This document shows, piece after piece, positions 1 through 64,000 of a DNA stretch of 64,000 nt. The stretch lies in the NCBI GenBank assembly GCA_040751795.1, contig JBFMHR010000005.1, forward strand, positions 64,001 through 128,000, in the 5' to 3' direction. A model generated the notes under the pieces. That model was not told the DNA's origin, ran no database searches, and saw only the letters and a program-made list of their open reading frames with translations. This DNA comes from Thermoplasmatota archaeon. GTDB taxonomy: Archaea; Thermoplasmatota; Thermoplasmata; UBA10834. The position numbers and the translations under genes are program-made. How positions within the stretch are numbered: position 1 is the stretch's first letter; each line of letters begins with the position of its first letter.

Positions 1-2
1 AC

Positions 3-239
3 CTGTCGAGCAGGAAGTTCATCTCGGCCGACGGCGGGTTCCTGAGGATCGTGTGGATGCCGAAGGACCTCAAGGAGGCCATGAGGGAGGAGCTCACGAA
101 GAGGGCGACCGAGGTCGGGGCCCCGGACTTCGTCGACAAGATCGCCGACGAGACCGTGGCCAGGACGCCGGAGGAGCTCTCGAGCTGGATGGTGGAGGTC
201 AACCACCCGGCTATGAGCATGGAGCCTATGATCAAGTGA
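3..239 (+). CDS. acsB: Acetyl-CoA synthase (ACS/CODH beta), C-terminal fragment; 5' end outside the window
   Basis: Frame is open from base 3 and reads LSSRKFISADGGFLRIVWMPK...KIADET...HPAMSMEPMIK*, matching the C-terminus of bacterial AcsB. Directly upstream of acsD/acsC. Confidence 0.93.
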   Translation: MSSRKFISADGGFLRIVWMPKDLKEAMREELTKRATEVGAPDFVDKIADETVARTPEELSSWMVEVNHPAMSMEPMIK

Positions 240-254
240 CGAGAGAGTGGGGAT

Positions 255-1205
255 ATGGGTTTCGACGGAGCGAAGGAGTCCTTCCCGGGAAGGATCAAGG
301 AGGTCGCTGTGGGCGCGGCCGCGGAGCAGGGCGGCACGAGGGGGAAGAGGGTCGTGGTAGGGGGCTCTAACGGCCTGCCGTTCCACAGGTGGGAGGGCGA
401 GGCCCCCAACGGGCCCGCCGTCGCGATGGACGTCGTCGACACGGAGCGCATGGTCCCGGACGTCCTGCGCGGGACCCTCGGCGCCCTGTCCAAGGAGCCG
501 GTCGAGTGGGCCAAGGCCTGCGAGAAGTGGGGCGCCGACATGCTGGTGCTTAAGCTGGCGTCCGCCAACCCCGAGGAGGAGAACAGGCCCGTGGAGCAGT
601 GCGAGGCCCTCGTCAAGGAGGTCCTGAAGTCGGTGAGGCTCCCGCTGCTCGTCTACGGCTGCGGCTCGGAGGAGAAGGACGCGAAGCTCATGGAGGCCGT
701 CTCCAACTCGGGCAGGGGGGAGAGGCTCTTCCTCGGCCTCGCGGAGGAGAAGGCCTACAAGTCCCTCGCCGCCGCGGCGATGGCCAACGGCCACGGAGTG
801 GTCGCGTTCTCCAACCTGGACATCAACCTCGCGAAGCAGATCAACATCCTCCTGATGGACTTCGGGATGAAGCCCGAGAACATCCTGATGGACCCGCTCA
901 TGGCCCCGCTGGGCATGGGCCTGGAGTACTCCTACTCCGTCATAGAGAGGCTGAGGACCGGGGCCCTGGTCGGGGACCCGGTGCTGCAGGTGCCCATCAT
1001 ATGCGACTGCTCGTGCGCGTGGACCGTGCCCGAGGTCCTGGAGGAGGCCCCGCAGAAGGGCCCGCAGCTCCCGAGGGGGGTCCACTGGGAGTCCATCACG
1101 GCGGAGGCGGCCCTCGTGGCCGGCGCGGACGTGGTCATACTGAGGCACCCCGACACGGTCGCCAGGGTCAAGGCAGCCGTCGCGGAGCTGAGGGGGGGTG
1201 CCTGA
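255..1205 (+). CDS. acsD: Corrinoid iron-sulfur protein small subunit (AcsD/CdhD)
   Basis: DINLAKQINILL, I.MDP...LGMGLEYSYSVIERLRTGAL.GD..LQ.P and WESITA motifs; position in the acs cluster. Confidence 0.95.
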   Translation: MGFDGAKESFPGRIKEVAVGAAAEQGGTRGKRVVVGGSNGLPFHRWEGEAPNGPAVAMDVVDTERMVPDVLRGTLGALSKEPVEWAKACEKWGADMLVLKLASANPEEENRPVEQCEALVKEVLKSVRLPLLVYGCGSEEKDAKLMEAVSNSGRGERLFLGLAEEKAYKSLAAAAMANGHGVVAFSNLDINLAKQINILLMDFGMKPENILMDPLMAPLGMGLEYSYSVIERLRTGALVGDPVLQVPIICDCSCAWTVPEVLEEAPQKGPQLPRGVHWESITAEAALVAGADVVILRHPDTVARVKAAVAELRGGA

Positions 1206-1206
1206 G

Positions 1207-2532
1207 GTGCCGACCGCGATGGAGATATACAAGCTCCTCCCGAAGAAGAACTGCGGGGAGTGCAAGTTCCCGACCTGCCTCGCGTTCGCGATGCAGCTGG
1301 CCAACCAGAAGGCCGCCCTCGAGGCGTGCCCGTACGTGAGCCCCGAGGCGAAGGCCGCGCTCGAGGAGAGCGGCGCGCCCCCGATCAGGCTCGTCTCCTT
1401 CGGCTCCGGCGAGAGGGCCGTCAGGACGGGCGACGAGACCCAGCTCTTCAGGCACGACAAGACCTTCTACCACGCGACCGTCCTCGGCCTGGTGGTCGAC
1501 TGCTCGCAGGGGCTCGACAAGGTGAGGGCGGCGCTGGACGGGGTGAAGGCGCTGGAGTTCGAGCGGGTCGGCCAGATGGTCAGGGTCGACGCTGTGGCGC
1601 TGAGGCAGTCCGGCGCCTCGCCCGAGGCGTTCGCGGAGGCGGCGGAGGCCGCGTGCGCGCAGCCGCTGCCCGTGGTCCTCATGTCCGATGACCCGAAGGC
1701 GATGGAGGCCGCCGCCGGGAGGTGCAAGACAAGGCCGCTCCTCCACAGGGCGACCCCGGCCAACCTGGACGCGATGGCCGCGGTGGCGAAGGCCTCCGGC
1801 TGCCCGCTGGTCGTCGGTGGCGCAGCCAGCCTCGACGAGCTGGGCCAGCTCGCCGACAGGGCCAAGAAGGCGGGGGTGCAGGACCTGGTCCTCGAGCCCG
1901 CCTCCGGGACGGCCCAGGAGATGCTCGCCTCGATGACCACCGTCAGGCGCGCCGCCGTCAGGAAGAAGCACAGGCCCCTCGGCTACCCGACGATCGCGGT
2001 CCTCGGGAGGGCGCAGCCAGACCAGCTGAAGGCCGCTGTGGGCGTGATGAAGTACTCGTCGATAGTGCTCATGGAGGAGCTGCCCAGGGAGTTCGTCTAC
2101 CCGCTCATGGCGCTCAGGCAGAACATATTCACGGACCCGCAGGTGCCCATACAGGTGAAGGCGGGCCTGTACACCGTGGGCGAGCCGAACGAGAGGTCGC
2201 CGGTGATGTTCACCACGAACTTCTCCCTCACCTACTTCACCGTCCGCGCGGACATAGAGAAGAGCAAGATACCCGCGTGGCTCCTGGTGGTCGACACGGA
2301 GGGGCAGTCGGTCATGACCGCCTTCGCGGCGGGGAAGCTGACGCCCGAGTCGGTGGCCAAGGCCATCGAGGCGGAGAAGGTCAAGGAGAAGAGCAAGAGG
2401 GGCGAGATCGTCATCCCTGGGATGGTGAGCAGGATGAGCGGGAAGCTCAACGAGCTCACCGAGATGAAGGTCGTCGTGGGCTCGAGGGAGTCGTCCGGCA
2501 TCCCGAAGATGATGAGGTCGCTGTCGCAGTGA
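1207..2532 (+). CDS. acsC: Corrinoid iron-sulfur protein large subunit (AcsC/CdhE)
   Basis: IYKLLPKKNCGECKFPTCLAFA...CP 4Fe-4S motif; LRQNIFTDPQ.P, TTNFSLTYFTV, SVMTAFAAGK. GTG at 1207 follows GGGGGTG; the ORF track starts it at 1198. Confidence 0.96.
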   Translation: MPTAMEIYKLLPKKNCGECKFPTCLAFAMQLANQKAALEACPYVSPEAKAALEESGAPPIRLVSFGSGERAVRTGDETQLFRHDKTFYHATVLGLVVDCSQGLDKVRAALDGVKALEFERVGQMVRVDAVALRQSGASPEAFAEAAEAACAQPLPVVLMSDDPKAMEAAAGRCKTRPLLHRATPANLDAMAAVAKASGCPLVVGGAASLDELGQLADRAKKAGVQDLVLEPASGTAQEMLASMTTVRRAAVRKKHRPLGYPTIAVLGRAQPDQLKAAVGVMKYSSIVLMEELPREFVYPLMALRQNIFTDPQVPIQVKAGLYTVGEPNERSPVMFTTNFSLTYFTVRADIEKSKIPAWLLVVDTEGQSVMTAFAAGKLTPESVAKAIEAEKVKEKSKRGEIVIPGMVSRMSGKLNELTEMKVVVGSRESSGIPKMMRSLSQ

Positions 2533-3285
2533 TCAGGCGACGCGCCGGACGGAGTCCACCGCCCTCCCCACGTCTGCGAACGCCGGGTCGGTGACAGGAA
2601 GCTCCATAAGCGACTCCGAGCGCTCCGAGTCGGACCTCACCCTGGCCGACCTCCTGACCGCGTGGACCGAGTCGAACCCCTCGGCGGGCCCGGGGTCCGT
2701 CCCTCCGGACGGGTCCGCCATGTTCATCACGAGCGCCTTGTTCCCGACGACGAAGCCCATCTCGTCCGCGAGGGCCGAGATCCTCGCCGCGGCGTCCATG
2801 GACGCCTTCGAGCCGTCCGTCACTATGAACAGCGCGTCCGTCGCCCTCGTGGTCCTCCGGCTCAGGTGCTCCATTCCCGCCTCGTTGTCTATGACGACGT
2901 AGGCGTACTTCGCCGAGAGGGAGTCGACCACGTTCCTGAGGAGGTTGTTGACGAAGCAGTAGCACCCTGGCCCCTCCTGTCTGCCCATGGTGATGAGGTC
3001 GAAGCCCCTGCCCTCCCTGAGCGCCAGCCTGACCTGGTAGTCCAGGTGCTCCGGCTTTGACATCCCCGCGGCCTTCTCCTCGCCGAGGGAGAACATCTCC
3101 TCGCGGATGCTGCCCAGGGTACGGCCGGGCTCGGTGCCCAGCTTCGCCCCGAGGTTCGAGTTCGGGTCGGCGTCGACCGCGAGGACCACCTCCCCCGTCC
3201 TCCCCGCCAGGTGCCTCACGGCGAGCGCGGCGAAGGTGCTCTTGCCGACGCCGCCCTTCCCCGCGACGGCGATGGTGAAGGTCAT
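2533..3285 (-). CDS. cooC: CooC/AcsF-type nickel-insertion ATPase (MinD-like)
   Basis: IAVAGKGGVGKST Walker A, VDADP, GPGCYC CxC motif, IDNEAGMEHLSR. ATG at 3285 overlaps the acsV stop (ATGA). Confidence 0.93.
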   Translation of the reverse strand: MTFTIAVAGKGGVGKSTFAALAVRHLAGRTGEVVLAVDADPNSNLGAKLGTEPGRTLGSIREEMFSLGEEKAAGMSKPEHLDYQVRLALREGRGFDLITMGRQEGPGCYCFVNNLLRNVVDSLSAKYAYVVIDNEAGMEHLSRRTTRATDALFIVTDGSKASMDAAARISALADEMGFVVGNKALVMNMADPSGGTDPGPAEGFDSVHAVRRSARVRSDSERSESLMELPVTDPAFADVGRAVDSVRRVA

Positions 3286-5186
3286 CTGGCACCCCCGTGG
3301 GGCCCGTGCGCCTCGGCCGTCGGGAACCTGCCGGTGTCGGTGTGCGGGATGAAGAGGGACGAGGAGTACTCCTCGTAGAACTCGTTGTCCACGCTCAGCT
3401 CGAGGTAGGTCATCTTGCGGACGACCGAGCGCATCTCCCTCCTCGAGCGCTCCGAGAGCAGCGCGAGCCTGGCCCCGGCGAGGGAGCCGTTGCCTATGAA
3501 CCTGTACTTCCTCCTGTCCACGTCGGGGAACATGCCGAGGGAGACGGCCCTCTCGATGTCCAGGTGGTACCCGAACCCCCCGGCTATGATTATCCCCTCG
3601 AGGTCCTCGGGGCGGTGGTCCGTCTTGCGCAGGAGGACCGAGCACGCGCCGTAGATGGCCGCCTTTGTGTGCAGGATGTTCTCCAGGTCGGCGTCGGTGA
3701 TCACGAGGTCCGAGGCCGAGCCAGGCACGAGGTTGTCGCGCGTCTCCACGACGTACTCCATGCCCTCCTCCGCGCTCCTCACCCTCGGGCCCCCGAGGTC
3801 CTGTATCCTCGCCTTGCGGTCGATGACCCCGTGCGAGTACATCTCCGCGAGGAGGTCAATCAGCCCCGAACCGCATATCCCGGAGGGCCTCCCGCCCCCG
3901 ATCACGTGGTAGGATGTGGAGAGGTCGTCGTTCAGCCTCAGCCTGTCCATCGCGCCGTCCATGGCGCACATCCCCGCCGAGACCTCGCCCCCCTCGAAGG
4001 CGGGGCCGGCCGAGCACGAGCAGGTGACCATCCAGTCCTTCCCTCCCAGGACCATCTCGCCGTTCGTCCCGACGTCTATCAGCAGCTGGGGCCCCTTGGC
4101 CCTGTGCATGCCGCTCGCGAGCACGTCCGCGACCACGTCCCCGCCGACGTACCCCGCGCGGCACGGGAACATGAGCGCTGCCCCGGCCGGGTTCATCAGG
4201 AGCCCGGCCTCCCTGCCGGTGACGGTGGGGAAGTCGTGCGCCACGGGCACGTACGGTTCCAGCCTCACGTGGTCCGTGCTGACTCCCAGGAACAGCTGGG
4301 TCATGACGGTGTTGCCCGCGAGGGAGGCGGCTGACACGTCCATCTCCGTCAGCCTCCTCCCCTCGGTGCTCGCCTTCCTGAGGAGCGTGTCGACGCACGC
4401 GTTGATCGTGTCCCTCGCGAGCCGTGTGAGCTCGCCCATCCCGTGCTCCTCGGCGTGCATCATGCGGGCGATGACGTCCTCGCCCAGCTCGACCTGCCTG
4501 TTGTAGTCCGAGGCGGTCCCCAGGACCTCCCCAGTGCGCAGGTCCAGCAGGCTCACCACTATGGTGGTCGTGCCGATGTCCACAGCGATGCCGAGCAGTC
4601 TCCCCTGGGTGTCCCCGGGTTCGACCCTGACGAGCGTGGAAGCCCCGCCCATCGTCGATATGGTGGCGGTGACCTTCCAGCCGCCTGCCCTGACGGTCCC
4701 CGGCAGCCCCCTCAGCGTCTCCAGCGGGACCTCGTAGCCCTTCCAGCCAATGCCCTTCAGCACCCGCTCCAGGTCCGCGGTGTTGTCCGAGAGGGTGGGC
4801 GGGCTGAGCACCGCGTACCTCTTCCTCGTCCACGGGCTCGTCCTCCTTGGAGGCCTCTCGACCGACTCGGTCACGATCTGGTGCCTCCCCAGGAGCGACC
4901 TGGGGAGCAGCTCGACCTCGACGTCGCCGTCGACGAAGGTCCTGCACGCCAGCAGGATGCCCGCGCGCCTCTCCTCCTCGGACAGGGCGGTCGACTCCTC
5001 AGAGCGGTGCGGCCCCGAGACGCGGACCTTGCACCTCCCGCACTTCCCCTCGCCGTCGCAGACGGCGTCCACGTGCAGCCCGGCGGCCCTAGCGGCCTCC
5101 AGCACGGTCGTGCCGGGCTCCACCACTGCGGACCTGCCGTCCGGCCTGAAAGCTACCCTAGCCTTTCCCCGTTCCTCCATGGGCAT
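3282..5186 (-). CDS. acsV: Reductive activator of the corrinoid Fe-S protein (RACo/AcsV; 2Fe-2S plus ASKHA ATPase)
   Basis: N-terminal CDGEGKCGRC...LAC ferredoxin; DIGTTT, DVGTNGE, SAGPAFEG, GICGSG, AGGFG and GNGSL motifs. Confidence 0.93.
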   Translation of the reverse strand: MPMEERGKARVAFRPDGRSAVVEPGTTVLEAARAAGLHVDAVCDGEGKCGRCKVRVSGPHRSEESTALSEEERRAGILLACRTFVDGDVEVELLPRSLLGRHQIVTESVERPPRRTSPWTRKRYAVLSPPTLSDNTADLERVLKGIGWKGYEVPLETLRGLPGTVRAGGWKVTATISTMGGASTLVRVEPGDTQGRLLGIAVDIGTTTIVVSLLDLRTGEVLGTASDYNRQVELGEDVIARMMHAEEHGMGELTRLARDTINACVDTLLRKASTEGRRLTEMDVSAASLAGNTVMTQLFLGVSTDHVRLEPYVPVAHDFPTVTGREAGLLMNPAGAALMFPCRAGYVGGDVVADVLASGMHRAKGPQLLIDVGTNGEMVLGGKDWMVTCSCSAGPAFEGGEVSAGMCAMDGAMDRLRLNDDLSTSYHVIGGGRPSGICGSGLIDLLAEMYSHGVIDRKARIQDLGGPRVRSAEEGMEYVVETRDNLVPGSASDLVITDADLENILHTKAAIYGACSVLLRKTDHRPEDLEGIIIAGGFGYHLDIERAVSLGMFPDVDRRKYRFIGNGSLAGARLALLSERSRREMRSVVRKMTYLELSVDNEFYEEYSSSLFIPHTDTGRFPTAEAHGPHGGAR

Positions 5187-5314
5187 CTGGCCTGGCGGGG
5201 GGATGAACCGCGTGCGCGGGTATTAACCTTGGCTCCGCCGCGGCGTGACAACCGGTGCCGTGCGAACATTTGATATGCGCATACGCTCTACTCTCCCGCA
5301 GTGGGGGTTGAGCC

Positions 5315-6091
5315 TTGATAATCGTCGGAGAGAGGATCAACGGACAGTTCCCTCAGGTGTCTAAGGCCATCGACGCCAGGGACGCGAAGTTCATACAGGA
5401 CATGGCTACGCAGCAGATCGACGCGGGGGCGGACATCCTCGACGTGAACACGGGGCCCGGGAGGGACGACGGCCCCGAGGCGATGGCGTGGCTGGTGCGC
5501 ACGATCCAGGACGCCCACGACGTGCGCCTAGCGATAGACTCCCCCGGCCTCAAGACGCAGGAGGCCGGCCTGAGCGCCTGCAAGAGGACGCCCCTCATCA
5601 ACTCCACGACGGCGGAGGAGAAGAGGATGGAGAAGTTCTTCCCAATGGCCGTCCAGCACGACGCGGAGATGGTCTGCCTCACGATCAACGAGAAGGGCAT
5701 CCCCAACTCTGTCGAGGGCAGGACCGAGGTGGCGATGGTGCTCCTCGCTACGGCAATGGACAAGGGGCTCGACCCGGGGAAGATCTACCTGGACCCGGTG
5801 GTGCTGCCGATAGGCGCGGCCCAGGACCAGTGCCCGGTCGTGTGCGAGGCCGTGTCGGCCTTCAGGTGCCTCAACACGCCGCCACCGAAGACGCTCGTCG
5901 GCCTGAGCAATGTGTCCAGCGGCGCCGAGGAGAGGAGCCTCCTCAACAGCACCTACCTCACGATGCTCCTCGGTCGCGGGCTGGACGCCGCCATAGTCGA
6001 CCCGCTCGACGAGCAGCTCATGAGGTCCGTCAAGGCCTCGGACATCCTGCTCAACAAGAAGCTCTACGCGCACTCCTTCCTGCGCGCCTGA
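5315..6091 (+). CDS. acsE: Methyltetrahydrofolate:corrinoid Fe-S protein methyltransferase (pterin-binding DHPS-like barrel)
   Basis: IIVGERING, GADILDVN, AIDS, LINS, IYLDP, GLSNVS, GLDAAIVDP. TTG start after GGGGTTGA; acs context. Confidence 0.9.
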   Translation: MIIVGERINGQFPQVSKAIDARDAKFIQDMATQQIDAGADILDVNTGPGRDDGPEAMAWLVRTIQDAHDVRLAIDSPGLKTQEAGLSACKRTPLINSTTAEEKRMEKFFPMAVQHDAEMVCLTINEKGIPNSVEGRTEVAMVLLATAMDKGLDPGKIYLDPVVLPIGAAQDQCPVVCEAVSAFRCLNTPPPKTLVGLSNVSSGAEERSLLNSTYLTMLLGRGLDAAIVDPLDEQLMRSVKASDILLNKKLYAHSFLRA

Positions 6092-6104
6092 GCGAGGGTG
6101 CGGC

Positions 6105-6722
6105 ATGCCTGAGCAGCTCGCCGGGGACAGGGAGGCGCTCAGGCTCGCCTGGGACGCCGCGTCCGCCAGGGACCTCGTCGCCCTCGCCGGGGAGTCGCTC
6201 TCGCGGCCCTCGGGCGAGGGCATGCTCCTGCTCAGGCTGATGGACCGCGAGTGCGCGGTCGACGTGCGGTCGAGAGACATCGCCTTCACCGACGACGGCT
6301 CTCCCCTGAAGCCCCACGTGCAGGTCCTGGTCCTCCACTACATGCTCGGAGCGGGGAGGGGGGAGCCGACCGGCGAGATGGTCACGTTCAGGGAGTTCCC
6401 CGGGGGCGCCCTCTACTTCCCGGCGTACAAGAAGCGCACCCTGGACCTCCTCGTCTCGAGGTTCGGGGCCGACCCGGGGGCGCTGAGGCGCGCCGGCGAG
6501 CGCATGGGCGCATCGCCCATGGACAAGGCGACCGTCGCCTTCCGCACCAGGTTCCTACCCAAGCTCGACGTGGACGTCCTCATGTGGGCCGGGGACGACG
6601 AGGTCCCGTCGTCTGCGAACATCCTCTTCGACTCGTGCGCGGGGAGGATGCTCTCGACGGAGGACGTGACGGTCGTCGCGGGGGTCCTCTGCTCCCGCTT
6701 GGCGGCCCTGTCGAGGGGCTGA
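6105..6722 (+). CDS. DUF3786-family protein
   Basis: LVLHY, TFREFPGGALY, W.GDDE.PSSANILFD, LSTED motifs; follows acsE by 13 bp. Confidence 0.85.
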   Translation: MPEQLAGDREALRLAWDAASARDLVALAGESLSRPSGEGMLLLRLMDRECAVDVRSRDIAFTDDGSPLKPHVQVLVLHYMLGAGRGEPTGEMVTFREFPGGALYFPAYKKRTLDLLVSRFGADPGALRRAGERMGASPMDKATVAFRTRFLPKLDVDVLMWAGDDEVPSSANILFDSCAGRMLSTEDVTVVAGVLCSRLAALSRG

Positions 6723-6834
6723 GCGGGGCCGTCCCCGAGGCGGAGGAGGGCGTACTGACTCCCTCCCTCATGGAGGCAAGTGTTATAGCGGGGCTGGGCA
6801 ATCAACGTCAGGTCTTAGCAAGGGGGGTCGGGGA

Positions 6835-8127
6835 ATGAGCCTGAAACACTGGAGACTCATGTTCTGCGCAGCGGTAGTGATCGCATTCGCGCTCCCGAGC
6901 GCGTCCGTCGCCGTGCCCGAGGCCGACGACGGGCCCGTCCTGACGGACGACGGCAAGGAGTGGACGCTCCTGATGTACTGGGACGCGGACAACAACCTCG
7001 AGTTCTGCACCGAGTTCGCCATGGACGCGTGGACGAGCGCGCTCACCGACGACTCGGAGGTCAACCTGGTGGCCTACGTCGACATCCTCTCGGAGAACGG
7101 GACCTGGGTGTACGACATCCACGACGGCACCTACGAGGCCGTCCAGGAGTGGGAGGAGCTGAACTCCTCCGACCCGGCGACCCTCGGGCGCTTCCTCGAC
7201 TACGGCCTCGAGAACTACCCCGCCGAGAAGACGCTGCTCGTGATCCAGGACCACGGCTACTCGTGGCGCGGCGTCTGCCTCGACGAGACGGACGGCGGCG
7301 GCATAATGCTCATCGACGGGATGGCCCAGGCGATCAGGGACGCCCGCGACGCCAACGGAGGCGTGGGGGTCGACGTCCTGGCCCTCGACGCCTGCAGCGT
7401 CGCGACGGTGGAGATCGCCTACGAGCTCAGGGACACGGTCGACTGGTTCGTGGCCTCGCAGCTCGTGGTACCGTACGACGGCCTCCCGTACCAGATGATG
7501 GTCGAGGCCCTCGTCGCGGAGCCGGACGTGTCGCCCTGCGACTTCTCGAGCGACATGGTCGACATGTACCTCGAGTACTACAGCTCGAAGACGCTATACG
7601 AGCACATCTACCCGTACGACCAGGACTTCATCGCCCTCTCGGCCTTCGACATGTCCATGATGGACGCGTTCGGCGAGGCCTTCATCGGGATGACCGAGGT
7701 GCTCGAGCCCCTGGTGGCCGACAACCGGGCCGCGGTCAAGGACGCCTGGGACTACGCCCTCATGGGCAACTGGGCCAACATAGGCGGCTGGGAGTACCTC
7801 CCCGACGCCTACTCGCTCTTCGGCTGCATGATGGGCATGGACCCTGCCCTGGACGGGGCGATCATCGCCTTCCAGGAGGCCTTCGACGCGGCCCTGCTGA
7901 ACGAGGGCAACAGCGACAGGTTCGGCGAGCTGCCGCACGGGCTCAACATACACTTCCCGCCGAGCCTCGCCCTGTACGACGGTGAGTCGTGGAAGTGGCT
8001 GATGAACTTCGTCTACCACGACATAGGGCTGGACCTCGTGGACTCGTCGCGGTGGGTGCAGTGCCTCATGGAGTACTACTTCTCCGCACCCGGCCTCCAG
8101 CAGTGCGTGAACCACGTCATAGGGTGA
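6835..8127 (+). CDS. Secreted clostripain-like (C11) cysteine peptidase
   Basis: Signal peptide; WTLLMYWDADNNL, YPAE..LLVIQDHG (His), LDACS (Cys), EIAYEL motifs. Confidence 0.88.
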   Translation: MSLKHWRLMFCAAVVIAFALPSASVAVPEADDGPVLTDDGKEWTLLMYWDADNNLEFCTEFAMDAWTSALTDDSEVNLVAYVDILSENGTWVYDIHDGTYEAVQEWEELNSSDPATLGRFLDYGLENYPAEKTLLVIQDHGYSWRGVCLDETDGGGIMLIDGMAQAIRDARDANGGVGVDVLALDACSVATVEIAYELRDTVDWFVASQLVVPYDGLPYQMMVEALVAEPDVSPCDFSSDMVDMYLEYYSSKTLYEHIYPYDQDFIALSAFDMSMMDAFGEAFIGMTEVLEPLVADNRAAVKDAWDYALMGNWANIGGWEYLPDAYSLFGCMMGMDPALDGAIIAFQEAFDAALLNEGNSDRFGELPHGLNIHFPPSLALYDGESWKWLMNFVYHDIGLDLVDSSRWVQCLMEYYFSAPGLQQCVNHVIG

Positions 8128-8164
8128 GGCCCGGGAAGAGTCCACAGGGCGGGGGACGAGGCCT

Positions 8165-8776
8165 CTACTGCGTGAAGGTCTCGCCCTTCTCGTACTTCTC
8201 CCTGAGGTGCTTCAGGACGATCTCCCTGTCGCGCCTGAGGTGGCTCTCGTACCAGACCTTCACGACGTCGGCGAGGACCTCGTGGTACTTCTTCTCGTCG
8301 AACTTGGTGACCGGCGTGTCGATCAGGATGTAGTTGCTGAATATCCTCTTCCAGCCCGCGTACTTGTAGTAGTGCTCCCCCTCGCAGAACTCGAAGGCGA
8401 GCCTGAAGTGGGTCTGGCTGTCGACGCTGTAGAACCACGCCTTGAGGGAGTCGCCCACGCGACCCTGGGTCCTGTCGGTGAGGGAGGCGTTGTCGACCCC
8501 GTCGAACCTGAAGTCGGTCTTCATGTCCCACTGCTCCGGGTAGACCACGAAGTGGGCGAAGGTCTGCGGGTCGGGCAGCATGGTGAAGTGGACGTTGATC
8601 TTGTTGAACCTGGTCCATATCCTGAAGAGGTCGCTCAGCAGGTTCCTGTTGATCTCGGTCTTCTGAGTGCTCTGCTCGACGAGGTTGTCGGTAATCTGGA
8701 GCGTCTTCTTCTCGAGTTCCTCGTCCAGCTGTGTGAACCAGTCGGCGTCCTTCTCATCGGCCTTGGCCATGCGCAT
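8165..8776 (-). CDS. Hypothetical protein with an N-terminal coiled-coil-like segment
   Basis: 203-aa ORF with native high-GC3 codon usage and an AT-rich TATA-like element upstream (~8800-8830); no family recognised. Confidence 0.8.
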   Translation of the reverse strand: MRMAKADEKDADWFTQLDEELEKKTLQITDNLVEQSTQKTEINRNLLSDLFRIWTRFNKINVHFTMLPDPQTFAHFVVYPEQWDMKTDFRFDGVDNASLTDRTQGRVGDSLKAWFYSVDSQTHFRLAFEFCEGEHYYKYAGWKRIFSNYILIDTPVTKFDEKKYHEVLADVVKVWYESHLRRDREIVLKHLREKYEKGETFTQ

Positions 8777-8922
8777 CCCCTTTCAATGGGCATTAGATTA
8801 CATGAATATAAGGCTTTGGTATTTATTCGAACCGACGATTATTTTTCTGGCTCCCCCCTTTTCGGCCCGCAGGGAGGGGGCCCCTCCGGAGGGCCCTCCA
8901 AGGCAACCTAGATGTACGGGAA

Positions 8923-9462
8923 ATGGCTACCGAGGGCGAGGATCAGATGGGGTTCTGGGACCAGCTGACGGAGTTGCTATCGCAGCACCAGGCGGACCCC
9001 CTCGTCTACCTGCTCATATTCTTCGCGTTCTGCGTCGTCGCGGCCATAGCCCTGCCGATACCGATCGAGGTGATGCTCGTCGTGAACCCGACGGTATCGT
9101 TCCCCCTCAAGGCGCTGGTCATGGGCCTGGGCAAGGGCGCCGGCGCGCTCGCGGTCTTCTACATAGGCGCCAAGGTGGGGGACGTCCTCAGGTTCTCGCA
9201 CTGGGGCTGGTTCAGGTGGATCCTCGCCAAGAGCGAGGTCTTCGTCAGGAGATTCGGCACCATCGCGCTGTACGTCATCATGTCCATACCGTTCATGCTC
9301 GACAGCGTCCCCCTGTACCTCTTCTCCATACTCAACAAGGAGGGGCACTTCATGACCCTCAGGGACTTCGTGTTCGCGAACTTCCTGGCCGGGATCAACA
9401 GGGCCATCTTGGTCTACATGCTGTTCTACGAGCTGGGTTTCGACGAATGGTTCACCCTGTAG
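8923..9462 (+). CDS. DedA/VTT-like membrane protein
   Basis: Hydrophobic helices; LPIPIE, GKGAGALAVFYIG and SIPFM.D pattern of DedA/SNARE-associated proteins. Alternative start at 8947. Confidence 0.7.
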   Translation: MATEGEDQMGFWDQLTELLSQHQADPLVYLLIFFAFCVVAAIALPIPIEVMLVVNPTVSFPLKALVMGLGKGAGALAVFYIGAKVGDVLRFSHWGWFRWILAKSEVFVRRFGTIALYVIMSIPFMLDSVPLYLFSILNKEGHFMTLRDFVFANFLAGINRAILVYMLFYELGFDEWFTL

Positions 9463-9474
9463 GGCTCCCCGACT

Positions 9475-10227
9475 CTACACGATCCTCTGCGTGGTCTTGA
9501 GGACGACGTGGCTGTCCTCCATGTCCAGGTCGATGACCTTCTCAGGGACCGTGGTCATGCGCATCTTCGGGATGCTCATGTAGTGCCTCACCCGGTCCCC
9601 GGACCTGTCCGCGCCTATCTCCAGTATGCCGTCGAAGTCGTGGGCCATCAGGCTGAAGAGCTCCTCCCTGACGCCCGTCGGGAAGGTGTGGAACGCCACC
9701 GCCTCGAACGCCCTGAGGTCGGCGAAGGCCCTCCTCCCCCAGCGCATGACCTCTATCGCCCCCTTCCCCGTCAGGGTGCCGGGGACGCTCTCGCAGACCG
9801 CCCTGACACCCTTCAGGTTCGCCATCCGCTCGACCGCGGCCGCGAGCCCGTCCTGGAGGACCCTCTCGTCGTCCACCTCCGGGACCGAGATGATCTTCTT
9901 CTGGATCTGCTGCTCGACGCCCATGCCGGACGTGCGCTTCTGCATCGAGTAGCAGTCGATTATGACCAGCTGGTCGTTGGCGACCGGTTCCAGCACGTCG
10001 TACCCCTGCTGCTTCATGCTGCTGATCAGGTGGGCAACGGGCCGCGAGAGGCAGCAGTAGATCGCGGGCGCCCCGTGCTTCAGCCCCTCGGCCACGAACT
10101 GCTGGACTATGCACTCCGTGAAGTTGGACGGCTCCGCCCTGAGGGCGATAGTGGAGTTGGTCGGGATGCCTCCCTGGAGGACGCCGTCCAGGCCGGGTAT
10201 GCCCGAGGGCACCCTAGCGACTATCAT
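9475..10227 (-). CDS. KaiC/RAD55-like RecA-fold protein with degenerate Walker A and B
   Basis: RVPSGIPGLDGVLQGGIP N-terminus, L.IIDCYS, FDGILE and IPKMR. The P-loop position reads AEPSNFTE. Confidence 0.85.
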   Translation of the reverse strand: MIVARVPSGIPGLDGVLQGGIPTNSTIALRAEPSNFTECIVQQFVAEGLKHGAPAIYCCLSRPVAHLISSMKQQGYDVLEPVANDQLVIIDCYSMQKRTSGMGVEQQIQKKIISVPEVDDERVLQDGLAAAVERMANLKGVRAVCESVPGTLTGKGAIEVMRWGRRAFADLRAFEAVAFHTFPTGVREELFSLMAHDFDGILEIGADRSGDRVRHYMSIPKMRMTTVPEKVIDLDMEDSHVVLKTTQRIV

Positions 10228-10279
10228 GGGGGACCGTGGAGGGATTGGCCTGGAGCCTATTTCCGCTTTGCTGCCGCCC

Positions 10280-11200
10280 TCACCTGGTCGGGGGCGCCTC
10301 GACTATGGGCTCCTCGTCCTCCTTCTGCGTGAACCTGAGGACGAACACCGCCGCGATGACCAGCACTATACCCACGCTCTGCAGGAGGTCGACCGTCTCC
10401 GAGATCAGCAGGACCGCCAGTATCACGCCCGACACCGGCTCTATCCCCGCGATCATGCTCGCCCTGCTCGCCTCGATGTGCCTCAGGGCGAACATCGCGA
10501 CCACGAACCCGAGCGTGCCGGGCAGGAGCCCCACGAGGAACATGTAGAGCCACGCGTCGGCCGAGAGGGGCGAGTCCAGGACGTCGAACGGGTTGACCGC
10601 AATCAGGAGCCCCGGGATCATGAGGAGCGTCATGTAGAGCGCCAGGGTGCTCGACGAGTACACCACAAGGAGCTTCTTGGCCCAGACGTAGTAGACCGTC
10701 GCCGCGACGGCGGTGAACATCCCGAGGCCGACGCCGACGATGTTGAGCCTCACCGCCTCCAGGTCGTAGGCCTCCGCGACGAGGACGCACCCCACGAAGG
10801 TCAGCGGGAGCGCGACCGCCTTCGAGGCGGTCATCCTCTCGCCGAGGAGGAAGATGGAGGCGATGGTGACCATGCTGGGGTACGAGTAGAGGAGTATGAG
10901 GGCGGTGGAGACGGAGGTCATGTCCACGGCGTTGTACCACGCCAGCGAGAAGAGTGTGCCGGTGATGACTGCGAATACCGTCAGAGCGGGGAGGTCCTTC
11001 ACCTTTATCCTGAACGCCTTCCTGTCGAACACCGCGAGGAGCCCGACGAGTATCACGGCCGACATCAGCGTCCCGAAGAGGGCGACCTGGTTCGCGGTTG
11101 CCCCCGCCTCTATCGCGAGGACGGTGAATGTCCCGGACGTGCCCCACATGACGGCCGCGAAGGCCATCATGCCGTACGCCAGGTTCTTCGAGATGTGCAT
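10280..11200 (-). CDS. EamA/DMT family transporter
   Basis: Ten hydrophobic segments; MWGTSG, LLYSYP...LGER and EPVSG motifs. Confidence 0.9.
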   Translation of the reverse strand: MHISKNLAYGMMAFAAVMWGTSGTFTVLAIEAGATANQVALFGTLMSAVILVGLLAVFDRKAFRIKVKDLPALTVFAVITGTLFSLAWYNAVDMTSVSTALILLYSYPSMVTIASIFLLGERMTASKAVALPLTFVGCVLVAEAYDLEAVRLNIVGVGLGMFTAVAATVYYVWAKKLLVVYSSSTLALYMTLLMIPGLLIAVNPFDVLDSPLSADAWLYMFLVGLLPGTLGFVVAMFALRHIEASRASMIAGIEPVSGVILAVLLISETVDLLQSVGIVLVIAAVFVLRFTQKEDEEPIVEAPPTR

Positions 11201-11245
11201 GGGTGCGCCCTCCCGGCCCGGTGTATGCGGATGTCCCTGATGAAC

Positions 11246-12445
11246 CTATGCCGGGCGGCGCCTTCCCGTGGCGACCAGCAGCACCGACGCCGCCACGGCC
11301 GTGCACGCCCCGAAGGCGAAGGTGGCCCACGGCCCCACCGAGTCCCAGAGGAGCCCTGCCACTATCCCGCCGGGGAGCATGACGAGCCCGACCGACGTGT
11401 GGAAGGCCCCCAGGGCCGTCCCCCTCAGGTCCTTGGGTATCACGTCGACCACGTACGCCTTGAGCACCCCCTCGGAGGTGCCCTTGTACAGGCCGAACAG
11501 GGCGAAGCCGGCCATGAGGAGCACAAGCCCGTCGGCCACGGCCATGGTCGCGCACGTGACGACGAACATGGAGAACGAGAACAGCACCACGGGCACCCGC
11601 CCGAGCCTGTCCGAGAGGCTCCCGGAGGGGATCGCCACCAGGACGAAGACGACGTTGTACAGTAGGTACAGGGCTATGATGGTCGTATCGGAGAGGCCGG
11701 CGTCCTGCCCCTTCAGCAGGAAGAAGGCGTAGCTGATCTCGCCCACGTAGAAGGTGACCACGACCGCCATGAGCGCCCAGAACTCCCTCCCCAGCTTCGA
11801 CATGTCCCGCAGGAAGGCCCCCCTCGCGGTCCGGGGCGCCCCCCTCCTCTCCCTCACGAACAGGGATATCACGGCCACTGCCGCGAAAGCCGGGACGACC
11901 GCGACCATGAACACGAGCCTGTACCTCTCGAGCTCCTCCATCGACGCCGCGAGGGCGAGCACGGCCAGCGCCGCGACGACGCCCGCGACCGCTCCCGCGG
12001 AGTCCATGGCCTTGTGGAACCCGAACGCCTTGCCCATCGACTCCGGGGCGGTCGAGTCGGCCACCAGGGCGTCCCTCGGGGCGCTCCTGACCCCCTTGCC
12101 GACCCTCTCGGTCACGCGTATGCCCAGGACGTGCCACGGGGACGTGGCGAGGATCAGGAGGGGCTTGACGGCCGCGCTGGAGCCGTAGCCGCCCAGCAGG
12201 AACGGCTTGCGCCTGTTGTACCTGTCCGAGAGCCATCCCGAGGCGACCTTGAGGAGCGACGCGGTCGTCTCGGCCGCCCCCTCGATCATCCCTATGAGCA
12301 GGCCGCCGGCGCCGATGCTCACCAGGAAGAGCGGGAGCACCGCGTAGATCATGTCGCTGCTCAGGTCCGTGAGGAAGCTGACCACTCCGAGGACGAGGAC
12401 GTTCGCGCTCACCCCCCGGAGCAGCCTCCTGCGGGTCTCCGACAT
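11246..12445 (-). CDS. MFS transporter
   Basis: SFLTDLSSDMIY, SGWLSDRYNRRK, ERVGKGVRSAPRDAL, GSLSDRLGR. Start taken at ATG 12445. Confidence 0.92.
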   Translation of the reverse strand: MSETRRRLLRGVSANVLVLGVVSFLTDLSSDMIYAVLPLFLVSIGAGGLLIGMIEGAAETTASLLKVASGWLSDRYNRRKPFLLGGYGSSAAVKPLLILATSPWHVLGIRVTERVGKGVRSAPRDALVADSTAPESMGKAFGFHKAMDSAGAVAGVVAALAVLALAASMEELERYRLVFMVAVVPAFAAVAVISLFVRERRGAPRTARGAFLRDMSKLGREFWALMAVVVTFYVGEISYAFFLLKGQDAGLSDTTIIALYLLYNVVFVLVAIPSGSLSDRLGRVPVVLFSFSMFVVTCATMAVADGLVLLMAGFALFGLYKGTSEGVLKAYVVDVIPKDLRGTALGAFHTSVGLVMLPGGIVAGLLWDSVGPWATFAFGACTAVAASVLLVATGRRRPA

Positions 12446-12543
12446 CGGCCGTCCCCAGCCTTTGTCGGGATTTAACCTTTGCACCTCCGACCCGCCGCGC
12501 CGCCGGTGAAGCTTATCGAGTACCTAGTGGATTACGTGGCCGC

Positions 12544-13308
12544 ATGAAAGCGAAGGAAGTGCCCGTGGACCTGCGCTCCAGGCTGAAGGACGCCGCGACC
12601 AGGAGGGGGGCGGTCGTGTTCGGCGTGGCGTCGGTCGAGGCCGCCGACTCCCTCCCCAGGGTCAAGGTCGGCTACACGATCAACAGGTGGACCGAGCCGA
12701 TCAGGAAGGGCATGCCCCAGGCGAGGAGCGCCGTGGTGTACGGCATACAGTCGGCCGACGACTCCGACGAGCTCGAGGTGAGGAGGCCGGACGGGCGGCT
12801 CGCCTACCCGGGGTACATGCCCATCAGCGTGATAGCCCGCGACCTGATCGCGATACTGAAGAACGAGGGCTGGAGGGCGTCCTTCGGGCACGAGCTCATA
12901 CACCACAAGAGCCTCGCGATGCTGGCCGGCGTCGGCTCGTACGGGAAGAACTCGCTCATCATCTCCCCGAAGCACGGGCCGTGGCTCAGGTTCGGCGTGG
13001 TCATCACCGACGCCCCCCTGGAGGCGGACGAGCCCCTCGGCAAGGACCTCTGCGGCAAGTGCACGAGGTGCATGAGGGCGTGCCCGGCCGGCGCGCTGGA
13101 GAAGGCCTTCACGGTGGACGCGGACAGGTGCCTCGTGGGCGCGGGGGAGCTCGAGGACCCCCCGAAGGCGCTCAGGCCCCTCCTCGCGAAGCACGAGCCG
13201 AAGCTCACCCCGCGGACGAGGGTGATGTGCACGGTGTGTCAGATGGCCTGCCCCTACACCCCAGCCGAGAGGAGGCGGAACACCTTCTCCCTCGGCAGGT
13301 CCCGGTAG
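12544..13308 (+). CDS. Epoxyqueuosine reductase (QueG)-like cobalamin/2x4Fe-4S protein
   Basis: K.LA.LAG.G..GKN.L.I.P.HG.W.RFG..ITDA motif; CGKCTRCMRACP and CTVCQMACP. Confidence 0.85.
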   Translation: MKAKEVPVDLRSRLKDAATRRGAVVFGVASVEAADSLPRVKVGYTINRWTEPIRKGMPQARSAVVYGIQSADDSDELEVRRPDGRLAYPGYMPISVIARDLIAILKNEGWRASFGHELIHHKSLAMLAGVGSYGKNSLIISPKHGPWLRFGVVITDAPLEADEPLGKDLCGKCTRCMRACPAGALEKAFTVDADRCLVGAGELEDPPKALRPLLAKHEPKLTPRTRVMCTVCQMACPYTPAERRRNTFSLGRSR

Positions 13309-13404
13309 TCGCCGCAGCCGCCCCCGACGGCGGTACTGGCGCCCTTGGATTGGCCGGCTCGTGACACAAGAAGTTTTAAATGGGGTAACCGGATATTGCC
13401 GGCA

Positions 13405-14475
13405 ATGGTTCCAAGGGAACGCATAGCCAAGATGGTCGAGGGCTACGACCGCGACAAGCTCACCATAGCGACCGTGTGCTCCCACACCTCGCTGCAGATC
13501 TTCGACGGCGCCCGCAAGGAGGGGCTGAGGACCCTCGGCATCACGGTCGGGCAGCACATCAAGTTCTACGACGCCTTCCCGAGGGGCAAGCCCGACGAGT
13601 TCCTCAAGGTCGGCTCCTACATGGACCTGCTCGACATGTCGGACGAGCTCGCCGCTCGGAACGTCATACTCGTCCCGCACGGCTCCTTCGTCGAGTACAT
13701 GACCCCGAAGATGTTCGAGGAGATCGAGGCCCCGACATTCGGCAACAGGCGCGTCCTCGAGTGGGAGAGCAACAGGACGATGGAGAGGGAGTGGCTCGTC
13801 TCGGCGGGCGCGGAGATGCCCAACATCATCGAGGACCCGAAGATGATCGACCGGCCGGTGCTGGTCAAGTACGACGGCGCCAAGGGCGGCCGCGGGTTCT
13901 TCATCGCCAAGGACTACCCCGACTTCAAGCTCGGGATAGACAGCTCCCAGAGATTCACGATCCAGGAGTACGTCCTCGGCACGAGGTACTACGTCCACTT
14001 CTTCTACTCGCCCATCAGGACCGAGGGGTACAGGCTGAAGAAGGGCGTGCTCGAGCTCCTGAGCATGGACAGGAGGGACGAGTCCAACGTCGACGAGATG
14101 TACAAGCTCGGCGCGCAGGAGGAGCTGAAGAAGCTCGGCTTCTTCCCGTCGTTCGTGGTCACGGGCAACATCCCCGTGGTCGCGAGGGAGTCGCTCCTCC
14201 CCAAGATGCTGGACCTGGGGGAGAAGGTCGTCGAGCGCTCCATAGAGCTCTTCGGCGGCATGATTGGCCCCTTCTGCCTCGAGAGCATAGTCACGGACGA
14301 CCTCAGGATCAAGGTCTTCGAGATCTCCTCGAGGATCGTCGCGGGCACCAACCCGTTCATATCCGGCTCGCCCTACTCTGACCTCCTGGAGCCCAACGTG
14401 TCCACGGGCCGCAGGATAGCGCAGGAGGTAAGGTACGCGGCCGAGAAGGGCCTCCTCCCGGAGGTGGTCTCGTGA
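13405..14475 (+). CDS. purP: PurP-family formate-dependent FAICAR synthetase (ATP-grasp)
   Basis: IATVCSHTSLQI..GA..EG, PHGSFVEY, GAKGGRGFF, IQEY, RESLL, GPFCLE, FEISSRIVAGTN. Confidence 0.93.
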   Translation: MVPRERIAKMVEGYDRDKLTIATVCSHTSLQIFDGARKEGLRTLGITVGQHIKFYDAFPRGKPDEFLKVGSYMDLLDMSDELAARNVILVPHGSFVEYMTPKMFEEIEAPTFGNRRVLEWESNRTMEREWLVSAGAEMPNIIEDPKMIDRPVLVKYDGAKGGRGFFIAKDYPDFKLGIDSSQRFTIQEYVLGTRYYVHFFYSPIRTEGYRLKKGVLELLSMDRRDESNVDEMYKLGAQEELKKLGFFPSFVVTGNIPVVARESLLPKMLDLGEKVVERSIELFGGMIGPFCLESIVTDDLRIKVFEISSRIVAGTNPFISGSPYSDLLEPNVSTGRRIAQEVRYAAEKGLLPEVVS

Positions 14476-15260
14476 GGCAGTTCTTCTTCATACTCGCCGA
14501 CGCGGAGCTGGAGCTCATCCCCCCGGAGATACTGGGGGAGAGGTGCATCCAGAACAACGCCCGCGCCAGGGGCAAGGCCCCGGAGAAGATCCTCCTCGAC
14601 GCGTCGCACCACCACCCGGCGTTCGGGAAGCTCAGGGACTCCGACAGGCGCGGCAGGCCGGACATAACCCACTTCTTCCTCATGCTCTGCCTCGACTCCG
14701 ACCTCTCCTTCGAGAAGAGGCTCAGGGCCTTCGTGCACACCCGCAACGACGACGTCATCGCCGTGAACCCGGAGACGCGGCTCCCGCCGAACTACCCGCG
14801 CTTCGTCGGCCTCATCGAGACGCTCTACGAGAAGCAGGTCGTCCCGTCCGCCGAGAACGCCCTCCTCGAGCTGAGGCACGGCGTCCCGCTGGAGACGCTG
14901 GTCGCGGCCCTAAAGCCCGACGAGATAGTCGTCCTGGACTCGACGGGCGAGAAGACCGACGTCCTCCCCCGGAGGATGGCCGAGCTCGAGGGCGAGAGGG
15001 TCGTCGTGATCATAGGCGGGTTCTCGAAGGGGTGCTTCCGCACCGACCTCAAGAAGCTGAAGCCGGCGCCAAGGTGCTACTCGCTCGGCGAGCGCATGAT
15101 GAAGGTCTGGACGGTGACGGCGAAGGTCCTCTGCTCGATAGACATGTCGGAGAGGATGGCCGTGCCGGCCGAGGCCCCCGGGCCGGCCGACGCGCCCAAG
15201 CCGAAGAAGGTCAGAGCACCTTCAAAACCTCGTCCCGCTCGGAAGAAGAAAGCGGAGTAG
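14472..15260 (+). CDS. nep1: 16S rRNA pseudouridine N1-methyltransferase Nep1/Emg1 (SPOUT)
   Basis: ILADAELE..P, LLDASHH, RGRPDITH, ETRLP.NY.RF.GL, IGGF motifs; basic C-terminal extension. Confidence 0.92.
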   Translation: MRQFFFILADAELELIPPEILGERCIQNNARARGKAPEKILLDASHHHPAFGKLRDSDRRGRPDITHFFLMLCLDSDLSFEKRLRAFVHTRNDDVIAVNPETRLPPNYPRFVGLIETLYEKQVVPSAENALLELRHGVPLETLVAALKPDEIVVLDSTGEKTDVLPRRMAELEGERVVVIIGGFSKGCFRTDLKKLKPAPRCYSLGERMMKVWTVTAKVLCSIDMSERMAVPAEAPGPADAPKPKKVRAPSKPRPARKKKAE

Positions 15261-16209
15261 ACCTTCCCCCGCTCACCAGCGTGGACGCGCCCTTCCTGCC
15301 GCCGACCTTGCCGATTATCCTGGCGGGGACGCCCCTGGCCTGGAGGGCGGAGACGTACTTCTCCGCGTCGTGCTGCTTGAACGTGGCCAGCAGGGCCCCG
15401 GAGCCGAGGAGGCCCAGCGGGTCGATGCCGTAGTGGCCGCATATCGCGCGCGTCTCAGGCCCGACGATGACCTCGTCGGCCCAGAGCTCGATGGACTTCC
15501 CTGACGCCTCGGCCAGCTCGCGGACGCCCATGGCGACGCCGCCCTCCGTGGGGTCGTGCATCGAGTGGACGCCGAACTCCAGCGCCGCCCTCGCCTCGGG
15601 CAGCACCGAGAGGCCAGGCCTCAGCAGGTACCTCGCGGCGCGGTCGACCGTGCGCTTCCCGAGCGCCCTGACCAGCTCGCCCCGTTTCTCCCTGGCGATG
15701 AGCGCGGTCCCCTCTATGCCCGCTCCCTTCGTCAGGACGACCGCGTCCCTCGCCTCCGCCGCGCAGGTCATGACCGGGCTGCCGCCGACGAGGACGCCGT
15801 GCATGTCGCCGACCACGATGGGCCTGTCTATCCCGGGGGTGACCTCGGTGTGGCCGCCCGTGACGGCGATGCCGAGCGACTTGGCCGCCTTGGAGATCTG
15901 CCTGAATATGTCCTCGACGAGCGCCTCGCCCGAGCCCTCGGGGAGGAGCACCGTCGCCTGGAACCAGGCGGGCTCAGCGCCCCTCGTCGCCACGTCGTTG
16001 GCGTTGACGTGGACCGCGTACCAGCCGATCATGTCGGCCGCGTACGTGACCGGGTCGGTCTTGAGGACGATGGTGTAGGGCCCGAGCTTGACCAGGGCCG
16101 CGTCCTCGCCCAGTTTCGGCCCCAGCAGCACCCTCCTATCGGGGGCGCCGCCGTGCCTGAGCATCCTCCTCAGGAGCTCCGGGGGCAGCTTCCCCGTCCT
16201 CAGCGCCAT
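15211..16209 (-). CDS. AIR synthase-related (PurM/HypE-like) family protein
   Basis: GKLPPE, GEDAA, TDPVT, NANDVATRGAEP, TGGHTE, MHDPTEGG. Start at ATG 16209 inside the over-extended 953-aa ORF. Confidence 0.88.
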   Translation of the reverse strand: MALRTGKLPPELLRRMLRHGGAPDRRVLLGPKLGEDAALVKLGPYTIVLKTDPVTYAADMIGWYAVHVNANDVATRGAEPAWFQATVLLPEGSGEALVEDIFRQISKAAKSLGIAVTGGHTEVTPGIDRPIVVGDMHGVLVGGSPVMTCAAEARDAVVLTKGAGIEGTALIAREKRGELVRALGKRTVDRAARYLLRPGLSVLPEARAALEFGVHSMHDPTEGGVAMGVRELAEASGKSIELWADEVIVGPETRAICGHYGIDPLGLLGSGALLATFKQHDAEKYVSALQARGVPARIIGKVGGRKGASTLVSGGRSTPLSSSERDEVLKVL

Positions 16210-16332
16210 CGGCGGTTCGAAGGCCTTCGACGGATAATAGCCTATGCGTCCCGGGTGGCACGCTCCCGCCGCGATGACCAAAGCCGGACAACAATGCTTT
16301 ATATTGCGGCTCCTCCTGACCCCTTCCGGGCG

Positions 16333-17490
16333 ATGCACATGATCGCAGACCGCATCAAGAACGTGAAAGAGTCGGGCACGATGAAGATGAAGGAGCTGGC
16401 CGGCCAGAAGAAGGCCGAGGGCAAGAAGATCATCTCCTTCACCGTCGGGGAGCCGGACTTCGACACGCCGAAGCACATAGTGGAGGCCGCGAAGAAGGCG
16501 CTGGACGAGGGCAAGACCAGGTACCTGGACGGGCCCGGGCTGCCGGCGCTCAGGGAGGCCATAGCCAAGAGGTCCAAGGCGGACAACGGCGTCCCGTGCG
16601 AGGCGTCCAACGTCATGGTCACGCCCACCAAGCAGGCCATATTCATGACCATCATGGCGACCGTGAACCCGGGCGAGGAGGTCATCATGCCCGACCCCGC
16701 GTGGGTCACCTACGAGCCCTGCGTCGCCCTCGCCGGGGGGAGGGCGGTCCCGGCCATCACGAAGGAGGAGTCCCAGTTCAGGGTCCTCCCGGAGACGGTC
16801 GCGGAGCTCATCACCCCCAAGACGAAGATGATACTCCTCAACTCGCCCTCGAACCCGTGCGGGTCCGTGGCGACGAAGGGGGACGTCAAGGGCATCGCCG
16901 ACCTCGCCAAGGACCACGGCCTGGTCGTGCTCTCGGACGAGGTCTACGAGAAGATCATATTCGACGGCCTGAAGCACTACTCCATCGCCGCCGAGCCGGG
17001 GATGTTCGACAGGACCGTGACGATAAGCGGGTTCTCGAAGACCTACGCCATGACCGGCTGGAGGATGGGGTGGCTGGTCGCGCCGAAGCCCCTGTTCAAG
17101 GCCATCAGCAAGATCCAGCAGCACTCGATAACCCACGCCACGACCTTCGCCCAGTACGGCGGCCTCGCGGCGCTGACGGAGCCGCAGGACTGCGTCGAGG
17201 AGATGGTCAAGGAGTTCAACGAGCGCAGGGACCTCATCATGAGGCTGATGAAGGAGATACCCCAGTTCCACTGCGACACCCCGAAGGGCGCGTTCTACGT
17301 CTTCCCCAGGTACGAGGGCAGGATGGGCTCCGAGGAGATGGCCCTCCACCTGATGGACAAGGCGGAGGTCGCGCTCACGGGAGGCTCGTCGTTCGGCGGC
17401 GCGGGCGAGAAGCACCTGCGCATTTCCTACGCGACGGGCAAGAAGAACATCGAGGAGGGCATGGCCAGGCTGAAGAAGGCGATGGCCTAG
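16333..17490 (+). CDS. Class I PLP-dependent (aspartate-type) aminotransferase
   Basis: GEPDFDTP, NSPSNPCG, SDEVYE, SGFSKTYAMTGWRMG (PLP Lys), GAFY, LRISYA. Confidence 0.93.
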   Translation: MHMIADRIKNVKESGTMKMKELAGQKKAEGKKIISFTVGEPDFDTPKHIVEAAKKALDEGKTRYLDGPGLPALREAIAKRSKADNGVPCEASNVMVTPTKQAIFMTIMATVNPGEEVIMPDPAWVTYEPCVALAGGRAVPAITKEESQFRVLPETVAELITPKTKMILLNSPSNPCGSVATKGDVKGIADLAKDHGLVVLSDEVYEKIIFDGLKHYSIAAEPGMFDRTVTISGFSKTYAMTGWRMGWLVAPKPLFKAISKIQQHSITHATTFAQYGGLAALTEPQDCVEEMVKEFNERRDLIMRLMKEIPQFHCDTPKGAFYVFPRYEGRMGSEEMALHLMDKAEVALTGGSSFGGAGEKHLRISYATGKKNIEEGMARLKKAMA

Positions 17491-18059
17491 GCCGCCTTCC
17501 TCCTCAAACCGCTCAACCTCTTCTTCTTCACTACCTTCTTCCTGACGACCTTCGGCTCCTCGGAGAGCATCTTCGTCGCGGGGAACTTGTCCAGCTCGAG
17601 GCGCTTCATCATCATGTGCGGCTTGAAGCCGAGCTGCCCCCACGCCGCCCTCGCCTCGAGGTTGGCCGCCGCCACGTTGAGCTGGACGGTCGCCACCCTG
17701 TTCTTCTTGAACCACCTGAGGGCGACCTTCAGCATCTCCCTGGCGACGCCCCTCTTGCGGAGCTCGGGGGCGACGTAGACGTCCGAGACGACGCCCAGGG
17801 TCCTCTCCTTGAACACGGGGGCGTTGGGGCTCAGGAGGCAGAGCATGAAGCCGACGAGCCGGCCGTCCTGGGTGGCGACCAACAGCTTGGTGCTCCTCTC
17901 CGAGTACTTGCTGGCCAGGTACTTCGAGAACCTGCGCACGCCGTCCCTGGAGAGGGTGAAGTGGTGGGAGAGCCTGGTGTGGTGCTCGATCATCTGCTCC
18001 CAGAGCCCGACGACGCCGGGGAGGTCCTCCGGGCGCGCCTCGCGCACCTCTATCCTCAC
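17487..18059 (-). CDS. GNAT acetyltransferase with a Lys/Arg-rich tail
   Basis: VREA...DL, DVYVAPELRKRGVA acetyl-CoA motif, LNV...N..A...W..LGF. Confidence 0.88.
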   Translation of the reverse strand: MRIEVREARPEDLPGVVGLWEQMIEHHTRLSHHFTLSRDGVRRFSKYLASKYSERSTKLLVATQDGRLVGFMLCLLSPNAPVFKERTLGVVSDVYVAPELRKRGVAREMLKVALRWFKKNRVATVQLNVAAANLEARAAWGQLGFKPHMMMKRLELDKFPATKMLSEEPKVVRKKVVKKKRLSGLRRKAA

Positions 18060-18116
18060 GGTGTCGATCCAATCACCCTGCCCACATGGACGGGGGAATG
18101 ATTGCCCGGACAGGCC

Positions 18117-19685
18117 TTAAAGCCTGACGTAGGTCGCGGACCTCAGGTCGGGTATGGCCCGGACCTTCTCCATGACCTCGGGGGGTATCCGGTCGTCGAT
18201 CTCGAGTATCATCACCGCGGGGCCGCGGGTCTGCCTCCTCGCGACCTCCATGCTGGCGATGTTGACGTCGTTGTCGCCGAGAACGGTGCCGACCTTCCCT
18301 ATCATGCCGGGCTTGTCCATGTGCGATATGAGCAGGAGGTCGCCCTCAGGGACGATGTCGACCATGTTGCCGTCTATCTCCACCAGCCTCGCGCCCTTGT
18401 CGGGCATGAGCGAGCCGGCGACGGAAGCGGCTATGCCGTCCGTGTGCATCGTCACCCTGATGAGGTTCTTGTACGGTCCGGCGTCCTCGGAGGTGGACGA
18501 CACTATCTCTATCCCCCTGGCCTTCGCGAAGGCGAGGGCGTTGATGTAGTTCACGGTCGTCTCGTCGGATATGGGCTTCAGGAGGCCCGTGACGACCGAC
18601 GCCGATATGATCCGCACGTCCTTCTGGGCCAGCTCGCCCCTGCACGACACCTCGACCCTTCCGGTCCCGGGCTTGCCCACCTGGCATATGAAGGTTCCGA
18701 GCTTCTCCGCGAGGGGCATGTACGGGATGATCTCCGGGTCGAGCTTGGCCGGGAGGTTCAGGGCGTTCCTGATGATGTTGTCCTTGATGTAGGCGATGAC
18801 CTGCTCCGCGATCTCCGAGCCGACGTCCTCCTGCGCCTCCTTCGTCGTGGCGCCCAGGTGGGGCGTGAGGACGACGCTGTCGAGGGTCAGCAGCCTCGAA
18901 CCCTTCGGCGGCTCCTCCGTGAACACGTCCAGGGCGGCGCCGGCGAGCCTCCCCTCGGCCAGCGCGTCGTAGAGGGCGTCCTCGTTGACGACCCCTCCCC
19001 TGGCGCAGTTGACTATCATGGCGCTCTTCTTCATCCTCGCCAGTTCGGGCCTGCCGAGCATGTCCTTCGTCTGCGGCGTCAGGGGCGTGTGCACCGTGAC
19101 GAAGTCCGCCTCCTCCAGGAGCCTGTCGAGCGTGACGAGCCTGACGTGGAGCCTCACGCCCACCTCCGGCGACACGAGCGGGTCGAAGGCTATGACCTTC
19201 ATGCCGAGGGCGGCCGCGCGCTTCGAGACCTCCGCGCCGACCCTGCCCAGGCCGACTATGCCCAGGGTCTTCCCGGCTATCTGGAGCCCCTTGAGCTCCT
19301 TCCTCTTCCACTCGCCCCTCTTGGTGGAGGCGTCCGCCTGCGGGATCCTCCGGGCGAGGGCGAACAGCAGCCCTATGGTTAGCTCCGCCGTGGAGACGAC
19401 GTTGCCGGACGGGGCGTTCATGACGAGTATGCCCCTCTCGGTGGCCGCGGCCAGGTCGATGTTGTCCACCCCTATCCCGGCCCTGCCTATGACCTTCAGC
19501 CTCGAGGCCTGTATGACCTTCCTCGTGGCCTTGGTGGCGCTCCTCACTATCAGGACGTCGTAGTCGCCGATGGCCTTGACCAGCTCGTCCTCCTTGAGCC
19601 CGAGCTTCACGTCGACCTTGTAGCCCTGGGCCTTCAGCATCTCGACGCCGCCCTTCGATATCTCGTCCGCGACGAGGACCTTCAT
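18117..19685 (-). CDS. serA: D-3-phosphoglycerate dehydrogenase (type I, with ASB and ACT domains)
   Basis: VRSATK, GRAGIGVDNID, GLGRVG, VNCARGG, TPHLGATT.EAQ, DKPGMIGKVG..LG...VNIA ACT domain. Confidence 0.95.
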   Translation of the reverse strand: MKVLVADEISKGGVEMLKAQGYKVDVKLGLKEDELVKAIGDYDVLIVRSATKATRKVIQASRLKVIGRAGIGVDNIDLAAATERGILVMNAPSGNVVSTAELTIGLLFALARRIPQADASTKRGEWKRKELKGLQIAGKTLGIVGLGRVGAEVSKRAAALGMKVIAFDPLVSPEVGVRLHVRLVTLDRLLEEADFVTVHTPLTPQTKDMLGRPELARMKKSAMIVNCARGGVVNEDALYDALAEGRLAGAALDVFTEEPPKGSRLLTLDSVVLTPHLGATTKEAQEDVGSEIAEQVIAYIKDNIIRNALNLPAKLDPEIIPYMPLAEKLGTFICQVGKPGTGRVEVSCRGELAQKDVRIISASVVTGLLKPISDETTVNYINALAFAKARGIEIVSSTSEDAGPYKNLIRVTMHTDGIAASVAGSLMPDKGARLVEIDGNMVDIVPEGDLLLISHMDKPGMIGKVGTVLGDNDVNIASMEVARRQTRGPAVMILEIDDRIPPEVMEKVRAIPDLRSATYVRL

Positions 19686-19854
19686 CCGTCTCACCAGCCC
19701 GCGCAGGCCGCGCGGCCCATCTGGAACAGGGGCACCCCGATATCAATCTGTTGCACGGGGCCAGGCAGGGAACGTTGCTTTGTGTACCTCGCCGGGGCCC
19801 GCGCCGGGGAGGCAATACCCCTATATACCTTCCCCGCGCCTCCATTGGGAGACG

Positions 19855-20313
19855 ATGGTCGCGATCAAGCGGACGGCCACGATCGCCTCCCCCCAGGAGG
19901 ACGCCTTCGAGTACGTGGCGGACTGGAGGAACTTCCCGAACTACGTGCCCATGTTCACCGACATGAGCGTGTCGAGCCTGGTCCAGTACGGGCCGGGGAC
20001 ATCCGTCGACCTGACCATGCTCTTCGGGGACAAGGTGGAGATGAGGGTCGCCCTGGACATAGTCGACTTCCTGAAGAACCAGAGGGTGGTGTTCAAGTCC
20101 AGCAGGGGGCTCAGGACGAGGATCGCCTGGACCTTCAAGGAGTCGGGCGACAAGACCCTGGTGACCCTGGACTTCGACTTCGAGATGCCCCCGACCATGA
20201 ACCTCCGCGAGGCCGAGAAGCTGGCGCTCGCGCAGACGATGGAGGAGGCCTGGGGCAAGAGCCTCGACATGCTCAAGTGGATACTCGAGTCGATGCCGAA
20301 GCGGGCGGAGTGA
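19855..20313 (+). CDS. SRPBCC (START/polyketide cyclase-like) family protein
   Basis: I....E.AF.YVADW.NFP.Y.P and C-terminal L..LK..LE pattern. Confidence 0.8.
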   Translation: MVAIKRTATIASPQEDAFEYVADWRNFPNYVPMFTDMSVSSLVQYGPGTSVDLTMLFGDKVEMRVALDIVDFLKNQRVVFKSSRGLRTRIAWTFKESGDKTLVTLDFDFEMPPTMNLREAEKLALAQTMEEAWGKSLDMLKWILESMPKRAE

Positions 20314-20493
20314 TCACTTCTCGGGCGGGAGCATGTTCGGTATGCCGTCCTCTATGGGGTAGTCGACGGCGCACTTCGGGCACCTTATCGTCCCGGACAG
20401 GACCTCCCTGTCGTCCTCCTTCGCGACTTTGAGCTCGAGGGGGTGGTGCTTGCACACCGGGCACGCCAGTATGTCCATGAGCTTCTTCTTCAT
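20314..20493 (-). CDS. trm112: Trm112-family methyltransferase activator (59 aa, absent from the ORF track)
   Basis: Own translation: MKKKLMDILACPVCKHHPLELKVAKEDDREVLSGTIRCPKCAVDYPIEDGIPNMLPPEK*. Confidence 0.93.
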   Translation of the reverse strand: MKKKLMDILACPVCKHHPLELKVAKEDDREVLSGTIRCPKCAVDYPIEDGIPNMLPPEK

Positions 20494-20618
20494 GCCAAAC
20501 GACCTAGGCAGGTATCGCCAGGGGGTGATAAGGCTTTGACGGATGTCCCCCGGTTCGCCGGCGCCTGATGGCCACGTTGCAGCGGAGGTGGGTCCGTCAA
20601 CGGGTGGATGGGCAGGCC

Positions 20619-20903
20619 TCAGGACAGCCGTATCACAGGGTCCCTGAACACGAACTCGACGGCGATGAACGAGATGTCGGTGATCCCCGCCTTTCTCAGG
20701 TTCGCGAAGACCTCGTCGGACGTGTCCCCCTCGGCCAGGACCTTCCCCCTGTCGATCGCCACGTACTTGTCCGCGTGCCTGAGGCGCAGCGTGTCCATGT
20801 TCTCCAGGGCATAGAGCTTGTTCTTCGCCGACCGCACCATCCTGCGCATGTCGTCCTTTGAGATCGCGGCCGAAGCTGCCTCGCCGGCGGTCATTCCTGC
20901 CAT
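20619..20903 (-). CDS. DUF5678-like small protein
   Basis: L...H.DKYVAI..GKVLAEG.T.DEV motif; ATG 20903 follows GGAGG. Confidence 0.7.
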   Translation of the reverse strand: MAGMTAGEAASAAISKDDMRRMVRSAKNKLYALENMDTLRLRHADKYVAIDRGKVLAEGDTSDEVFANLRKAGITDISFIAVEFVFRDPVIRLS

Positions 20904-21031
20904 CCTGGCCCCTCCATTCGGCCCGGGACTACTTGATCCCGCGTCACAGGTGTAGCAGTAGGAGGTGTAGCGGGTAGGGGGGCCCATCACCCCCCGAAGG
21001 GTTATTTAGCAGCAAGGGGGATTCCGCACCC

Positions 21032-22009
21032 ATGCGCGTGGGCGTGATAGGCGTGGGGTCGATGGGCCAGAACCACGCGAGGATATTGTCCGACATGGGC
21101 ATCCTCGCCGGCGTCTCCGACATCTCCGCGGAGGCGGCGAAGAAGGTCGCGGGCAGGTACCATGTGGGCTCGTGGACCGACCACCGGGACCTCCTCAAGC
21201 AGGACCTCGACGCCGTCGTCATAGTCACGCCGACGACCACTCACAAGAAGGTCGCCGCCGACGCCCTGAACTCCGGGAGGCACGTGCTCCTCGAGAAGCC
21301 CATGACGGGCAGCTCGGCCGACCTATCGGAGCTGGTCTCGCTCGCATCCAAGAAACGCCTCGTCCTCGCCGGCGGCTTCGTCGAGAGGCACAACCCGGTC
21401 GTCGCGTTCGCCAAGAACGGCCTGATGAGCGGGGAGTACGGCGACCTCATAACCGCGGCCAGCAGGCGCGTCTCCTCCCTCCCTTCCAGGATCAAGGACG
21501 TCGGCGTCGTCATGGACCTCGGCATCCACGACATCGACGTGATACAGCACGTCGTCGGCCACGACGCCAAGTCCGTGTACGCGCTCGGCGGACGCGGCAA
21601 GGGCATGGCCTTCGAGGACCACGCCAACATCCTCATCGACTTCGAGAAGGGCGCCACGGGCTTCATCGAGGTGAACTGGCTCACGCCCATGAAGGTCCGG
21701 AAGATCGCCCTCACCTGCAGCAAGAACTTCGTGGAGCTGGACTACATGGAGCAGAGGGCCCAGGTCTGCTCGTCCACGTTCAAGCCCTTCGAGGCGGGGA
21801 ACCTCTTCAACGTCCCGCTCGAGTTCGACCTCAGGCGCATCGCGCTGAGGAAGGAGGAGCCCCTCAGGAGGGAGCTCCTCGACTTCGTCGCCGCGGTCGA
21901 GAAGGGCTCGAAGCCCCTGGTCCCGGGGGAGAGCGCCGTGAAGACGCTCAAGATCGCCGAGGCGGCGCTGAGGTCCGTGAAGTCCGGCGGCAAGGAGCCG
22001 GTCAAGTGA
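21032..22009 (+). CDS. Gfo/Idh/MocA oxidoreductase (UDP-GlcNAc(A) 3-dehydrogenase-like)
   Basis: GVIGVGSMG.NHAR, HVLLEKP, DVGVVMDLGIHDID, EVNWLTP.K.R, EEPL..EL. Confidence 0.9.
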   Translation: MRVGVIGVGSMGQNHARILSDMGILAGVSDISAEAAKKVAGRYHVGSWTDHRDLLKQDLDAVVIVTPTTTHKKVAADALNSGRHVLLEKPMTGSSADLSELVSLASKKRLVLAGGFVERHNPVVAFAKNGLMSGEYGDLITAASRRVSSLPSRIKDVGVVMDLGIHDIDVIQHVVGHDAKSVYALGGRGKGMAFEDHANILIDFEKGATGFIEVNWLTPMKVRKIALTCSKNFVELDYMEQRAQVCSSTFKPFEAGNLFNVPLEFDLRRIALRKEEPLRRELLDFVAAVEKGSKPLVPGESAVKTLKIAEAALRSVKSGGKEPVK

Positions 22010-22028
22010 GCCTCGAGGAGGTGTCGCC

Positions 22029-22922
22029 TTGAAGGTGCTTGTCACGGGCTCTTCCGGGCAGCTGGGTTCGTACGTATGCGAGGCGATGGCCGGCGCGCAC
22101 GAGGTCTCGGGCATGGACATCGTCCCCTCCGGGCACCCGTCCACGCGCGAGCTGACGGTCCGTGGGGACATAAGGTCGCCCGCGGACGCCGACAGGGCCG
22201 TGAAGGGGGCCGAGGCCGTGGTGCACTGCGCCGCCCAGGTCAGCGTCGAGCGGTCCACGGAGGACCCCCTGTCGGACGCGGAGACCAACGTGCTCGGCAC
22301 GGTCAACATGCTCAGGGCCGCGTCACGCTCTGGCGTCCGCAGGTTCGTGTACGTCAGCAGCGCGGCGGTGTACGGCGACCCGGTCAGGGTCCCGATCGCG
22401 GAGGACCACCCGACGGAGCCCCTGAGCAACTACGGGGCCAGCAAGCTCTCGGGGGAGAGGTTCGCCCTCTCCTTCGGGCGCACCGCGGGGATGGAGGTCG
22501 CCGTCGTGAGGCCCTTCAACTTCTACTCGCCCAGGGCGGACCCGAAGAGCCCCTACTCGGGCGTGATCACCAAGTTCGTCGCGAGGGTCAGGGACGGGAG
22601 GCCGCCCGTCATAGAGGGGGACGGCCTCCAGACCAGGGACTTCATACACGCGAGGGACGTGGCCGCGATGGTCGTCCTCCTGCTCGGAGCGGACGGGGTC
22701 CGGGGGAAGGTCTACAACTGCGGCTCCGGCGTCCCGACGAGCATACTGGACCTGGCGAGGGCGACGGTGTCCGCCTCCGGGCGGAGGTTGGAGCCGGAGT
22801 TCACCGCGCCGAGGAAGGGCGACATAAGGCACAGCCTCGCCGACATGGCGAGGGCGAGGGAGGAGCTCGGCTTCTCCGCGAAGGTGTCGCTCGCTGACGG
22901 CCTTGCGGAACTCGTCAGATGA
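22029..22922 (+). CDS. NAD-dependent nucleotide-sugar epimerase/dehydratase (GalE-like SDR)
   Basis: VTGSSGQLG, HCAAQVSV, SSAAVYG, YGASK, GDGLQTRDF. Confidence 0.92.
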   Translation: MKVLVTGSSGQLGSYVCEAMAGAHEVSGMDIVPSGHPSTRELTVRGDIRSPADADRAVKGAEAVVHCAAQVSVERSTEDPLSDAETNVLGTVNMLRAASRSGVRRFVYVSSAAVYGDPVRVPIAEDHPTEPLSNYGASKLSGERFALSFGRTAGMEVAVVRPFNFYSPRADPKSPYSGVITKFVARVRDGRPPVIEGDGLQTRDFIHARDVAAMVVLLLGADGVRGKVYNCGSGVPTSILDLARATVSASGRRLEPEFTAPRKGDIRHSLADMARAREELGFSAKVSLADGLAELVR

Positions 22923-24216
22923 GCCGCTTGCCCACGCCGGCGTACTGGACTCCCGCCTTGCGCATCTTGTCGGCGGAGAAGAGGTCCCGCCCGTCTACGA
23001 CCATGGGCGTGCGCATCAGCGCCTTGAGCTTGTTCGCCGACAGGCGCGAGTACTGCCTGTGGGCGACCATGAATATGGCCATGTCCGCGTCCTCGAGCGC
23101 GGCCGCGGCGTCCCTGGTGACGTCGACCCCGTCCAGCTGCGTCACGTAGGGGTCGTGGACCGTGAGCCTCGCGCTCCTCGCGAAGGCGTGTATCACCGGC
23201 AGCGAGGGGGAGTTGCGTATGTCGCCGCTCTCCTCGAGGAAGGACGCGCCCATCACCGCGACGTTGGCCTTCCTGCGCTCTATGCCCGCCCTCTCCAGCA
23301 TCGCGCAGGCGAGCTCCACCATGTGCAGGGGCATCGAGTCGTTGACGGCCCTGGCGGTCGGGATGAGCCTGGGCTTGGCCCCCTTCCCGCCGTGGACGAG
23401 CAGCCACGGGTCCTTCGGGAGGCAGTGCCCGCCCACGCCCGCCCCGGGTATGTGCATGTCCCTGAAGGGGCAGGTGTTCACGAGCCTCCTGACCTCGAAG
23501 GCGTCCGCCCCCAGCTCCTCGCTGATGAGCGCCACCTCGTTGGCGAAGGCGATCTGCACGTCCCTGTAGGCGTTCTCGGCGGTCTTGACTATCTCCGCCG
23601 TGGTGAGGTCTGTCGGGTGCAGCCGCCCCTTCATGAACCTGGAGTAGATGGCCTTGGCGCGGGAGGCGCTCTGCCGGTCGTAGCCGCCCAGGACCCGGTC
23701 GTATGTCCTGAGGTTCTGCAGGAGCCTCCCCGGCATAACCCTCTCGGGGCAGAAGGCGACCTTGAAGTCCTTGCCCGCGGACATCCTGGAGGCGCGCTCC
23801 AGGGCGGGCACGAAGGCGCTCAGCATCGTCCCCGGGGCCACGGTCGACTCCACGACCACCAGGGCGCCCTTGCGCATGTGCTCGCCTATGCCGGCCGCCG
23901 CTGCGAGCAGCCGGGAGTTGTTGGGCCGGTGCTCCTCGTCTATGGGGGTGTCGACGCACACGAACACCGCGTCCCTGTCCGAGCACGCGGAGAAGTCGGT
24001 CGAGGCCCTCAGCCTCCCCTTCCCGACCACGTCCCTGAGCAGGTCCGCGAGGCCGGGCTCGTCGCCCTTGAGCGGCAGGACGCCCTCGTTGATCTTGAGG
24101 GCCCTCTCCGCCACCACGTCCACGCCGACGACGTCGCACCCGCTGTCCGCCAGGAGCACCGACAGCGGTATCCCGACGTAGCCTAGGCCGACGACCGCCA
24201 CCTTGGACGAGGGCAT
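22915..24216 (-). CDS. UDP-N-acetylhexosamine 6-dehydrogenase (WecC/WbpA-like)
   Basis: VVGLGYVG.P, VESTV.PGT, CPERV.PG, EN.YRDV.IAFANE, GVGGHCLPKDP. Confidence 0.93.
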   Translation of the reverse strand: MPSSKVAVVGLGYVGIPLSVLLADSGCDVVGVDVVAERALKINEGVLPLKGDEPGLADLLRDVVGKGRLRASTDFSACSDRDAVFVCVDTPIDEEHRPNNSRLLAAAAGIGEHMRKGALVVVESTVAPGTMLSAFVPALERASRMSAGKDFKVAFCPERVMPGRLLQNLRTYDRVLGGYDRQSASRAKAIYSRFMKGRLHPTDLTTAEIVKTAENAYRDVQIAFANEVALISEELGADAFEVRRLVNTCPFRDMHIPGAGVGGHCLPKDPWLLVHGGKGAKPRLIPTARAVNDSMPLHMVELACAMLERAGIERRKANVAVMGASFLEESGDIRNSPSLPVIHAFARSARLTVHDPYVTQLDGVDVTRDAAAALEDADMAIFMVAHRQYSRLSANKLKALMRTPMVVDGRDLFSADKMRKAGVQYAGVGKRLI

Positions 24217-24289
24217 AGCGTGCGCATACGGCGGCCGGTGTATAATCCTTTCCTCGGGGCGGGCGGCCAGCGCACGCCCTGGGAGCGGA

Positions 24290-24336
24290 GAAATGGAAAA
24301 TCGGGTTTGGAAAGGGTTTGACGCTGTGCGTCCCCC
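24290..24336 (-). terminator. Probable terminator of the S-layer-like gene
   Basis: On the minus strand right after the stop: GACGC-ACA-GCGTC hairpin followed by a pyrimidine-rich run (CCCTTTCC...ATTTTCCATTTCTCC). Confidence 0.5.
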
Positions 24337-26736
24337 TCACTGGGTCGGCGGCGCCGGCGGCTCGGCCGGCGGGGCCGGCTCGGACTTCGTCAGGCCCGGT
24401 CCCCTCGTCTTCAGGAAGGGCACGACGATGAGCAGGAGGATCATCACTATGATGAGCACGAGCATCACGAAGTCTATCGCGCTCATCCCTATGACCTCCT
24501 TGTCCCAGCCGCTCTGGTCCGCCATGACCACGAAGTCGACGCCGTCGCTCGAGAGCCACGTGTTCTCGACGCCGTCGTACAGGGTCACCCATATGCCGTA
24601 GTAGCCGTCAGGGGTGTCCTCGGGCACCGTCACCGTGAGGGTGCCGGACGTGTCGTTGGTCAGGACGTACATGTCGATGTAGTCGGCGTACGAGTAGTAC
24701 CTGATCTTGTAGACCGACATGTGCGGCGCGCCGTTGGTCGTGATCTCGTAGCCGAACTCTATCTCCGCGCCGGGCTCGAACGCCCTGGACACGTACCCGG
24801 AGTCGCTGACGAGCCAGACGGAGATGGTGTACTCCTCCTCGAGCCAGACGCTCGACTCGGCCTCGACGTTGTTGCCCAGGCCGTCCTTGAGGGTCAGGGT
24901 CACAGTGTACTCGGTCGACGGGTCGCTGCCCGGCACCGTGAAGCTGATCATGCCGGAGGTCGCGAAGTCCATCGAAGAGGACGCGACCGGCTCGCCGCCG
25001 GCGTCCACGACCTCGTAGGAGAGCATGCCCGACGTCATCTCCGTCAGGATCTCGAACTCCCACTGGACCGTGTCGCCGCCGGAGTAGATCTCCGCTACCG
25101 GCGCTATGGCGATGTAGGCCTTCTGGACCCACGCGTCGTCCCAGGCGTCGAGGTAGTAGCCGTTCACTATGGTCACGGCCTCGATGTCGATCCAGCCGAC
25201 GTAGTCGTCGGGGACCGCGAAGCTGGCCTCGCCGGAGCTCGTGTTGCCGACCGCGACGTTGCCCAGGGAGCTGTACACGATGTAGAAGACCGAGTTGTTC
25301 TCGACCTCCTCCACGCCCCATACGGTCGTGAAGGTCACCGTGGCCGTCTCGCCGCTGTAGTACTGGTCCTTGTCCAGCTCAGCGTCGAGGTCGTACTCCA
25401 GGTCGATGTCGAACGTGGTCATCCTCACCACGGTGTAGCCGACCTTCGACATCGTCGCAGTGACGACGTAGGTCCCCGGGTCCGCGTCGGAGGCGAGCTG
25501 GAACTCGTGCTCCACGACGCCGTTGACGCCGGTCGTCAGGTCGGACGCGCCGTACGCGGCTATCGCGGCGCCGTCCTTCTCGACGACTATGTCCACGTCC
25601 GCCTCGGGCAGCGAGTACCAGTTGACCGTCGCCTGGGCGCTGACCACGACGACCTCGCCCGCGAGGTATGTGTCGTCCTCGGTCCAGACGTCGCCCATCA
25701 TGTCACCGGTGTAGAACGTTATCCAGGTCTCCATGCTCCTGTCGGCGGTGTCGTTCGCCCAGAAGTAGACGTCGTAGTCCGAGGTCAGGTTGATCTCGGC
25801 CGGGATCGTGAAGATCTCGGTGCCGAAGTAGCCTGGGACCAGCTCGCCTGTGTCGACCTGCAGGACGTTGGTCTCGTTGTACCACTCCGCGTTCCACTCG
25901 ACTGTCACATCGGAGTAGAGCGAGAGGGTGGCCATGTCGACCACCATGTACTCGACCTCGACGTTCTCGCCGGGCAGGACGTAGTACCTGTCCGTGTCGA
26001 GCATCAGGGCGTACTTGGCGACCCAGAACAGCTCGTCGAACCAGAGGGCGTCGGAGGTCTCGGCCCTCACCTCGATGAGGTACTCGCCGTCCTTGGCGTC
26101 CTCGGGTATGGTGAAGGTCTCGCTCCAGACGCCGTCCTCATCGACGGTCTGGTAGGTCCACGGCGGGACCATGTCGTCGTCCGTCTCGTTCAGGATCTGG
26201 ACGTAGAAGGCGTCGGTGTCCCCGGTCGTGACCGTTATGGTCACGTCCTGGCCGGGGTAGTAGTACCAGTCGTTCGGCGGGTCGAGGCTGAGCCCGGTCT
26301 CCTTCAGCACGATCTGCTCCCTGTCGACCTCGGTCCACCACCAGTAGTCCTCGACATAGAGGACTATGTCGCAGACGGTCATGTCCCCGCTTATGGGGAC
26401 CCCGTTGGTGTTCAGGGAGTCTATGGGGATCGCGGCCGAGCTGTTGTAGTACCCATCAACCGGGTCGTCAGTGGTAGTGTAGATGCTGTCCCTGACGTTC
26501 CCGTTCTCATCCACGAGCTCCACCAGTATGTCCGCGTCCACGAGCACGTTCTCGTAGTACAGCGTGACGTTCACATAGACGTGGTCTCCTCTGAAGAACA
26601 CGTCCATGGGCAGGCCCGCATCGTCTGTCGTCTGCACAGTGCCCGTGTAGTACACAGCACCCTTCGTCGGAAGGGCGGTGAACACGACGGCAATCATGCA
26701 CAGAGCCAGCGCTAAGCTCAAAATCTTGCCTTTCAT
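24337..26736 (-). CDS. Large acidic surface (S-layer-like) glycoprotein with tandem Ig/MG-like domains and a C-terminal membrane anchor
   Basis: Signal peptide; recurring (T)D...Y..G(E/D).V.V units; at least 9 N-X-S/T sequons; C-terminal TM helix and Pro-rich tail; strong TATA upstream. Confidence 0.8.
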   Translation of the reverse strand: MKGKILSLALALCMIAVVFTALPTKGAVYYTGTVQTTDDAGLPMDVFFRGDHVYVNVTLYYENVLVDADILVELVDENGNVRDSIYTTTDDPVDGYYNSSAAIPIDSLNTNGVPISGDMTVCDIVLYVEDYWWWTEVDREQIVLKETGLSLDPPNDWYYYPGQDVTITVTTGDTDAFYVQILNETDDDMVPPWTYQTVDEDGVWSETFTIPEDAKDGEYLIEVRAETSDALWFDELFWVAKYALMLDTDRYYVLPGENVEVEYMVVDMATLSLYSDVTVEWNAEWYNETNVLQVDTGELVPGYFGTEIFTIPAEINLTSDYDVYFWANDTADRSMETWITFYTGDMMGDVWTEDDTYLAGEVVVVSAQATVNWYSLPEADVDIVVEKDGAAIAAYGASDLTTGVNGVVEHEFQLASDADPGTYVVTATMSKVGYTVVRMTTFDIDLEYDLDAELDKDQYYSGETATVTFTTVWGVEEVENNSVFYIVYSSLGNVAVGNTSSGEASFAVPDDYVGWIDIEAVTIVNGYYLDAWDDAWVQKAYIAIAPVAEIYSGGDTVQWEFEILTEMTSGMLSYEVVDAGGEPVASSSMDFATSGMISFTVPGSDPSTEYTVTLTLKDGLGNNVEAESSVWLEEEYTISVWLVSDSGYVSRAFEPGAEIEFGYEITTNGAPHMSVYKIRYYSYADYIDMYVLTNDTSGTLTVTVPEDTPDGYYGIWVTLYDGVENTWLSSDGVDFVVMADQSGWDKEVIGMSAIDFVMLVLIIVMILLLIVVPFLKTRGPGLTKSEPAPPAEPPAPPTQ

Positions 26737-26769
26737 GGGCTATCCCATCCTCGGTCATTATTTGTTGGT

Positions 26770-26812
26770 CTATATATATAAGTTTGCCGTATTTTGTACT
26801 GACTATATATAG
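26770..26812 (-). promoter_or_regulatory. Two TATA-box-like elements upstream of the S-layer-like gene
   Basis: TATATATATAAG at 26771-26782 and CTATATATAG at ~26803-26812 in GC-rich context, 35-75 bp upstream of the ATG. Confidence 0.6.
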
Positions 26813-26896
26813 CGGCCCTCATCGCCGTATAGGGGGTAAGGCGATTGCTGTAGTCGCGGACGCGGGCCGCGCCACCCCCGCGCGCGCGCCCGGGGC

Positions 26897-28138
26897 TCAG
26901 CGCTCGCAGTGGTCGTGGTCGTCCCTGTGCCCCGCTGTCGAGCGCATCTCCTCGATGTTCCCCCTGCTGAACGGGGACATCGCCCTGAGCTTGGAGATCA
27001 CCCCGGGCATGACCTCGAGGACGCGGTCCACCTCCGCCTCCGTGTTCCACCTGCCGAGGGTGAACTGCACCGCGCTCTGCGCCTCCTCGGTCGGTATGCC
27101 GCACGCTAGGAGAACGTGCGACGGGAGGAGGCTCTTGGAGGTGCACGGCGAGCTGGACGACACCGACACGCCCATCATGTCGAGGTTGAGGAGCATCGCC
27201 TCCCCCTCGACGAACTTGAACCGGAAGTTGGCGTTGTTGGGCAGGCGCCTCGTCGGGTGCCCGTTGAGGGCGGAGTCCTCGACGCGCTCGAGCATCCCCT
27301 TGACCAAGCGGTCCCTGAGGGCCGCGATCCTGTCGGCCTCGGAGGCCATCTCGCTCCTCGCTATCTCCGCGGCCGCGCCGAACCCGACGATGCCCGGTAC
27401 GTTCTCGGAGCCGGACCTGAGCCCGCGCTCCTGCCCCCCGCCCTGCTCGACGGCCTCGATCCTCGTGCCGTCCCGGACGTAGAGGGCGCCGACGCCCTTC
27501 GGCCCGTACATGTCGTTGGAGGAGAGGGACATGAGGTCTATGCCGAGCGCCTGCACGTCGACGGGGACCTTGCCCGCCGCGGGTGCGGCGTCGACGTGGA
27601 AGTAGACGTCCTTCTCCTGGAGGAGCTTCCCCACCTCTGCTATCGGCTGCAGGGTGCCGATCTCGTTGTTCGCGAACATGAGCGACACGAGCACCGTGTC
27701 CTTCCGGACCGCCCTCTCCAGCTCGGCGACGTCCACGGACCCGTCCCCCGTCGGGGGGACGAAGGTGACCTCGAAGCCCTGCTTCTGCAGGTACTTCATG
27801 ATGTTGAGGACGGAGATGTGCTCGATGGCGGAGGTGACTACGTGGTTCCCCTCCCCCTTCATGCGCATCGCGACCCCCTTGATGCCGAGGTTGCTCGACT
27901 CGGTCGCCCCGGCGGTGAACACGACCTCCTCCCTGCGCTTCGCGTTGACGAGCCTCGCGACGCTCGTCCTCGCGTCCTCGAGGGCCCTCTTCGGCTCCCT
28001 GCCCGCGCCGTGCAGGGAGGCGGGGTTCCCGTACCTCTCGGTGAAGTAGGGCATCATCCTCTCGAGCACCCTCGGGTCCACGGGCGCGGCGGCCGCGTGG
28101 TCCATGTAGATCCTCTTGGCTCCGGCAGCCTCGGTCAT
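26897..28138 (-). CDS. iscS: IscS/NifS-like class V PLP-fold protein with the PLP lysine replaced by Asp
   Basis: YGNPASLH, FTAGATES, SAIEH, NNEIGTLQP, GGGQERGLRSGSEN and catalytic-loop SSPCTS are present. SxHK reads SSND (DLMSLSSNDMYGPKG). Confidence 0.9.
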   Translation of the reverse strand: MTEAAGAKRIYMDHAAAAPVDPRVLERMMPYFTERYGNPASLHGAGREPKRALEDARTSVARLVNAKRREEVVFTAGATESSNLGIKGVAMRMKGEGNHVVTSAIEHISVLNIMKYLQKQGFEVTFVPPTGDGSVDVAELERAVRKDTVLVSLMFANNEIGTLQPIAEVGKLLQEKDVYFHVDAAPAAGKVPVDVQALGIDLMSLSSNDMYGPKGVGALYVRDGTRIEAVEQGGGQERGLRSGSENVPGIVGFGAAAEIARSEMASEADRIAALRDRLVKGMLERVEDSALNGHPTRRLPNNANFRFKFVEGEAMLLNLDMMGVSVSSSSPCTSKSLLPSHVLLACGIPTEEAQSAVQFTLGRWNTEAEVDRVLEVMPGVISKLRAMSPFSRGNIEEMRSTAGHRDDHDHCER

Positions 28139-28177
28139 GTCTCCTCCCTCCCTATTCCGCTTCACGGATGTAATGTC

Positions 28178-28552
28178 TCAGAAGGTCAAAACGGCATCGT
28201 ACTCGAGCACGAGGTCGTTCAGGGTCGCGGCGCCCACGACCTTCACGGGCGGCTCGAACTCCTCGGGCGAGGCCTTGGTCCCCCAGAGCTGCGCGCTCTG
28301 GGCGCAGGCGAACATCTCGACGCCCGCGGCCGCGGCCTGGTCCATGACCTCCTTGAGGCTGGGGAAGTCGCCCATCCTGACCTTCGCGGGCTCGCCCCTC
28401 CTCACGCCGAGGATCCCCTTCGCGAGGAAGTAGACCGCGGCGTCGACGCCCATGGCCTTCGCCGTGGACGCCAGTATGAACGGGGAGTAGAGCCTCTCGG
28501 GCGTGTCCGGTCCTGATGTCTGCACATAGAGTATCTTCTTCGCCAATTCCAT
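28178..28552 (-). CDS. DsrE/DsrF-like sulfur relay protein
   Basis: TSGP..PER...PF..A..A.AM, V.F...G, GVEMFACAQS (conserved Cys), VGAAT, VLTF*. Confidence 0.88.
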   Translation of the reverse strand: MELAKKILYVQTSGPDTPERLYSPFILASTAKAMGVDAAVYFLAKGILGVRRGEPAKVRMGDFPSLKEVMDQAAAAGVEMFACAQSAQLWGTKASPEEFEPPVKVVGAATLNDLVLEYDAVLTF

Positions 28553-28574
28553 CTCCTCCCTGAATGGTGCGGGC

Positions 28575-28829
28575 TCAGGTCGTCCGTCTGATCAGAAACC
28601 GGAACCCGCCGTCCCTCCTCTCGACGGAGAGGAGCTCGTGGCCCGCGTGCTTGGCCCAGCTCCTTATGTCGGAGTCGGAGGCTGGGTCGTCTGCCAGGAC
28701 TTCCAGGACCTGTCCAACCTGGACCATCGAGATTTCCTCTCTGGTCCTGAACACCGGTTCCGGACAGTAGAGACCGATGCAGTCGAGGGTCTTGGTGGGT
28801 CGGGGGAATCCTTCGCCTCTATCAGGCAT
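28575..28829 (-). CDS. tusA: TusA/SirA sulfur carrier
   Basis: LDCIGLYCPEP (CPxP), LEVLADDPAS..DI..WA...GH. Confidence 0.93.
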   Translation of the reverse strand: MPDRGEGFPRPTKTLDCIGLYCPEPVFRTREEISMVQVGQVLEVLADDPASDSDIRSWAKHAGHELLSVERRDGGFRFLIRRTT

Positions 28830-28860
28830 GACTTCTCCTGGCCGATCTGACAGACGACCT

Positions 28861-28893
28861 TACTACTAATAACAGCGTTACTAATAATCCTTT
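28861..28893 (-). promoter_or_regulatory. Promoter/operator of tusA-dsrE-iscS
   Basis: Exact 9-bp direct repeat TACTAATAA at 28864-28872 and 28879-28887, with a near-palindrome TAAC-AGC-GTTA between them. Confidence 0.5.
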
Positions 28894-28947
28894 CCGTTGA
28901 TATCAGTTACGCCTTGCCGTCGCGGGGGCATATCACAGCGTATAGCG

Positions 28948-29673
28948 TCAAGAAATGGTCATCGCGACCCTTCCCAACCTGCCCGCGAACCTCTTCGTGC
29001 CGAAGCCGACGCTCCTCTTCCTGAACGGGGCGGGGAGGTCGTCCGAGTGCCCCGTGGCGATCACCCTCAGCGCGGCGAGCCCGGTCGGCGTCGCCCTCTC
29101 CCCGGGGTGGTCCCCGGGCGTGTGCGCGAGCCCCCTCAGCAGGAAGGCGGCGGCGGGCGCGGGCACCCTGAAGGTGCCGTGGGACGTGGCCGTGACGCCG
29201 CGCCCGGTGGTGACGGTCGTGCACAGGACCTGCTCCCCCGGAGGGGCGACCATCGGCGCGACGAGCCCTATCCCCGCGATGTTCAGAAGCGCCTGAGGCC
29301 TCCCTATCTCGTGCAGGTGGACCTGCTCCGGCGGGAGGCCGTGCGCGTCCGACTCGGCCTCGAAGATCCGGTCGAGTATCCTCACGGCCACCTTGCCGTC
29401 CGAGCCCAGGAGCCGCGACATCGAAGAGACGGCCGAGTAGGCGTCGGCGTGGGACAGCGTCGGCGCGTGGTCCCCCCCCGCGACGTAGGAGACCGCGAGG
29501 CCTCTCTCTCCTTCCTCCTCGATCTCCGAGCAGTGGAACCCGACCCCGTGGGCGTCGGCGGCGCGTGACATCCTGCGGACGACGTCCTCCGACCGCTCGG
29601 GCTCAAGCAGCCCTATCGATGCGGCTAGGAGCATGTCGGCGGAGAGCCCCTCGCGGGCGTCGATGTGCAGCAC
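28948..29673 (-). CDS. larC: LarC-like nickel-insertion protein, N-terminal domain only, diverged
   Basis: D...G.S.DM.L.A, AE..AHG...E.VH.HE.G, HG...VPAPA...LL, E..TPTG.A.L, G.G.K.F motifs. It ends at 241 aa without the C-terminal domain. Confidence 0.8.
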   Translation of the reverse strand: MLHIDAREGLSADMLLAASIGLLEPERSEDVVRRMSRAADAHGVGFHCSEIEEEGERGLAVSYVAGGDHAPTLSHADAYSAVSSMSRLLGSDGKVAVRILDRIFEAESDAHGLPPEQVHLHEIGRPQALLNIAGIGLVAPMVAPPGEQVLCTTVTTGRGVTATSHGTFRVPAPAAAFLLRGLAHTPGDHPGERATPTGLAALRVIATGHSDDLPAPFRKRSVGFGTKRFAGRLGRVAMTIS

Positions 29674-29725
29674 GGCTCCGAGAACATGGGCGCGGGAGAT
29701 AACCGTTGCGGGAGGCGCCCGCCCC

Positions 29726-30568
29726 TCACTGCTTGGCCTTGACCTTCCTGGTCTTGAGCTTCTTCTGCCTCAGCGCCGGTGCCGGCGACGGCACAGGTGA
29801 GGCCGCGGGCGGCGGGGCCGGCTCCCTCGCCTCGGCCGGCTCCTCCGCCGCCTCCTGCGGGACGGCCTCCTCGGGGGCGGGGGTGGGCTGCGGCTCGGGG
29901 ACGGGCTCGGGCTGGGGCGCAGGCTCCTGGACGGGCGCCTCGACGACGGGCTCGGGCACCGGCTCCGGCCTCGGCTCCTCGGCGGGCTGCACCGGCTCGG
30001 GCTGCGGCTGCGCCACGGGCTCCGGCTCCGCCTCGGGGACCCAGGGCTCCTGCCGCGGGGCCTCGGCCCGGGGCTCCTCCTTCGCCGGGGCGGCGGGCTG
30101 CTCCTCGGTCACGATGAACAGGGTGCCGCACTCCTCGCACCTGGCGGCGTCGGGCCTGACCAGGGCGGCGCACACGGGGCACTGGTAGCTGACGTCGTCG
30201 AGGAACCCGGCCCCGCACTTGGGGCACGTCTCCTCGGTCCCGTCGAGCATCCACGAGCACCGCGGGCAGCTCAGGCGCTTGTCCTCCTGCTTGACCTGGG
30301 CCGCCTCGAAGCTGATGATCTCCGTCAGGAGCATGTCTATGCTCTCCTCGGAGTGGGCGCGCTCCGTCCTCCGGCTGAACTCGGCGTATGAGACCCTGCA
30401 CGCCGGGCACCTCGGCGAAGTGGCGGGCACGAGCTCCCCGCAGAACGGGCACTCGAACCTGGTGTCGGGCCCGAACTTGGAGCCGCACCTCGGGCACGCC
30501 TCCTCCGAGCCGGAGACCCTGAACCCGCAGACCGGGCAGCCGAACAGTTGCTTCCTCTGGGTGGTCAT
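29726..30568 (-). CDS. Multi-zinc-ribbon protein with a Pro/Glu-rich linker and basic tail
   Basis: Eight CxxC motifs (CPVC, CPRC, CPFC, CPAC, CPRC, CPKC, CPVC, CEEC), then (EP)-rich low complexity. Confidence 0.85.
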   Translation of the reverse strand: MTTQRKQLFGCPVCGFRVSGSEEACPRCGSKFGPDTRFECPFCGELVPATSPRCPACRVSYAEFSRRTERAHSEESIDMLLTEIISFEAAQVKQEDKRLSCPRCSWMLDGTEETCPKCGAGFLDDVSYQCPVCAALVRPDAARCEECGTLFIVTEEQPAAPAKEEPRAEAPRQEPWVPEAEPEPVAQPQPEPVQPAEEPRPEPVPEPVVEAPVQEPAPQPEPVPEPQPTPAPEEAVPQEAAEEPAEAREPAPPPAASPVPSPAPALRQKKLKTRKVKAKQ

Positions 30569-30780
30569 CGCAGACTGCCAATCCTTCCGATACGCTTCCC
30601 GACTTAAACACTTTCGGTATATGATGCTACCCCCTCACCCAGCGGCCCTGGCGGGGCCAGAGTTCGAAAGGGATATATCGGCGCTAAGGCATCACACACC
30701 CTGGCACGGGCATGCGCGGACCGCCCACAGCGGCGGCGCACGTCCCGGCCGGGCGTCATCGAGGTGAACGATTGGGTCCA

Positions 30781-31485
30781 GTGTCGAAGGTGATCAGTGC
30801 AGCGCTCGTCATCGCCTCGCTCTCCTCGGTCCTGCTCGCATCAGGATGCGGCGATGGGGGGGGCCCTGCGCCTGCCAAGTCGATGGACGCGACCACGGAC
30901 CCGGTCGCGGTCATATCGCCGCTCCCTGAGACGATCTCCAACGGGACCCGCTACGAGCTGAACGCGACGGACTCATACGACTACAACGGGACGCTCGTGG
31001 GGTACGTCTGGGAGATAGTGCACGGGGACGACACCTGGTACCTGTACGGCAGCATCGACTACTTCTGGTTCCGAGACGAGGGCCTGTACAGGATCACCCT
31101 GACGGTCGAGGACCTCTGGGGCAACACGGACGACGCCTTCACGGCCGTCATCTCCGTGGACGACTCCGACTTCGACGGGATGCCGGACTGGTGGGAGATG
31201 GCCTACTTCGACACGCTCGGGGAGGAGCCCGCGGACGACTACGAGGGGGACGGCTACTCCAACCTCCGCGAGTACGCCGACGGGACCGACCCGACGGTAG
31301 TGGACCCGCCGGAGACGGGATTCGAGCTCATCCAGGACAACTGGGTTTACATAGCGGCCATCGTGGCCGCGGCCGTCGCAGCCGCGGCGGCCCTCTACGT
31401 GCGCTCCAAGAGGAGGCAGAAGGAGCGCGAGGAGAAGAAGATCGAGATCGCCATCGAGCTGGAGAAGAGCCTCGACGAGGAGTGA
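30781..31485 (+). CDS. Membrane-anchored PKD-domain protein with a Ca-binding DxDxDG-type repeat
   Basis: Signal/lipobox-like LLASGC; L.A.DSYD..G....Y.W and G.Y.ITLTV.D..G (PKD); DSDFDGMPD.WE and GDGYSNL.EY..GTDP; C-terminal TM plus basic residues. Confidence 0.8.
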   Translation: MSKVISAALVIASLSSVLLASGCGDGGGPAPAKSMDATTDPVAVISPLPETISNGTRYELNATDSYDYNGTLVGYVWEIVHGDDTWYLYGSIDYFWFRDEGLYRITLTVEDLWGNTDDAFTAVISVDDSDFDGMPDWWEMAYFDTLGEEPADDYEGDGYSNLREYADGTDPTVVDPPETGFELIQDNWVYIAAIVAAAVAAAAALYVRSKRRQKEREEKKIEIAIELEKSLDEE

Positions 31486-31487
31486 GC

Positions 31488-32279
31488 TCAGAGGGTCAGG
31501 AGAAGCACGGCCGCCCCGACCGCAGCGCAGTACACGCCGAACACCCATAGCTTCCTGGCCCGCACCGCCTTGAGCAGGTATCCTATCGCAGCGAAGCCGG
31601 TGACGAACGCCGCGGCGGCGCCGAGGACGAGGGAGAGCGCGTCGACGTCGTACCTTTCGAGGGTCGTGAGTCCGTAGGCGGACGCCCCGACCAGGGCCGG
31701 GACGGACAGGAGGAAGGCGAACGTCGCCGCGGCCTCCTTCTCGAGGCCCGAGAGCATCCCCCCCGACAATGTGGAGCCGCTCCTGGATATGCCAGGCACT
31801 ATGGACGCCGCCTGGAGCAGCCCCGCGGCGAGGGCGTCCCTCCCCTGCGCGGTCCCCCTCTTGGCGCCCCTCCCGAGCCTCTCCGAGACGAGGAGCACGG
31901 CAGCGTTGACGATGAGGGCGGCCCCGACCAGCGGCAGGGTGAATATCTCCTCAGCGCGGTCCGACAGTAGGAGGCCCACGACGGCGACAGGTATGGTGCC
32001 CAGGACCAGGAGGAGGCCGAGCCTCCTGAGCCCCTTCGCCTCGTCCCCCCTGTCCCCGGGCCTGGCGAGGGCGAGGAGTATCCTCCAGAGCTGCCTCCTG
32101 AAGTAGACGCAGACCGCAAGGAGCGTGCCCATGTGGACGGCGAGGTCGAAGACGAGGTTCTCCGACGCCTCCAGCCCGAGGAGCTCCTGGGCTATGACGA
32201 GGTGCCCGGAGCTGGATATCGGGAGCCACTCGGTGATGCCCTGGACTATCCCCAGGATGAGCGCTTGGAGCGCGTCCAT
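31488..32279 (-). CDS. uppP: Undecaprenyl/polyprenyl-diphosphate phosphatase (BacA)
   Basis: LGIVQGITEWLPISSSGHL, PGISRSGST, FAFLLS.P. Confidence 0.95.
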   Translation of the reverse strand: MDALQALILGIVQGITEWLPISSSGHLVIAQELLGLEASENLVFDLAVHMGTLLAVCVYFRRQLWRILLALARPGDRGDEAKGLRRLGLLLVLGTIPVAVVGLLLSDRAEEIFTLPLVGAALIVNAAVLLVSERLGRGAKRGTAQGRDALAAGLLQAASIVPGISRSGSTLSGGMLSGLEKEAAATFAFLLSVPALVGASAYGLTTLERYDVDALSLVLGAAAAFVTGFAAIGYLLKAVRARKLWVFGVYCAAVGAAVLLLTL

Positions 32280-32462
32280 GCCAGTGGCTGAGGCGCGTGT
32301 CCCCTATTCAACCTTGCGAGCGCCTGCCTCGTTATCCAAACTGAGATTGCAGGGATAACGTATTTATCTCCACGAATAGGTAAGTCGGCCTAGCGCGGAG
32401 CCAGCGGAGGCGTGGCTAACACGCTGGCCCACGTGACGACCTGCGCGACCAAAGGTGCACCG

Positions 32463-34622
32463 ATGCGGCTAGCGTTGTTCATGAGCGTCATATTCTCGTT
32501 GGCCATAGTGCTGGCGGGACCAGTGCAGCCCACGCCGCCGGAGTCGCACGTCCAGAACGTCGTCGCCGAAGTCGCCGCCGACATAGACCAATCCGTCTCA
32601 GAGGTGGTGGTCGAGGTCGCAGGACCCGACGCCTACGACGCGGTCGAGTCGCTCGTGCTGTCGGGCGGCGCTTCGATCAGCTACTCGTCCAGGGCGACCG
32701 GGATCATGTCCGTCTCCATGGACGGCGCCCGTGAGGGCCTGGTCGACGAGATCTCCGCGGTCCAGGGCGTCGTCAGCGTCTCCCCCGAGAGGAAGGCGCG
32801 GCTGCTCTTCGACCCGGACGACCCGTGGACCTCCTACCAGTGGGCGCTGGACGAGGTCGAGGCATATGACGCGTGGGACATCGACCTGGGCAGCCACGAC
32901 GTCATCGTCGCGGTGCTCGACACGGGCATAGACTGGAACCACGCGGACATCTCCCCCAACATCTGGTCCAACGGCGACGGCTACCACGGGTACAACTTCA
33001 TCGACGACAACTGGTTCCCCATGGACGACAACGTCAACGGCTACGACGAGAACGGGGACTGGGTCGCCAACATGTACACCTACCACGGGACGCACGTCGC
33101 GGGCGTGGTCGGGGCCGCCACCGACAACGGCATAGGCATGGCGGGCCTGGCCCAGGTCCGCCTGATGGCCGTGAAGGTGATGAACGACTCCGGCGAGGGG
33201 ACCGACTCCACCGTCGCGAGCGGGATAAGGTGGGCGACGGACAACGGCGCCCACGTCATAGTCATGAGCCTCGGCGTCGAGGGAATCTCCCTGCCCCTGC
33301 AGAACGCCGTCAACTACGCCGCCAGCAGGGGGGTCGTCCTGGTCGCCGCCGCGGGCAACGACGGGACCAGCGTCCTCAGCTACCCGGCCGCGTTCCTGAA
33401 CGTCATCGCCGTGGGCGCGATAGACGACACCGAGCGCAGGGCGAGCTTCAGCAACTTCGGCACCGAGCTGGACGTCGTGGCCCCCGGCGTGAACATCTAC
33501 TCCACCCAGGGCGGCGGGAGCTACCAGTACCTGTCGGGCACATCCGCGGCCGCGCCGCACGTGGCGGCCGTGGCCGCCCTCATGCTCACCGTGAACCCGG
33601 CCCTCACCCCCGAGGACGTCGGGCAGATCATCAACGAGACCGCGAACGACCTGAGCATCCCCGGCTGGGACACGGGCACGGGGTGGGGCGTCGTGAGCGC
33701 CTTCGGGGCGATAGAGGCGGTCGCGGACCCGACCGTGACCATCACGGACTTCCCGGAGTACGTCGAGCCGAACGGCACCTATTCGATCACATGGCTCGTG
33801 AGCGGGGGCGACCCCGGCACGATCACCGACACGTACCTCCAGTGGGGCTTCGCCTCCGGCGACGTCGACGGGACGTCGGGCTCCTTCTCCGGCACGACCT
33901 GGGCCGAGTTCACCGTCGAGGGGCTGCCCTCCCTCCCGGGCAACGGGACGATCTACCTCACCGCCTTCGCGGTCGTCGACGGGACCACCTACTCCTCGGA
34001 GGAGCTGGAGATACCCGTCATGGAGGCCCCGGACGACAACCTCTTCATGCAGTTCATCCGGGACGTCCAGGACTTCATATTCGACGAGCTGGGGGTGTTG
34101 AACTTCCTCCTCATCATGTGCGTCCTCGTCGCCGTCCCGGTCATAGCGGTCGTGGCCAGGTCGAGGAGCCGCAGGCTCGCCGCCGCGAGGGCGAGGGCCG
34201 AGGCCGTCAGGCTGGCCCAGGCCCGCTCGACCCTCGAGGGGTACCAGCAGGTCCAGGGGGGCCCGCGCCTCCCGCCGCCACCGCCCCCGCCGCCGAGGTT
34301 CGAGGCGTACGTGGACATCGTCGGCTCGAACGTCGTGCCGCAGGTCGTGAAGGTGGTCGAGGGGACCAAGGTCGTGTGGGTGAACAGGACCTGGGCCCCG
34401 CCGCCCGGCTCGAGCGTGAAGAGCGGGACGGTCGACGCCTCGGGGGAGCACCACGACGGCCTGTTCTCGAGCGGCCTCCTCATAGCGCCGGGGGACTACT
34501 GGAGCTGCACCTTCCACAGGGCGGGCGAGTACCCCTACTACCTCACGAACGTGTGGAGGTCGGGAACTGTGATTGTGGAACGATATAGAGACTCCCCGCA
34601 ATCGAGTAGTCCTGACGCCTGA
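32463..34622 (+). CDS. Membrane-anchored subtilisin (S8) protease with a C-terminal cupredoxin-like domain
   Basis: Signal peptide, propeptide, AVLDTG / HGTHVAG / AAAGN / GTSAAAPHVA, TM helix, poly-Pro, then a plastocyanin-like beta pattern. The ORF track starts it at 32412. Confidence 0.9.
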   Translation: MRLALFMSVIFSLAIVLAGPVQPTPPESHVQNVVAEVAADIDQSVSEVVVEVAGPDAYDAVESLVLSGGASISYSSRATGIMSVSMDGAREGLVDEISAVQGVVSVSPERKARLLFDPDDPWTSYQWALDEVEAYDAWDIDLGSHDVIVAVLDTGIDWNHADISPNIWSNGDGYHGYNFIDDNWFPMDDNVNGYDENGDWVANMYTYHGTHVAGVVGAATDNGIGMAGLAQVRLMAVKVMNDSGEGTDSTVASGIRWATDNGAHVIVMSLGVEGISLPLQNAVNYAASRGVVLVAAAGNDGTSVLSYPAAFLNVIAVGAIDDTERRASFSNFGTELDVVAPGVNIYSTQGGGSYQYLSGTSAAAPHVAAVAALMLTVNPALTPEDVGQIINETANDLSIPGWDTGTGWGVVSAFGAIEAVADPTVTITDFPEYVEPNGTYSITWLVSGGDPGTITDTYLQWGFASGDVDGTSGSFSGTTWAEFTVEGLPSLPGNGTIYLTAFAVVDGTTYSSEELEIPVMEAPDDNLFMQFIRDVQDFIFDELGVLNFLLIMCVLVAVPVIAVVARSRSRRLAAARARAEAVRLAQARSTLEGYQQVQGGPRLPPPPPPPPRFEAYVDIVGSNVVPQVVKVVEGTKVVWVNRTWAPPPGSSVKSGTVDASGEHHDGLFSSGLLIAPGDYWSCTFHRAGEYPYYLTNVWRSGTVIVERYRDSPQSSSPDA

Positions 34623-34708
34623 TATCGAGTTCTATCTTGAGTACTGTCCAGATTCGAGAGTCACACATCTGGAGCAACTATGCGGCTTCTTCTATCACCT
34701 CAATCCAC

Positions 34709-35644
34709 TTACTGACCCGGCTCCCAAGTGAATCTGGAAGTGATGGTATCGCACCTTGAACAAGGAGAGAGGTTTCTTCTGCCATTCGTATTCAATTCGT
34801 TTCTGATCCTCGCTAGCTGTTTCCCTCTCCAGATATCGATCATTGTCTCTTTGTTCATATCGCCAACGATGTTCTCATAATAGACATCATTGCAGCAAAT
34901 ATGGACGAGTCCAGAGGAATTGACATTGAATTGTCTGAATGGCCAACTGCACCATCTCTTCTGCGTTATCCAATCATCAACTCTCCATGTACTCTCTCCC
35001 AACCTGTTGGGTGCATTTCCTCCGCGCCTCGTCAGTCTTGCATTCTTGTCCCTGAGCTGAAAGACAATCGTCAAATCCTTTTCAATCTGAGTTCCGCGGA
35101 TATCTGAGAGCAATTGCTGCATTCTCGCGCTCATCTTCATGTCATCGGTATAGTCATTTATTCGCAGCAATGCCTTGCCATTCAGTCCATTGGAGTAAAG
35201 CTCAGTGAGCTTGTCAAAGTCGAGTAGTATGCCATTGGTCCATACCCCAATGCCTGCATGTGGTAAGTTCATCCTGATCTCGGATATGAACGACGCCATC
35301 CTTGAATCTAGCAGGGGTTCATTGTTATGGAACGGGTATATCCATCCCGTGTATCTGAGTTGCTTAAGTTGCCTCACTATCTCTGAGAATATCTCCTCCT
35401 TTAGATGGATGGGTTTCCGCTTATCAACATGCATATTTGCCGGGCAAAATGCGCAATCATTGTTGCATCGATTGAAGGTCTCAATCTCCACATGGTTGAA
35501 CAGAGGTGGATCATAGGGATTCCAGTTGCATGAATTCCTCTTAATCTCGCCGTGAACTGTGACTGCCAGTTCGGATATGAGGGGGATGTGATATCTCTTG
35601 AAGTAATGGAATGGTTGTTGCGTCTCGATTACCGTCACCGGCAA
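34709..35644 (-). CDS. Radical SAM/SPASM-domain protein on a low-GC islet
   Basis: CNNDCAFC, NEPLLD, TNG.LL, CSWPF...CCND...CSRC. Confidence 0.9.
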   Translation of the reverse strand: MPVTVIETQQPFHYFKRYHIPLISELAVTVHGEIKRNSCNWNPYDPPLFNHVEIETFNRCNNDCAFCPANMHVDKRKPIHLKEEIFSEIVRQLKQLRYTGWIYPFHNNEPLLDSRMASFISEIRMNLPHAGIGVWTNGILLDFDKLTELYSNGLNGKALLRINDYTDDMKMSARMQQLLSDIRGTQIEKDLTIVFQLRDKNARLTRRGGNAPNRLGESTWRVDDWITQKRWCSWPFRQFNVNSSGLVHICCNDVYYENIVGDMNKETMIDIWRGKQLARIRNELNTNGRRNLSPCSRCDTITSRFTWEPGQ

Positions 35645-35795
35645 GGCTATCAGATCCGTTCTCCCTTGCCAATGCCGTCCAGGTCTATGGATTTTGTGAT
35701 TGCCTGATACACGGGCACAGTTCGATTCCAGTGGCAGACGCCATCAAATGCATAAGATGGGTGGCTTCTGAAAACCATGTAAGAAGATTTGGGAA

Positions 35796-35933
35796 GTGAG
35801 CCCGCGCCCCGGGTCTGGACGCCTCCGAGCGCCTCGACGGCCGCGCAGACGAACGCTCGCGGTCGCCTGTGACGGGCCTCTGTCAGGGCCGCCTCGGCGC
35901 CTTTCAGCCTCCTTCGCTGGGATGCGGGCTCAC
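35796..35933. repeat. 138-bp GC-rich segment bounded by inverted repeats
   Basis: GTGAGCCCGCGCCCC (35796-35810) and GGGATGCGGGCTCAC (35919-35933): 10-bp perfect, 13/15 overall. Confidence 0.5.
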
Positions 35934-35948
35934 CTCATTTTGTTTCGG

Positions 35949-36638
35949 TCACTTCCCGGACTGGACCTTGCCGTCCTGGCCGCCGTTGCACTCGCCGTTC
36001 TGCTCGCCTCCGGACTCGCCCTCCTCGGCAGTGTCGTCATCCTCGGGCTCGTCCTCGTAGTCGCAGTCAGCCGGCTCGTCCTCGGCGTCCTCGGTGGATG
36101 ACTGGTGGTCCTCGGAGTGCATCTCGCAGTTCTGCTGCTCAGAGCCTGCGTTGCGCTCGCGGTGCCTCCAGCAGTTCCCGTTCTGTTCCCCGTTGCCCTC
36201 CTGCTCGTCGTCGTCCTCGTCCTGGTCGTCGTCGCCCTCATCGTCATCGGCGTCGTCGTCATCGTCGGACTGGTCGTCGTCATCGTCGTCGGGGACCTCG
36301 TCGTCCTGCTCATCGTCATCCGGCAGCTCGTCGTCGTCCGATCCCTCGTCATCGTCTCCGTCAGGAACCTCGTCGTCGGATGTGTCGTCCTGGTCTCCGT
36401 CCGTCGTGTCGTCAGAATCGGACGTGTCGTCGGAGGAGCCGTCAGTATCGTCAGAAGAGGAATCGTCGTCGGCGGTGTCGTCCTGGCTGTCGTCGGGCAG
36501 TTGGTCATCCGCAGGGGGCGGGTCGATGTTGATGTCGGGCTTGTCATCGCCACCTATCAACGATACGACTAGCACCGCGGTAATGATGAGCGCGGCGCTG
36601 GCCACCACTGTGGTGCGCAACCTCTTGCTTAATCTAAT
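35949..36638 (-). CDS. N-anchored, extremely Asp-rich low-complexity protein
   Basis: Hydrophobic N-terminal helix then DD-x repeats. GGAGGTGA lies 4 nt before an in-frame ATT (36638); the ORF track uses TTG 36620. Confidence 0.75.
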   Translation of the reverse strand: MRLSKRLRTTVVASAALIITAVLVVSLIGGDDKPDINIDPPPADDQLPDDSQDDTADDDSSSDDTDGSSDDTSDSDDTTDGDQDDTSDDEVPDGDDDEGSDDDELPDDDEQDDEVPDDDDDDQSDDDDDADDDEGDDDQDEDDDEQEGNGEQNGNCWRHRERNAGSEQQNCEMHSEDHQSSTEDAEDEPADCDYEDEPEDDDTAEEGESGGEQNGECNGGQDGKVQSGK

Positions 36639-36694
36639 CTAGTCACCTCCTCTGCCCCGCATCCCAAGGGGCTTGACAAGTGTTATGGCCGAAA

Positions 36695-36712
36695 TGCTAT
36701 TTATATCCTCTG
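36695..36712 (-). promoter_or_regulatory. TATA-like element for the Asp-rich protein gene
   Basis: Minus strand GAGGATATAAATAGC about 60 nt upstream of the start. Confidence 0.5.
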
Positions 36713-36818
36713 CGTCAGACAGCGTTTCCTGGCTGTCGAAAATGCTGTCAGACAGACCTCCGGGACGGCGCATCCTCTCTTATCCGGACCGGCGCGCCGA
36801 CGTGCGTGCGCGAGCCGC

Positions 36819-38273
36819 TCACGGCAGCGGCGGGAGGGGCTCCCCGCCGAGGCATTCGACGATCTCCGCGTACCCGTCGTAGAGTGCGGCCGCCCCCTCG
36901 TCGGAGAGGTGGCTCCCCTGGCTGGCCGCGCGCACCTGGTGGTAGAAGGCGTCCAGGAGGTTGAGGCATAGGTCGGTCTGGCCGAGGTCGAACGCGGCCT
37001 GAGCGACGATGATCTCCGCTATGAGCCCGTTCTCGGAATAGCCGGGGAACTCGTCTGAGTAGGCCTGCACTATCGGCAGCAGGTCCATGGGCTCGCACAG
37101 GTCCACGGGCGGCTCCTCGTCCCGCACCTCTACGAGCATCTCCACGGACGACATGGGCGCCTTCCCGTCCCACCCGCCGATCGCCAGGACGGTCCCGTTG
37201 GCGGTGACGGCGCTGCCGTGCATGCCCCGCGCCTTGGCCATCGCGTCCTCCACTCTCCACGAGAAATCGCACGGGCAGAGGCTCTCTGTCGAGTTGGACG
37301 TGCCCAGGGTGCTCCACGAGCCCGTGGACACGATCCATCCGGCCGGCAGCACCTCGAGTCCGAAATTGGCCCTGGGCGAGGCCATCCCGTCCACCGGGAC
37401 CCACATCCCCAGGCTCGGGCCGTACACCTCCGCCGACGACAGGACCGTCCCGTCGGAGACACCCCCGGAGACGAGGACGTCCCCGTCCCCGAGGACTGCC
37501 GACGACGCGCTGTAGCGCTTGTACGCCATGTCGGCGACGGAGCCCCAGGAGTTGCCGTCCGGGTCGTACTCCTCGCTCGTGCCCTCGGAGTCCCCTCCTA
37601 TGGCGAGGGCGCCCCCGTCGGGCAGCGGCTGGATCGTGAAGAAGGCCCTTGCATAGGCCATCGTGCCGGCGGGGACGAACGAGTGCGTGCCGGGGTCGTA
37701 GGCCTCGGCGTACTTCCACACGCCGGTCACCCAGTCGGTGCCTCCCGCTACGAGGACATCCCCGTCCCCCAGGCGCAGGGCGGCGTGCCCGGACCTCGCG
37801 AAGGCCATGTCGCCGACATAGAGGCATGCGCCGAGCCCGAGGTCCAGGACCTCCGCGGACGAGGTGGCGCCGGAGCCGGTGTCCCCTCCAGCGATGAGGA
37901 CGGTGCCGTCCGAGAGCAGGGTAGCCGTGTGGCCCACGCGGGCGACGTTCATGCTCGGTCCCGGCCTCCAGGAGTCGCCCTCGGGGTCGTACACCTCGGT
38001 CGTCTTGGTGGGCCCGGCGGTCGACATCCCGCCTATGACCAGAATGTCACCATCTGGCAGTTCTACAACCTGGGGCGATGAGCGCGGGAAGATCATGGGG
38101 GCGGCGTCGAACCAGAGGAGCGAAGTGCTCCCCGTGTCGAGGTCGGGGACCCTGTCGATCGGGAAGGTGGAGTAAGCGTACGGGGCTGCGCCTCCGAGGC
38201 CCATCACGAGGATGAGGGAGAGGACGGCCGCCGCTGAGCCCCTGAAGTCTCCCTTGGAATAGAGTGCATCCAC
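36819..38273 (-). CDS. Secreted kelch-repeat beta-propeller protein with a helical C-terminal domain
   Basis: About 7 repeats of L.DG.VL..GG...E.YDP....W...M...R; N-terminal hydrophobic segment; C-terminal L.AF...V.A..G..L....A..L helical motif. Confidence 0.88.
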   Translation of the reverse strand: MDALYSKGDFRGSAAAVLSLILVMGLGGAAPYAYSTFPIDRVPDLDTGSTSLLWFDAAPMIFPRSSPQVVELPDGDILVIGGMSTAGPTKTTEVYDPEGDSWRPGPSMNVARVGHTATLLSDGTVLIAGGDTGSGATSSAEVLDLGLGACLYVGDMAFARSGHAALRLGDGDVLVAGGTDWVTGVWKYAEAYDPGTHSFVPAGTMAYARAFFTIQPLPDGGALAIGGDSEGTSEEYDPDGNSWGSVADMAYKRYSASSAVLGDGDVLVSGGVSDGTVLSSAEVYGPSLGMWVPVDGMASPRANFGLEVLPAGWIVSTGSWSTLGTSNSTESLCPCDFSWRVEDAMAKARGMHGSAVTANGTVLAIGGWDGKAPMSSVEMLVEVRDEEPPVDLCEPMDLLPIVQAYSDEFPGYSENGLIAEIIVAQAAFDLGQTDLCLNLLDAFYHQVRAASQGSHLSDEGAAALYDGYAEIVECLGGEPLPPLP

Positions 38274-38393
38274 TCCTGTCCCTCCCCCGGAACGGCTGTG
38301 CCCGCGCGGTCTCCCCGACGCTGCTAAGACAGGCCTTCGCTACGTACCCGAACGCGCAGCCCGATTATGCACTTTTCGATGCACTGACTCGGC

Positions 38394-39611
38394 TCACGCC
38401 TCGGCGGTCTCGTTCGCCTCGGGCTGCGGCTCGGGGGGCACCTCGACGATGGGCTCCACGACCTTCGCGGAGCGCTCGAGGAGGGCCAACTCCTTGGTGC
38501 TCAGGACCCGCGGGTCTATTACGACGACAATGGCGCAGTCGTGGGCGAGGACGAAGTCGTGAAGGTGGTTCACGAACCTCAGGACCGTCTCGAAGTCGTT
38601 CTGGGTGATGAGGTACTCCGCCCCCTCGATCAGCACGACGGTCTTGGCGCGGTCCTCGACGAACCTGGAGATCTTGAGGCTCACGAGGCTGAGCTCGGTG
38701 GGATCCACGTGGCTCGCGCCGGCCCTGCGGGTGAGCCAGAGGATGCTCTTCGCCTCGAACTCGTGCACCTCCTTGAGCCTGTTGGGGTGCTCCCTGGATA
38801 TGAGCATCCCCTCGGCGCCGTGGGCCACGGCCTCGTTGTACATGGAGAACGCGACGTTCGGCCTCTTCTCCTTGACCAGGTAGATGAACCCCCTCTCGAT
38901 GGGGAACTGCTCGCCCGGGAGGGGCCTCAGGACGGGGAACCCCTCGCCGTTCACGGCCGTCACCGCGGCTGCCCTTGCGGAGGCCCCGCCAGCGCCGGAG
39001 CCGCGCCTGTAGTAGAGCACCGCGCCTATGGCGCCGAGCGAGATGACCAGGGCCGCGGCGGCGATGTACGGGATGTAGTCGGTGGAGACGGTAGCGCCAT
39101 TGGTGGGCAGCTCCTGCTCCTCCGCCTCGACCACGAAGTCCCTGTAGGTTATGCCCGTGCCCCAGACATAGGAGATGTTCCCCCAGGCCGTGTGCACCAG
39201 GTAGTCGAGCCTGAAGTAGTAGCTGTATGTCTGGGCGCAGGCGTCGTCCGGCACGGTGAGGTTGACGGCGTAGGTCTCGATGCCGACCCCGTCGGGCGCG
39301 AGCCAGGAGGAGTTGCCCGAGACGTTGTTCCAGGCCCACTCGTTCGGGGCCATCCAGTAGAAGTGGACGCTGACGTTGGTCACCTTGACCATGTACGCCA
39401 ACGAGTCGTAGACGTAGTCCCCTGAGGCCATCTGGTTGACCACGGTGACCTCGATCGAGAAGTCGTCCCCGGCGCAGTAGGAGCTCTGGGCGGGGACGAA
39501 GCCGAAGTCGACGGATATGGCGTCCTCGAGGGCGGACGAGCCGGAGGACGCGGCTAGGAGCGCTAGCGGTATGAGCATCACTGCGAGAACGGGCCTCGGT
39601 GCCGCGGCCAT
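38394..39611 (-). CDS. Membrane protein: extracellular Ig-like domain, TM helix and cytoplasmic DUF835 domain
   Basis: Signal peptide, TM, then YLVKE, ISREHP, ILWLT, VDPT.L, VVLIEG.EYLITQN.F..VL.F, D...L...ELALLER. Confidence 0.88.
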   Translation of the reverse strand: MAAAPRPVLAVMLIPLALLAASSGSSALEDAISVDFGFVPAQSSYCAGDDFSIEVTVVNQMASGDYVYDSLAYMVKVTNVSVHFYWMAPNEWAWNNVSGNSSWLAPDGVGIETYAVNLTVPDDACAQTYSYYFRLDYLVHTAWGNISYVWGTGITYRDFVVEAEEQELPTNGATVSTDYIPYIAAAALVISLGAIGAVLYYRRGSGAGGASARAAAVTAVNGEGFPVLRPLPGEQFPIERGFIYLVKEKRPNVAFSMYNEAVAHGAEGMLISREHPNRLKEVHEFEAKSILWLTRRAGASHVDPTELSLVSLKISRFVEDRAKTVVLIEGAEYLITQNDFETVLRFVNHLHDFVLAHDCAIVVVIDPRVLSTKELALLERSAKVVEPIVEVPPEPQPEANETAEA

Positions 39612-39685
39612 CTCCCTTCCCCGACGCGGTCAGTGCGCGTCGTCACCCCAATCACCGAATCGCTACATAAACAGTTGGCCAACGG

Positions 39686-40162
39686 TCAGACCAGTACGCG
39701 CTTCTCCTCCTTGGTGATGTTGAGGACGACCTGCGTGTAGGTGCGGTCGACGTTCGGGTGGTCCAGGACCTTCTTGACGAAGGTGTTCAGCTCCGCCCTG
39801 GACTTGAACCTCGCCTCGACTATGGCGTCCCATTCTCCCGTGGAATCATAGACGGCGAACACCCCGGCCTCCTTGGCGAGGTCCTTCTCCGTGTCGATGA
39901 TCTTCCCGTGCATGACCTTGATGCCTATGACGGCCATGATGTCGTACCCGAGCTTGGTCGCGTCGACGACGGGGATGTAGCCCTGGATGATGCCGGTGCG
40001 CTCGAGGATCTTGACCCTGTTGGAGACGGTCGTGAGGGAGACCTGGAGCTCCTTGGCGATGTCCCTGAAGCTCTTGCGGGCGTTCTCGTTCAGGCTCCTG
40101 ATGATGTCCATGTCGAGCTCGTCCAGGTCCACGACGTCCGCGACCCTCTTTTCAGCCGCCAT
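39686..40162 (-). CDS. Lrp/AsnC transcriptional regulator
   Basis: LDELD..II..L.ENARKSFRDIAKEL.VS.TTV.NRV..LE..GII.GY HTH; YD.TGEWD RAM domain. ATG at 40162. Confidence 0.94.
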   Translation of the reverse strand: MAAEKRVADVVDLDELDMDIIRSLNENARKSFRDIAKELQVSLTTVSNRVKILERTGIIQGYIPVVDATKLGYDIMAVIGIKVMHGKIIDTEKDLAKEAGVFAVYDSTGEWDAIVEARFKSRAELNTFVKKVLDHPNVDRTYTQVVLNITKEEKRVLV

Positions 40163-40326
40163 CGGGACGCCCAAGCACTTCTGCTGATAAATATCTTGCA
40201 CCTGTACGCCCATTGTGTGGTCGAAATAGCGGGATTGCGCTAATATTATGGTCATTCGACCTGTTTTTCCCGAACAATGTTGATATATGGCCGAATACAT
40301 ACAGTACGTGCCGGAGGTCGTCAAGT

Positions 40327-40479
40327 ATGCCAGGGGATGCTATTTGTTCTGAGGCGCGCCTGAAGTACTGGGAGGAGGAGTGGCTGTCCCAGCTGATCTC
40401 GGAGGCGCTCCGGCTGAAGAAGCACGCCCCGGAGGAGGACAAGTCCGCGTCCTCCGTGAAGGGCCAGGACCTCTCGTGA
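40327..40479 (+). CDS. Small hypothetical protein (50 aa), divergent from the Lrp gene
   Basis: GGAGGT 8 nt before the ATG; native codon usage; MPGDAICSEARLKYWEEEWLSQLISEALRLKKHAPEEDKSASSVKGQDLS. Confidence 0.55.
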   Translation: MPGDAICSEARLKYWEEEWLSQLISEALRLKKHAPEEDKSASSVKGQDLS

Positions 40480-40483
40480 ACGG

Positions 40484-41764
40484 TCAGGCCTTCGTCGGTT
40501 TCTCGTCCCTGGGCTCCGCTATCTTCCTGAAGAATAGGTAGAAGATCAGCGTGCCGGCGATGTACATGATCGATGTGTAGTAGAAAGGCTCCGCGCTCGA
40601 GTAGTCGTTCGCCCAGATGTAGCCGCTGACGGCGTACGCGGCGGAGAACGCCAGGGTCCATGCGAGCTGGCTGATGGCCCAGAACGAGGCCCTCACCTCC
40701 TCGCTCACGATGTTCATGAGGTACGCGTTCAGGACCGGGATGGGCACGAGCATGAGCAGGCTCCTGAGGGTGAAGAGCACCGCCACGAGCAGGAGCGAGA
40801 ACGCGGAGTAGGGTATGGCGAAGAGGAACCCGACGGAGGCGAGCTGGCACACGGTTATGAGCAGGACGGACCCCCGTGCCTCCGCGTACTTGGGGACGAC
40901 GAACCAGCCCACGGCGACGGCTATGTTGGAGGCGGTGACCATCGCCGTCAGCTGGAGGGAGTCGGCGCCCATGCCCTCCTGGAAGACCAGGGGGAGCCAG
41001 GGGATGACGAGGCCTGCGCCGACGCCTATGAGGGCGTTCTGGAAGGAGTAGACGAAGAGCCTCTTGAGGAAGACCCGGTCGAAGCTCACCCTCAACTTCT
41101 CGCCCTTGGCCTTGACCTCCGACACCCTGAGGATGTAGAACACGGGCACGACGCTCGCCAGGGCGGCGGCGAGGACCACGAGCCAGTAGCCGTCGGTGAG
41201 CTCGAAGCCGTAGTTGGTCAGGAGGAACCCGGGGAAGAAGATGCCCGTGGCGCTGGCGATGGTGATGGCTATCTGGTTGGAGAAGCCCTGGAGTCCGTAG
41301 AAGAACTTGAGCCTGGTCGGGGCGGCCTTGCTCGCCATGAGGGCGACGATCGATGGCTGGACCAGGGACGAGCCGAGGCTGATGAGCCCCTCGGCGACGA
41401 TGAACACGGCGAGGTTCGGCTCGTACAGGAAGAGCGCCGCGCCGGCCGTGTTGAAGACGAGCCCCATCAGGAGGAGCTTCTTGCGGCCCAGGATGTCGGC
41501 GAGGAAGCCGCTGAAGAGGAGGCTGACGACGCCGACAGCGGAGCCGATGCCGCCGATGAGGCCGATCTCCTCCGAGGTGAAGCCGAGGGCGTCCCAGTAG
41601 AGGGAGATGACGTACCAGGTGACGCCGCCCAGGATTCCCATGAAGAAGGAGGCGTTGATGATCCGGTGCTCGTCCTTGCTGCTGGATGAGTAATACCGGA
41701 AGGTCTCCCCGGCGCTTGCCTGCCCCGCCTGCGCAAGCCCCTTGACGGTCCCTCGCATCCCCAT
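40484..41764 (-). CDS. MFS transporter
   Basis: GFLADILGRKK motif A; about 12 TM helices. Exact start uncertain. Confidence 0.9.
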   Translation of the reverse strand: MGMRGTVKGLAQAGQASAGETFRYYSSSSKDEHRIINASFFMGILGGVTWYVISLYWDALGFTSEEIGLIGGIGSAVGVVSLLFSGFLADILGRKKLLLMGLVFNTAGAALFLYEPNLAVFIVAEGLISLGSSLVQPSIVALMASKAAPTRLKFFYGLQGFSNQIAITIASATGIFFPGFLLTNYGFELTDGYWLVVLAAALASVVPVFYILRVSEVKAKGEKLRVSFDRVFLKRLFVYSFQNALIGVGAGLVIPWLPLVFQEGMGADSLQLTAMVTASNIAVAVGWFVVPKYAEARGSVLLITVCQLASVGFLFAIPYSAFSLLLVAVLFTLRSLLMLVPIPVLNAYLMNIVSEEVRASFWAISQLAWTLAFSAAYAVSGYIWANDYSSAEPFYYTSIMYIAGTLIFYLFFRKIAEPRDEKPTKA

Positions 41765-41830
41765 TATATTGCGACCTTGGTCGAGAGAATGCGCTCGTTC
41801 GTATTAATGTGACGATGGCACCGTCTGTAT

Positions 41831-42904
41831 GTGGTTAATCTTATGACTGAGCACTGTCCTCTGCATGGTGTGGCCAATGTCTGGGGACGCCTGACCGAGG
41901 TCGTCGATCGATTCTTCCCACTTGATAGCCCACGAAGGAAGGTAGTCCAGCTAGTATCCGTAGTCCTGTTAGTCGAGGGCATTTCGGTTCTTCTCCTCTT
42001 TTCCTACGTCGGCCCTCTGCTCGGGCTCATCTCCATTCTACTCGGCGCGGGTCTCATGGCTCTGTTCTTCAGAGCTGAGGAGGAGCAGCGAGCGCAATCA
42101 TATGAGCCGCTTGGCATGCGAATCGTATCGACACTCACTAGGAGTATTGGCGGCGAGTATGCGTTGATGGTTCTCGGCGCGGTTCTGATCATTCTTGTGG
42201 TCCTATACAACGCATTTGTCTCGGAGACCCCGGACTACGGAGACGTCGACGTCATAATAATGGTGTTCAGCGGACTGTTGATAGTCTTCCCATTCGTGCC
42301 AGATCAATGGCGGATTGAGGCGACGTTCGCAGTAGTGTTCATCGGATTCGTCACTCTGCTGTTGGCTGTTCCTCAAGCAATCACATCTCTGGGTGGCGAG
42401 GGAGACGCTAGCTCCATAGGCAATTGGTATGTCCACTACATGCTCGCGGCCCCATTCGCATCAATCTTGGATCTACTAGGGATTCCATCGAGTTCAATCG
42501 GGAATCTGGTGACTCTGCAATTCCAGGACGGATCCATTCACACACTGGAGATATCTGCATATTGTGCTGGCCTCTATTCATTCTCGATTTTCTTGTCCGC
42601 GTTCTTCTCGTACGTATTAGTTCTTGAGAAGCTCAGGGCCAGTGTCTTGGCGGCAGTTCTTGGACTGGGCGTCTTGGTTGCCTATCTGGGGAACCTCTTC
42701 AGGATGGTAGTCGTGGGCGTCGTGGGATACTACTGGGGAATAGAAGCGCTGCATTGGGCTCACCAGAATGCTGGATGGATCATCTTCATATCATGGTCGG
42801 CGTTGTTCTGGTGGATTATCCTCAGCCGCTTCAGCAGCGATGTGCCCGCGAGAGAAGGTCAGCTGAGTCCAGAGGCGACCCGAGAGCATGAGGAGACTGA
42901 CTGA
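41831..42904 (+). CDS. Archaeosortase/exosortase family membrane transpeptidase
   Basis: Multi-TM; EISAYCAG (Cys), GNLFR (Arg), HQNAGW (His) catalytic pattern. Confidence 0.88.
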   Translation: MVNLMTEHCPLHGVANVWGRLTEVVDRFFPLDSPRRKVVQLVSVVLLVEGISVLLLFSYVGPLLGLISILLGAGLMALFFRAEEEQRAQSYEPLGMRIVSTLTRSIGGEYALMVLGAVLIILVVLYNAFVSETPDYGDVDVIIMVFSGLLIVFPFVPDQWRIEATFAVVFIGFVTLLLAVPQAITSLGGEGDASSIGNWYVHYMLAAPFASILDLLGIPSSSIGNLVTLQFQDGSIHTLEISAYCAGLYSFSIFLSAFFSYVLVLEKLRASVLAAVLGLGVLVAYLGNLFRMVVVGVVGYYWGIEALHWAHQNAGWIIFISWSALFWWIILSRFSSDVPAREGQLSPEATREHEETD

Positions 42905-43050
42905 CGCGCCCCCTCCAACAGACTCGTCGTCTTGACGAATGCTGGCGTTGATATCTTAGTCGATGTGGCTGATGCACACCGCTTCATGCTTCACGTTAGT
43001 CTATGAGTACGAAGCGTGGCCCCATCAATCGTCTTCGAAGCCGCACTTTC

Positions 43051-44049
43051 CTATAGCGGCTTGGACTCGGAGGGCGGGAAGAATCTGCGCTTGAGAATCC
43101 ACGAGCCTACGCGGAATGGATGGGCCTTGATCAGGCTTCTCGTGTTGCAGACCATCCAGCAATCCATGTTGCAGTTCGTCACGGCCTTTCTGAGATCGTA
43201 TTCGTCGATGTTCGCCGCAAATTCGTCCCAACTGCGGTGTTGGGTGATGTTGCCGAGCTTCTTGTTCATCACATTGCACGGATAGACATCCCCATTTGGC
43301 GCTATGAAGACGTACTCTTTTCCGGCCTCACATGAAGATGTATATCGGTGTCTCTCGCCGACGTCGATTATCCCGTTTGTGTGATATGCTCTCAGCCAGT
43401 CCTTCGCGTGTTTCGAATGGAGCTGGGCTTCAACGACTGAGGCTATGCTATTCGAGTCACTGATCCCACTGCTCGTTTCAGTAGGGTTGTCATCTTTGCA
43501 GAAGTAAACATCAGAGTTGTGGACATGGACGCACGTGAATTCGACGTCAAGGCCGCGAGCCAGGGCAAAGACGTCTCGTACTTCCTTTGAATTCTCACGC
43601 ATGATGGTCATTGCGATTCTTAGGTCGCGTATCCCGAGATTCTTGAGGGCAGTCACTGTGGTCAGGGCCTTATCATAGGCTCCTTCAATTCCTCTGATGG
43701 TATCGTGTGTCTTTCCTATGCCATCGATGGACACACCAACGCCCACGCGAGGGTGGAAGTGCATTATCTCCTTGATCGTCGACGTGATTCGCGCAGTCAG
43801 AAACCCGTTCGTCGAGAACACTATCCGAGAAGATGGGACAATGCTGTGAATCTCTCTTATGACTTCTACTAAGTCATGGCGAAGAAATGGCTCTCCGCCG
43901 GTTATGTTGATTGTTTTGAGGGATGGCGGTATCTTGTGATAATCCGCAGGTGTCATCTCTGCGCCAGGATCCAGCTTCCAGATGTTACACATGCTGCACT
44001 TGGAATTGCACCTGTAAGTGACAGCGATAAAAGCCTCTCGGATCCTCAC
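43051..44049 (-). CDS. Radical SAM/SPASM protein in the glycan locus
   Basis: TYRCNSKCSMC, ITGGEPFL, STNG, VSIDG...HD.IRG, CEAG...I.P.GDVYPC, C..DCW..C. Confidence 0.92.
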   Translation of the reverse strand: MRIREAFIAVTYRCNSKCSMCNIWKLDPGAEMTPADYHKIPPSLKTINITGGEPFLRHDLVEVIREIHSIVPSSRIVFSTNGFLTARITSTIKEIMHFHPRVGVGVSIDGIGKTHDTIRGIEGAYDKALTTVTALKNLGIRDLRIAMTIMRENSKEVRDVFALARGLDVEFTCVHVHNSDVYFCKDDNPTETSSGISDSNSIASVVEAQLHSKHAKDWLRAYHTNGIIDVGERHRYTSSCEAGKEYVFIAPNGDVYPCNVMNKKLGNITQHRSWDEFAANIDEYDLRKAVTNCNMDCWMVCNTRSLIKAHPFRVGSWILKRRFFPPSESKPL

Positions 44050-44172
44050 ATCAGTTTATGAGCGAACAAGGTCTATATATCTATTGTTGGCCTATAGCCA
44101 GGTCTGCGAGATCCGGATTTCTGATGGATCTTGCTGGTCTGCGCGGCTCGTGAACCGAGAGGTCTGTGGCGA

Positions 44173-45393
44173 ATGCGGAACATGAGAGTTCTGATGCTTG
44201 CACCGGAGTTCCTTCCCGTCAGAGGAGGTGTCGGCAACTACATTGCAGAGATATCAAAGCGGGTCCCGCACGATGTGGAAATGTACGTTGTGACTCCCAG
44301 GCAGGGCACAAATGAGTCGGAACATGCACAGATCAACGGCAATGAGGATTTCGTGTCTTCAGACAATGTTCACGTGGTGTATCTTGGAGAAGCACAGGAC
44401 TACTTCTTCGGCAATTTCCCATTTCAGGTCAACTGCGGATTTGAATTGAGAAGAATGATTCGCGATTTGAGGATAGATATCGTCCATTCTCACAGCGCGA
44501 TGCCCGACTACTTCGTTTCCCCGGACTCCACCGGGGTTCCGTTCTTGACCACCATTCACACTACCCTTGAGGGACACAAGAACGCCCTGAAGGCGTCTGG
44601 AAGCAGATTCACGGAGCTTTCGATGCACGAGAGGTTCGCTCTTCTCCTCGCACCCGCTCTGAAACGCTTCGAGGACGCATATTACAGTAAGAATCGACAC
44701 TATTCAACAGTCTCAGAATGGGGCAGGGAGAGAATCGTTGAAGAGAAGAAGATACCCCGCGACAGAGTCCGAGTGATTCGACCAGGGGTTGACACATCCA
44801 TATTCAGCCCTTCAAAGAGAGAAGTGCCATTAGAGGCGATTGACGACATAGAGTCTCCAAGAGTCCTGTATCTCTCTAGGATGGCAACCAGGAAGGGCAT
44901 ATACCTCCTTCTCAAGGCTATTCCTAGGATCCTCAAGAGACTGGACGCTCACTTCCTCATCGCTGGATCTGGGACACTCCAGGCAGAGTTGGTCCCGCGG
45001 AGCAACACAACGTTTCTAGGACAAGTTCCAATGTCACATCCCCCACTTCTCTATGCCAAATCCGATGTCTTCGTGTTGCCATCGCTCTATGAGAATTTGC
45101 CGGTCTGTCTATTGGAATCGATGGCGTCAGGTTGCGCTGTTGTATGCTCGGACGTAGGCGGTGTGAGGGAGGTGGTCGATCATGAGAGGACCGGATTGGT
45201 CATTAGGCCGAATGACATCACATCCATTGAGACTGCCATCATTCGTATGATTGAGGACGACAATCTCAGAAGAGAGATGACAAGGAATGCGATGCAATCA
45301 ATCACTAGGGAGTTCAAGTGGGAGTCGACAGCATCACAGACAATGGCTCACTATCAAGACATCCTTGATGGAGTGGAAAGGACCAGTGAGTGA
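44173..45393 (+). CDS. GT4 glycosyltransferase
   Basis: MRVLML..EF.P..GG, GVD...F.P, KG, DVFVLPS.YEN.P...LE.MA.G..VV.SDVGG..E. Confidence 0.92.
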   Translation: MRNMRVLMLAPEFLPVRGGVGNYIAEISKRVPHDVEMYVVTPRQGTNESEHAQINGNEDFVSSDNVHVVYLGEAQDYFFGNFPFQVNCGFELRRMIRDLRIDIVHSHSAMPDYFVSPDSTGVPFLTTIHTTLEGHKNALKASGSRFTELSMHERFALLLAPALKRFEDAYYSKNRHYSTVSEWGRERIVEEKKIPRDRVRVIRPGVDTSIFSPSKREVPLEAIDDIESPRVLYLSRMATRKGIYLLLKAIPRILKRLDAHFLIAGSGTLQAELVPRSNTTFLGQVPMSHPPLLYAKSDVFVLPSLYENLPVCLLESMASGCAVVCSDVGGVREVVDHERTGLVIRPNDITSIETAIIRMIEDDNLRREMTRNAMQSITREFKWESTASQTMAHYQDILDGVERTSE

Positions 45394-45408
45394 ACGGAGG
45401 TCGATGGT

Positions 45409-46614
45409 ATCAGGTTCCTGATGGTGAGCACGTATTTCCCGCCCTATCATGCGGGCGGGGATGCAATGATGGTGAAATACCTCTCTGACGAACTCATGCG
45501 TAGAGGACACGAAGTCGCTGTCTTCTCAAACCCCTCCATCTATCGTCTGCTGAAGTCCGCGGAACCGAAGAAGGATGATAGAACGGACGCGCCGTCGATT
45601 CATGCTTGCGAATACTCACCTTTGTCGGGCCGGCTCGAACTATTCGCCGACTATTTCCTGGGATTGTCTGACAGAGCATCCAAGCACCTGCGTACCCTGG
45701 TCAGGGACTATCGGCCGGATGTCGTGCACTGGCACAATACCAAGGGATTCATGAGCACACCGGTTCGTGTAGATGGTCCGATATCGTTGTATACCGCTCA
45801 CGATTACTATGCATTCTGCCCTAGGACGAATCTAATCACGCCTAACAGCATCTCGTGCCTAAGTCCAGCTTACTGTCAGCTATGTCTGTTAAGGTGGCAC
45901 AAGTTGCCGCAGCCATGGAGATGCGGAGGTCGAAGGGTCCTTAGATTACCCTCCGATACAAGAGTCATAGCTCCATCTCAATACATGGCAACGAGACTGG
46001 AGGCGGAAGGCATCAAGAGCCCCAGAGTAATCAGGAACTTCGTTCTGGACCGGGGCATCGTTTCTGGACCAACACATAGGGATTCTATGACCTATTTGGG
46101 GGTTCTTGAACCCCATAAGGGTTTGGGGACCTTGATGGACGCATTCATGAAGAGTGCATCGAGCCATGATTTCAACCTGAACATCATCGGGCAGGGTTCA
46201 ATGAAAGGGTCTTTGGAGAGCAGGGCTTCGAAGAGCGGCTTGTCAGACCGAATTCGCATCCACGGGTTCATCCCCTACAGCCAACTCGATGAGATTCTCA
46301 GAGGGACAGCAGCTCTCCTGGTGCCATCCGAATGGCCTGAGAACTCTCCCCTCGTGGTACTGGAGGCCTTGTCCAAGGGAATCCCCGTGATAGGTTCGCG
46401 TGTGGGTGGGCTGCCAGAGATCATCAATGAGGCGTCTGGTTCTCTTCTGTTTGAACCTGGAGATGTTACGCAACTCTCAGAGGCAATGCAAACAGTCTGG
46501 AGTGACGGTGACTTCTCCAGCACTCGCCAGCGGAAGGCCAGAGTCTCATACGAGTCCATGTTCACCCCTGATGCGCATATTAATGCGTATCTCAGATTGA
46601 TACATAGCATCTGA
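45409..46614 (+). CDS. GT4 glycosyltransferase (probable ATC start)
   Basis: (M)RFLMVSTYFPP..GG, PDVVH.HN, HDY...CP, HKG, PSEWPENSP.V.LEA...G.PVIGS.VGG.PE. The ORF track starts it at 45421. Confidence 0.9.
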   Translation: MRFLMVSTYFPPYHAGGDAMMVKYLSDELMRRGHEVAVFSNPSIYRLLKSAEPKKDDRTDAPSIHACEYSPLSGRLELFADYFLGLSDRASKHLRTLVRDYRPDVVHWHNTKGFMSTPVRVDGPISLYTAHDYYAFCPRTNLITPNSISCLSPAYCQLCLLRWHKLPQPWRCGGRRVLRLPSDTRVIAPSQYMATRLEAEGIKSPRVIRNFVLDRGIVSGPTHRDSMTYLGVLEPHKGLGTLMDAFMKSASSHDFNLNIIGQGSMKGSLESRASKSGLSDRIRIHGFIPYSQLDEILRGTAALLVPSEWPENSPLVVLEALSKGIPVIGSRVGGLPEIINEASGSLLFEPGDVTQLSEAMQTVWSDGDFSSTRQRKARVSYESMFTPDAHINAYLRLIHSI

Positions 46615-46619
46615 GTCTT

Positions 46620-47135
46620 TGAATCACGTGACGCATGGAGGATTTCGGCGCGGTCCCCGCCCTCGACGAAGGTCGCGGTCACGTTTTAGATGAAGTCCTA
46701 AGGCTTGAGGTGTGACGACTCCATCACTCTTGCTACGAGTGCTATTTAGATTTCCATCTGGACTTCGTTCTTGAGACAGTCCAAACAATGCATCAATGTC
46801 TGATAGGCGCTGTCTGGAGAGAGGCCGATGCCGATGATCTCAGGCATGTACGTCCCCTCATACCGCTCGGCGATGGTGTACTTGGGACTTGGATTCGGTA
46901 AGCGATTGGCGGCCATGATGAACGCCCGCTCGCCTACCAGCTGCCCGTTCCTCTTCGGGGCTGCCTGGCTGACGGTGTCTATCGACCCAAACCGCTCCGC
47001 GATGGCGTGGAGCTCCTTCGCCGTGTCGTACTCAATCGTTACTCCCACCTGCGTCCTCCTTCTTTGGAGAGGTCCCCACAATGCATCCCGGGAAGGCATC
47101 GAGTCAGGATGTCTTCAGCCTATTGGCAGGGATGC
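46620..47135 (-). mobile_element. Degraded IS1634-family transposase remnant
   Basis: Broken frames give AEDIL, IMAANRL.NP.PK..I...Y..TY.P and VTATFVEG...SRD, matching the IS1634 N-terminal region and first catalytic-Asp motif. Confidence 0.65.
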
Positions 47136-47159
47136 TAGCTCAAAGAATTGCATAAGATG

Positions 47160-47228
47160 GGCTCGGTCGTCGAGAACATCGTATCCACCTTCGCCCGCTG
47201 ATGGCAAGCGCATTCGACGAACTCCCTC
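47160..47228 (-). mobile_element. Short IS5-family transposase C-terminal fragment
   Basis: Minus strand encodes CHQRAKVDTMFST, resembling the IS5-family Y(2)R(3)E motif YHQRSKVETxFS. Confidence 0.4.
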
Positions 47229-47229
47229 T

Positions 47230-48354
47230 TCAGCCTCCGCTCGCACCTGTCAAAGGTGGACTGAGAGCATCGAGCAATGCCTCTACCACTGTCGACACCT
47301 CATCACGGGTCATTTGAGGAAACATTGGCAGAGATAGCACAGACTCAGATACAGCCTCCGTTATTGGCAGTTTGAAATCATGGCTACTTTTCTTGTACGA
47401 CTCCTGCAGATGGACGGGTACGGGATAATGTATGCTTGTCCCTATTCCTCTCGAATTCAGTTCCTTCTGAAGGCGCTGTCTGTTCTCCGTTCTGATGACG
47501 AATTGATGATAGACATGTGTGGCATGTGGTGCTTCGATGGGCAGGACTATGCTCGCATTCCCTAATCCGTTCCGGTACATTCGGGCTATGTCTCTGCGTT
47601 TCGCATTCCAGTCATCAAGATGTCCCAACTTCACTCTCAACACTGCCGCTTGAATCTCGTCGAGTCTGCTATTAATGCCTACTGTTTCGTAGTAATATTT
47701 CTGGGATTGTCCATAGTTGCTCATCTTGCTCACTTTCTCTGCAATTTCCTCGTTGCTTGTCACCACGATTCCTGCATCTCCGTAAGCGCCCATGTTTTTC
47801 GTCGGGTAAAAGCTGAAACATGCAGCGTCTGCTAGTGACCCGACCCTCCTGCCTTGGTACGTGGCGCCATGTGCCTGGCACGCGTCTTCGATGACAAAGA
47901 TGTCCTTGTCTTCAGCAATCTCCATGATTTCATCCATTCTTGATGGATGTCCGTAGATGTGGACCGGGAGAATCGCCTTCGTCCTGTCCCCGATTTTTTC
48001 TCGTATTTTTGAGGCATCGATGCAGTATGTATGGGGGTCAATATCAACTAGAATTGGTCTTGCTCCATTCCTCGTTATGGCATCGACAGTTGAAATGAAC
48101 GTGTGAGCAGTTGTGATCACTTCATCACCCGGGCCAATTCCAAGCGCCCTAATTGTCGTCAGAAGGGCATCTGAGCCTGAATTGACTCCAATGCCAAACC
48201 TCGTTCCCACATATGCGGAAAACTCCGATTCAAAGGCTCTACATTCCGCGCCATTGACAAACTGGCCAACGGTGAGCACCCTCTCAATTGAGTCGAGAAC
48301 AGCCTCTCCAATCTCTTCAAGTTCTCTCGAAAGGTCGATCGATTTCACAGACAT
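47230..48354 (-). CDS. DegT/DnrJ/EryC1/StrS sugar aminotransferase (FdtB/QdtB-like)
   Basis: NSGSDAL, GIGPGDEVIT, PVHIYG, IEDACQAHGA, SFYPTKNMGAYGDAG, NSRLDEIQAA. Confidence 0.94.
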   Translation of the reverse strand: MSVKSIDLSRELEEIGEAVLDSIERVLTVGQFVNGAECRAFESEFSAYVGTRFGIGVNSGSDALLTTIRALGIGPGDEVITTAHTFISTVDAITRNGARPILVDIDPHTYCIDASKIREKIGDRTKAILPVHIYGHPSRMDEIMEIAEDKDIFVIEDACQAHGATYQGRRVGSLADAACFSFYPTKNMGAYGDAGIVVTSNEEIAEKVSKMSNYGQSQKYYYETVGINSRLDEIQAAVLRVKLGHLDDWNAKRRDIARMYRNGLGNASIVLPIEAPHATHVYHQFVIRTENRQRLQKELNSRGIGTSIHYPVPVHLQESYKKSSHDFKLPITEAVSESVLSLPMFPQMTRDEVSTVVEALLDALSPPLTGASGG

Positions 48355-48428
48355 GGTGGTTTCGCCGCATCATTCAAGTAGTCATATTCATGAAGAAAGG
48401 ACATGCATGGGTCTGCAAACACACACGT

Positions 48429-49376
48429 TTACTCCCAATTGACCTCATAAGTATCATACACCGTCGCTCTCGCGCCAAAGGTGCTCTTGTAGTCTGATAG
48501 ACTGGAATTTAGATATTGGCCTGCATTTTCTGTAGAAATCCCGAAATCAAAGTACCTCTTGTCGATATAGTATTCGTTTATCAAATAGTCTAGCACGCAG
48601 TCCACAACGTGCGATTTCCTTCCCGCTTCGGTTGAGGCGATGTACTGAGTGTGCGCGACGTTCCTGCTTTCATACATGATCACACCTCCTTCCATGCGCC
48701 CGTCAATCACACCGGCGAACAGTCTTATGTTCTCCGGGAATCTCTGAGCTAGAAGAATCATCTCTTCCTTTGTGTGCGTAGGTCTGACGCCGTGTCTAGA
48801 TTCCAAACACTTCTTCTCGATTTCCATATAGTTTCCGAAATCGGAGCTTTCCTCGACCTCTGTGCCACGAGACTGAGCCTTCCTAACACACCACCGACGT
48901 TCCTTGGCGAAAGGTGTCCTTTCTGGCATGAAAATAGTGGAGGAGACATCTCGCCTAACTAGCTTCGCATCCGTGAGAAAGAGGGCGTACAAATCCTCTT
49001 CTGCTGGAATGGAATGATAGATGTGTGGTATAGCTTTGTACACGAGCTTCTTGATGCCCATCTCCTTCAGGTGTTTCCCTAAATCATGAAAGAGATCTAC
49101 CATGTCCGTGGCCCTCAGTCTGCTATCCGTTATAATTCCCCCGAACGTTAATCCTGCATGACTTGTCATCACGTCTCCTTCAATAGTGGCTGGCATGACT
49201 GCCGTTAAGTCCATGACATCGAAGAAGAATAGCAGAGAACTGTCCCTGAATCTATCCGAATGGTAGTCCATGTACTTCCTATCGAAGAGGAATAGTCCAT
49301 TTCTCGAAGCCTTAACGAATTGATTCCAGCTATCTTCAAGTTCGGGACTATATGCGGTGATTCTGAACATATCCAA
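48429..49376 (-). CDS. GNAT/FemAB-like double-domain acyltransferase
   Basis: W..FV..S.NG.FLF.R.YMDYH.DRF.D.S, SH.GLTFGG, YK.IP.IYH..P..ED.YALF, FDFGISTE..G..LN. Confidence 0.82.
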   Translation of the reverse strand: MDMFRITAYSPELEDSWNQFVKASRNGLFLFDRKYMDYHSDRFRDSSLLFFFDVMDLTAVMPATIEGDVMTSHAGLTFGGIITDSRLRATDMVDLFHDLGKHLKEMGIKKLVYKAIPHIYHSIPAEEDLYALFLTDAKLVRRDVSSTIFMPERTPFAKERRWCVRKAQSRGTEVEESSDFGNYMEIEKKCLESRHGVRPTHTKEEMILLAQRFPENIRLFAGVIDGRMEGGVIMYESRNVAHTQYIASTEAGRKSHVVDCVLDYLINEYYIDKRYFDFGISTENAGQYLNSSLSDYKSTFGARATVYDTYEVNWE

Positions 49377-49387
49377 CCCTTAGTGCC

Positions 49388-50299
49388 TCAGATTTCCAAC
49401 TCTGCGTAACCGAATCCGGTTCTGCCCATATCGTTCCCGTTGTAGAACATAATCGTCCTTTCCCGGACTCGTATTGTGGCAGGGTAGCACAAATGTTTCG
49501 AATCCCACCCCTCCTTTGACAGTGAGATTCCTGCTTCAGAATCCTTCCTTATCCATGAGATTCCATCTTTGGATTCAGCATATCCTGGGATGTAGTCCCC
49601 GGTGAGAGTCCCCTTCGTATAGAACATGCAATAGGTATCTCCATCTTTGACTACTCTTGGTCTTCCGATTCGGTACTCGTTTTCAGTATTATCGATGCAA
49701 ACCGTCCCTCGGTCTGGGAAATGGATTCCGTCCCTCGACTCGTAGAGCCTGATGTTGTACCTCGGATACGGTTTACCCCCGATAGTCTCCCAGCCACTTC
49801 CGACGCCGCACCAGGCTCTCCAGATGCCGTTCTCTCTGAGAACGGAGTGTATCGCCCTTATGTACAATCCGTCGTCCGATCGGTCAAGGATGGGAGTGTT
49901 GCTGCATCGCTGGAATCTCTCCCCGCCATCCACACTGACTGCTAGGCCACTGAATGCCAAGAACTTCACTTTCTCCACCAATTGGAAGCCAACATAATAC
50001 ATCAGCAACTTCCTGCCGAGTTGCGCAATATCGCCAAGAATCACTCCATTGTCATCGAAACAACCAGGCAGGCCGACGTCGAGGACTGGGCTATCTGACA
50101 CCGCTACAATCCTTGATGGTTTGTCGGCGTCAACATCCACATAGCCGATTCTACTTGCTCCCGTATTGTCGCGCATTCCTGCATAGACGCGAATCTTGTC
50201 ATCTTCCAGTTGAATCGGAGTCGGCGTTAAAGCGGAGTGTTGTGACCAGTTGGATCGCCCATTTGGGCAATAGACTAACCCCATCTTTTTCCACTTCAA
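49388..50299 (-). CDS. Five-bladed beta-propeller (GH32/GH130-like) protein
   Basis: MKWKKMGL, PTP, PVL..G..G.FDD.G, Asp-box S.DG..F/W repeats, GWDS...CYP, MFYNGN..G.TGFG.A. Confidence 0.8.
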   Translation of the reverse strand: MKWKKMGLVYCPNGRSNWSQHSALTPTPIQLEDDKIRVYAGMRDNTGASRIGYVDVDADKPSRIVAVSDSPVLDVGLPGCFDDNGVILGDIAQLGRKLLMYYVGFQLVEKVKFLAFSGLAVSVDGGERFQRCSNTPILDRSDDGLYIRAIHSVLRENGIWRAWCGVGSGWETIGGKPYPRYNIRLYESRDGIHFPDRGTVCIDNTENEYRIGRPRVVKDGDTYCMFYTKGTLTGDYIPGYAESKDGISWIRKDSEAGISLSKEGWDSKHLCYPATIRVRERTIMFYNGNDMGRTGFGYAELEI

Positions 50300-50302
50300 G
50301 AG

Positions 50303-50986
50303 TTATTCCTCACTTACTCCAAAGCTCTCGTAACTGCTCTTGTCGAGAGGGCGCGCAGGATTTCCAACGCACACCTTTCCAGGCTCGGTATCTCTGATTA
50401 CTACAGCACCCGAGCCAACAATACAGTCTTTCGCGATTTTGATGCGATCATTATACGTGCTATTCACACCGAGGAAGCAGTTTTCGCCGATGTCACAGTA
50501 ACCTGATATGACGCAGTGTGAGGACACGTAACAGTTATCGCGGATGTAAGTTCGATGGCCCACGTGGTTGCCACTCCAGAGTACCACATTGTTGCCAATC
50601 TTGACCTTGTGTTGAAGGACGTTGTTTTCGAATATGAATGAATTCTCGCCAATCTCTACATTGTGCCAAACGAAAGCCTTTGAACTGACGTAGGATACGA
50701 GTCGAAACCCCTTTTTCTTCACTTCGTTATACAGCCTCGTCCTCACTCGGTTGAGCTGGGTATAGGTCACCGCGACATAGACGCTGTATTTGGATGGGCT
50801 AAAGATCTTATCCAGTTCCTCGAATGGTACCACCGGCAGGCCGAGCAGATCCTTCTCTTTCAGGAAATCTCTCTCGACTGAGAACGCCACAACTTCGTAT
50901 TGGGAGTCATGCGTGAAGTACTCGTATGCAATTTGAGCGAACTCACCCGCTCCGACGATGATGATCTGGCCTTTCTTGTCCCTCAT
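50303..50986 (-). CDS. NeuD/PglD-like left-handed beta-helix acyltransferase
   Basis: I.GAG.FA N-terminal domain; hexapeptide repeats; WSGNH.GH; VGNPAR. Confidence 0.9.
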   Translation of the reverse strand: MRDKKGQIIIVGAGEFAQIAYEYFTHDSQYEVVAFSVERDFLKEKDLLGLPVVPFEELDKIFSPSKYSVYVAVTYTQLNRVRTRLYNEVKKKGFRLVSYVSSKAFVWHNVEIGENSFIFENNVLQHKVKIGNNVVLWSGNHVGHRTYIRDNCYVSSHCVISGYCDIGENCFLGVNSTYNDRIKIAKDCIVGSGAVVIRDTEPGKVCVGNPARPLDKSSYESFGVSEE

Positions 50987-51441
50987 ATCCGCTTATCCTC
51001 CCTCGGGGTTCCGCTCTTGCCCCCGCTCGCTTTCCTTCGACCTACCATCTTGAGGAATACTTGTTTGTCCCTAATGTAGTCCTCGACCTTGTAGAAATCT
51101 GATGCAAGAACCAAGCAGACGGCTCCTGATGAGAAGTTGTCAAGTTTCCTCCATGTCATTGGTGGAATGTACAAACCGTAGTGAGCTCTGTTGAGGTGAA
51201 ACCGCTTGCGGTTCTTCCCATCTTCAAGTACGACATCGAAGCTGCCACTCATGGCAATCATCAGCTGCTCGAGTCTCCTATGCGCATGTTCTCCTCTTTC
51301 CTCTCCTCCTGGAACATCATAGAGATAGTATATTCGTTTGATGTCGAATGGGATATGACGCGTTGATTCTACAAATGTGAGATTGCCCTTTTCGTTTGCG
51401 ATTTTTGGGAGGCTCACAATCCTGCAATCGGCTAGCGACAT
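50983..51441 (-). CDS. fdtA: dTDP-4-keto-6-deoxyglucose 3,4-ketoisomerase (FdtA/QdtA cupin)
   Basis: GNL.F.E....PF.IKRIYY.Y.V....RG.HAH..L.Q......GSF, GLYIPP..W, VLAS..Y...DYIR. ATG 51441 follows AGGTGA. Confidence 0.9.
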   Translation of the reverse strand: MSLADCRIVSLPKIANEKGNLTFVESTRHIPFDIKRIYYLYDVPGGEERGEHAHRRLEQLMIAMSGSFDVVLEDGKNRKRFHLNRAHYGLYIPPMTWRKLDNFSSGAVCLVLASDFYKVEDYIRDKQVFLKMVGRRKASGGKSGTPREDKRI

Positions 51442-51519
51442 AATCTCACCTTCTGCGCGCCAAATGCGGCTCAAACGACATTTGCATATCACCATACACT
51501 ACGTTTGCTGTTCCGCTAA

Positions 51520-53004
51520 CTATTGTCGAGGTATTCTGGGCGATATGGATCGTATGAAGCACCACAGCCTTGCTCTTTCCGTCTCATCTAGAATGGCTAT
51601 CACGAATATAAAGGATGCAGCGACCGATATCACACACTTCGGCCAGAATACAATCTCATCATTCCAGCAGAATACCGAGGCAATTGCGATGATACTCAGT
51701 CCTCCGAGCCAAGAACTCTTCAGGCGAGAATCAGAACGGAAGCCATGTCTTCTAATCAGATAAATGAATGCGAACGCGACGTACACGGAATTGACTACAA
51801 CGTACGAAATGCCCACGCCCTCAAGGGAACTCAAGACGTCCATTGCTCCCAAGGAAATGGTCAAGAACCCCATCGACGAACAGCACTCGAGGGCGAGGAA
51901 AGTTCGCACGTCTGCATACGCAAACATAGGCATTGCAAGAACCCATCCCGTCACCCTCATGTAGTCTCCCACGAGCATCCACCTAGTCATGCTCGTCGCC
52001 TCCAGGAACTCCCCTGAAAACAGGAGTGAGATCACGAATTGCTTTGCGGTAACGATGAATACGGCGATGGGCACAATAATCATGATAGAGATTCTGAGGT
52101 AATCTCTGATTAGCGAGAGTTTCTCGCCTTGAGCATTAGTCTTGCTGAGAGTCGGAAGGTAGTAAGTGCCGCACGATACAAGAATAGCACCAACATATGT
52201 CATACTTAGAGACCAAGCAGCATTGAAAACACCTGCCTTGTCCATCCCTCCATTTTGGATGATTGACAGCCGGACTATGAGCAGGACGAAGGATGAGAGG
52301 AGTGCCGTTGCCAGCGTTGTTCCAGCGAGCGAGACGAAGTGCCGGACCGACTCTTTGTCGAAAGACTCGCGGAGCCTGAGCACTAGCGGCTTGATCCATC
52401 CATTTCGCAAGGCCACGTAAAGATTCAAGACCAGACTCATCGAGGAAGTGGCAGTCATCAGCCAGACAAGCGCAAGAAGGTAGCCACTATCTGCAGCTAA
52501 GCACACCGGGTAGGCAATCGCTGCGTTAGTGCCTGCGACTACAATTTGGATTACGGCCATACGACCTATAGCACGGTATCCATTGAGGATACCTGCAAAG
52601 TACGTGGCAAATGCGTTCAGGGCCACCGGCAGTGAAAGGAAACGAACCAACCACACATTCACTGAATCGCCAGATCCCAGCACTGCAGGTGCAATCACTG
52701 GCGCCGTAATGACAAGCGCGAGAGCAGTCACGAACCCGCCAATGAGGAATATCAGAAAGATGGCACGGACATATCTCTCTCTCGCTGCCTTTTCCCTGCG
52801 GGCGATTCCCTGCACTAGCGCTGGTCCGCCCGCCAGAGTTGCCAGCAGTCCTGATGTTTGGCTCATTTGAATTAGCATTGAGTATAGGCCCACGCCTGCT
52901 GGGCCAAGAATCACCGCCATGATCTTTGATGAGGCCACGCCAAGAAGCGAGGAGACTGCGAATCCCCCGCTCGTTTTGGACATTGCCTTGAGGATGTCAC
53001 GCAT
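51520..53004 (-). CDS. wzx: Wzx-type polysaccharide flippase
   Basis: K..AV.LGP.G.G, YYLP.LS, LFS.EF, W...GD..R...W motifs; about 12-14 TM helices. Confidence 0.87.
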   Translation of the reverse strand: MRDILKAMSKTSGGFAVSSLLGVASSKIMAVILGPAGVGLYSMLIQMSQTSGLLATLAGGPALVQGIARREKAARERYVRAIFLIFLIGGFVTALALVITAPVIAPAVLGSGDSVNVWLVRFLSLPVALNAFATYFAGILNGYRAIGRMAVIQIVVAGTNAAIAYPVCLAADSGYLLALVWLMTATSSMSLVLNLYVALRNGWIKPLVLRLRESFDKESVRHFVSLAGTTLATALLSSFVLLIVRLSIIQNGGMDKAGVFNAAWSLSMTYVGAILVSCGTYYLPTLSKTNAQGEKLSLIRDYLRISIMIIVPIAVFIVTAKQFVISLLFSGEFLEATSMTRWMLVGDYMRVTGWVLAMPMFAYADVRTFLALECCSSMGFLTISLGAMDVLSSLEGVGISYVVVNSVYVAFAFIYLIRRHGFRSDSRLKSSWLGGLSIIAIASVFCWNDEIVFWPKCVISVAASFIFVIAILDETERARLWCFIRSISPRIPRQ

Positions 53005-53499
53005 ATTCCAGGTCAGCTCCGAACGGACCTTCGAATGGCACTGGTCAGTCACGTCTCAGCGCTCATGCGCCACCTGGTAGAGAAAGCCCTCTAGGTTCAT
53101 CTTGGTTTCGCACTCATTTGGCACATCAACCGCATTGAGGGGAATCGGTTTCATAGGATTCAATTGGCTATGCATCATCTCTCGTTCAGCGGTAGAGGGA
53201 TGGCCACACCTTTCGAGTGGTCACATGGCATGCTTCGCGCGTTGAGCATGGGATTCCTCTTTTCAGTCAATTGCGAAGGTATTTGCGTTTTCAAACGCAA
53301 TTATGACGTCGGCCCTGGTACAGCACTCTATCCGACACTATGATGGGTAGCTGAACCATTTGCTATCAATTCTTGTGCAAGAATATTAATGTGCGGTCCA
53401 AGCCATTTGCCAATTGGCAGACAGGTCAGCAGGTCGGTTGCCACGGAAATCGTATTGCCTCGTGGGATAGTCAACTCTTCCGGATAGACGAGCACGGAC

Positions 53500-54370
53500 A
53501 CGTTTCCCTAGATTCCGACGAACTGTCCATCGACTTCGAACGCTATGACGATGTTGCGATCCAAGGTCTCCACCTGGCCATGATCACCATCAGGAGGTAT
53601 GCTGATGAGTTCCCATTCTGGCAGAGGCGGAAGAGGGTGGGCAGACCAGGGACGGACGAGCGCACTCTGCGGATAGTTCTCATGCTCCAGCAGCTCATCG
53701 GCCTCTCCTTCCGGGAGGCTGATGGCACCCTGTCTTTGGCCTGAGAGTACTAATGGATCGGACACGTGCTCGTCCATTCGACGATGTCCAGGACGCTCTC
53801 GCCCATGAGGTGGTCCACGATCCCGGACAGGTTCTTCGAGCATCTCATCACACCCCTGCCGGAACGCGATGCGGTCGTGGTCTCTGATGCTGCGGACTGC
53901 AGCGACAGGTGACGTGCCTGGCGCGTCATGGAGAGTTGGTGCAAAGCTGTGTGCTCATTGAAATGGACAGGTTCGCCATGCTGTCGTTCGGGTTCACCAA
54001 CTCGAACATACACGAGAGCCAGGTGTTCGAGACAGTTTGGAGCGCTCTCCCAAGCAACGTCGTCCCGATGCAGAGCCTCGCCGACTCCAGCTACGTGGGG
54101 AATGACTGACTGGCTGTTGCCAGGCTGCGCGGGAAGACTTCGCTCCACAAAATCAAGAGGCACTCGAAGAGCTGCGAGGATCCGGAGATGTCTTACGAGA
54201 AGCTGGTGAACTTCGCGCACCGCTAGCCGAACCGGAGCCATGTCGGAATCGTGTTTAGCATGGTCGACAGCCCGCTTGGTTATCCATTGAGTTGTCGGAC
54301 AAGGAGAGGGCGAAGAAACGACGTGAGGACGAAGTACTGCTTGCTAGACATGGTTCAGATGGCCATGATG
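53500..54370 (+). mobile_element. Degraded IS5-family transposase pseudogene
   Basis: Fragmented frames: GRP......L......LSFRE..G, HST.SR, LADSSY, and C-terminal VFSMV...GY.L.CR....R..DV..K. Several stops and frameshifts; locally higher GC. Confidence 0.7.
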
Positions 54371-54382
54371 CCTGGGTTCTGG

Positions 54383-55294
54383 TCAGCGTATTTTTCCAGC
54401 AAGACCCACAATGATCTTAGGGATGTGAATTGGCATTGCCATGGGGTCAAGCTTGAGCGCTTCGCATATTTCGTAGAATGCCTTCCTTCTGTTGCCAAGG
54501 CGTAGACACCCACCACCAATTTCAGCATGTATTCTCGCTATCTCTTCTCTGGATATCTCATTCTTGCACTCCTTCAACAGCCATTCTTTGAGCTTAACGC
54601 CGTCACTTAGCCAGCTGAGACCGTCTCGACTTACTGTATTTTGCCCATGCAGTCGATAGTATGCAAGTGGTTCCTCTAAGAAGTAGTACGAGTGCCTTCT
54701 TGCCAGACTAAGTTCGAACTTGTAGTCATTCAAGAACTTAAGTTCCTCATCATACATTACGCTCAATGCGCTTTCTCGCTTCAGTATTCGACTCGAGCCG
54801 AAGATGAAATTGCCTTTCAGAAGATCTTCGAAGATGCGCCCACTCTTCGGTTTGCCTTGCGAATTGTGAATGCGAGTGAAGGTTTGTCCAGTCAACTTGC
54901 CAGCTGCATCGATTATCTCGCCTTCTGACCACACAATCAACGTATCATCAGATTCGAGCACAGCGAGCTGCTTTTCGAGTTTGTCACTCTTCCAGACATC
55001 ATCAGATGCAATGAACGCTAGAAATTCTCCGTCAGCGTTCTTCATGCCATCGTTGAGTGTTCTTGCTATGCCCAGGTTGTTGGTGTGAAACACAGCTCGA
55101 ATCCTGTCGTCCCAGGCAACTGCCTGTTCAATCAACTCTCGGGATCCGTCCTGAGATCCATCGTCAACAATCAATAGCTCTAGACCACGAACACTTTGCG
55201 AGAGAACACTCTCTATTGCAGTTCGAATGTAGGGCAAGTGATTGTATGATGACATTATGACACTGACTCTAGGCAGGGTTCTCATCTCCATCAT
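54383..55294 (-). CDS. GT2 glycosyltransferase
   Basis: VSVIM.SYN, ELLIVDDGS.DGS, N.G....N.G, F.AF..SDD.W..DKLEKQ, L..YR.H..N. Confidence 0.92.
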   Translation of the reverse strand: MMEMRTLPRVSVIMSSYNHLPYIRTAIESVLSQSVRGLELLIVDDGSQDGSRELIEQAVAWDDRIRAVFHTNNLGIARTLNDGMKNADGEFLAFIASDDVWKSDKLEKQLAVLESDDTLIVWSEGEIIDAAGKLTGQTFTRIHNSQGKPKSGRIFEDLLKGNFIFGSSRILKRESALSVMYDEELKFLNDYKFELSLARRHSYYFLEEPLAYYRLHGQNTVSRDGLSWLSDGVKLKEWLLKECKNEISREEIARIHAEIGGGCLRLGNRRKAFYEICEALKLDPMAMPIHIPKIIVGLAGKIR

Positions 55295-55559
55295 GCATCA
55301 TCTTTCGTGACCCGATCTTCTTTTAGTGAACGCTATTTGAGTATAGAAACCTCGCACAAGTGTCACAGACAACTGAGAATTGATATCTCTATTCAGGATT
55401 CAGTAGTTCGTGATCACCACCACTTTGAGCCAGCGGCACTTCTTTCAGAGGGACTTCGACATCCCTTATGAACTAGTACTCACTCTCGAGGATGTACTGG
55501 CGCATGGCCAAGAACTTCGGGTGGGAGAGGAAATCATCGTGGGCCGTCCTCCCTCCTGG

Positions 55560-56280
55560 TCCCCTCCTCGCGGTGGGGAGGGTCGTCCACTTCCATTCCG
55601 CCCATGCATTCACGAGGGGTATCTTTCCTCTTCCCGTGCACTATCGCTAGCATTAAGAGCCGGATATCCTTCGCCTGGGGTATCGGATGATGTCTGCTGT
55701 GAAGAACGCACGGTTAAGCTAGAGGCACTTGAACTCGATGCCCTAGCCGTCGACGAGACGGATGACATCCTTGATGACGGCCAGCTTCCCGTTCGAACTC
55801 TTGACGAACGCTAGCGCGGCCGTCCCCCCTCTTCCCCGAGAGGACCGTATAGGCGGTCGCATAGGCGTGGAACCAGGTGGTGCCCGGCTTCGGTCTACCT
55901 CTCACGACCTTGTCTTTCTTCCCCTTGGGTCTCCCGTGGTACGGGATGAGCATATTGTCGATGGCGATTTTTAGGAGGCGTTTCGGGAGGAAGCCGGCCG
56001 CCTGTTCCACCGAGAGACGGTTCGCGTGCTTGCGCAATAGTCTGAGCGTGGGGCTGCGAAGGCGGTATCGAATCACACCATCGCGAGGAGAGGGTTCATG
56101 CTCCTGGCATTTCCTGCTCGTAGATATCTTACTGGACGCGGCGAGCGCGAGCTCGCTCGCCATGTCCATCGGGGAGTGCATTCATTGGAGCCGCCTGCCA
56201 AGAGACTCTGGGATTCAGAACACGGCTATCTTGATGATCTCCTCAGCGGAGACTCCCTGCCGGCGGTTCCGGAGGCAATA
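55560..56280 (-). mobile_element. Degraded ISH3-family transposase remnant
   Basis: IAID...IPY.G......RG..K.GTT.F.AYATAY....GKR signature; frameshifted and truncated. Confidence 0.72.
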
Positions 56281-56493
56281 GTCATTTGCTACACAAGCTC
56301 ATGCGCCTTCGGAGCCATCCAGGGGTCTGCCATCCCATCCTTGACTCTTGTTCACCAAACACTGGCACGGGAGAGATGGCTCCTCGTTGCTCCTGAGAGG
56401 ACAATATTGTCAGCAGAAGCCATTTGCGTCCAGAACCGACTTTGCCAACTACTGAATCTAGGCAATGATATCTGGACGTTTCCACTGGCTCAT

Positions 56494-56748
56494 CTCTATA
56501 ATGATATGCACCCGCCATGCAATAGGTGTATGGAGGGATCCGTTGTTGAGGATGGGGCGGTGATCGGCTCAGGGGCAATCATACTGCCGAAGGTTCACGC
56601 CGGTGAGGACGCCGTTGTGGCAGCGGATTCGATAGTGACCAAGGACGTCCATGGCAGCATGCTAGTAATGGGAGTTCCAGCAAGGGTTGTTGCGGAAGTG
56701 GGTGACGTCAGATGTGCTGTGGACAATGTTGCCAGACCGTACCCATAG
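56494..56748 (+). pseudogene. C-terminal fragment of a hexapeptide N-acetyltransferase (WbpD/FdtC-like)
   Basis: ND..PP.....G..VEDGA.IG.GA.ILP.V..G..A.V.A.S.VTKDV....LV.G.PAR. The upstream part of ORF 56098 is IS-antisense or non-homologous. Confidence 0.7.
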
Positions 56749-56871
56749 AGGAATAGAGGAGTCTGGGTACGGTAGCTGCAGGATTCTTGCCTCTGGTTAC
56801 AGGTAGCTAGCTATTGACATTGGAGAAACGCTGATGTAGCGGTGCTCATATACGCCGATTAGGTAACTGGT

Positions 56872-57834
56872 TTGCGAGAAGATAGGAATCATTCGAGTTA
56901 TGAAGAGATGATTGAACAAGAAGCGGCGTTTTGGGCCGGCCAAGCCGAAGATGCTGCCATGAAAGGGTTCTCTCCTGATCTCGAGAAACCATTTGCGGCC
57001 ACTACTGTCCAGGCTATTTGGGACGATTCTGAGCTCGATTTCATGATTAGGGGGAAATACATTGATAGGATTTTGGATTATTGCTCAGGCAGACCACAAC
57101 TTGATTGTCTGGAACTCTGTTGTGGGACAGGCATGCTTGCACTTGGCGTTTCAAGGCGAGGGGCAAGGGTAATCGGCATTGACGTGTCACCACGAGTTAT
57201 CGAAATCGCTGAGACGTATGCTCGAGACTCAGGCATCCCCCCTGAGAGATTGGAGTACCACGTCTGTGACCTTAACCGAGTGTCCTTGCCTGAAGAGAGG
57301 TTTGATGTCGTTTTCGCCTGGGATGGTCTTCATCATATAGCAGAGATCGAGCACCTCGTTAGTGAGGTCAGGAAGACTCTCAGAGATGGAGGGGTATTCG
57401 TCGTCCACGACCATGCGAAGGGTGATTCTAGGATAGGAGACATTGTGCTGCAGGGACTGGCGGCAATATTGGGTCTGATTGTTCCTACGGATTCTAGCTT
57501 CCTAGCTAAGCTAAAGATGGTCTTCAAACGCGCCTCTCCAATGACAGCCCCCACCTCTGTTGACAATCATAGGCTTCTTGATTCCCCATTTGAGGATGTC
57601 TCAGGGGAGGGTATAGTAGAGAGTATTACCGAGAATTTCAGAATCCTGGAATTCGAGAGGTATCTCTCATTGCCCGGGACTCTATACGCTAGGGTCTGGC
57701 GGAACCCCAAGACCCGAACGCGGACTATCGGCGCACTTATGGCGTTTGATAGACTGCTATGTGGCTTACACATTCTTCATCCTGAGTACTTCTTCATCAT
57801 GGCAAAGAAAGAGACTGTACATAGTGATGACTAG
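56872..57834 (+). CDS. Class I SAM-dependent methyltransferase
   Basis: LELCCGTG, GIDVS, FDVV....LHH, L..GG.F motifs. Confidence 0.9.
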   Translation: MREDRNHSSYEEMIEQEAAFWAGQAEDAAMKGFSPDLEKPFAATTVQAIWDDSELDFMIRGKYIDRILDYCSGRPQLDCLELCCGTGMLALGVSRRGARVIGIDVSPRVIEIAETYARDSGIPPERLEYHVCDLNRVSLPEERFDVVFAWDGLHHIAEIEHLVSEVRKTLRDGGVFVVHDHAKGDSRIGDIVLQGLAAILGLIVPTDSSFLAKLKMVFKRASPMTAPTSVDNHRLLDSPFEDVSGEGIVESITENFRILEFERYLSLPGTLYARVWRNPKTRTRTIGALMAFDRLLCGLHILHPEYFFIMAKKETVHSDD

Positions 57835-58187
57835 ACACATCCCTCTCTCAAGGCAAAGCGGGGACACAGTTATCAGCGCGAAAGCGAACTCGCTAATGGC
57901 CAATTAGGCAAAAGTGAGAAGGTGATTCCCCGTTCGCATATCCGCGCGAAGGAATGGTCTGCGATTTGAGGAATGCCAGAGGCTGTGCATGAGAGTCACA
58001 GAGGAATTGGGCGAGATACATCGACCTGGGTATGTGCAGTCACTATCTGCCAAGGATCATGTTCCTCTGCCATTGATTCGAGATTAAGCACGAATGAGCT
58101 CATTTCCATCGATATCGCTGTGCTTCTCTCTGCAGCAGCGCGTTAGTATCATTGAAATATCGCCGATGGTAATATGCTGCTGCGACA

Positions 58188-59447
58188 ATGAAGATTGCCC
58201 AGATATCAATGATCAATGGCGCGATAACCGAAGGAAACGTGATGCGAGTTTCGGGACTCTCCCAGGGCCTTCATGACCTCGGACACTCAGTTCTAGTTGT
58301 CTGCAAGTTGAATTCGAAGAGACTGGTCGGTGGTTTTGAGAAGGCCGATGCTCCTCTTCTGAAGTCATTGGTTTGGCTATATGGTCCGAGGTCTCCTGTT
58401 GAGACTGTGGCGAGCAGGAGTCCGTATGCGAGATTGGCGGCGTATAGACTTCTGTCGCCCTTACCCTATGCCAACATGAGGGTTACTGACACATGTTCCG
58501 TCTTGCACTGTCATCTTCTCGGAGTTGCCTCGCTAATGCTGAGAAAGAGGAGACAGGGGCAGAAGGTATTGCTCGACTTCCATGGAATGCTGATGCTTAC
58601 TGACACATCAGGTACCCCCATAGCTGATACGCGAGGTACCCCTGTGGACTCCCTTGATGATGAATCTCGGTTGAGAGCTCTCAAATGGCAATCTCAGGTA
58701 TTCGAAGAAGTGGATGGAGTCTCTTTTGTAACCGCTGCTCTCCGTGATAAGATAACACCGTTGTATGACATCGATCCAGGAAAGACATATGTCATACCGG
58801 ATGGAGTGAATTTCCGTCGAATATCTCGGGATTGGCAGAACAGCGATATCCTCAGATTGCGGCAATCATGGGGGAAACCATCCGATGTCGTCGTCATGTA
58901 TGTCGGAGCGCTGGATTCGCTCCATGGGGCATCATATCTCGAGAAGGTTATCCGCGAGTTGTTGGGGAATTCTAGGGTAAGCACTTCCGTGAGGGTTGTT
59001 TTGATTGGCGGAGGTGTTCTCTCGCATTTGTTTGCAGACCTCCAAAGAGGGTTTGGAGATCGATTCGTCCGCATTCGTCGCGTTTCCTATGAGATGTTGC
59101 CCACATATCTAGCAAGTGCTGATATACTCCTTGTGCCCCATGCGAGGAATATGCTAATGGAGAATATCGAATCTGGAAAACTTCTCAACTATCTCGCCAG
59201 TGGAAAGCCCACGGTGGTGACGTCGCTCGCATCAGTCTCAGATTTCCTGGAGGACAATGTGTCATGCATCATGTGTCATCCGGATCATCCGTCTACTATG
59301 GTATCAGGAATCGAGCGCCTTGTAGATTCTCCTGAACTTAGACAGGCGATAGGCAAGCGGGGAGCTGAAGTCGTGGAGAGAGGACGTGATTGGTCATTTG
59401 TGGCCCAAGGAGCATTGCAGGTCTACCATGATTTGACCAGACCATAG
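58188..59447 (+). CDS. GT4 glycosyltransferase
   Basis: MKIA, VIPDGV, YVG.L...HG, YLA.ADI...P, KL..YLASGKP.V.T. Confidence 0.88.
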   Translation: MKIAQISMINGAITEGNVMRVSGLSQGLHDLGHSVLVVCKLNSKRLVGGFEKADAPLLKSLVWLYGPRSPVETVASRSPYARLAAYRLLSPLPYANMRVTDTCSVLHCHLLGVASLMLRKRRQGQKVLLDFHGMLMLTDTSGTPIADTRGTPVDSLDDESRLRALKWQSQVFEEVDGVSFVTAALRDKITPLYDIDPGKTYVIPDGVNFRRISRDWQNSDILRLRQSWGKPSDVVVMYVGALDSLHGASYLEKVIRELLGNSRVSTSVRVVLIGGGVLSHLFADLQRGFGDRFVRIRRVSYEMLPTYLASADILLVPHARNMLMENIESGKLLNYLASGKPTVVTSLASVSDFLEDNVSCIMCHPDHPSTMVSGIERLVDSPELRQAIGKRGAEVVERGRDWSFVAQGALQVYHDLTRP

Positions 59448-59657
59448 ATCTCATGCTTCCTGGTAGATTACGGTTCATATACGGCGACGAATGGCTAGAT
59501 GGGCGTCGGCTGCTCTGGAGTTGCCCAAATTCGATGAGTGAAGACGGGTCTCTAGTAATCAATTTCCTACCCATCTTCAAATGAACAGATTCGTCTAAAT
59601 ACATGCATGTGATACTGAGTGCCTGCCTTTGCCGCAGTGCCATCAGTTTGGGTTACT

Positions 59658-61379
59658 ATGGTGACTCTATCTAAGAAGACCGTGTTTCTTGCCCTTCTCG
59701 CACTTGTTGTTCTCTCATTAGCACTTCGTTATCCCCTTTTGGACCATGAGCGACAGCAATCAGACTCCTATTTCATACATGGTCTAGCGAACCTGATTGC
59801 CGTCAACGGCAGGGCAGAATGGACGATACACCCCCTCTCCTACTTCGGCTATTATCCGTTGTCATACCCTTCAGGAGCCCCGTTTCTGCTATCCGAATCC
59901 GCGATGATGGCTGGAATCCCTTTGGAGGCAGCGGTATTGATGATGGGCATGATTCTAGGCATTGTGCAATGCCTAGCATCGTTCTGCTTTCTGCGACTAT
60001 TCATCGTGCGCCCTGAGTTTGTATTGCTCGGCACTTTCCTGTGCGTGGTCTCTTCTAGGTTAGTAGATGTGACCTATTGGACGGCTACTGCACGAGGTCC
60101 ATTCGCTGTCCTCATGCTGGTCACAATTGCCTTCTTAATTGAAGCAGGTAGGAGGGCAGATTTCAGATTGATGTCTGTGGGTTCATTGTTAGTGATATCC
60201 TGCGTGTCCTTGCACCACATGGCCATATTCCTCGTCTTATTCGCACTGGCACAGATAGTGGTTTCCCTAGGATATGAGCACTTCAGCCATTATGGATACA
60301 AAGGCCGACTGTCTTTGCCCATGTACTATGGGATGATTGCTGGCGCAGTCATTCTCACCGGCTTCGGAATCTGGACCTATCTCGGGTCGAGAGCTATTAG
60401 CAGTCTCGGAAGCACGACGTGGTTCGACTTCACGCCTCGGTTTCTTTCGGTCATGGTCAACGCGCTGGCTGTCTACTCTAGCCAGATAGGGTTTATAGTC
60501 CCTCTTGCCTTCCTCGGGATCCCGTATTTGCTGCGTAAGCGCCAGGGGGATCTGAGGATGATGTTCCTACTCGCAGTTCTCATCTTCTTCATTCCCTTCA
60601 TCGGGTACCAGCTGTATGTAGCGATAATAATCGCTCCCTACCTCATTGCACTCGGCATCATCTGGCTCTATTCGTTCAGTCGTCAGAACAGATGGAGAAA
60701 CCTGGCCGTTCCCCTGATTGTGATACTAGTCGCCTCCTCTCTTGTGCTCCCCCCATTGATGATTGACCGATGGAACGAGAAGGAATACGTAGAAGGGGAC
60801 AAGGTCGTTGTGGACCCCGATGTGTTCAATATTGCGACCTACTGCGAGGTGAATTATGGATCTGATCCATCAATATCGAACGCAGCAATCATGAAGGGAT
60901 TGATAGGGACGATTGCCGGAGTCCCATTTTCAGGTCCAGGGCTATCGTCGCTGCTGAATGGCGACATCACACCGGAAGAGGTACGCTCTAGAATTGAACC
61001 CACGAGCGGATTTACCCCCGACTCTATGTATATATGGTTCAGGTATGAGGAGAGTCTCTTCGTTGGCTACTTCGAGGTGGGGTTGATGACGCAAGGGATT
61101 GAAGCCTTCTATAGCGCGAGTTATCTTCTGGATTTCGAGTCCCGCGAGTATCTCGTGAATCACTCTCGTCTGGTCGTGTATGTTGACAACAACTGGCCTA
61201 GTAGCTACTCAACGATCTATGCGGATAGGCCCGCTGTCTTCCTGTCGGAACTCCAGAAGTCGCAGAGCGAGTCAGAATACTCCGTTGGATTCGGATCCAT
61301 GGGCTTTGCGTCGTATATGACCTACGCAACCCATCGGTCATCAGTCTATATTGTGCAGTTGCCTCCTGCCTCCTGGTGA
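59658..61379 (+). CDS. Polytopic membrane protein in the glycan locus (GT-C/polymerase-like candidate)
   Basis: First TM followed by HE...DS...H and YFG.YP.SYP loop, about 11 further TM helices, soluble C-terminal domain. Confidence 0.65.
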   Translation: MVTLSKKTVFLALLALVVLSLALRYPLLDHERQQSDSYFIHGLANLIAVNGRAEWTIHPLSYFGYYPLSYPSGAPFLLSESAMMAGIPLEAAVLMMGMILGIVQCLASFCFLRLFIVRPEFVLLGTFLCVVSSRLVDVTYWTATARGPFAVLMLVTIAFLIEAGRRADFRLMSVGSLLVISCVSLHHMAIFLVLFALAQIVVSLGYEHFSHYGYKGRLSLPMYYGMIAGAVILTGFGIWTYLGSRAISSLGSTTWFDFTPRFLSVMVNALAVYSSQIGFIVPLAFLGIPYLLRKRQGDLRMMFLLAVLIFFIPFIGYQLYVAIIIAPYLIALGIIWLYSFSRQNRWRNLAVPLIVILVASSLVLPPLMIDRWNEKEYVEGDKVVVDPDVFNIATYCEVNYGSDPSISNAAIMKGLIGTIAGVPFSGPGLSSLLNGDITPEEVRSRIEPTSGFTPDSMYIWFRYEESLFVGYFEVGLMTQGIEAFYSASYLLDFESREYLVNHSRLVVYVDNNWPSSYSTIYADRPAVFLSELQKSQSESEYSVGFGSMGFASYMTYATHRSSVYIVQLPPASW

Positions 61380-61529
61380 CCGCACCCTCCTGAGCGGCGC
61401 AATTCTGTCCAACGACTCACAGGCCTATGCTATGACGGGAGAAGCATCTCTGATGTCCTTCTGTGAGAGGATATTCGCGAGCAGCAGGAACACTGCTACA
61501 GAGATTGCGCACCTCATCTTCGTTAGTCC

Positions 61530-62816
61530 TCATTGAATGCGTAATCGTTCGTAGAGCGTTATTGCGAACCAGAGTCTCCTTCTAGATGACACCCACATTC
61601 TAAAGCGGAGCATCCTAGCGGATAGACGATCGGCAGCACCGACGTCCGGAAGAGGGCGATGGTACTCTGGAACGGTCCTTCCCTTTCTTGCCAGGTAGCG
61701 AATCATGGCTGCTCTGCGCCTCTGCAAGTAGTCGATAGATTGTGATTCTTGGACATCCTCTTTGCTCGCTATTCTGATATCGACCATGCCAGATTGCGCC
61801 GCCCTCTCGATGAGCGATATTGCCGAGCCTGTCCTAGCTATGACCAGAGACGTCCCAGACCTATCACCAGAAAAACGGGGGAGCCATGCATCCATGAATG
61901 AAGCATCTGAGAGTTCTGCGGTCTTGTCAATGCATAATGTGCACCGTGGTGGAAAGAAGAACTTGTGAAAGATAAGTCCCCAGTATGATTTCGAGCCAAA
62001 AGGTATGGTCCTCCGGCTCCCATCGCGCAGTTGCAGGGAGAGGACCCCCGGCCACCCTCCTCCACGGTAGGAAATCTCGGCAACCATCTCCTTCGAAATC
62101 CCATTTCGTCTCAGAAGATATTCTGTGGCATGATGCGAGGGCGTGTGGTTGCATACGAGGCCGAAGATTAGGACAATCCGTTCCTTCAATTCTGGATAGA
62201 CCTCCATAGCCTTGCATATTCCGTGAATGTGGCAAGGGAGACCAATTACTGCGTATCTGCCTGGATTGGCGAGCAGCTCTCGCAGTGCGGTGTTGGCTGA
62301 CACCGGGCAGTATTTCGACCCCGCGGAAGAGAGTATATCCTCGCGAGTCCGAGCTAGAAATGTCGCAGGTTCAAGCGGAGATGACTGATTCATCCCTGTG
62401 ACTAGAGCTGCGTCGATGATTCCCGCATCTAATGCAAACACTAGAAGTGAAGTAGCAAGCCCACCAGATGATGATGATACTCGGATACCGATGTCTGCAG
62501 CATTGCCGGCGAACACCTCCTTGATACAGCCTGCATTGGAATCATCAGGTCGTTTCCCGAAGCGGGCAATATTCAGTCCATCGAGATCGACAGAGTGCCC
62601 AGGACATGTTCTCAGGCACTTCCTGCAACTGACGCATATGCCATCTCTTACTGATGGGGTTTGTATGCCTAAGCGGTCATCAGTGCAAATTGCGATGGCA
62701 CGAGTCTCACAGATTGATACGCATGTTCCACAGCCTGTGCAGAGTCCATGTTCGACCACGGACGAGATATTCCGCCATTGCGACACCGTTTCCACTTGAG
62801 TGTCACCGGCATACAA
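61530..62816 (-). CDS. FrhB/FdhB-like flavoprotein with an N-terminal 2x[4Fe-4S] ferredoxin
   Basis: CTGCGTCVSIC and CVSCRKCLRTCP; SSGG.A, GSKY, GLPC, GLVC, YRG.GWPG, RC.LC.D...D.SF.DAW. Confidence 0.9.
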   Translation of the reverse strand: MYAGDTQVETVSQWRNISSVVEHGLCTGCGTCVSICETRAIAICTDDRLGIQTPSVRDGICVSCRKCLRTCPGHSVDLDGLNIARFGKRPDDSNAGCIKEVFAGNAADIGIRVSSSSGGLATSLLVFALDAGIIDAALVTGMNQSSPLEPATFLARTREDILSSAGSKYCPVSANTALRELLANPGRYAVIGLPCHIHGICKAMEVYPELKERIVLIFGLVCNHTPSHHATEYLLRRNGISKEMVAEISYRGGGWPGVLSLQLRDGSRRTIPFGSKSYWGLIFHKFFFPPRCTLCIDKTAELSDASFMDAWLPRFSGDRSGTSLVIARTGSAISLIERAAQSGMVDIRIASKEDVQESQSIDYLQRRRAAMIRYLARKGRTVPEYHRPLPDVGAADRLSARMLRFRMWVSSRRRLWFAITLYERLRIQ

Positions 62817-63154
62817 TATCGCACTGGCTATTCAAACTCTCCGCCACTTGAGCCGCAGCGATAGGTCTGCTCATCGAGCTTGGATATGTTTGAAGACACA
62901 GATCACGAGCGGGAGAACTCAGGGAGTCTGCAATTGTCATTGGGTGTGCCCACCCCGCAACGTCAACCCCGCAGATTCGTTGTCTTCCCTGAGGCAGTTG
63001 TCGTAGGGCATTACGGTGAACCCCATCCCGCATGGTGGCTGCCGATTGACCATTGGCGCAATCTTGGCTGAGTGCCTATGGCAAGACCTGCATCAAACCA
63101 TCAACAGAAGTCCGTTCGCAGTTGATGGAGCAGATACCTCAATCCTTCCTGTCC

Positions 63155-64000
63155 TCACATGTTCTTCTGCACGACGCGCTCTGAGATCAATTCTGCCGTT
63201 CTCCTTGCCAACGCCTGGATCTCCGGGATCCTATCCAGGAGTGTTCGTCTGATCTGCGTTCGTCTTTCCCATGCGTCTTCGACTGTTTCCAGCAATCGCT
63301 CAGGGGGGTCATCCCAATTACGAACATACTGGTCCTGGCCTGCCATTGACATTATTCCCGGCGTCTTGTTGCTGTATGAGATTGCCACCGTGGGGACATG
63401 CATCGTGAGTGCAGCAATGTTGGCGTGCATACGAGCACCGATGAAGAGGGTGCATAGTCCGATGATTCCTCGTATCACTTCTGGCTGATATGCACCTTCT
63501 ATCACGAACACTCTTTCGCGATATTTGGATTTCTTTGCAGCGGCAACAGCGATGTCCCGATCATTCGGGTTCAGATTTGGGTCAGTGACATGAGGTATGA
63601 AGACAACATCAACATCGTGTTCCTCAATCATGTGATCTGCAAGCTCTGCGAGATTAAGCAGGTACTCCCCAGCTGCCACCCCTTCTCTTGAGCGAGAGAA
63701 CCTGAAAAGGAGCTCGCTCGGTGCTATTCCGACAAGCGGGCGTCCGTTGTCCACCGGAATTCGCTCCATCTTCAGGGTTTCCCTGGCTTCGTTCTCCGAA
63801 ATCGCCCCCAGGAGGAATGCGCCATCTGCAGTCATAAGCACTTCCTGTTTCACTCCAATCTGAATCAGATAGTTTCTGCTAATCTCCTCTCGGACAATCA
63901 GCAAGTCCACTCTATCAAGAAAGAATCGTGCGATTCTCCTGGCGATTCCATTGCGGAAGGGACCGATTGACTGGGAGTGAATGACTACCGGGACTCTTAG
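63155..64000 (-). CDS. Polysaccharide pyruvyl transferase family (WcaK-like); 5' end outside the window
   Basis: Frame is open to base 64000: P.VI.SQSIGPF, VRE..S, AD.AF.L, IGARMHA.IAA....P.VAI.YS.K. Confidence 0.9.
   Translation of the reverse strand, partial: LRVPVVIHSQSIGPFRNGIARRIARFFLDRVDLLIVREEISRNYLIQIGVKQEVLMTADGAFLLGAISENEARETLKMERIPVDNGRPLVGIAPSELLFRFSRSREGVAAGEYLLNLAELADHMIEEHDVDVVFIPHVTDPNLNPNDRDIAVAAAKKSKYRERVFVIEGAYQPEVIRGIIGLCTLFIGARMHANIAALTMHVPTVAISYSNKTPGIMSMAGQDQYVRNWDDPPERLLETVEDAWERRTQIRRTLLDRIPEIQALARRTAELISERVVQKNM

Follow-up and report, generated by a model that had tools for sequence, protein, structure and literature searches.

A tusA–dsrE–iscS gene unit whose IscS paralogue lacks the PLP lysine: a candidate persulfide relay on an IscS scaffold in archaea

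We describe a compact tusA–dsrE–iscS unit in a 64,000-nucleotide stretch of a Thermoplasmatota genome (hereafter the window; C45:64001–128000 of a genome that is 92.8% complete), in which the IscS-like protein carries aspartate at the position of the lysine that forms the Schiff base with PLP. Our analysis shows that this protein belongs to a clade of Lys-less IscS proteins that are almost always encoded behind TusA, often together with a DsrE3-like carrier. The explanation we favour, for which we see roughly an even prospect, is that the three genes form one transcription unit, that the Lys-less protein, IscS(Asp), would be unable to make persulfide from cysteine, and that it may serve as the scaffold of a PLP-independent persulfide relay running from TusA/DsrE to the IscS cysteine and on to an Fe–S or metal–sulfur target.

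Layout of the three-gene unit

The features of the locus are as follows.

26897..28165 (GTG start, 422 aa) or 26897..28138 (ATG start, 413 aa), minus strand: IscS-like open reading frame
26897..28138, minus strand: IscS(Asp), an IscS paralogue in which the PLP lysine is missing, assigned by Pfam and PDB match
26900..26965, minus strand: C-terminal extension of IscS(Asp), ...NIEEMRSTAGHRDDHDHCER, with an MRSTAGHR motif and a His/Cys-rich end
27143..27145, minus strand: codon for Cys332, the persulfide- or cluster-ligand cysteine of the SSSPCTS loop
27512..27514, minus strand: GAC codon of Asp209 (SSND), at the Schiff-base lysine position
28178..28552, minus strand: dsrE, 124 aa, DsrE3-like sulfur carrier
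28575..28829, minus strand: tusA, 84 aa, TusA-type sulfur carrier
28830..28947, minus strand: putative promoter, the intergenic and AT-rich 118 bp that precede tusA
28948..29673, minus strand: protein with only the N-terminal domain of LarC (LarC-N), 241 aa, upstream neighbour of tusA

In the open reading frame listing of the window, tusA, dsrE and iscS are co-oriented on the minus strand and separated by gaps of 22 and 39 bp, the second of which runs from the dsrE stop to the iscS ATG. Ribosome-binding sites of the GGAGG type precede all three starts, and that of iscS lies 5 nt before the ATG at 28138; the 413 aa counted from this ATG equal the length of the IscS(Asp) database entry P0001, in agreement with an ATG start, and the in-frame GTG further upstream at 28165 is the less likely start. 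The original prediction had been made from the letters of this stretch, and its motifs, gene order, 39 bp gap, CPEP of TusA, ACAQS of DsrE and IscS tail were all recovered base for base. Between tusA and the next gene upstream, AT-rich strings (attattagtaa, ttattagtagtaa) occur within a surrounding genome region of 64–68% G+C, and we infer from its composition that this region is the putative promoter of the three-gene unit. Tight spacing, the ribosome-binding sites and the fact that tusA alone among the three genes is preceded by such an AT-rich region were counted in favour of a single unit.

Metatranscriptome data bear on relatives of this locus. None of the runs held half of the words of the stretch and two held small shares; among the contigs of these two, X20 covers tusA over 187 nt with 0 differences (28656–28842), X19 spans the tusA–dsrE junction over 332 nt with 14 differences (28518–28849), and a 180-nt piece of iscS is covered as well. 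Such contigs are not proof of transcription or of a single transcript, and are consistent with expression in relatives. Many short RNA-library matches at 27473–27700 derive from other IscS genes.

Loss of the PLP pocket and retention of the loop cysteine

A class-V aminotransferase fold for IscS(Asp) is supported by sequence similarity over the full length: the Pfam search aligned Aminotran_5 (PF00266) at 4.9e-75 across profile positions 1–371 of 371, and the IscS and NFS1 proteins of the PDB match at 1e-105 to 1e-135. When compared with models of group I cysteine desulfurases (Pfam PF00266, NCBIfam TIGR03402 and TIGR02006), the protein fell below the NCBIfam equivalog cut-offs for NifS (499.7 bits, cut-off 530.75) and for IscS (434.5 bits, cut-off 643.2), and it also scored below the cut-off of PRK14012 (441 bits, cut-off 548).

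The codons tcc tcc aac gac atg tac ggg ccg aag ggc encode S-S-N-D-M-Y-G-P-K-G, so that aspartate occupies the Schiff-base position. Because aspartate is found at this position in all 120 of the closest database homologues (72–100% identity; SSND in 97, SAND in 22 and SSSD in 1), with none of these orthologues keeping the lysine, it is neither a chance substitution nor a sequencing error; all 86 Lys-type homologues have lysine in the same column. The change extends well beyond this residue. In the 110 Asp/Glu-type proteins, other residues stand at seven positions that at least 85% of the 86 Lys-type homologues conserve, namely, in window numbering, T17, T18, A109, Q186, H208, K209 and R358. The DAxQ motif here reads HVDAAPAAGK, with Pro in place of Gln; across the clade (n = 110) this Gln has become Ala in 93 proteins, the His preceding the lysine has become Asn in 109, and the substrate-binding Arg is replaced by Gln, Leu, Val or Met. 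By reference to E. coli IscS, we take three of these residues to be PLP and substrate contacts: the DAxQ Gln, the His that precedes the lysine and the Arg that binds the substrate carboxylate.

The cysteine of the mobile loop has been kept. Cys332, whose codon position was computed from the ATG at 28138, is invariant in the 26 sequences of alignment A4, and SSSPCTS is present in 120/120 close homologues. Loss of the pocket with retention of this cysteine fits a sulfur or metal scaffold better than a desulfurase, and the scaffold role originally suggested for the protein agrees with the remodelled PLP/substrate pocket and invariant loop cysteine. The other distinctive feature is the C-terminus, which ends in HRDDHDHCER: MRSTAGHR recurs in 115 of the 120 close homologues, and 118 of them have at least three His in the last 14 residues. 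Among metagenome loci, an adjacent iscU is absent from 8 of 10 with His-rich tails and from 3 of 56 with plain tails. This His/Cys-rich extension probably binds metal, and may replace or recruit the acceptor.

TusA and DsrE carriers

The small protein encoded first in the unit matches the TusA profile PF01206 with 86 bits (cut-off 28.6; 1.6e-24) and NCBIfam equivalog NF001423 with 68.7 bits (cut-off 78), a score under the cut-off that makes it a member of the TusA family and not an equivalog of the E. coli protein. Its best PDB match is nevertheless E. coli TusA, in the form of chain C of the IscS–TusA complex 3LVJ (2.1e-14). Cys22 (codon 28764–28766, in ...LYCPEPV...), Pro23 and Pro25 are invariant in 26/26 sequences. 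The DsrE protein matches PF02635 with 72.3 bits (cut-off 22.7; 5e-20), and its best PDB match is 3MC3 (6e-13), in which yvCvqs aligns with faCaqs of the query; the active-site Cys83 (codon 28304–28306, FACAQSA) is invariant in the DsrE proteins of 21/21 modules. Judging from this fold match and from the alignment of its cysteine with that of a DsrE3A structure, the protein appears DsrE3-like.

A Lys-less clade linked to tusA

Among 203 IscS proteins sampled, all 110 of the Asp/Glu type form one pure clade (support 0.999), and the window protein sits inside it alongside IscS2 of Archaeoglobus fulgidus; the Asp/Glu-type proteins appear on this tree to share a single ancient origin. In genomes, a co-oriented tusA is found upstream at 47/50 Asp/Glu-type loci vs 0/84 evaluable Lys-type loci, counts that overstate independence because 24 of the 50 loci belong to one class and 21 to one family; it is upstream at 0/7 loci with other residues at the lysine position. 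A metagenome sample of 80 loci, chosen solely by the SSND...GPKG motif, gave TusA upstream at 52 of 59 evaluable loci, IscU downstream at 55 of 66 and DsrE at 20 of 49. Module carriers include Thermoplasmatota, Bathyarchaeia, one Nitrospinota bacterium and a Halobacteriota sample. An upstream TusA is missing from 3/50 genome loci and 7/59 metagenome loci of the Asp clade; of the three genome exceptions, L036 and L255 truly lack TusA and L246 is cut by a contig end. As some loci of the clade do without it, TusA is not obligatory.

These surveys bear on the original prediction, which had proposed testing the linkage of SSND-type IscS to tusA/dsrE as opposed to iscU. The linkage to tusA is strongly upheld in both samples, but the opposition to iscU is not, since most lineages have both, in the order tusA–[dsrE]–iscS(Asp)–iscU. 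What survives of the earlier interpretation is the linkage, the lysine loss and the fit to a scaffold; the contrast with iscU has to be dropped, and the reversed sulfur flow and a possible Ni/Fe binding by the tail, both raised there, stay hypothetical. The window does lack iscU, as had been noted, and the genome's two NifU_N matches lie elsewhere, at C34:132670–133032 and C45:18148–18492. Since iscU is immediately downstream at 0/21 loci of the window's family vs 18/19 in the Halobacteriota sample, the window locus is, by this comparison, best regarded as a derived, IscU-less variant of the module.

Proposed persulfide relay

Gene order, clade membership, loss of the pocket, conservation of the cysteines and linkage are observed; which proteins bind, which way the sulfur flows, where it comes from and what the tail does are inferred as follows. 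With the Schiff-base lysine replaced along with the remaining PLP/cysteine pocket and the mobile-loop cysteine kept, IscS(Asp) would not itself charge its partners; rather, TusA (through Cys22), aided by the DsrE3-like carrier (through Cys83), would be charged with sulfane sulfur from sulfide, polysulfide or another donor. TusA would then dock on IscS(Asp), a step modelled after E. coli TusA on IscS. Complex prediction of this pair, based on alignments A4 for IscS(Asp) and A2 for TusA, scored 0.13 and 0.08 where the mark is 0.32, and counts neither for nor against the docking. From TusA the sulfur would move to Cys332 and onward to a scaffold, which ancestrally and in most lineages would be the IscU encoded directly downstream, where the IscS cysteine would also be a ligand of the nascent [2Fe–2S] cluster, as the literature describes for A. 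fulgidus. In the window's family, iscU would have been uncoupled and IscS would have gained its conserved His/Cys-rich C-terminal extension.

Alternative explanations

The relay could instead run in the classical direction, with a Lys-bearing IscS or SufS-like enzyme feeding TusA/DsrE for tRNA thiolation, molybdenum cofactor or a similar product, and with IscS(Asp) as a dead regulator or partitioner that, for example, sequesters TusA or forms a heterodimer with IscS(Lys). The genome does contain a second, Lys-bearing IscS paired with IscU, as well as a SufS-like gene, so that TusA may receive its sulfur in the classical way known from E. coli, and the same holds for 20 of the 21 module-carrying genomes of the family (second match at ~50–55%). 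E. coli TusA takes sulfur from IscS and modulates it, as stated in a passage of PMC13066941, and other sulfur-loading enzymes, namely rhodanese (PF00581) and YeeE (PF04143), had no match in this 92.8%-complete genome, which does not by itself show their absence. However, in three Archaeoglobus-like genomes with the module, the strong matches include no Lys-bearing IscS/SufS homologue, so that no classical desulfurase of this kind could load TusA there. The invariant loop cysteine and the usual downstream IscU suggest a working sulfur or cluster site and not a decoy, and in the window's genome a separate cluster of tusA and a DsrE-family gene (C34:200.7–202.4 kb) is already available for classical relays. 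We consider this direction unlikely.

Alternatively, IscS(Asp) might be purely a scaffold, its cysteine acting only as the fourth cluster ligand on IscU while free sulfide enters directly, in which case TusA/DsrE would buffer or detoxify sulfane sulfur or serve a co-regulated pathway. Passages on A. fulgidus report that its IscS has no desulfurase activity owing to the Lys-to-Asp change and gives a cysteine ligand to the IscU cluster, the IscS cysteine ligating the [2Fe–2S] cluster in the (IscS–IscU)2 structure (PMC7585200, PMC13066941). Such a role leaves the TusA linkage awkward, as it is very specific, crosses phyla and places tusA directly upstream, and the encoded TusA is of the same type as the E. 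coli protein that binds IscS. The window moreover keeps TusA and DsrE yet has lost the adjacent IscU, the opposite of what an IscU-centred role predicts, and we regard a pure scaffold as quite unlikely.

A third possibility concerns the window's family and its LarC-N neighbour: the module might give sulfur to LarE, and the tail nickel to LarC-N, in making the nickel-pincer nucleotide. LarC-N matches Ni_insertion over profile positions 1–224 of 375, a short form shared by its relatives; it is not a full LarC, which has an N-terminal and a LarC2 C-terminal domain, and the genome holds no second match, making it the only LarC homologue there. It lies upstream of tusA in 15/21 family loci, in three of the family's four genera, and in 5 metagenome loci; the genome also encodes LarE (293 bits, cut-off 150) and a Lar_N protein, and the His-rich tail and lost IscU adjacency coincide with the LarC-N neighbourhood. 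Yet genus g4 retains tusA–dsrE–iscS(Asp), His-rich tail included, and a search of its genomes for LarC homologues was positive in 0/5, while the sister family f2 has LarC-N in genomes that showed Lys-type IscS–IscU only. Between larC-N and tusA lie the 118 bp of AT-rich sequence, and synteny within one family may be mere inheritance. Genus g4 thus weakens LarC-N as an obligatory part of the module, with which it is possibly associated without being required, and a nickel-pincer nucleotide role seems very unlikely to us. No functional link emerged from the genes that flank the unit out to ~12 kb in both directions (surface proteins, sugar-nucleotide enzymes, serA-like, BacA, subtilase).

Yamanaka et al. 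2013 reportedly saw some function with added PLP, which speaks against the relay. One study of the A. fulgidus protein was titled 'unusual L-cysteine desulfurase', which counts towards a residual enzyme. That IscS(Asp) binds PLP non-covalently and slowly desulfurates cysteine, passing sulfur to TusA in the normal direction, is highly improbable even though the fold, His107 and Asp183 are kept, as not only the lysine but also Gln186, His208, Arg358 and the N-terminal Thr-Thr are replaced across the clade, and a later study, according to a passage citing it, concluded that there is no desulfurase activity (PMC7585200).

Relation to known systems

The best solved match is A. fulgidus IscS2 (PDB 4EB5, 4EB7, 4HVK; E 3.1e-135, residues 20–401 of the 422-aa open reading frame), whose Lys-to-Asp change, already stated in the original prediction, is visible in the alignment of 4EB5 as ...tiSSNDiYGPKGV; 4R5F is its SSNK (D199K) variant. 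Like the window protein, it has SSND, a Gln-less DAxx and the loop cysteine, and belongs to the same Asp clade. Where the encoded IscS is near-identical to 4EB5 (777 and 760 bits over 382 aa), its gene is directly preceded by tusA–dsrE, in the order tusA–dsrE–iscS–iscU. The two differ in that, in the A. fulgidus type, iscU is the next gene downstream, the tail is short (...RLRSMSPLYRR) and the loop reads GSACSS, whereas the window protein has no adjacent iscU, the loop SSSPCTS and a 20-residue His/Cys-rich extension, and in that a Lys-bearing IscS–IscU pair is present in the window's genome but not among strong matches in the Archaeoglobus-like genomes.

The E. coli IscS–TusA (3LVJ)/TusBCD system resembles the window unit in its TusA, which is the one most similar to that of the window, with the CPEP cysteine and an ADDPA motif conserved, and in having an IscS-family partner, here encoded beside the DsrE-family carriers. 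In E. coli, however, IscS has PLP-dependent activity and hands its sulfur to TusA, whereas the window IscS is without the PLP pocket; moreover, the window has a single DsrE3-like protein and not TusBCD, and, unlike in E. coli, its three genes share one putative operon. The DsrE itself is closest to that of the DsrE3A–TusA pairs of sulfur-oxidising archaea (Metallosphaera, Saccharolobus; 3MC3), where the active cysteine aligns and tusA is adjacent. According to a passage of PMC11094781, these carriers acquire sulfur from inorganic polysulfide and relay it between cysteines. Those pairs sit in sHdr sulfur-oxidation clusters, whereas the partner in the window is an IscS paralogue and there are no hdr-like genes near the module.

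The minimal iron–sulfur system (MIS, MisS–MisU), which Garcia et al. 2022 reportedly defined, is a two-gene IscS-like/IscU-like system of anaerobes. It is described as the least studied system in a passage of PMC13066941, and IscS1 of M. acetivorans is reported without the lysine in one of PMC7585200; the passages of these two papers that treat MIS mention neither TusA/DsrE partners nor a Lys-less subclade. We found no description of a tusA–dsrE–iscS(Lys-less) module in the literature searched, which excluded Garcia et al. 2022 and the TusA review of Tanabe, Leimkuehler and Dahl 2019, either of which might mention the neighbourhood.

Implications

These observations touch on a long-standing open question, namely the source of sulfur for Fe–S clusters in strict anaerobes without cysteine desulfurase, including methanogens, Archaeoglobus and organisms with 'minimal' ISC/MIS systems. 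The inactive IscS of A. fulgidus was crystallised with IscU, and the relevant passages name no sulfur donor for it (PMC7585200, PMC13066941). We tentatively suggest, as a possibility that falls somewhat short of probable, that tusA–(dsrE)–iscS(Asp)–iscU may be an ancient and widespread, PLP- and cysteine-independent entry of sulfur into Fe–S clusters, in which sulfane sulfur, taken by TusA/DsrE3 from sulfide or polysulfide, would run 'backwards' to the IscS loop cysteine and then to IscU; in the window's family, the His/Cys-rich tail would have assumed the part of acceptor or metal site. The hypothesis involves four small proteins, TusA, DsrE, IscS(Asp) and IscU. The results also give a signature for annotation (SSND, an upstream tusA, and replacement of the Gln, the His, the Arg and the Thr-Thr) by which genes now named 'cysteine desulfurase' may be recognized. 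If true, the hypothesis would explain how clusters are built in A. fulgidus and in many anaerobic archaea, some of which are without any Lys-bearing desulfurase.

The tusA–dsrE–iscS operon

The iscS-like gene of the window closes a row of genes on the minus strand:

28948–29673, minus strand: larC-N, a LarC N-terminal-domain gene, first in transcription order
between larC-N and tusA: AT-rich intergenic gap of 118 bp
28575–28829, minus strand: tusA, 84 aa (Pfam TusA, 1.6e-24), 22-bp gap to dsrE
28178–28552, minus strand: dsrE, 124 aa (Pfam DsrE, 5e-20), 39-bp gap to the iscS-like gene
26897–28138, minus strand: iscS-like gene, 413 aa from ATG (Pfam Aminotran_5, 4.9e-75)

The genes tusA, dsrE and iscS are each preceded by a GGAGG-type ribosome-binding site and form an operon, here called the module; more distant flanking genes on both sides (surface proteins, sugar-nucleotide enzymes, BacA, subtilase) bear no relation to it. 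The motifs of the original prediction are all present: the IscS-like protein reads SSND, with Asp (GAC at 27512–27514) in place of the Schiff-base Lys, and carries DAAP, SSSPCTS and the C-terminus HRDDHDHCER, while DsrE contains ACAQS and TusA CPEP. This protein, hereafter IscS(Asp), scores under the NCBIfam equivalog cut-offs for both NifS (499.7 versus 530.75) and IscS (434.5 versus 643.2).

TusA is nearest to its E. coli counterpart in the IscS–TusA complex 3LVJ (chain C; 2.1e-14), and all 26 module TusA proteins compared share its Cys22, Pro23, Pro25 and DDP motif. DsrE is nearest to 3MC3 (6e-13), with whose Cys its own aligns; all 21 module DsrE proteins compared retain this Cys83, and the family is highly conserved, with 71% mean column identity across phyla. 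The excerpted text of PMC11094781 identifies 3MC3 as the DsrE3A protein SSO1125, and describes archaeal DsrE3A as an established thiosulfonate carrier and DsrE3A-type proteins as accepting sulfur from polysulfide and handing it onward.

Directly 3′ of iscS (24337–26736, minus strand) lies a very acidic 799-aa surface protein with a signal peptide, weak matches to MG2/A2M-like domains and a membrane anchor at its C-terminus, and upstream of larC-N (29726–30568, minus strand) a 280-aa protein that combines several zinc ribbons with a tail rich in Pro, Glu and Ala. Window G+C is about 0.61–0.69 over the first 42 kb, dipping locally to 0.55 at 34001–36000, and 0.48–0.53 from 42 kb to the window end; the shift at 42 kb could mark a foreign island, an integrated element or a chimeric MAG-contig join.

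Loss of the PLP pocket in a single clade

The best solved match of the window protein is A. fulgidus IscS2 (4EB5/4EB7/4HVK; E 3.1e-135), which does share the SSND change, as the original prediction states; 4R5F is its Asp-to-Lys variant. In all 120 closest database proteins (72–100% identity) Asp takes the place of the Lys (SSND 97, SAND 22, SSSD 1) and SSSPCTS is retained, and the closest homologues belong by name to Thermoplasmata or Thermoplasmatota MAGs. Set against 86 Lys-type homologues, the 110 Asp/Glu-type proteins differ at seven positions that are at least 85% conserved in the Lys-type group (window numbering, replacing residues in parentheses): Thr17, Thr18, Ala109 (Ser), Gln186 (Ala or Pro), His208 (Asn), Lys209 (Asp) and Arg358 (Leu, Gln, Val or Met). 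In E. coli IscS, PLP is contacted by the Gln, His and Lys, and the substrate carboxylate is bound by the Arg. Invariant in IscS(Asp) are the loop Cys332, His107 and Asp183. With the PLP pocket lost and these residues kept, the pattern points to selection maintained for a role other than PLP chemistry. Conserved cysteines are present in all three module proteins.

In a FastTree phylogeny of 203 IscS homologues, drawn from relatives, 80 GenBank-titled loci, 30 loci from 301 sampled genomes of the phylum to which a Methanoperedens genome belongs and 60 full-length metagenome sequences, all 110 Asp/Glu-type sequences (a count inflated by 60 picked by motif, which leaves clade purity unaffected) form a single pure clade with support 0.999; outside it fall 86 Lys-type sequences and seven with Gln, Met or Leu. 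Further Lys-less lineages exist: of the 150 nearest representatives of 50%-identity clusters, 14 lack Lys (various residues) and just three of these have Asp. MAG loci of Methylomirabilota (L083) and Rokuibacteriota (L087) carry a separate Lys-less lineage (TAHM and TAHL) in which the stacking His is also replaced, by Gln; iscU follows directly, a Lys-bearing IscS lies ~4.5 kb downstream on the same strand, and no tusA is close by. Five bacterial homologues outside the Asp clade (L079, L105, L117, L118, L077) have Gln for Lys, with the motifs AGDQ, AGNQ, AGSQ, SAQQ and SGHQ among them.

Linkage to tusA, dsrE and iscU

The linkage check proposed for SSND-type IscS gave a clear association: among genome-derived loci, selected independently of the motif, tusA lies upstream on the same strand in 47/50 Asp/Glu-type loci (not all of them independent, as 21 come from one family) versus 0/84 evaluable Lys-type loci (85 in total), and in 0/7 loci with other residues. 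The exceptions are L036, L255 and L246, the last ending at a contig edge past dsrE. At a single Lys-type locus (L072) tusA follows iscU, and at L118, an actinomycetotal locus from the 'other' group, dsrE lies directly upstream of IscS. Within the window's family (25 genomes including its own), tusA–dsrE–iscS(Asp) occurs in 21/21 full-length orthologue loci and iscU in 0/21.

An independent sample of at least 80 loci (up to 2 kb per side) came from metagenome contigs scanned with the back-translated motif S-[SA]-N-D-x-x-G-P-K-G-[VA]-G-A-L. Among the matches listed, tusA precedes iscS in 52 of the 59 loci whose upstream sequence reaches 330 bp or more, iscU follows in 55 of the 66 with 420 bp or more on the downstream side, and dsrE is present in 20/49. 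The 39 listed loci evaluable on both sides comprise 18 with tusA and iscU, 11 with tusA, dsrE and iscU, five with iscU only, four with tusA and dsrE without iscU, and one with tusA only. Clustering at 70% identity sorts the 60 full-length proteins among these matches into 19 groups. Judging by titled loci, the module occurs in Thermoplasmatota, Bathyarchaeia (five loci) and one Nitrospinota bacterium. Linkage to TusA is specific to the Asp clade, which is usually linked to IscU as well.

The IscU-less, His-tailed variant

The window's family is a subclade in the tree, with the loop SSSPCTS and no adjacent iscU. Its IscS proteins share an extension (...EEMRSTAGHR) before a His-rich end, which includes a Cys in the window's genus. 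Among the metagenome matches listed, downstream iscU is missing in 8/10 His-rich-tailed versus 3/56 plain-tailed proteins; the tail probably substitutes for, or recruits, an acceptor or metal site. A small metagenomic sister group (L164, L138, L196) has tusA–iscS(Asp) without dsrE or iscU and a plain tail (...LRDMSPLTPDTLKD), and may be intermediate between the IscU-linked and His-tailed forms.

The LarC-N protein matches only profile positions 1–224 of 375, the N-terminal domain. This short form is the rule in the window's family and its sister family f2, full-length LarC occurring in just one class relative (G031). A nickel-pincer role for the module is possible but weak: LarC-N precedes tusA in 15/21 family loci (two others run into contig ends, and in four a zinc-ribbon gene takes its place), and the genome, where LarC-N is the sole LarC homologue, has LarE and a Lar_N protein, but genus g4 of the family retains the module with a LarC homologue in 0/5 genomes, and f2 has LarC-N where only Lys-type IscS–IscU was seen.

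Related genes elsewhere in the genome

The window's own assembly (2.05 Mb, 92.8% complete; window at C45:64001–128000) does encode a second, Lys-bearing desulfurase, as the original prediction suggested checking: an ordinary IscS (SAHK, DAVQ; C34:133025–134260) with IscU directly after (C34:132658–133089), as well as a SufS-like gene in divergent orientation (SAHK). The genome thus has the Lys-less protein as an additional paralogue and not as its sole IscS. A second NifU_N protein is encoded at C45:18124–18978, and no rhodanese or YeeE match was found in this 92.8%-complete assembly. A second tusA adjoins several DsrE-family genes in a row (C34:200700–202400), resembling a TusA–DsrEFH/TusBCD-type relay apart from the window module. 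About 45 kb upstream of the window, C45:15000–22000 holds, by ORF translations, a cluster of Fe-S/metallocluster-type genes: two P-loop MinD/Mrp-like ATPases, two small NifX/NafY-like proteins, a NifU_N scaffold, a DsrE-family protein and a DUF134-like protein. This cluster may be the site of an acceptor scaffold for the IscU-less module.

Direction of sulfur transfer

The A. fulgidus system is itself a member of the module. Three loci with IscS at 777 (L244, genome G068), 760 (L248, G215) and 678 bits (L265, G172) against 4EB5 (382 aa) all have the order tusA–dsrE–iscS(Asp)–iscU. Strong IscS/SufS-type matches in these genomes are Asp-type only (one copy each in G068 and G172, two in G215), and no other class-V protein reaches 41 bits against IscS and SufS queries; G215 is 2.2 Mb with all its matches on one contig, G068 merely 1.4 Mb. 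In such organisms TusA would not be loadable by a classical IscS/SufS desulfurase, and the idea that sulfur runs in the classical direction with IscS(Asp) as a dead regulator, for which the ordinary IscS of the window's genome leaves room, seems unlikely. The excerpts of PMC7585200 and PMC13066941 describe A. fulgidus IscS as without desulfurase activity and its Cys as a ligand of a [2Fe-2S] cluster on IscU. A pure scaffold supplied by free sulfide would accommodate that ligand role; set beside the near-constant tusA, we consider it improbable. Residual enzyme activity of IscS(Asp), given the replaced pocket, is very hard to credit.

The Lys-to-Asp IscS of A. fulgidus and its structures, and the Lys-less M. 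acetivorans IscS1, are already known. The literature searched held no description of the clade's monophyly and pocket signature, of the near-constant IscS(Asp)–tusA pairing (with or without dsrE), or of the IscU-less, His-tailed family, though prior mention of each is possible.

We tentatively propose, in line with the reversed flow first suggested for this operon, that TusA and DsrE deliver sulfane sulfur to the loop Cys of IscS. From there it would pass to IscU or, in the window's family, to an acceptor other than an adjacent IscU. A further-reaching reading, which we hold to be less likely than not, is a reversed, cysteine-independent sulfur route into Fe-S clusters.
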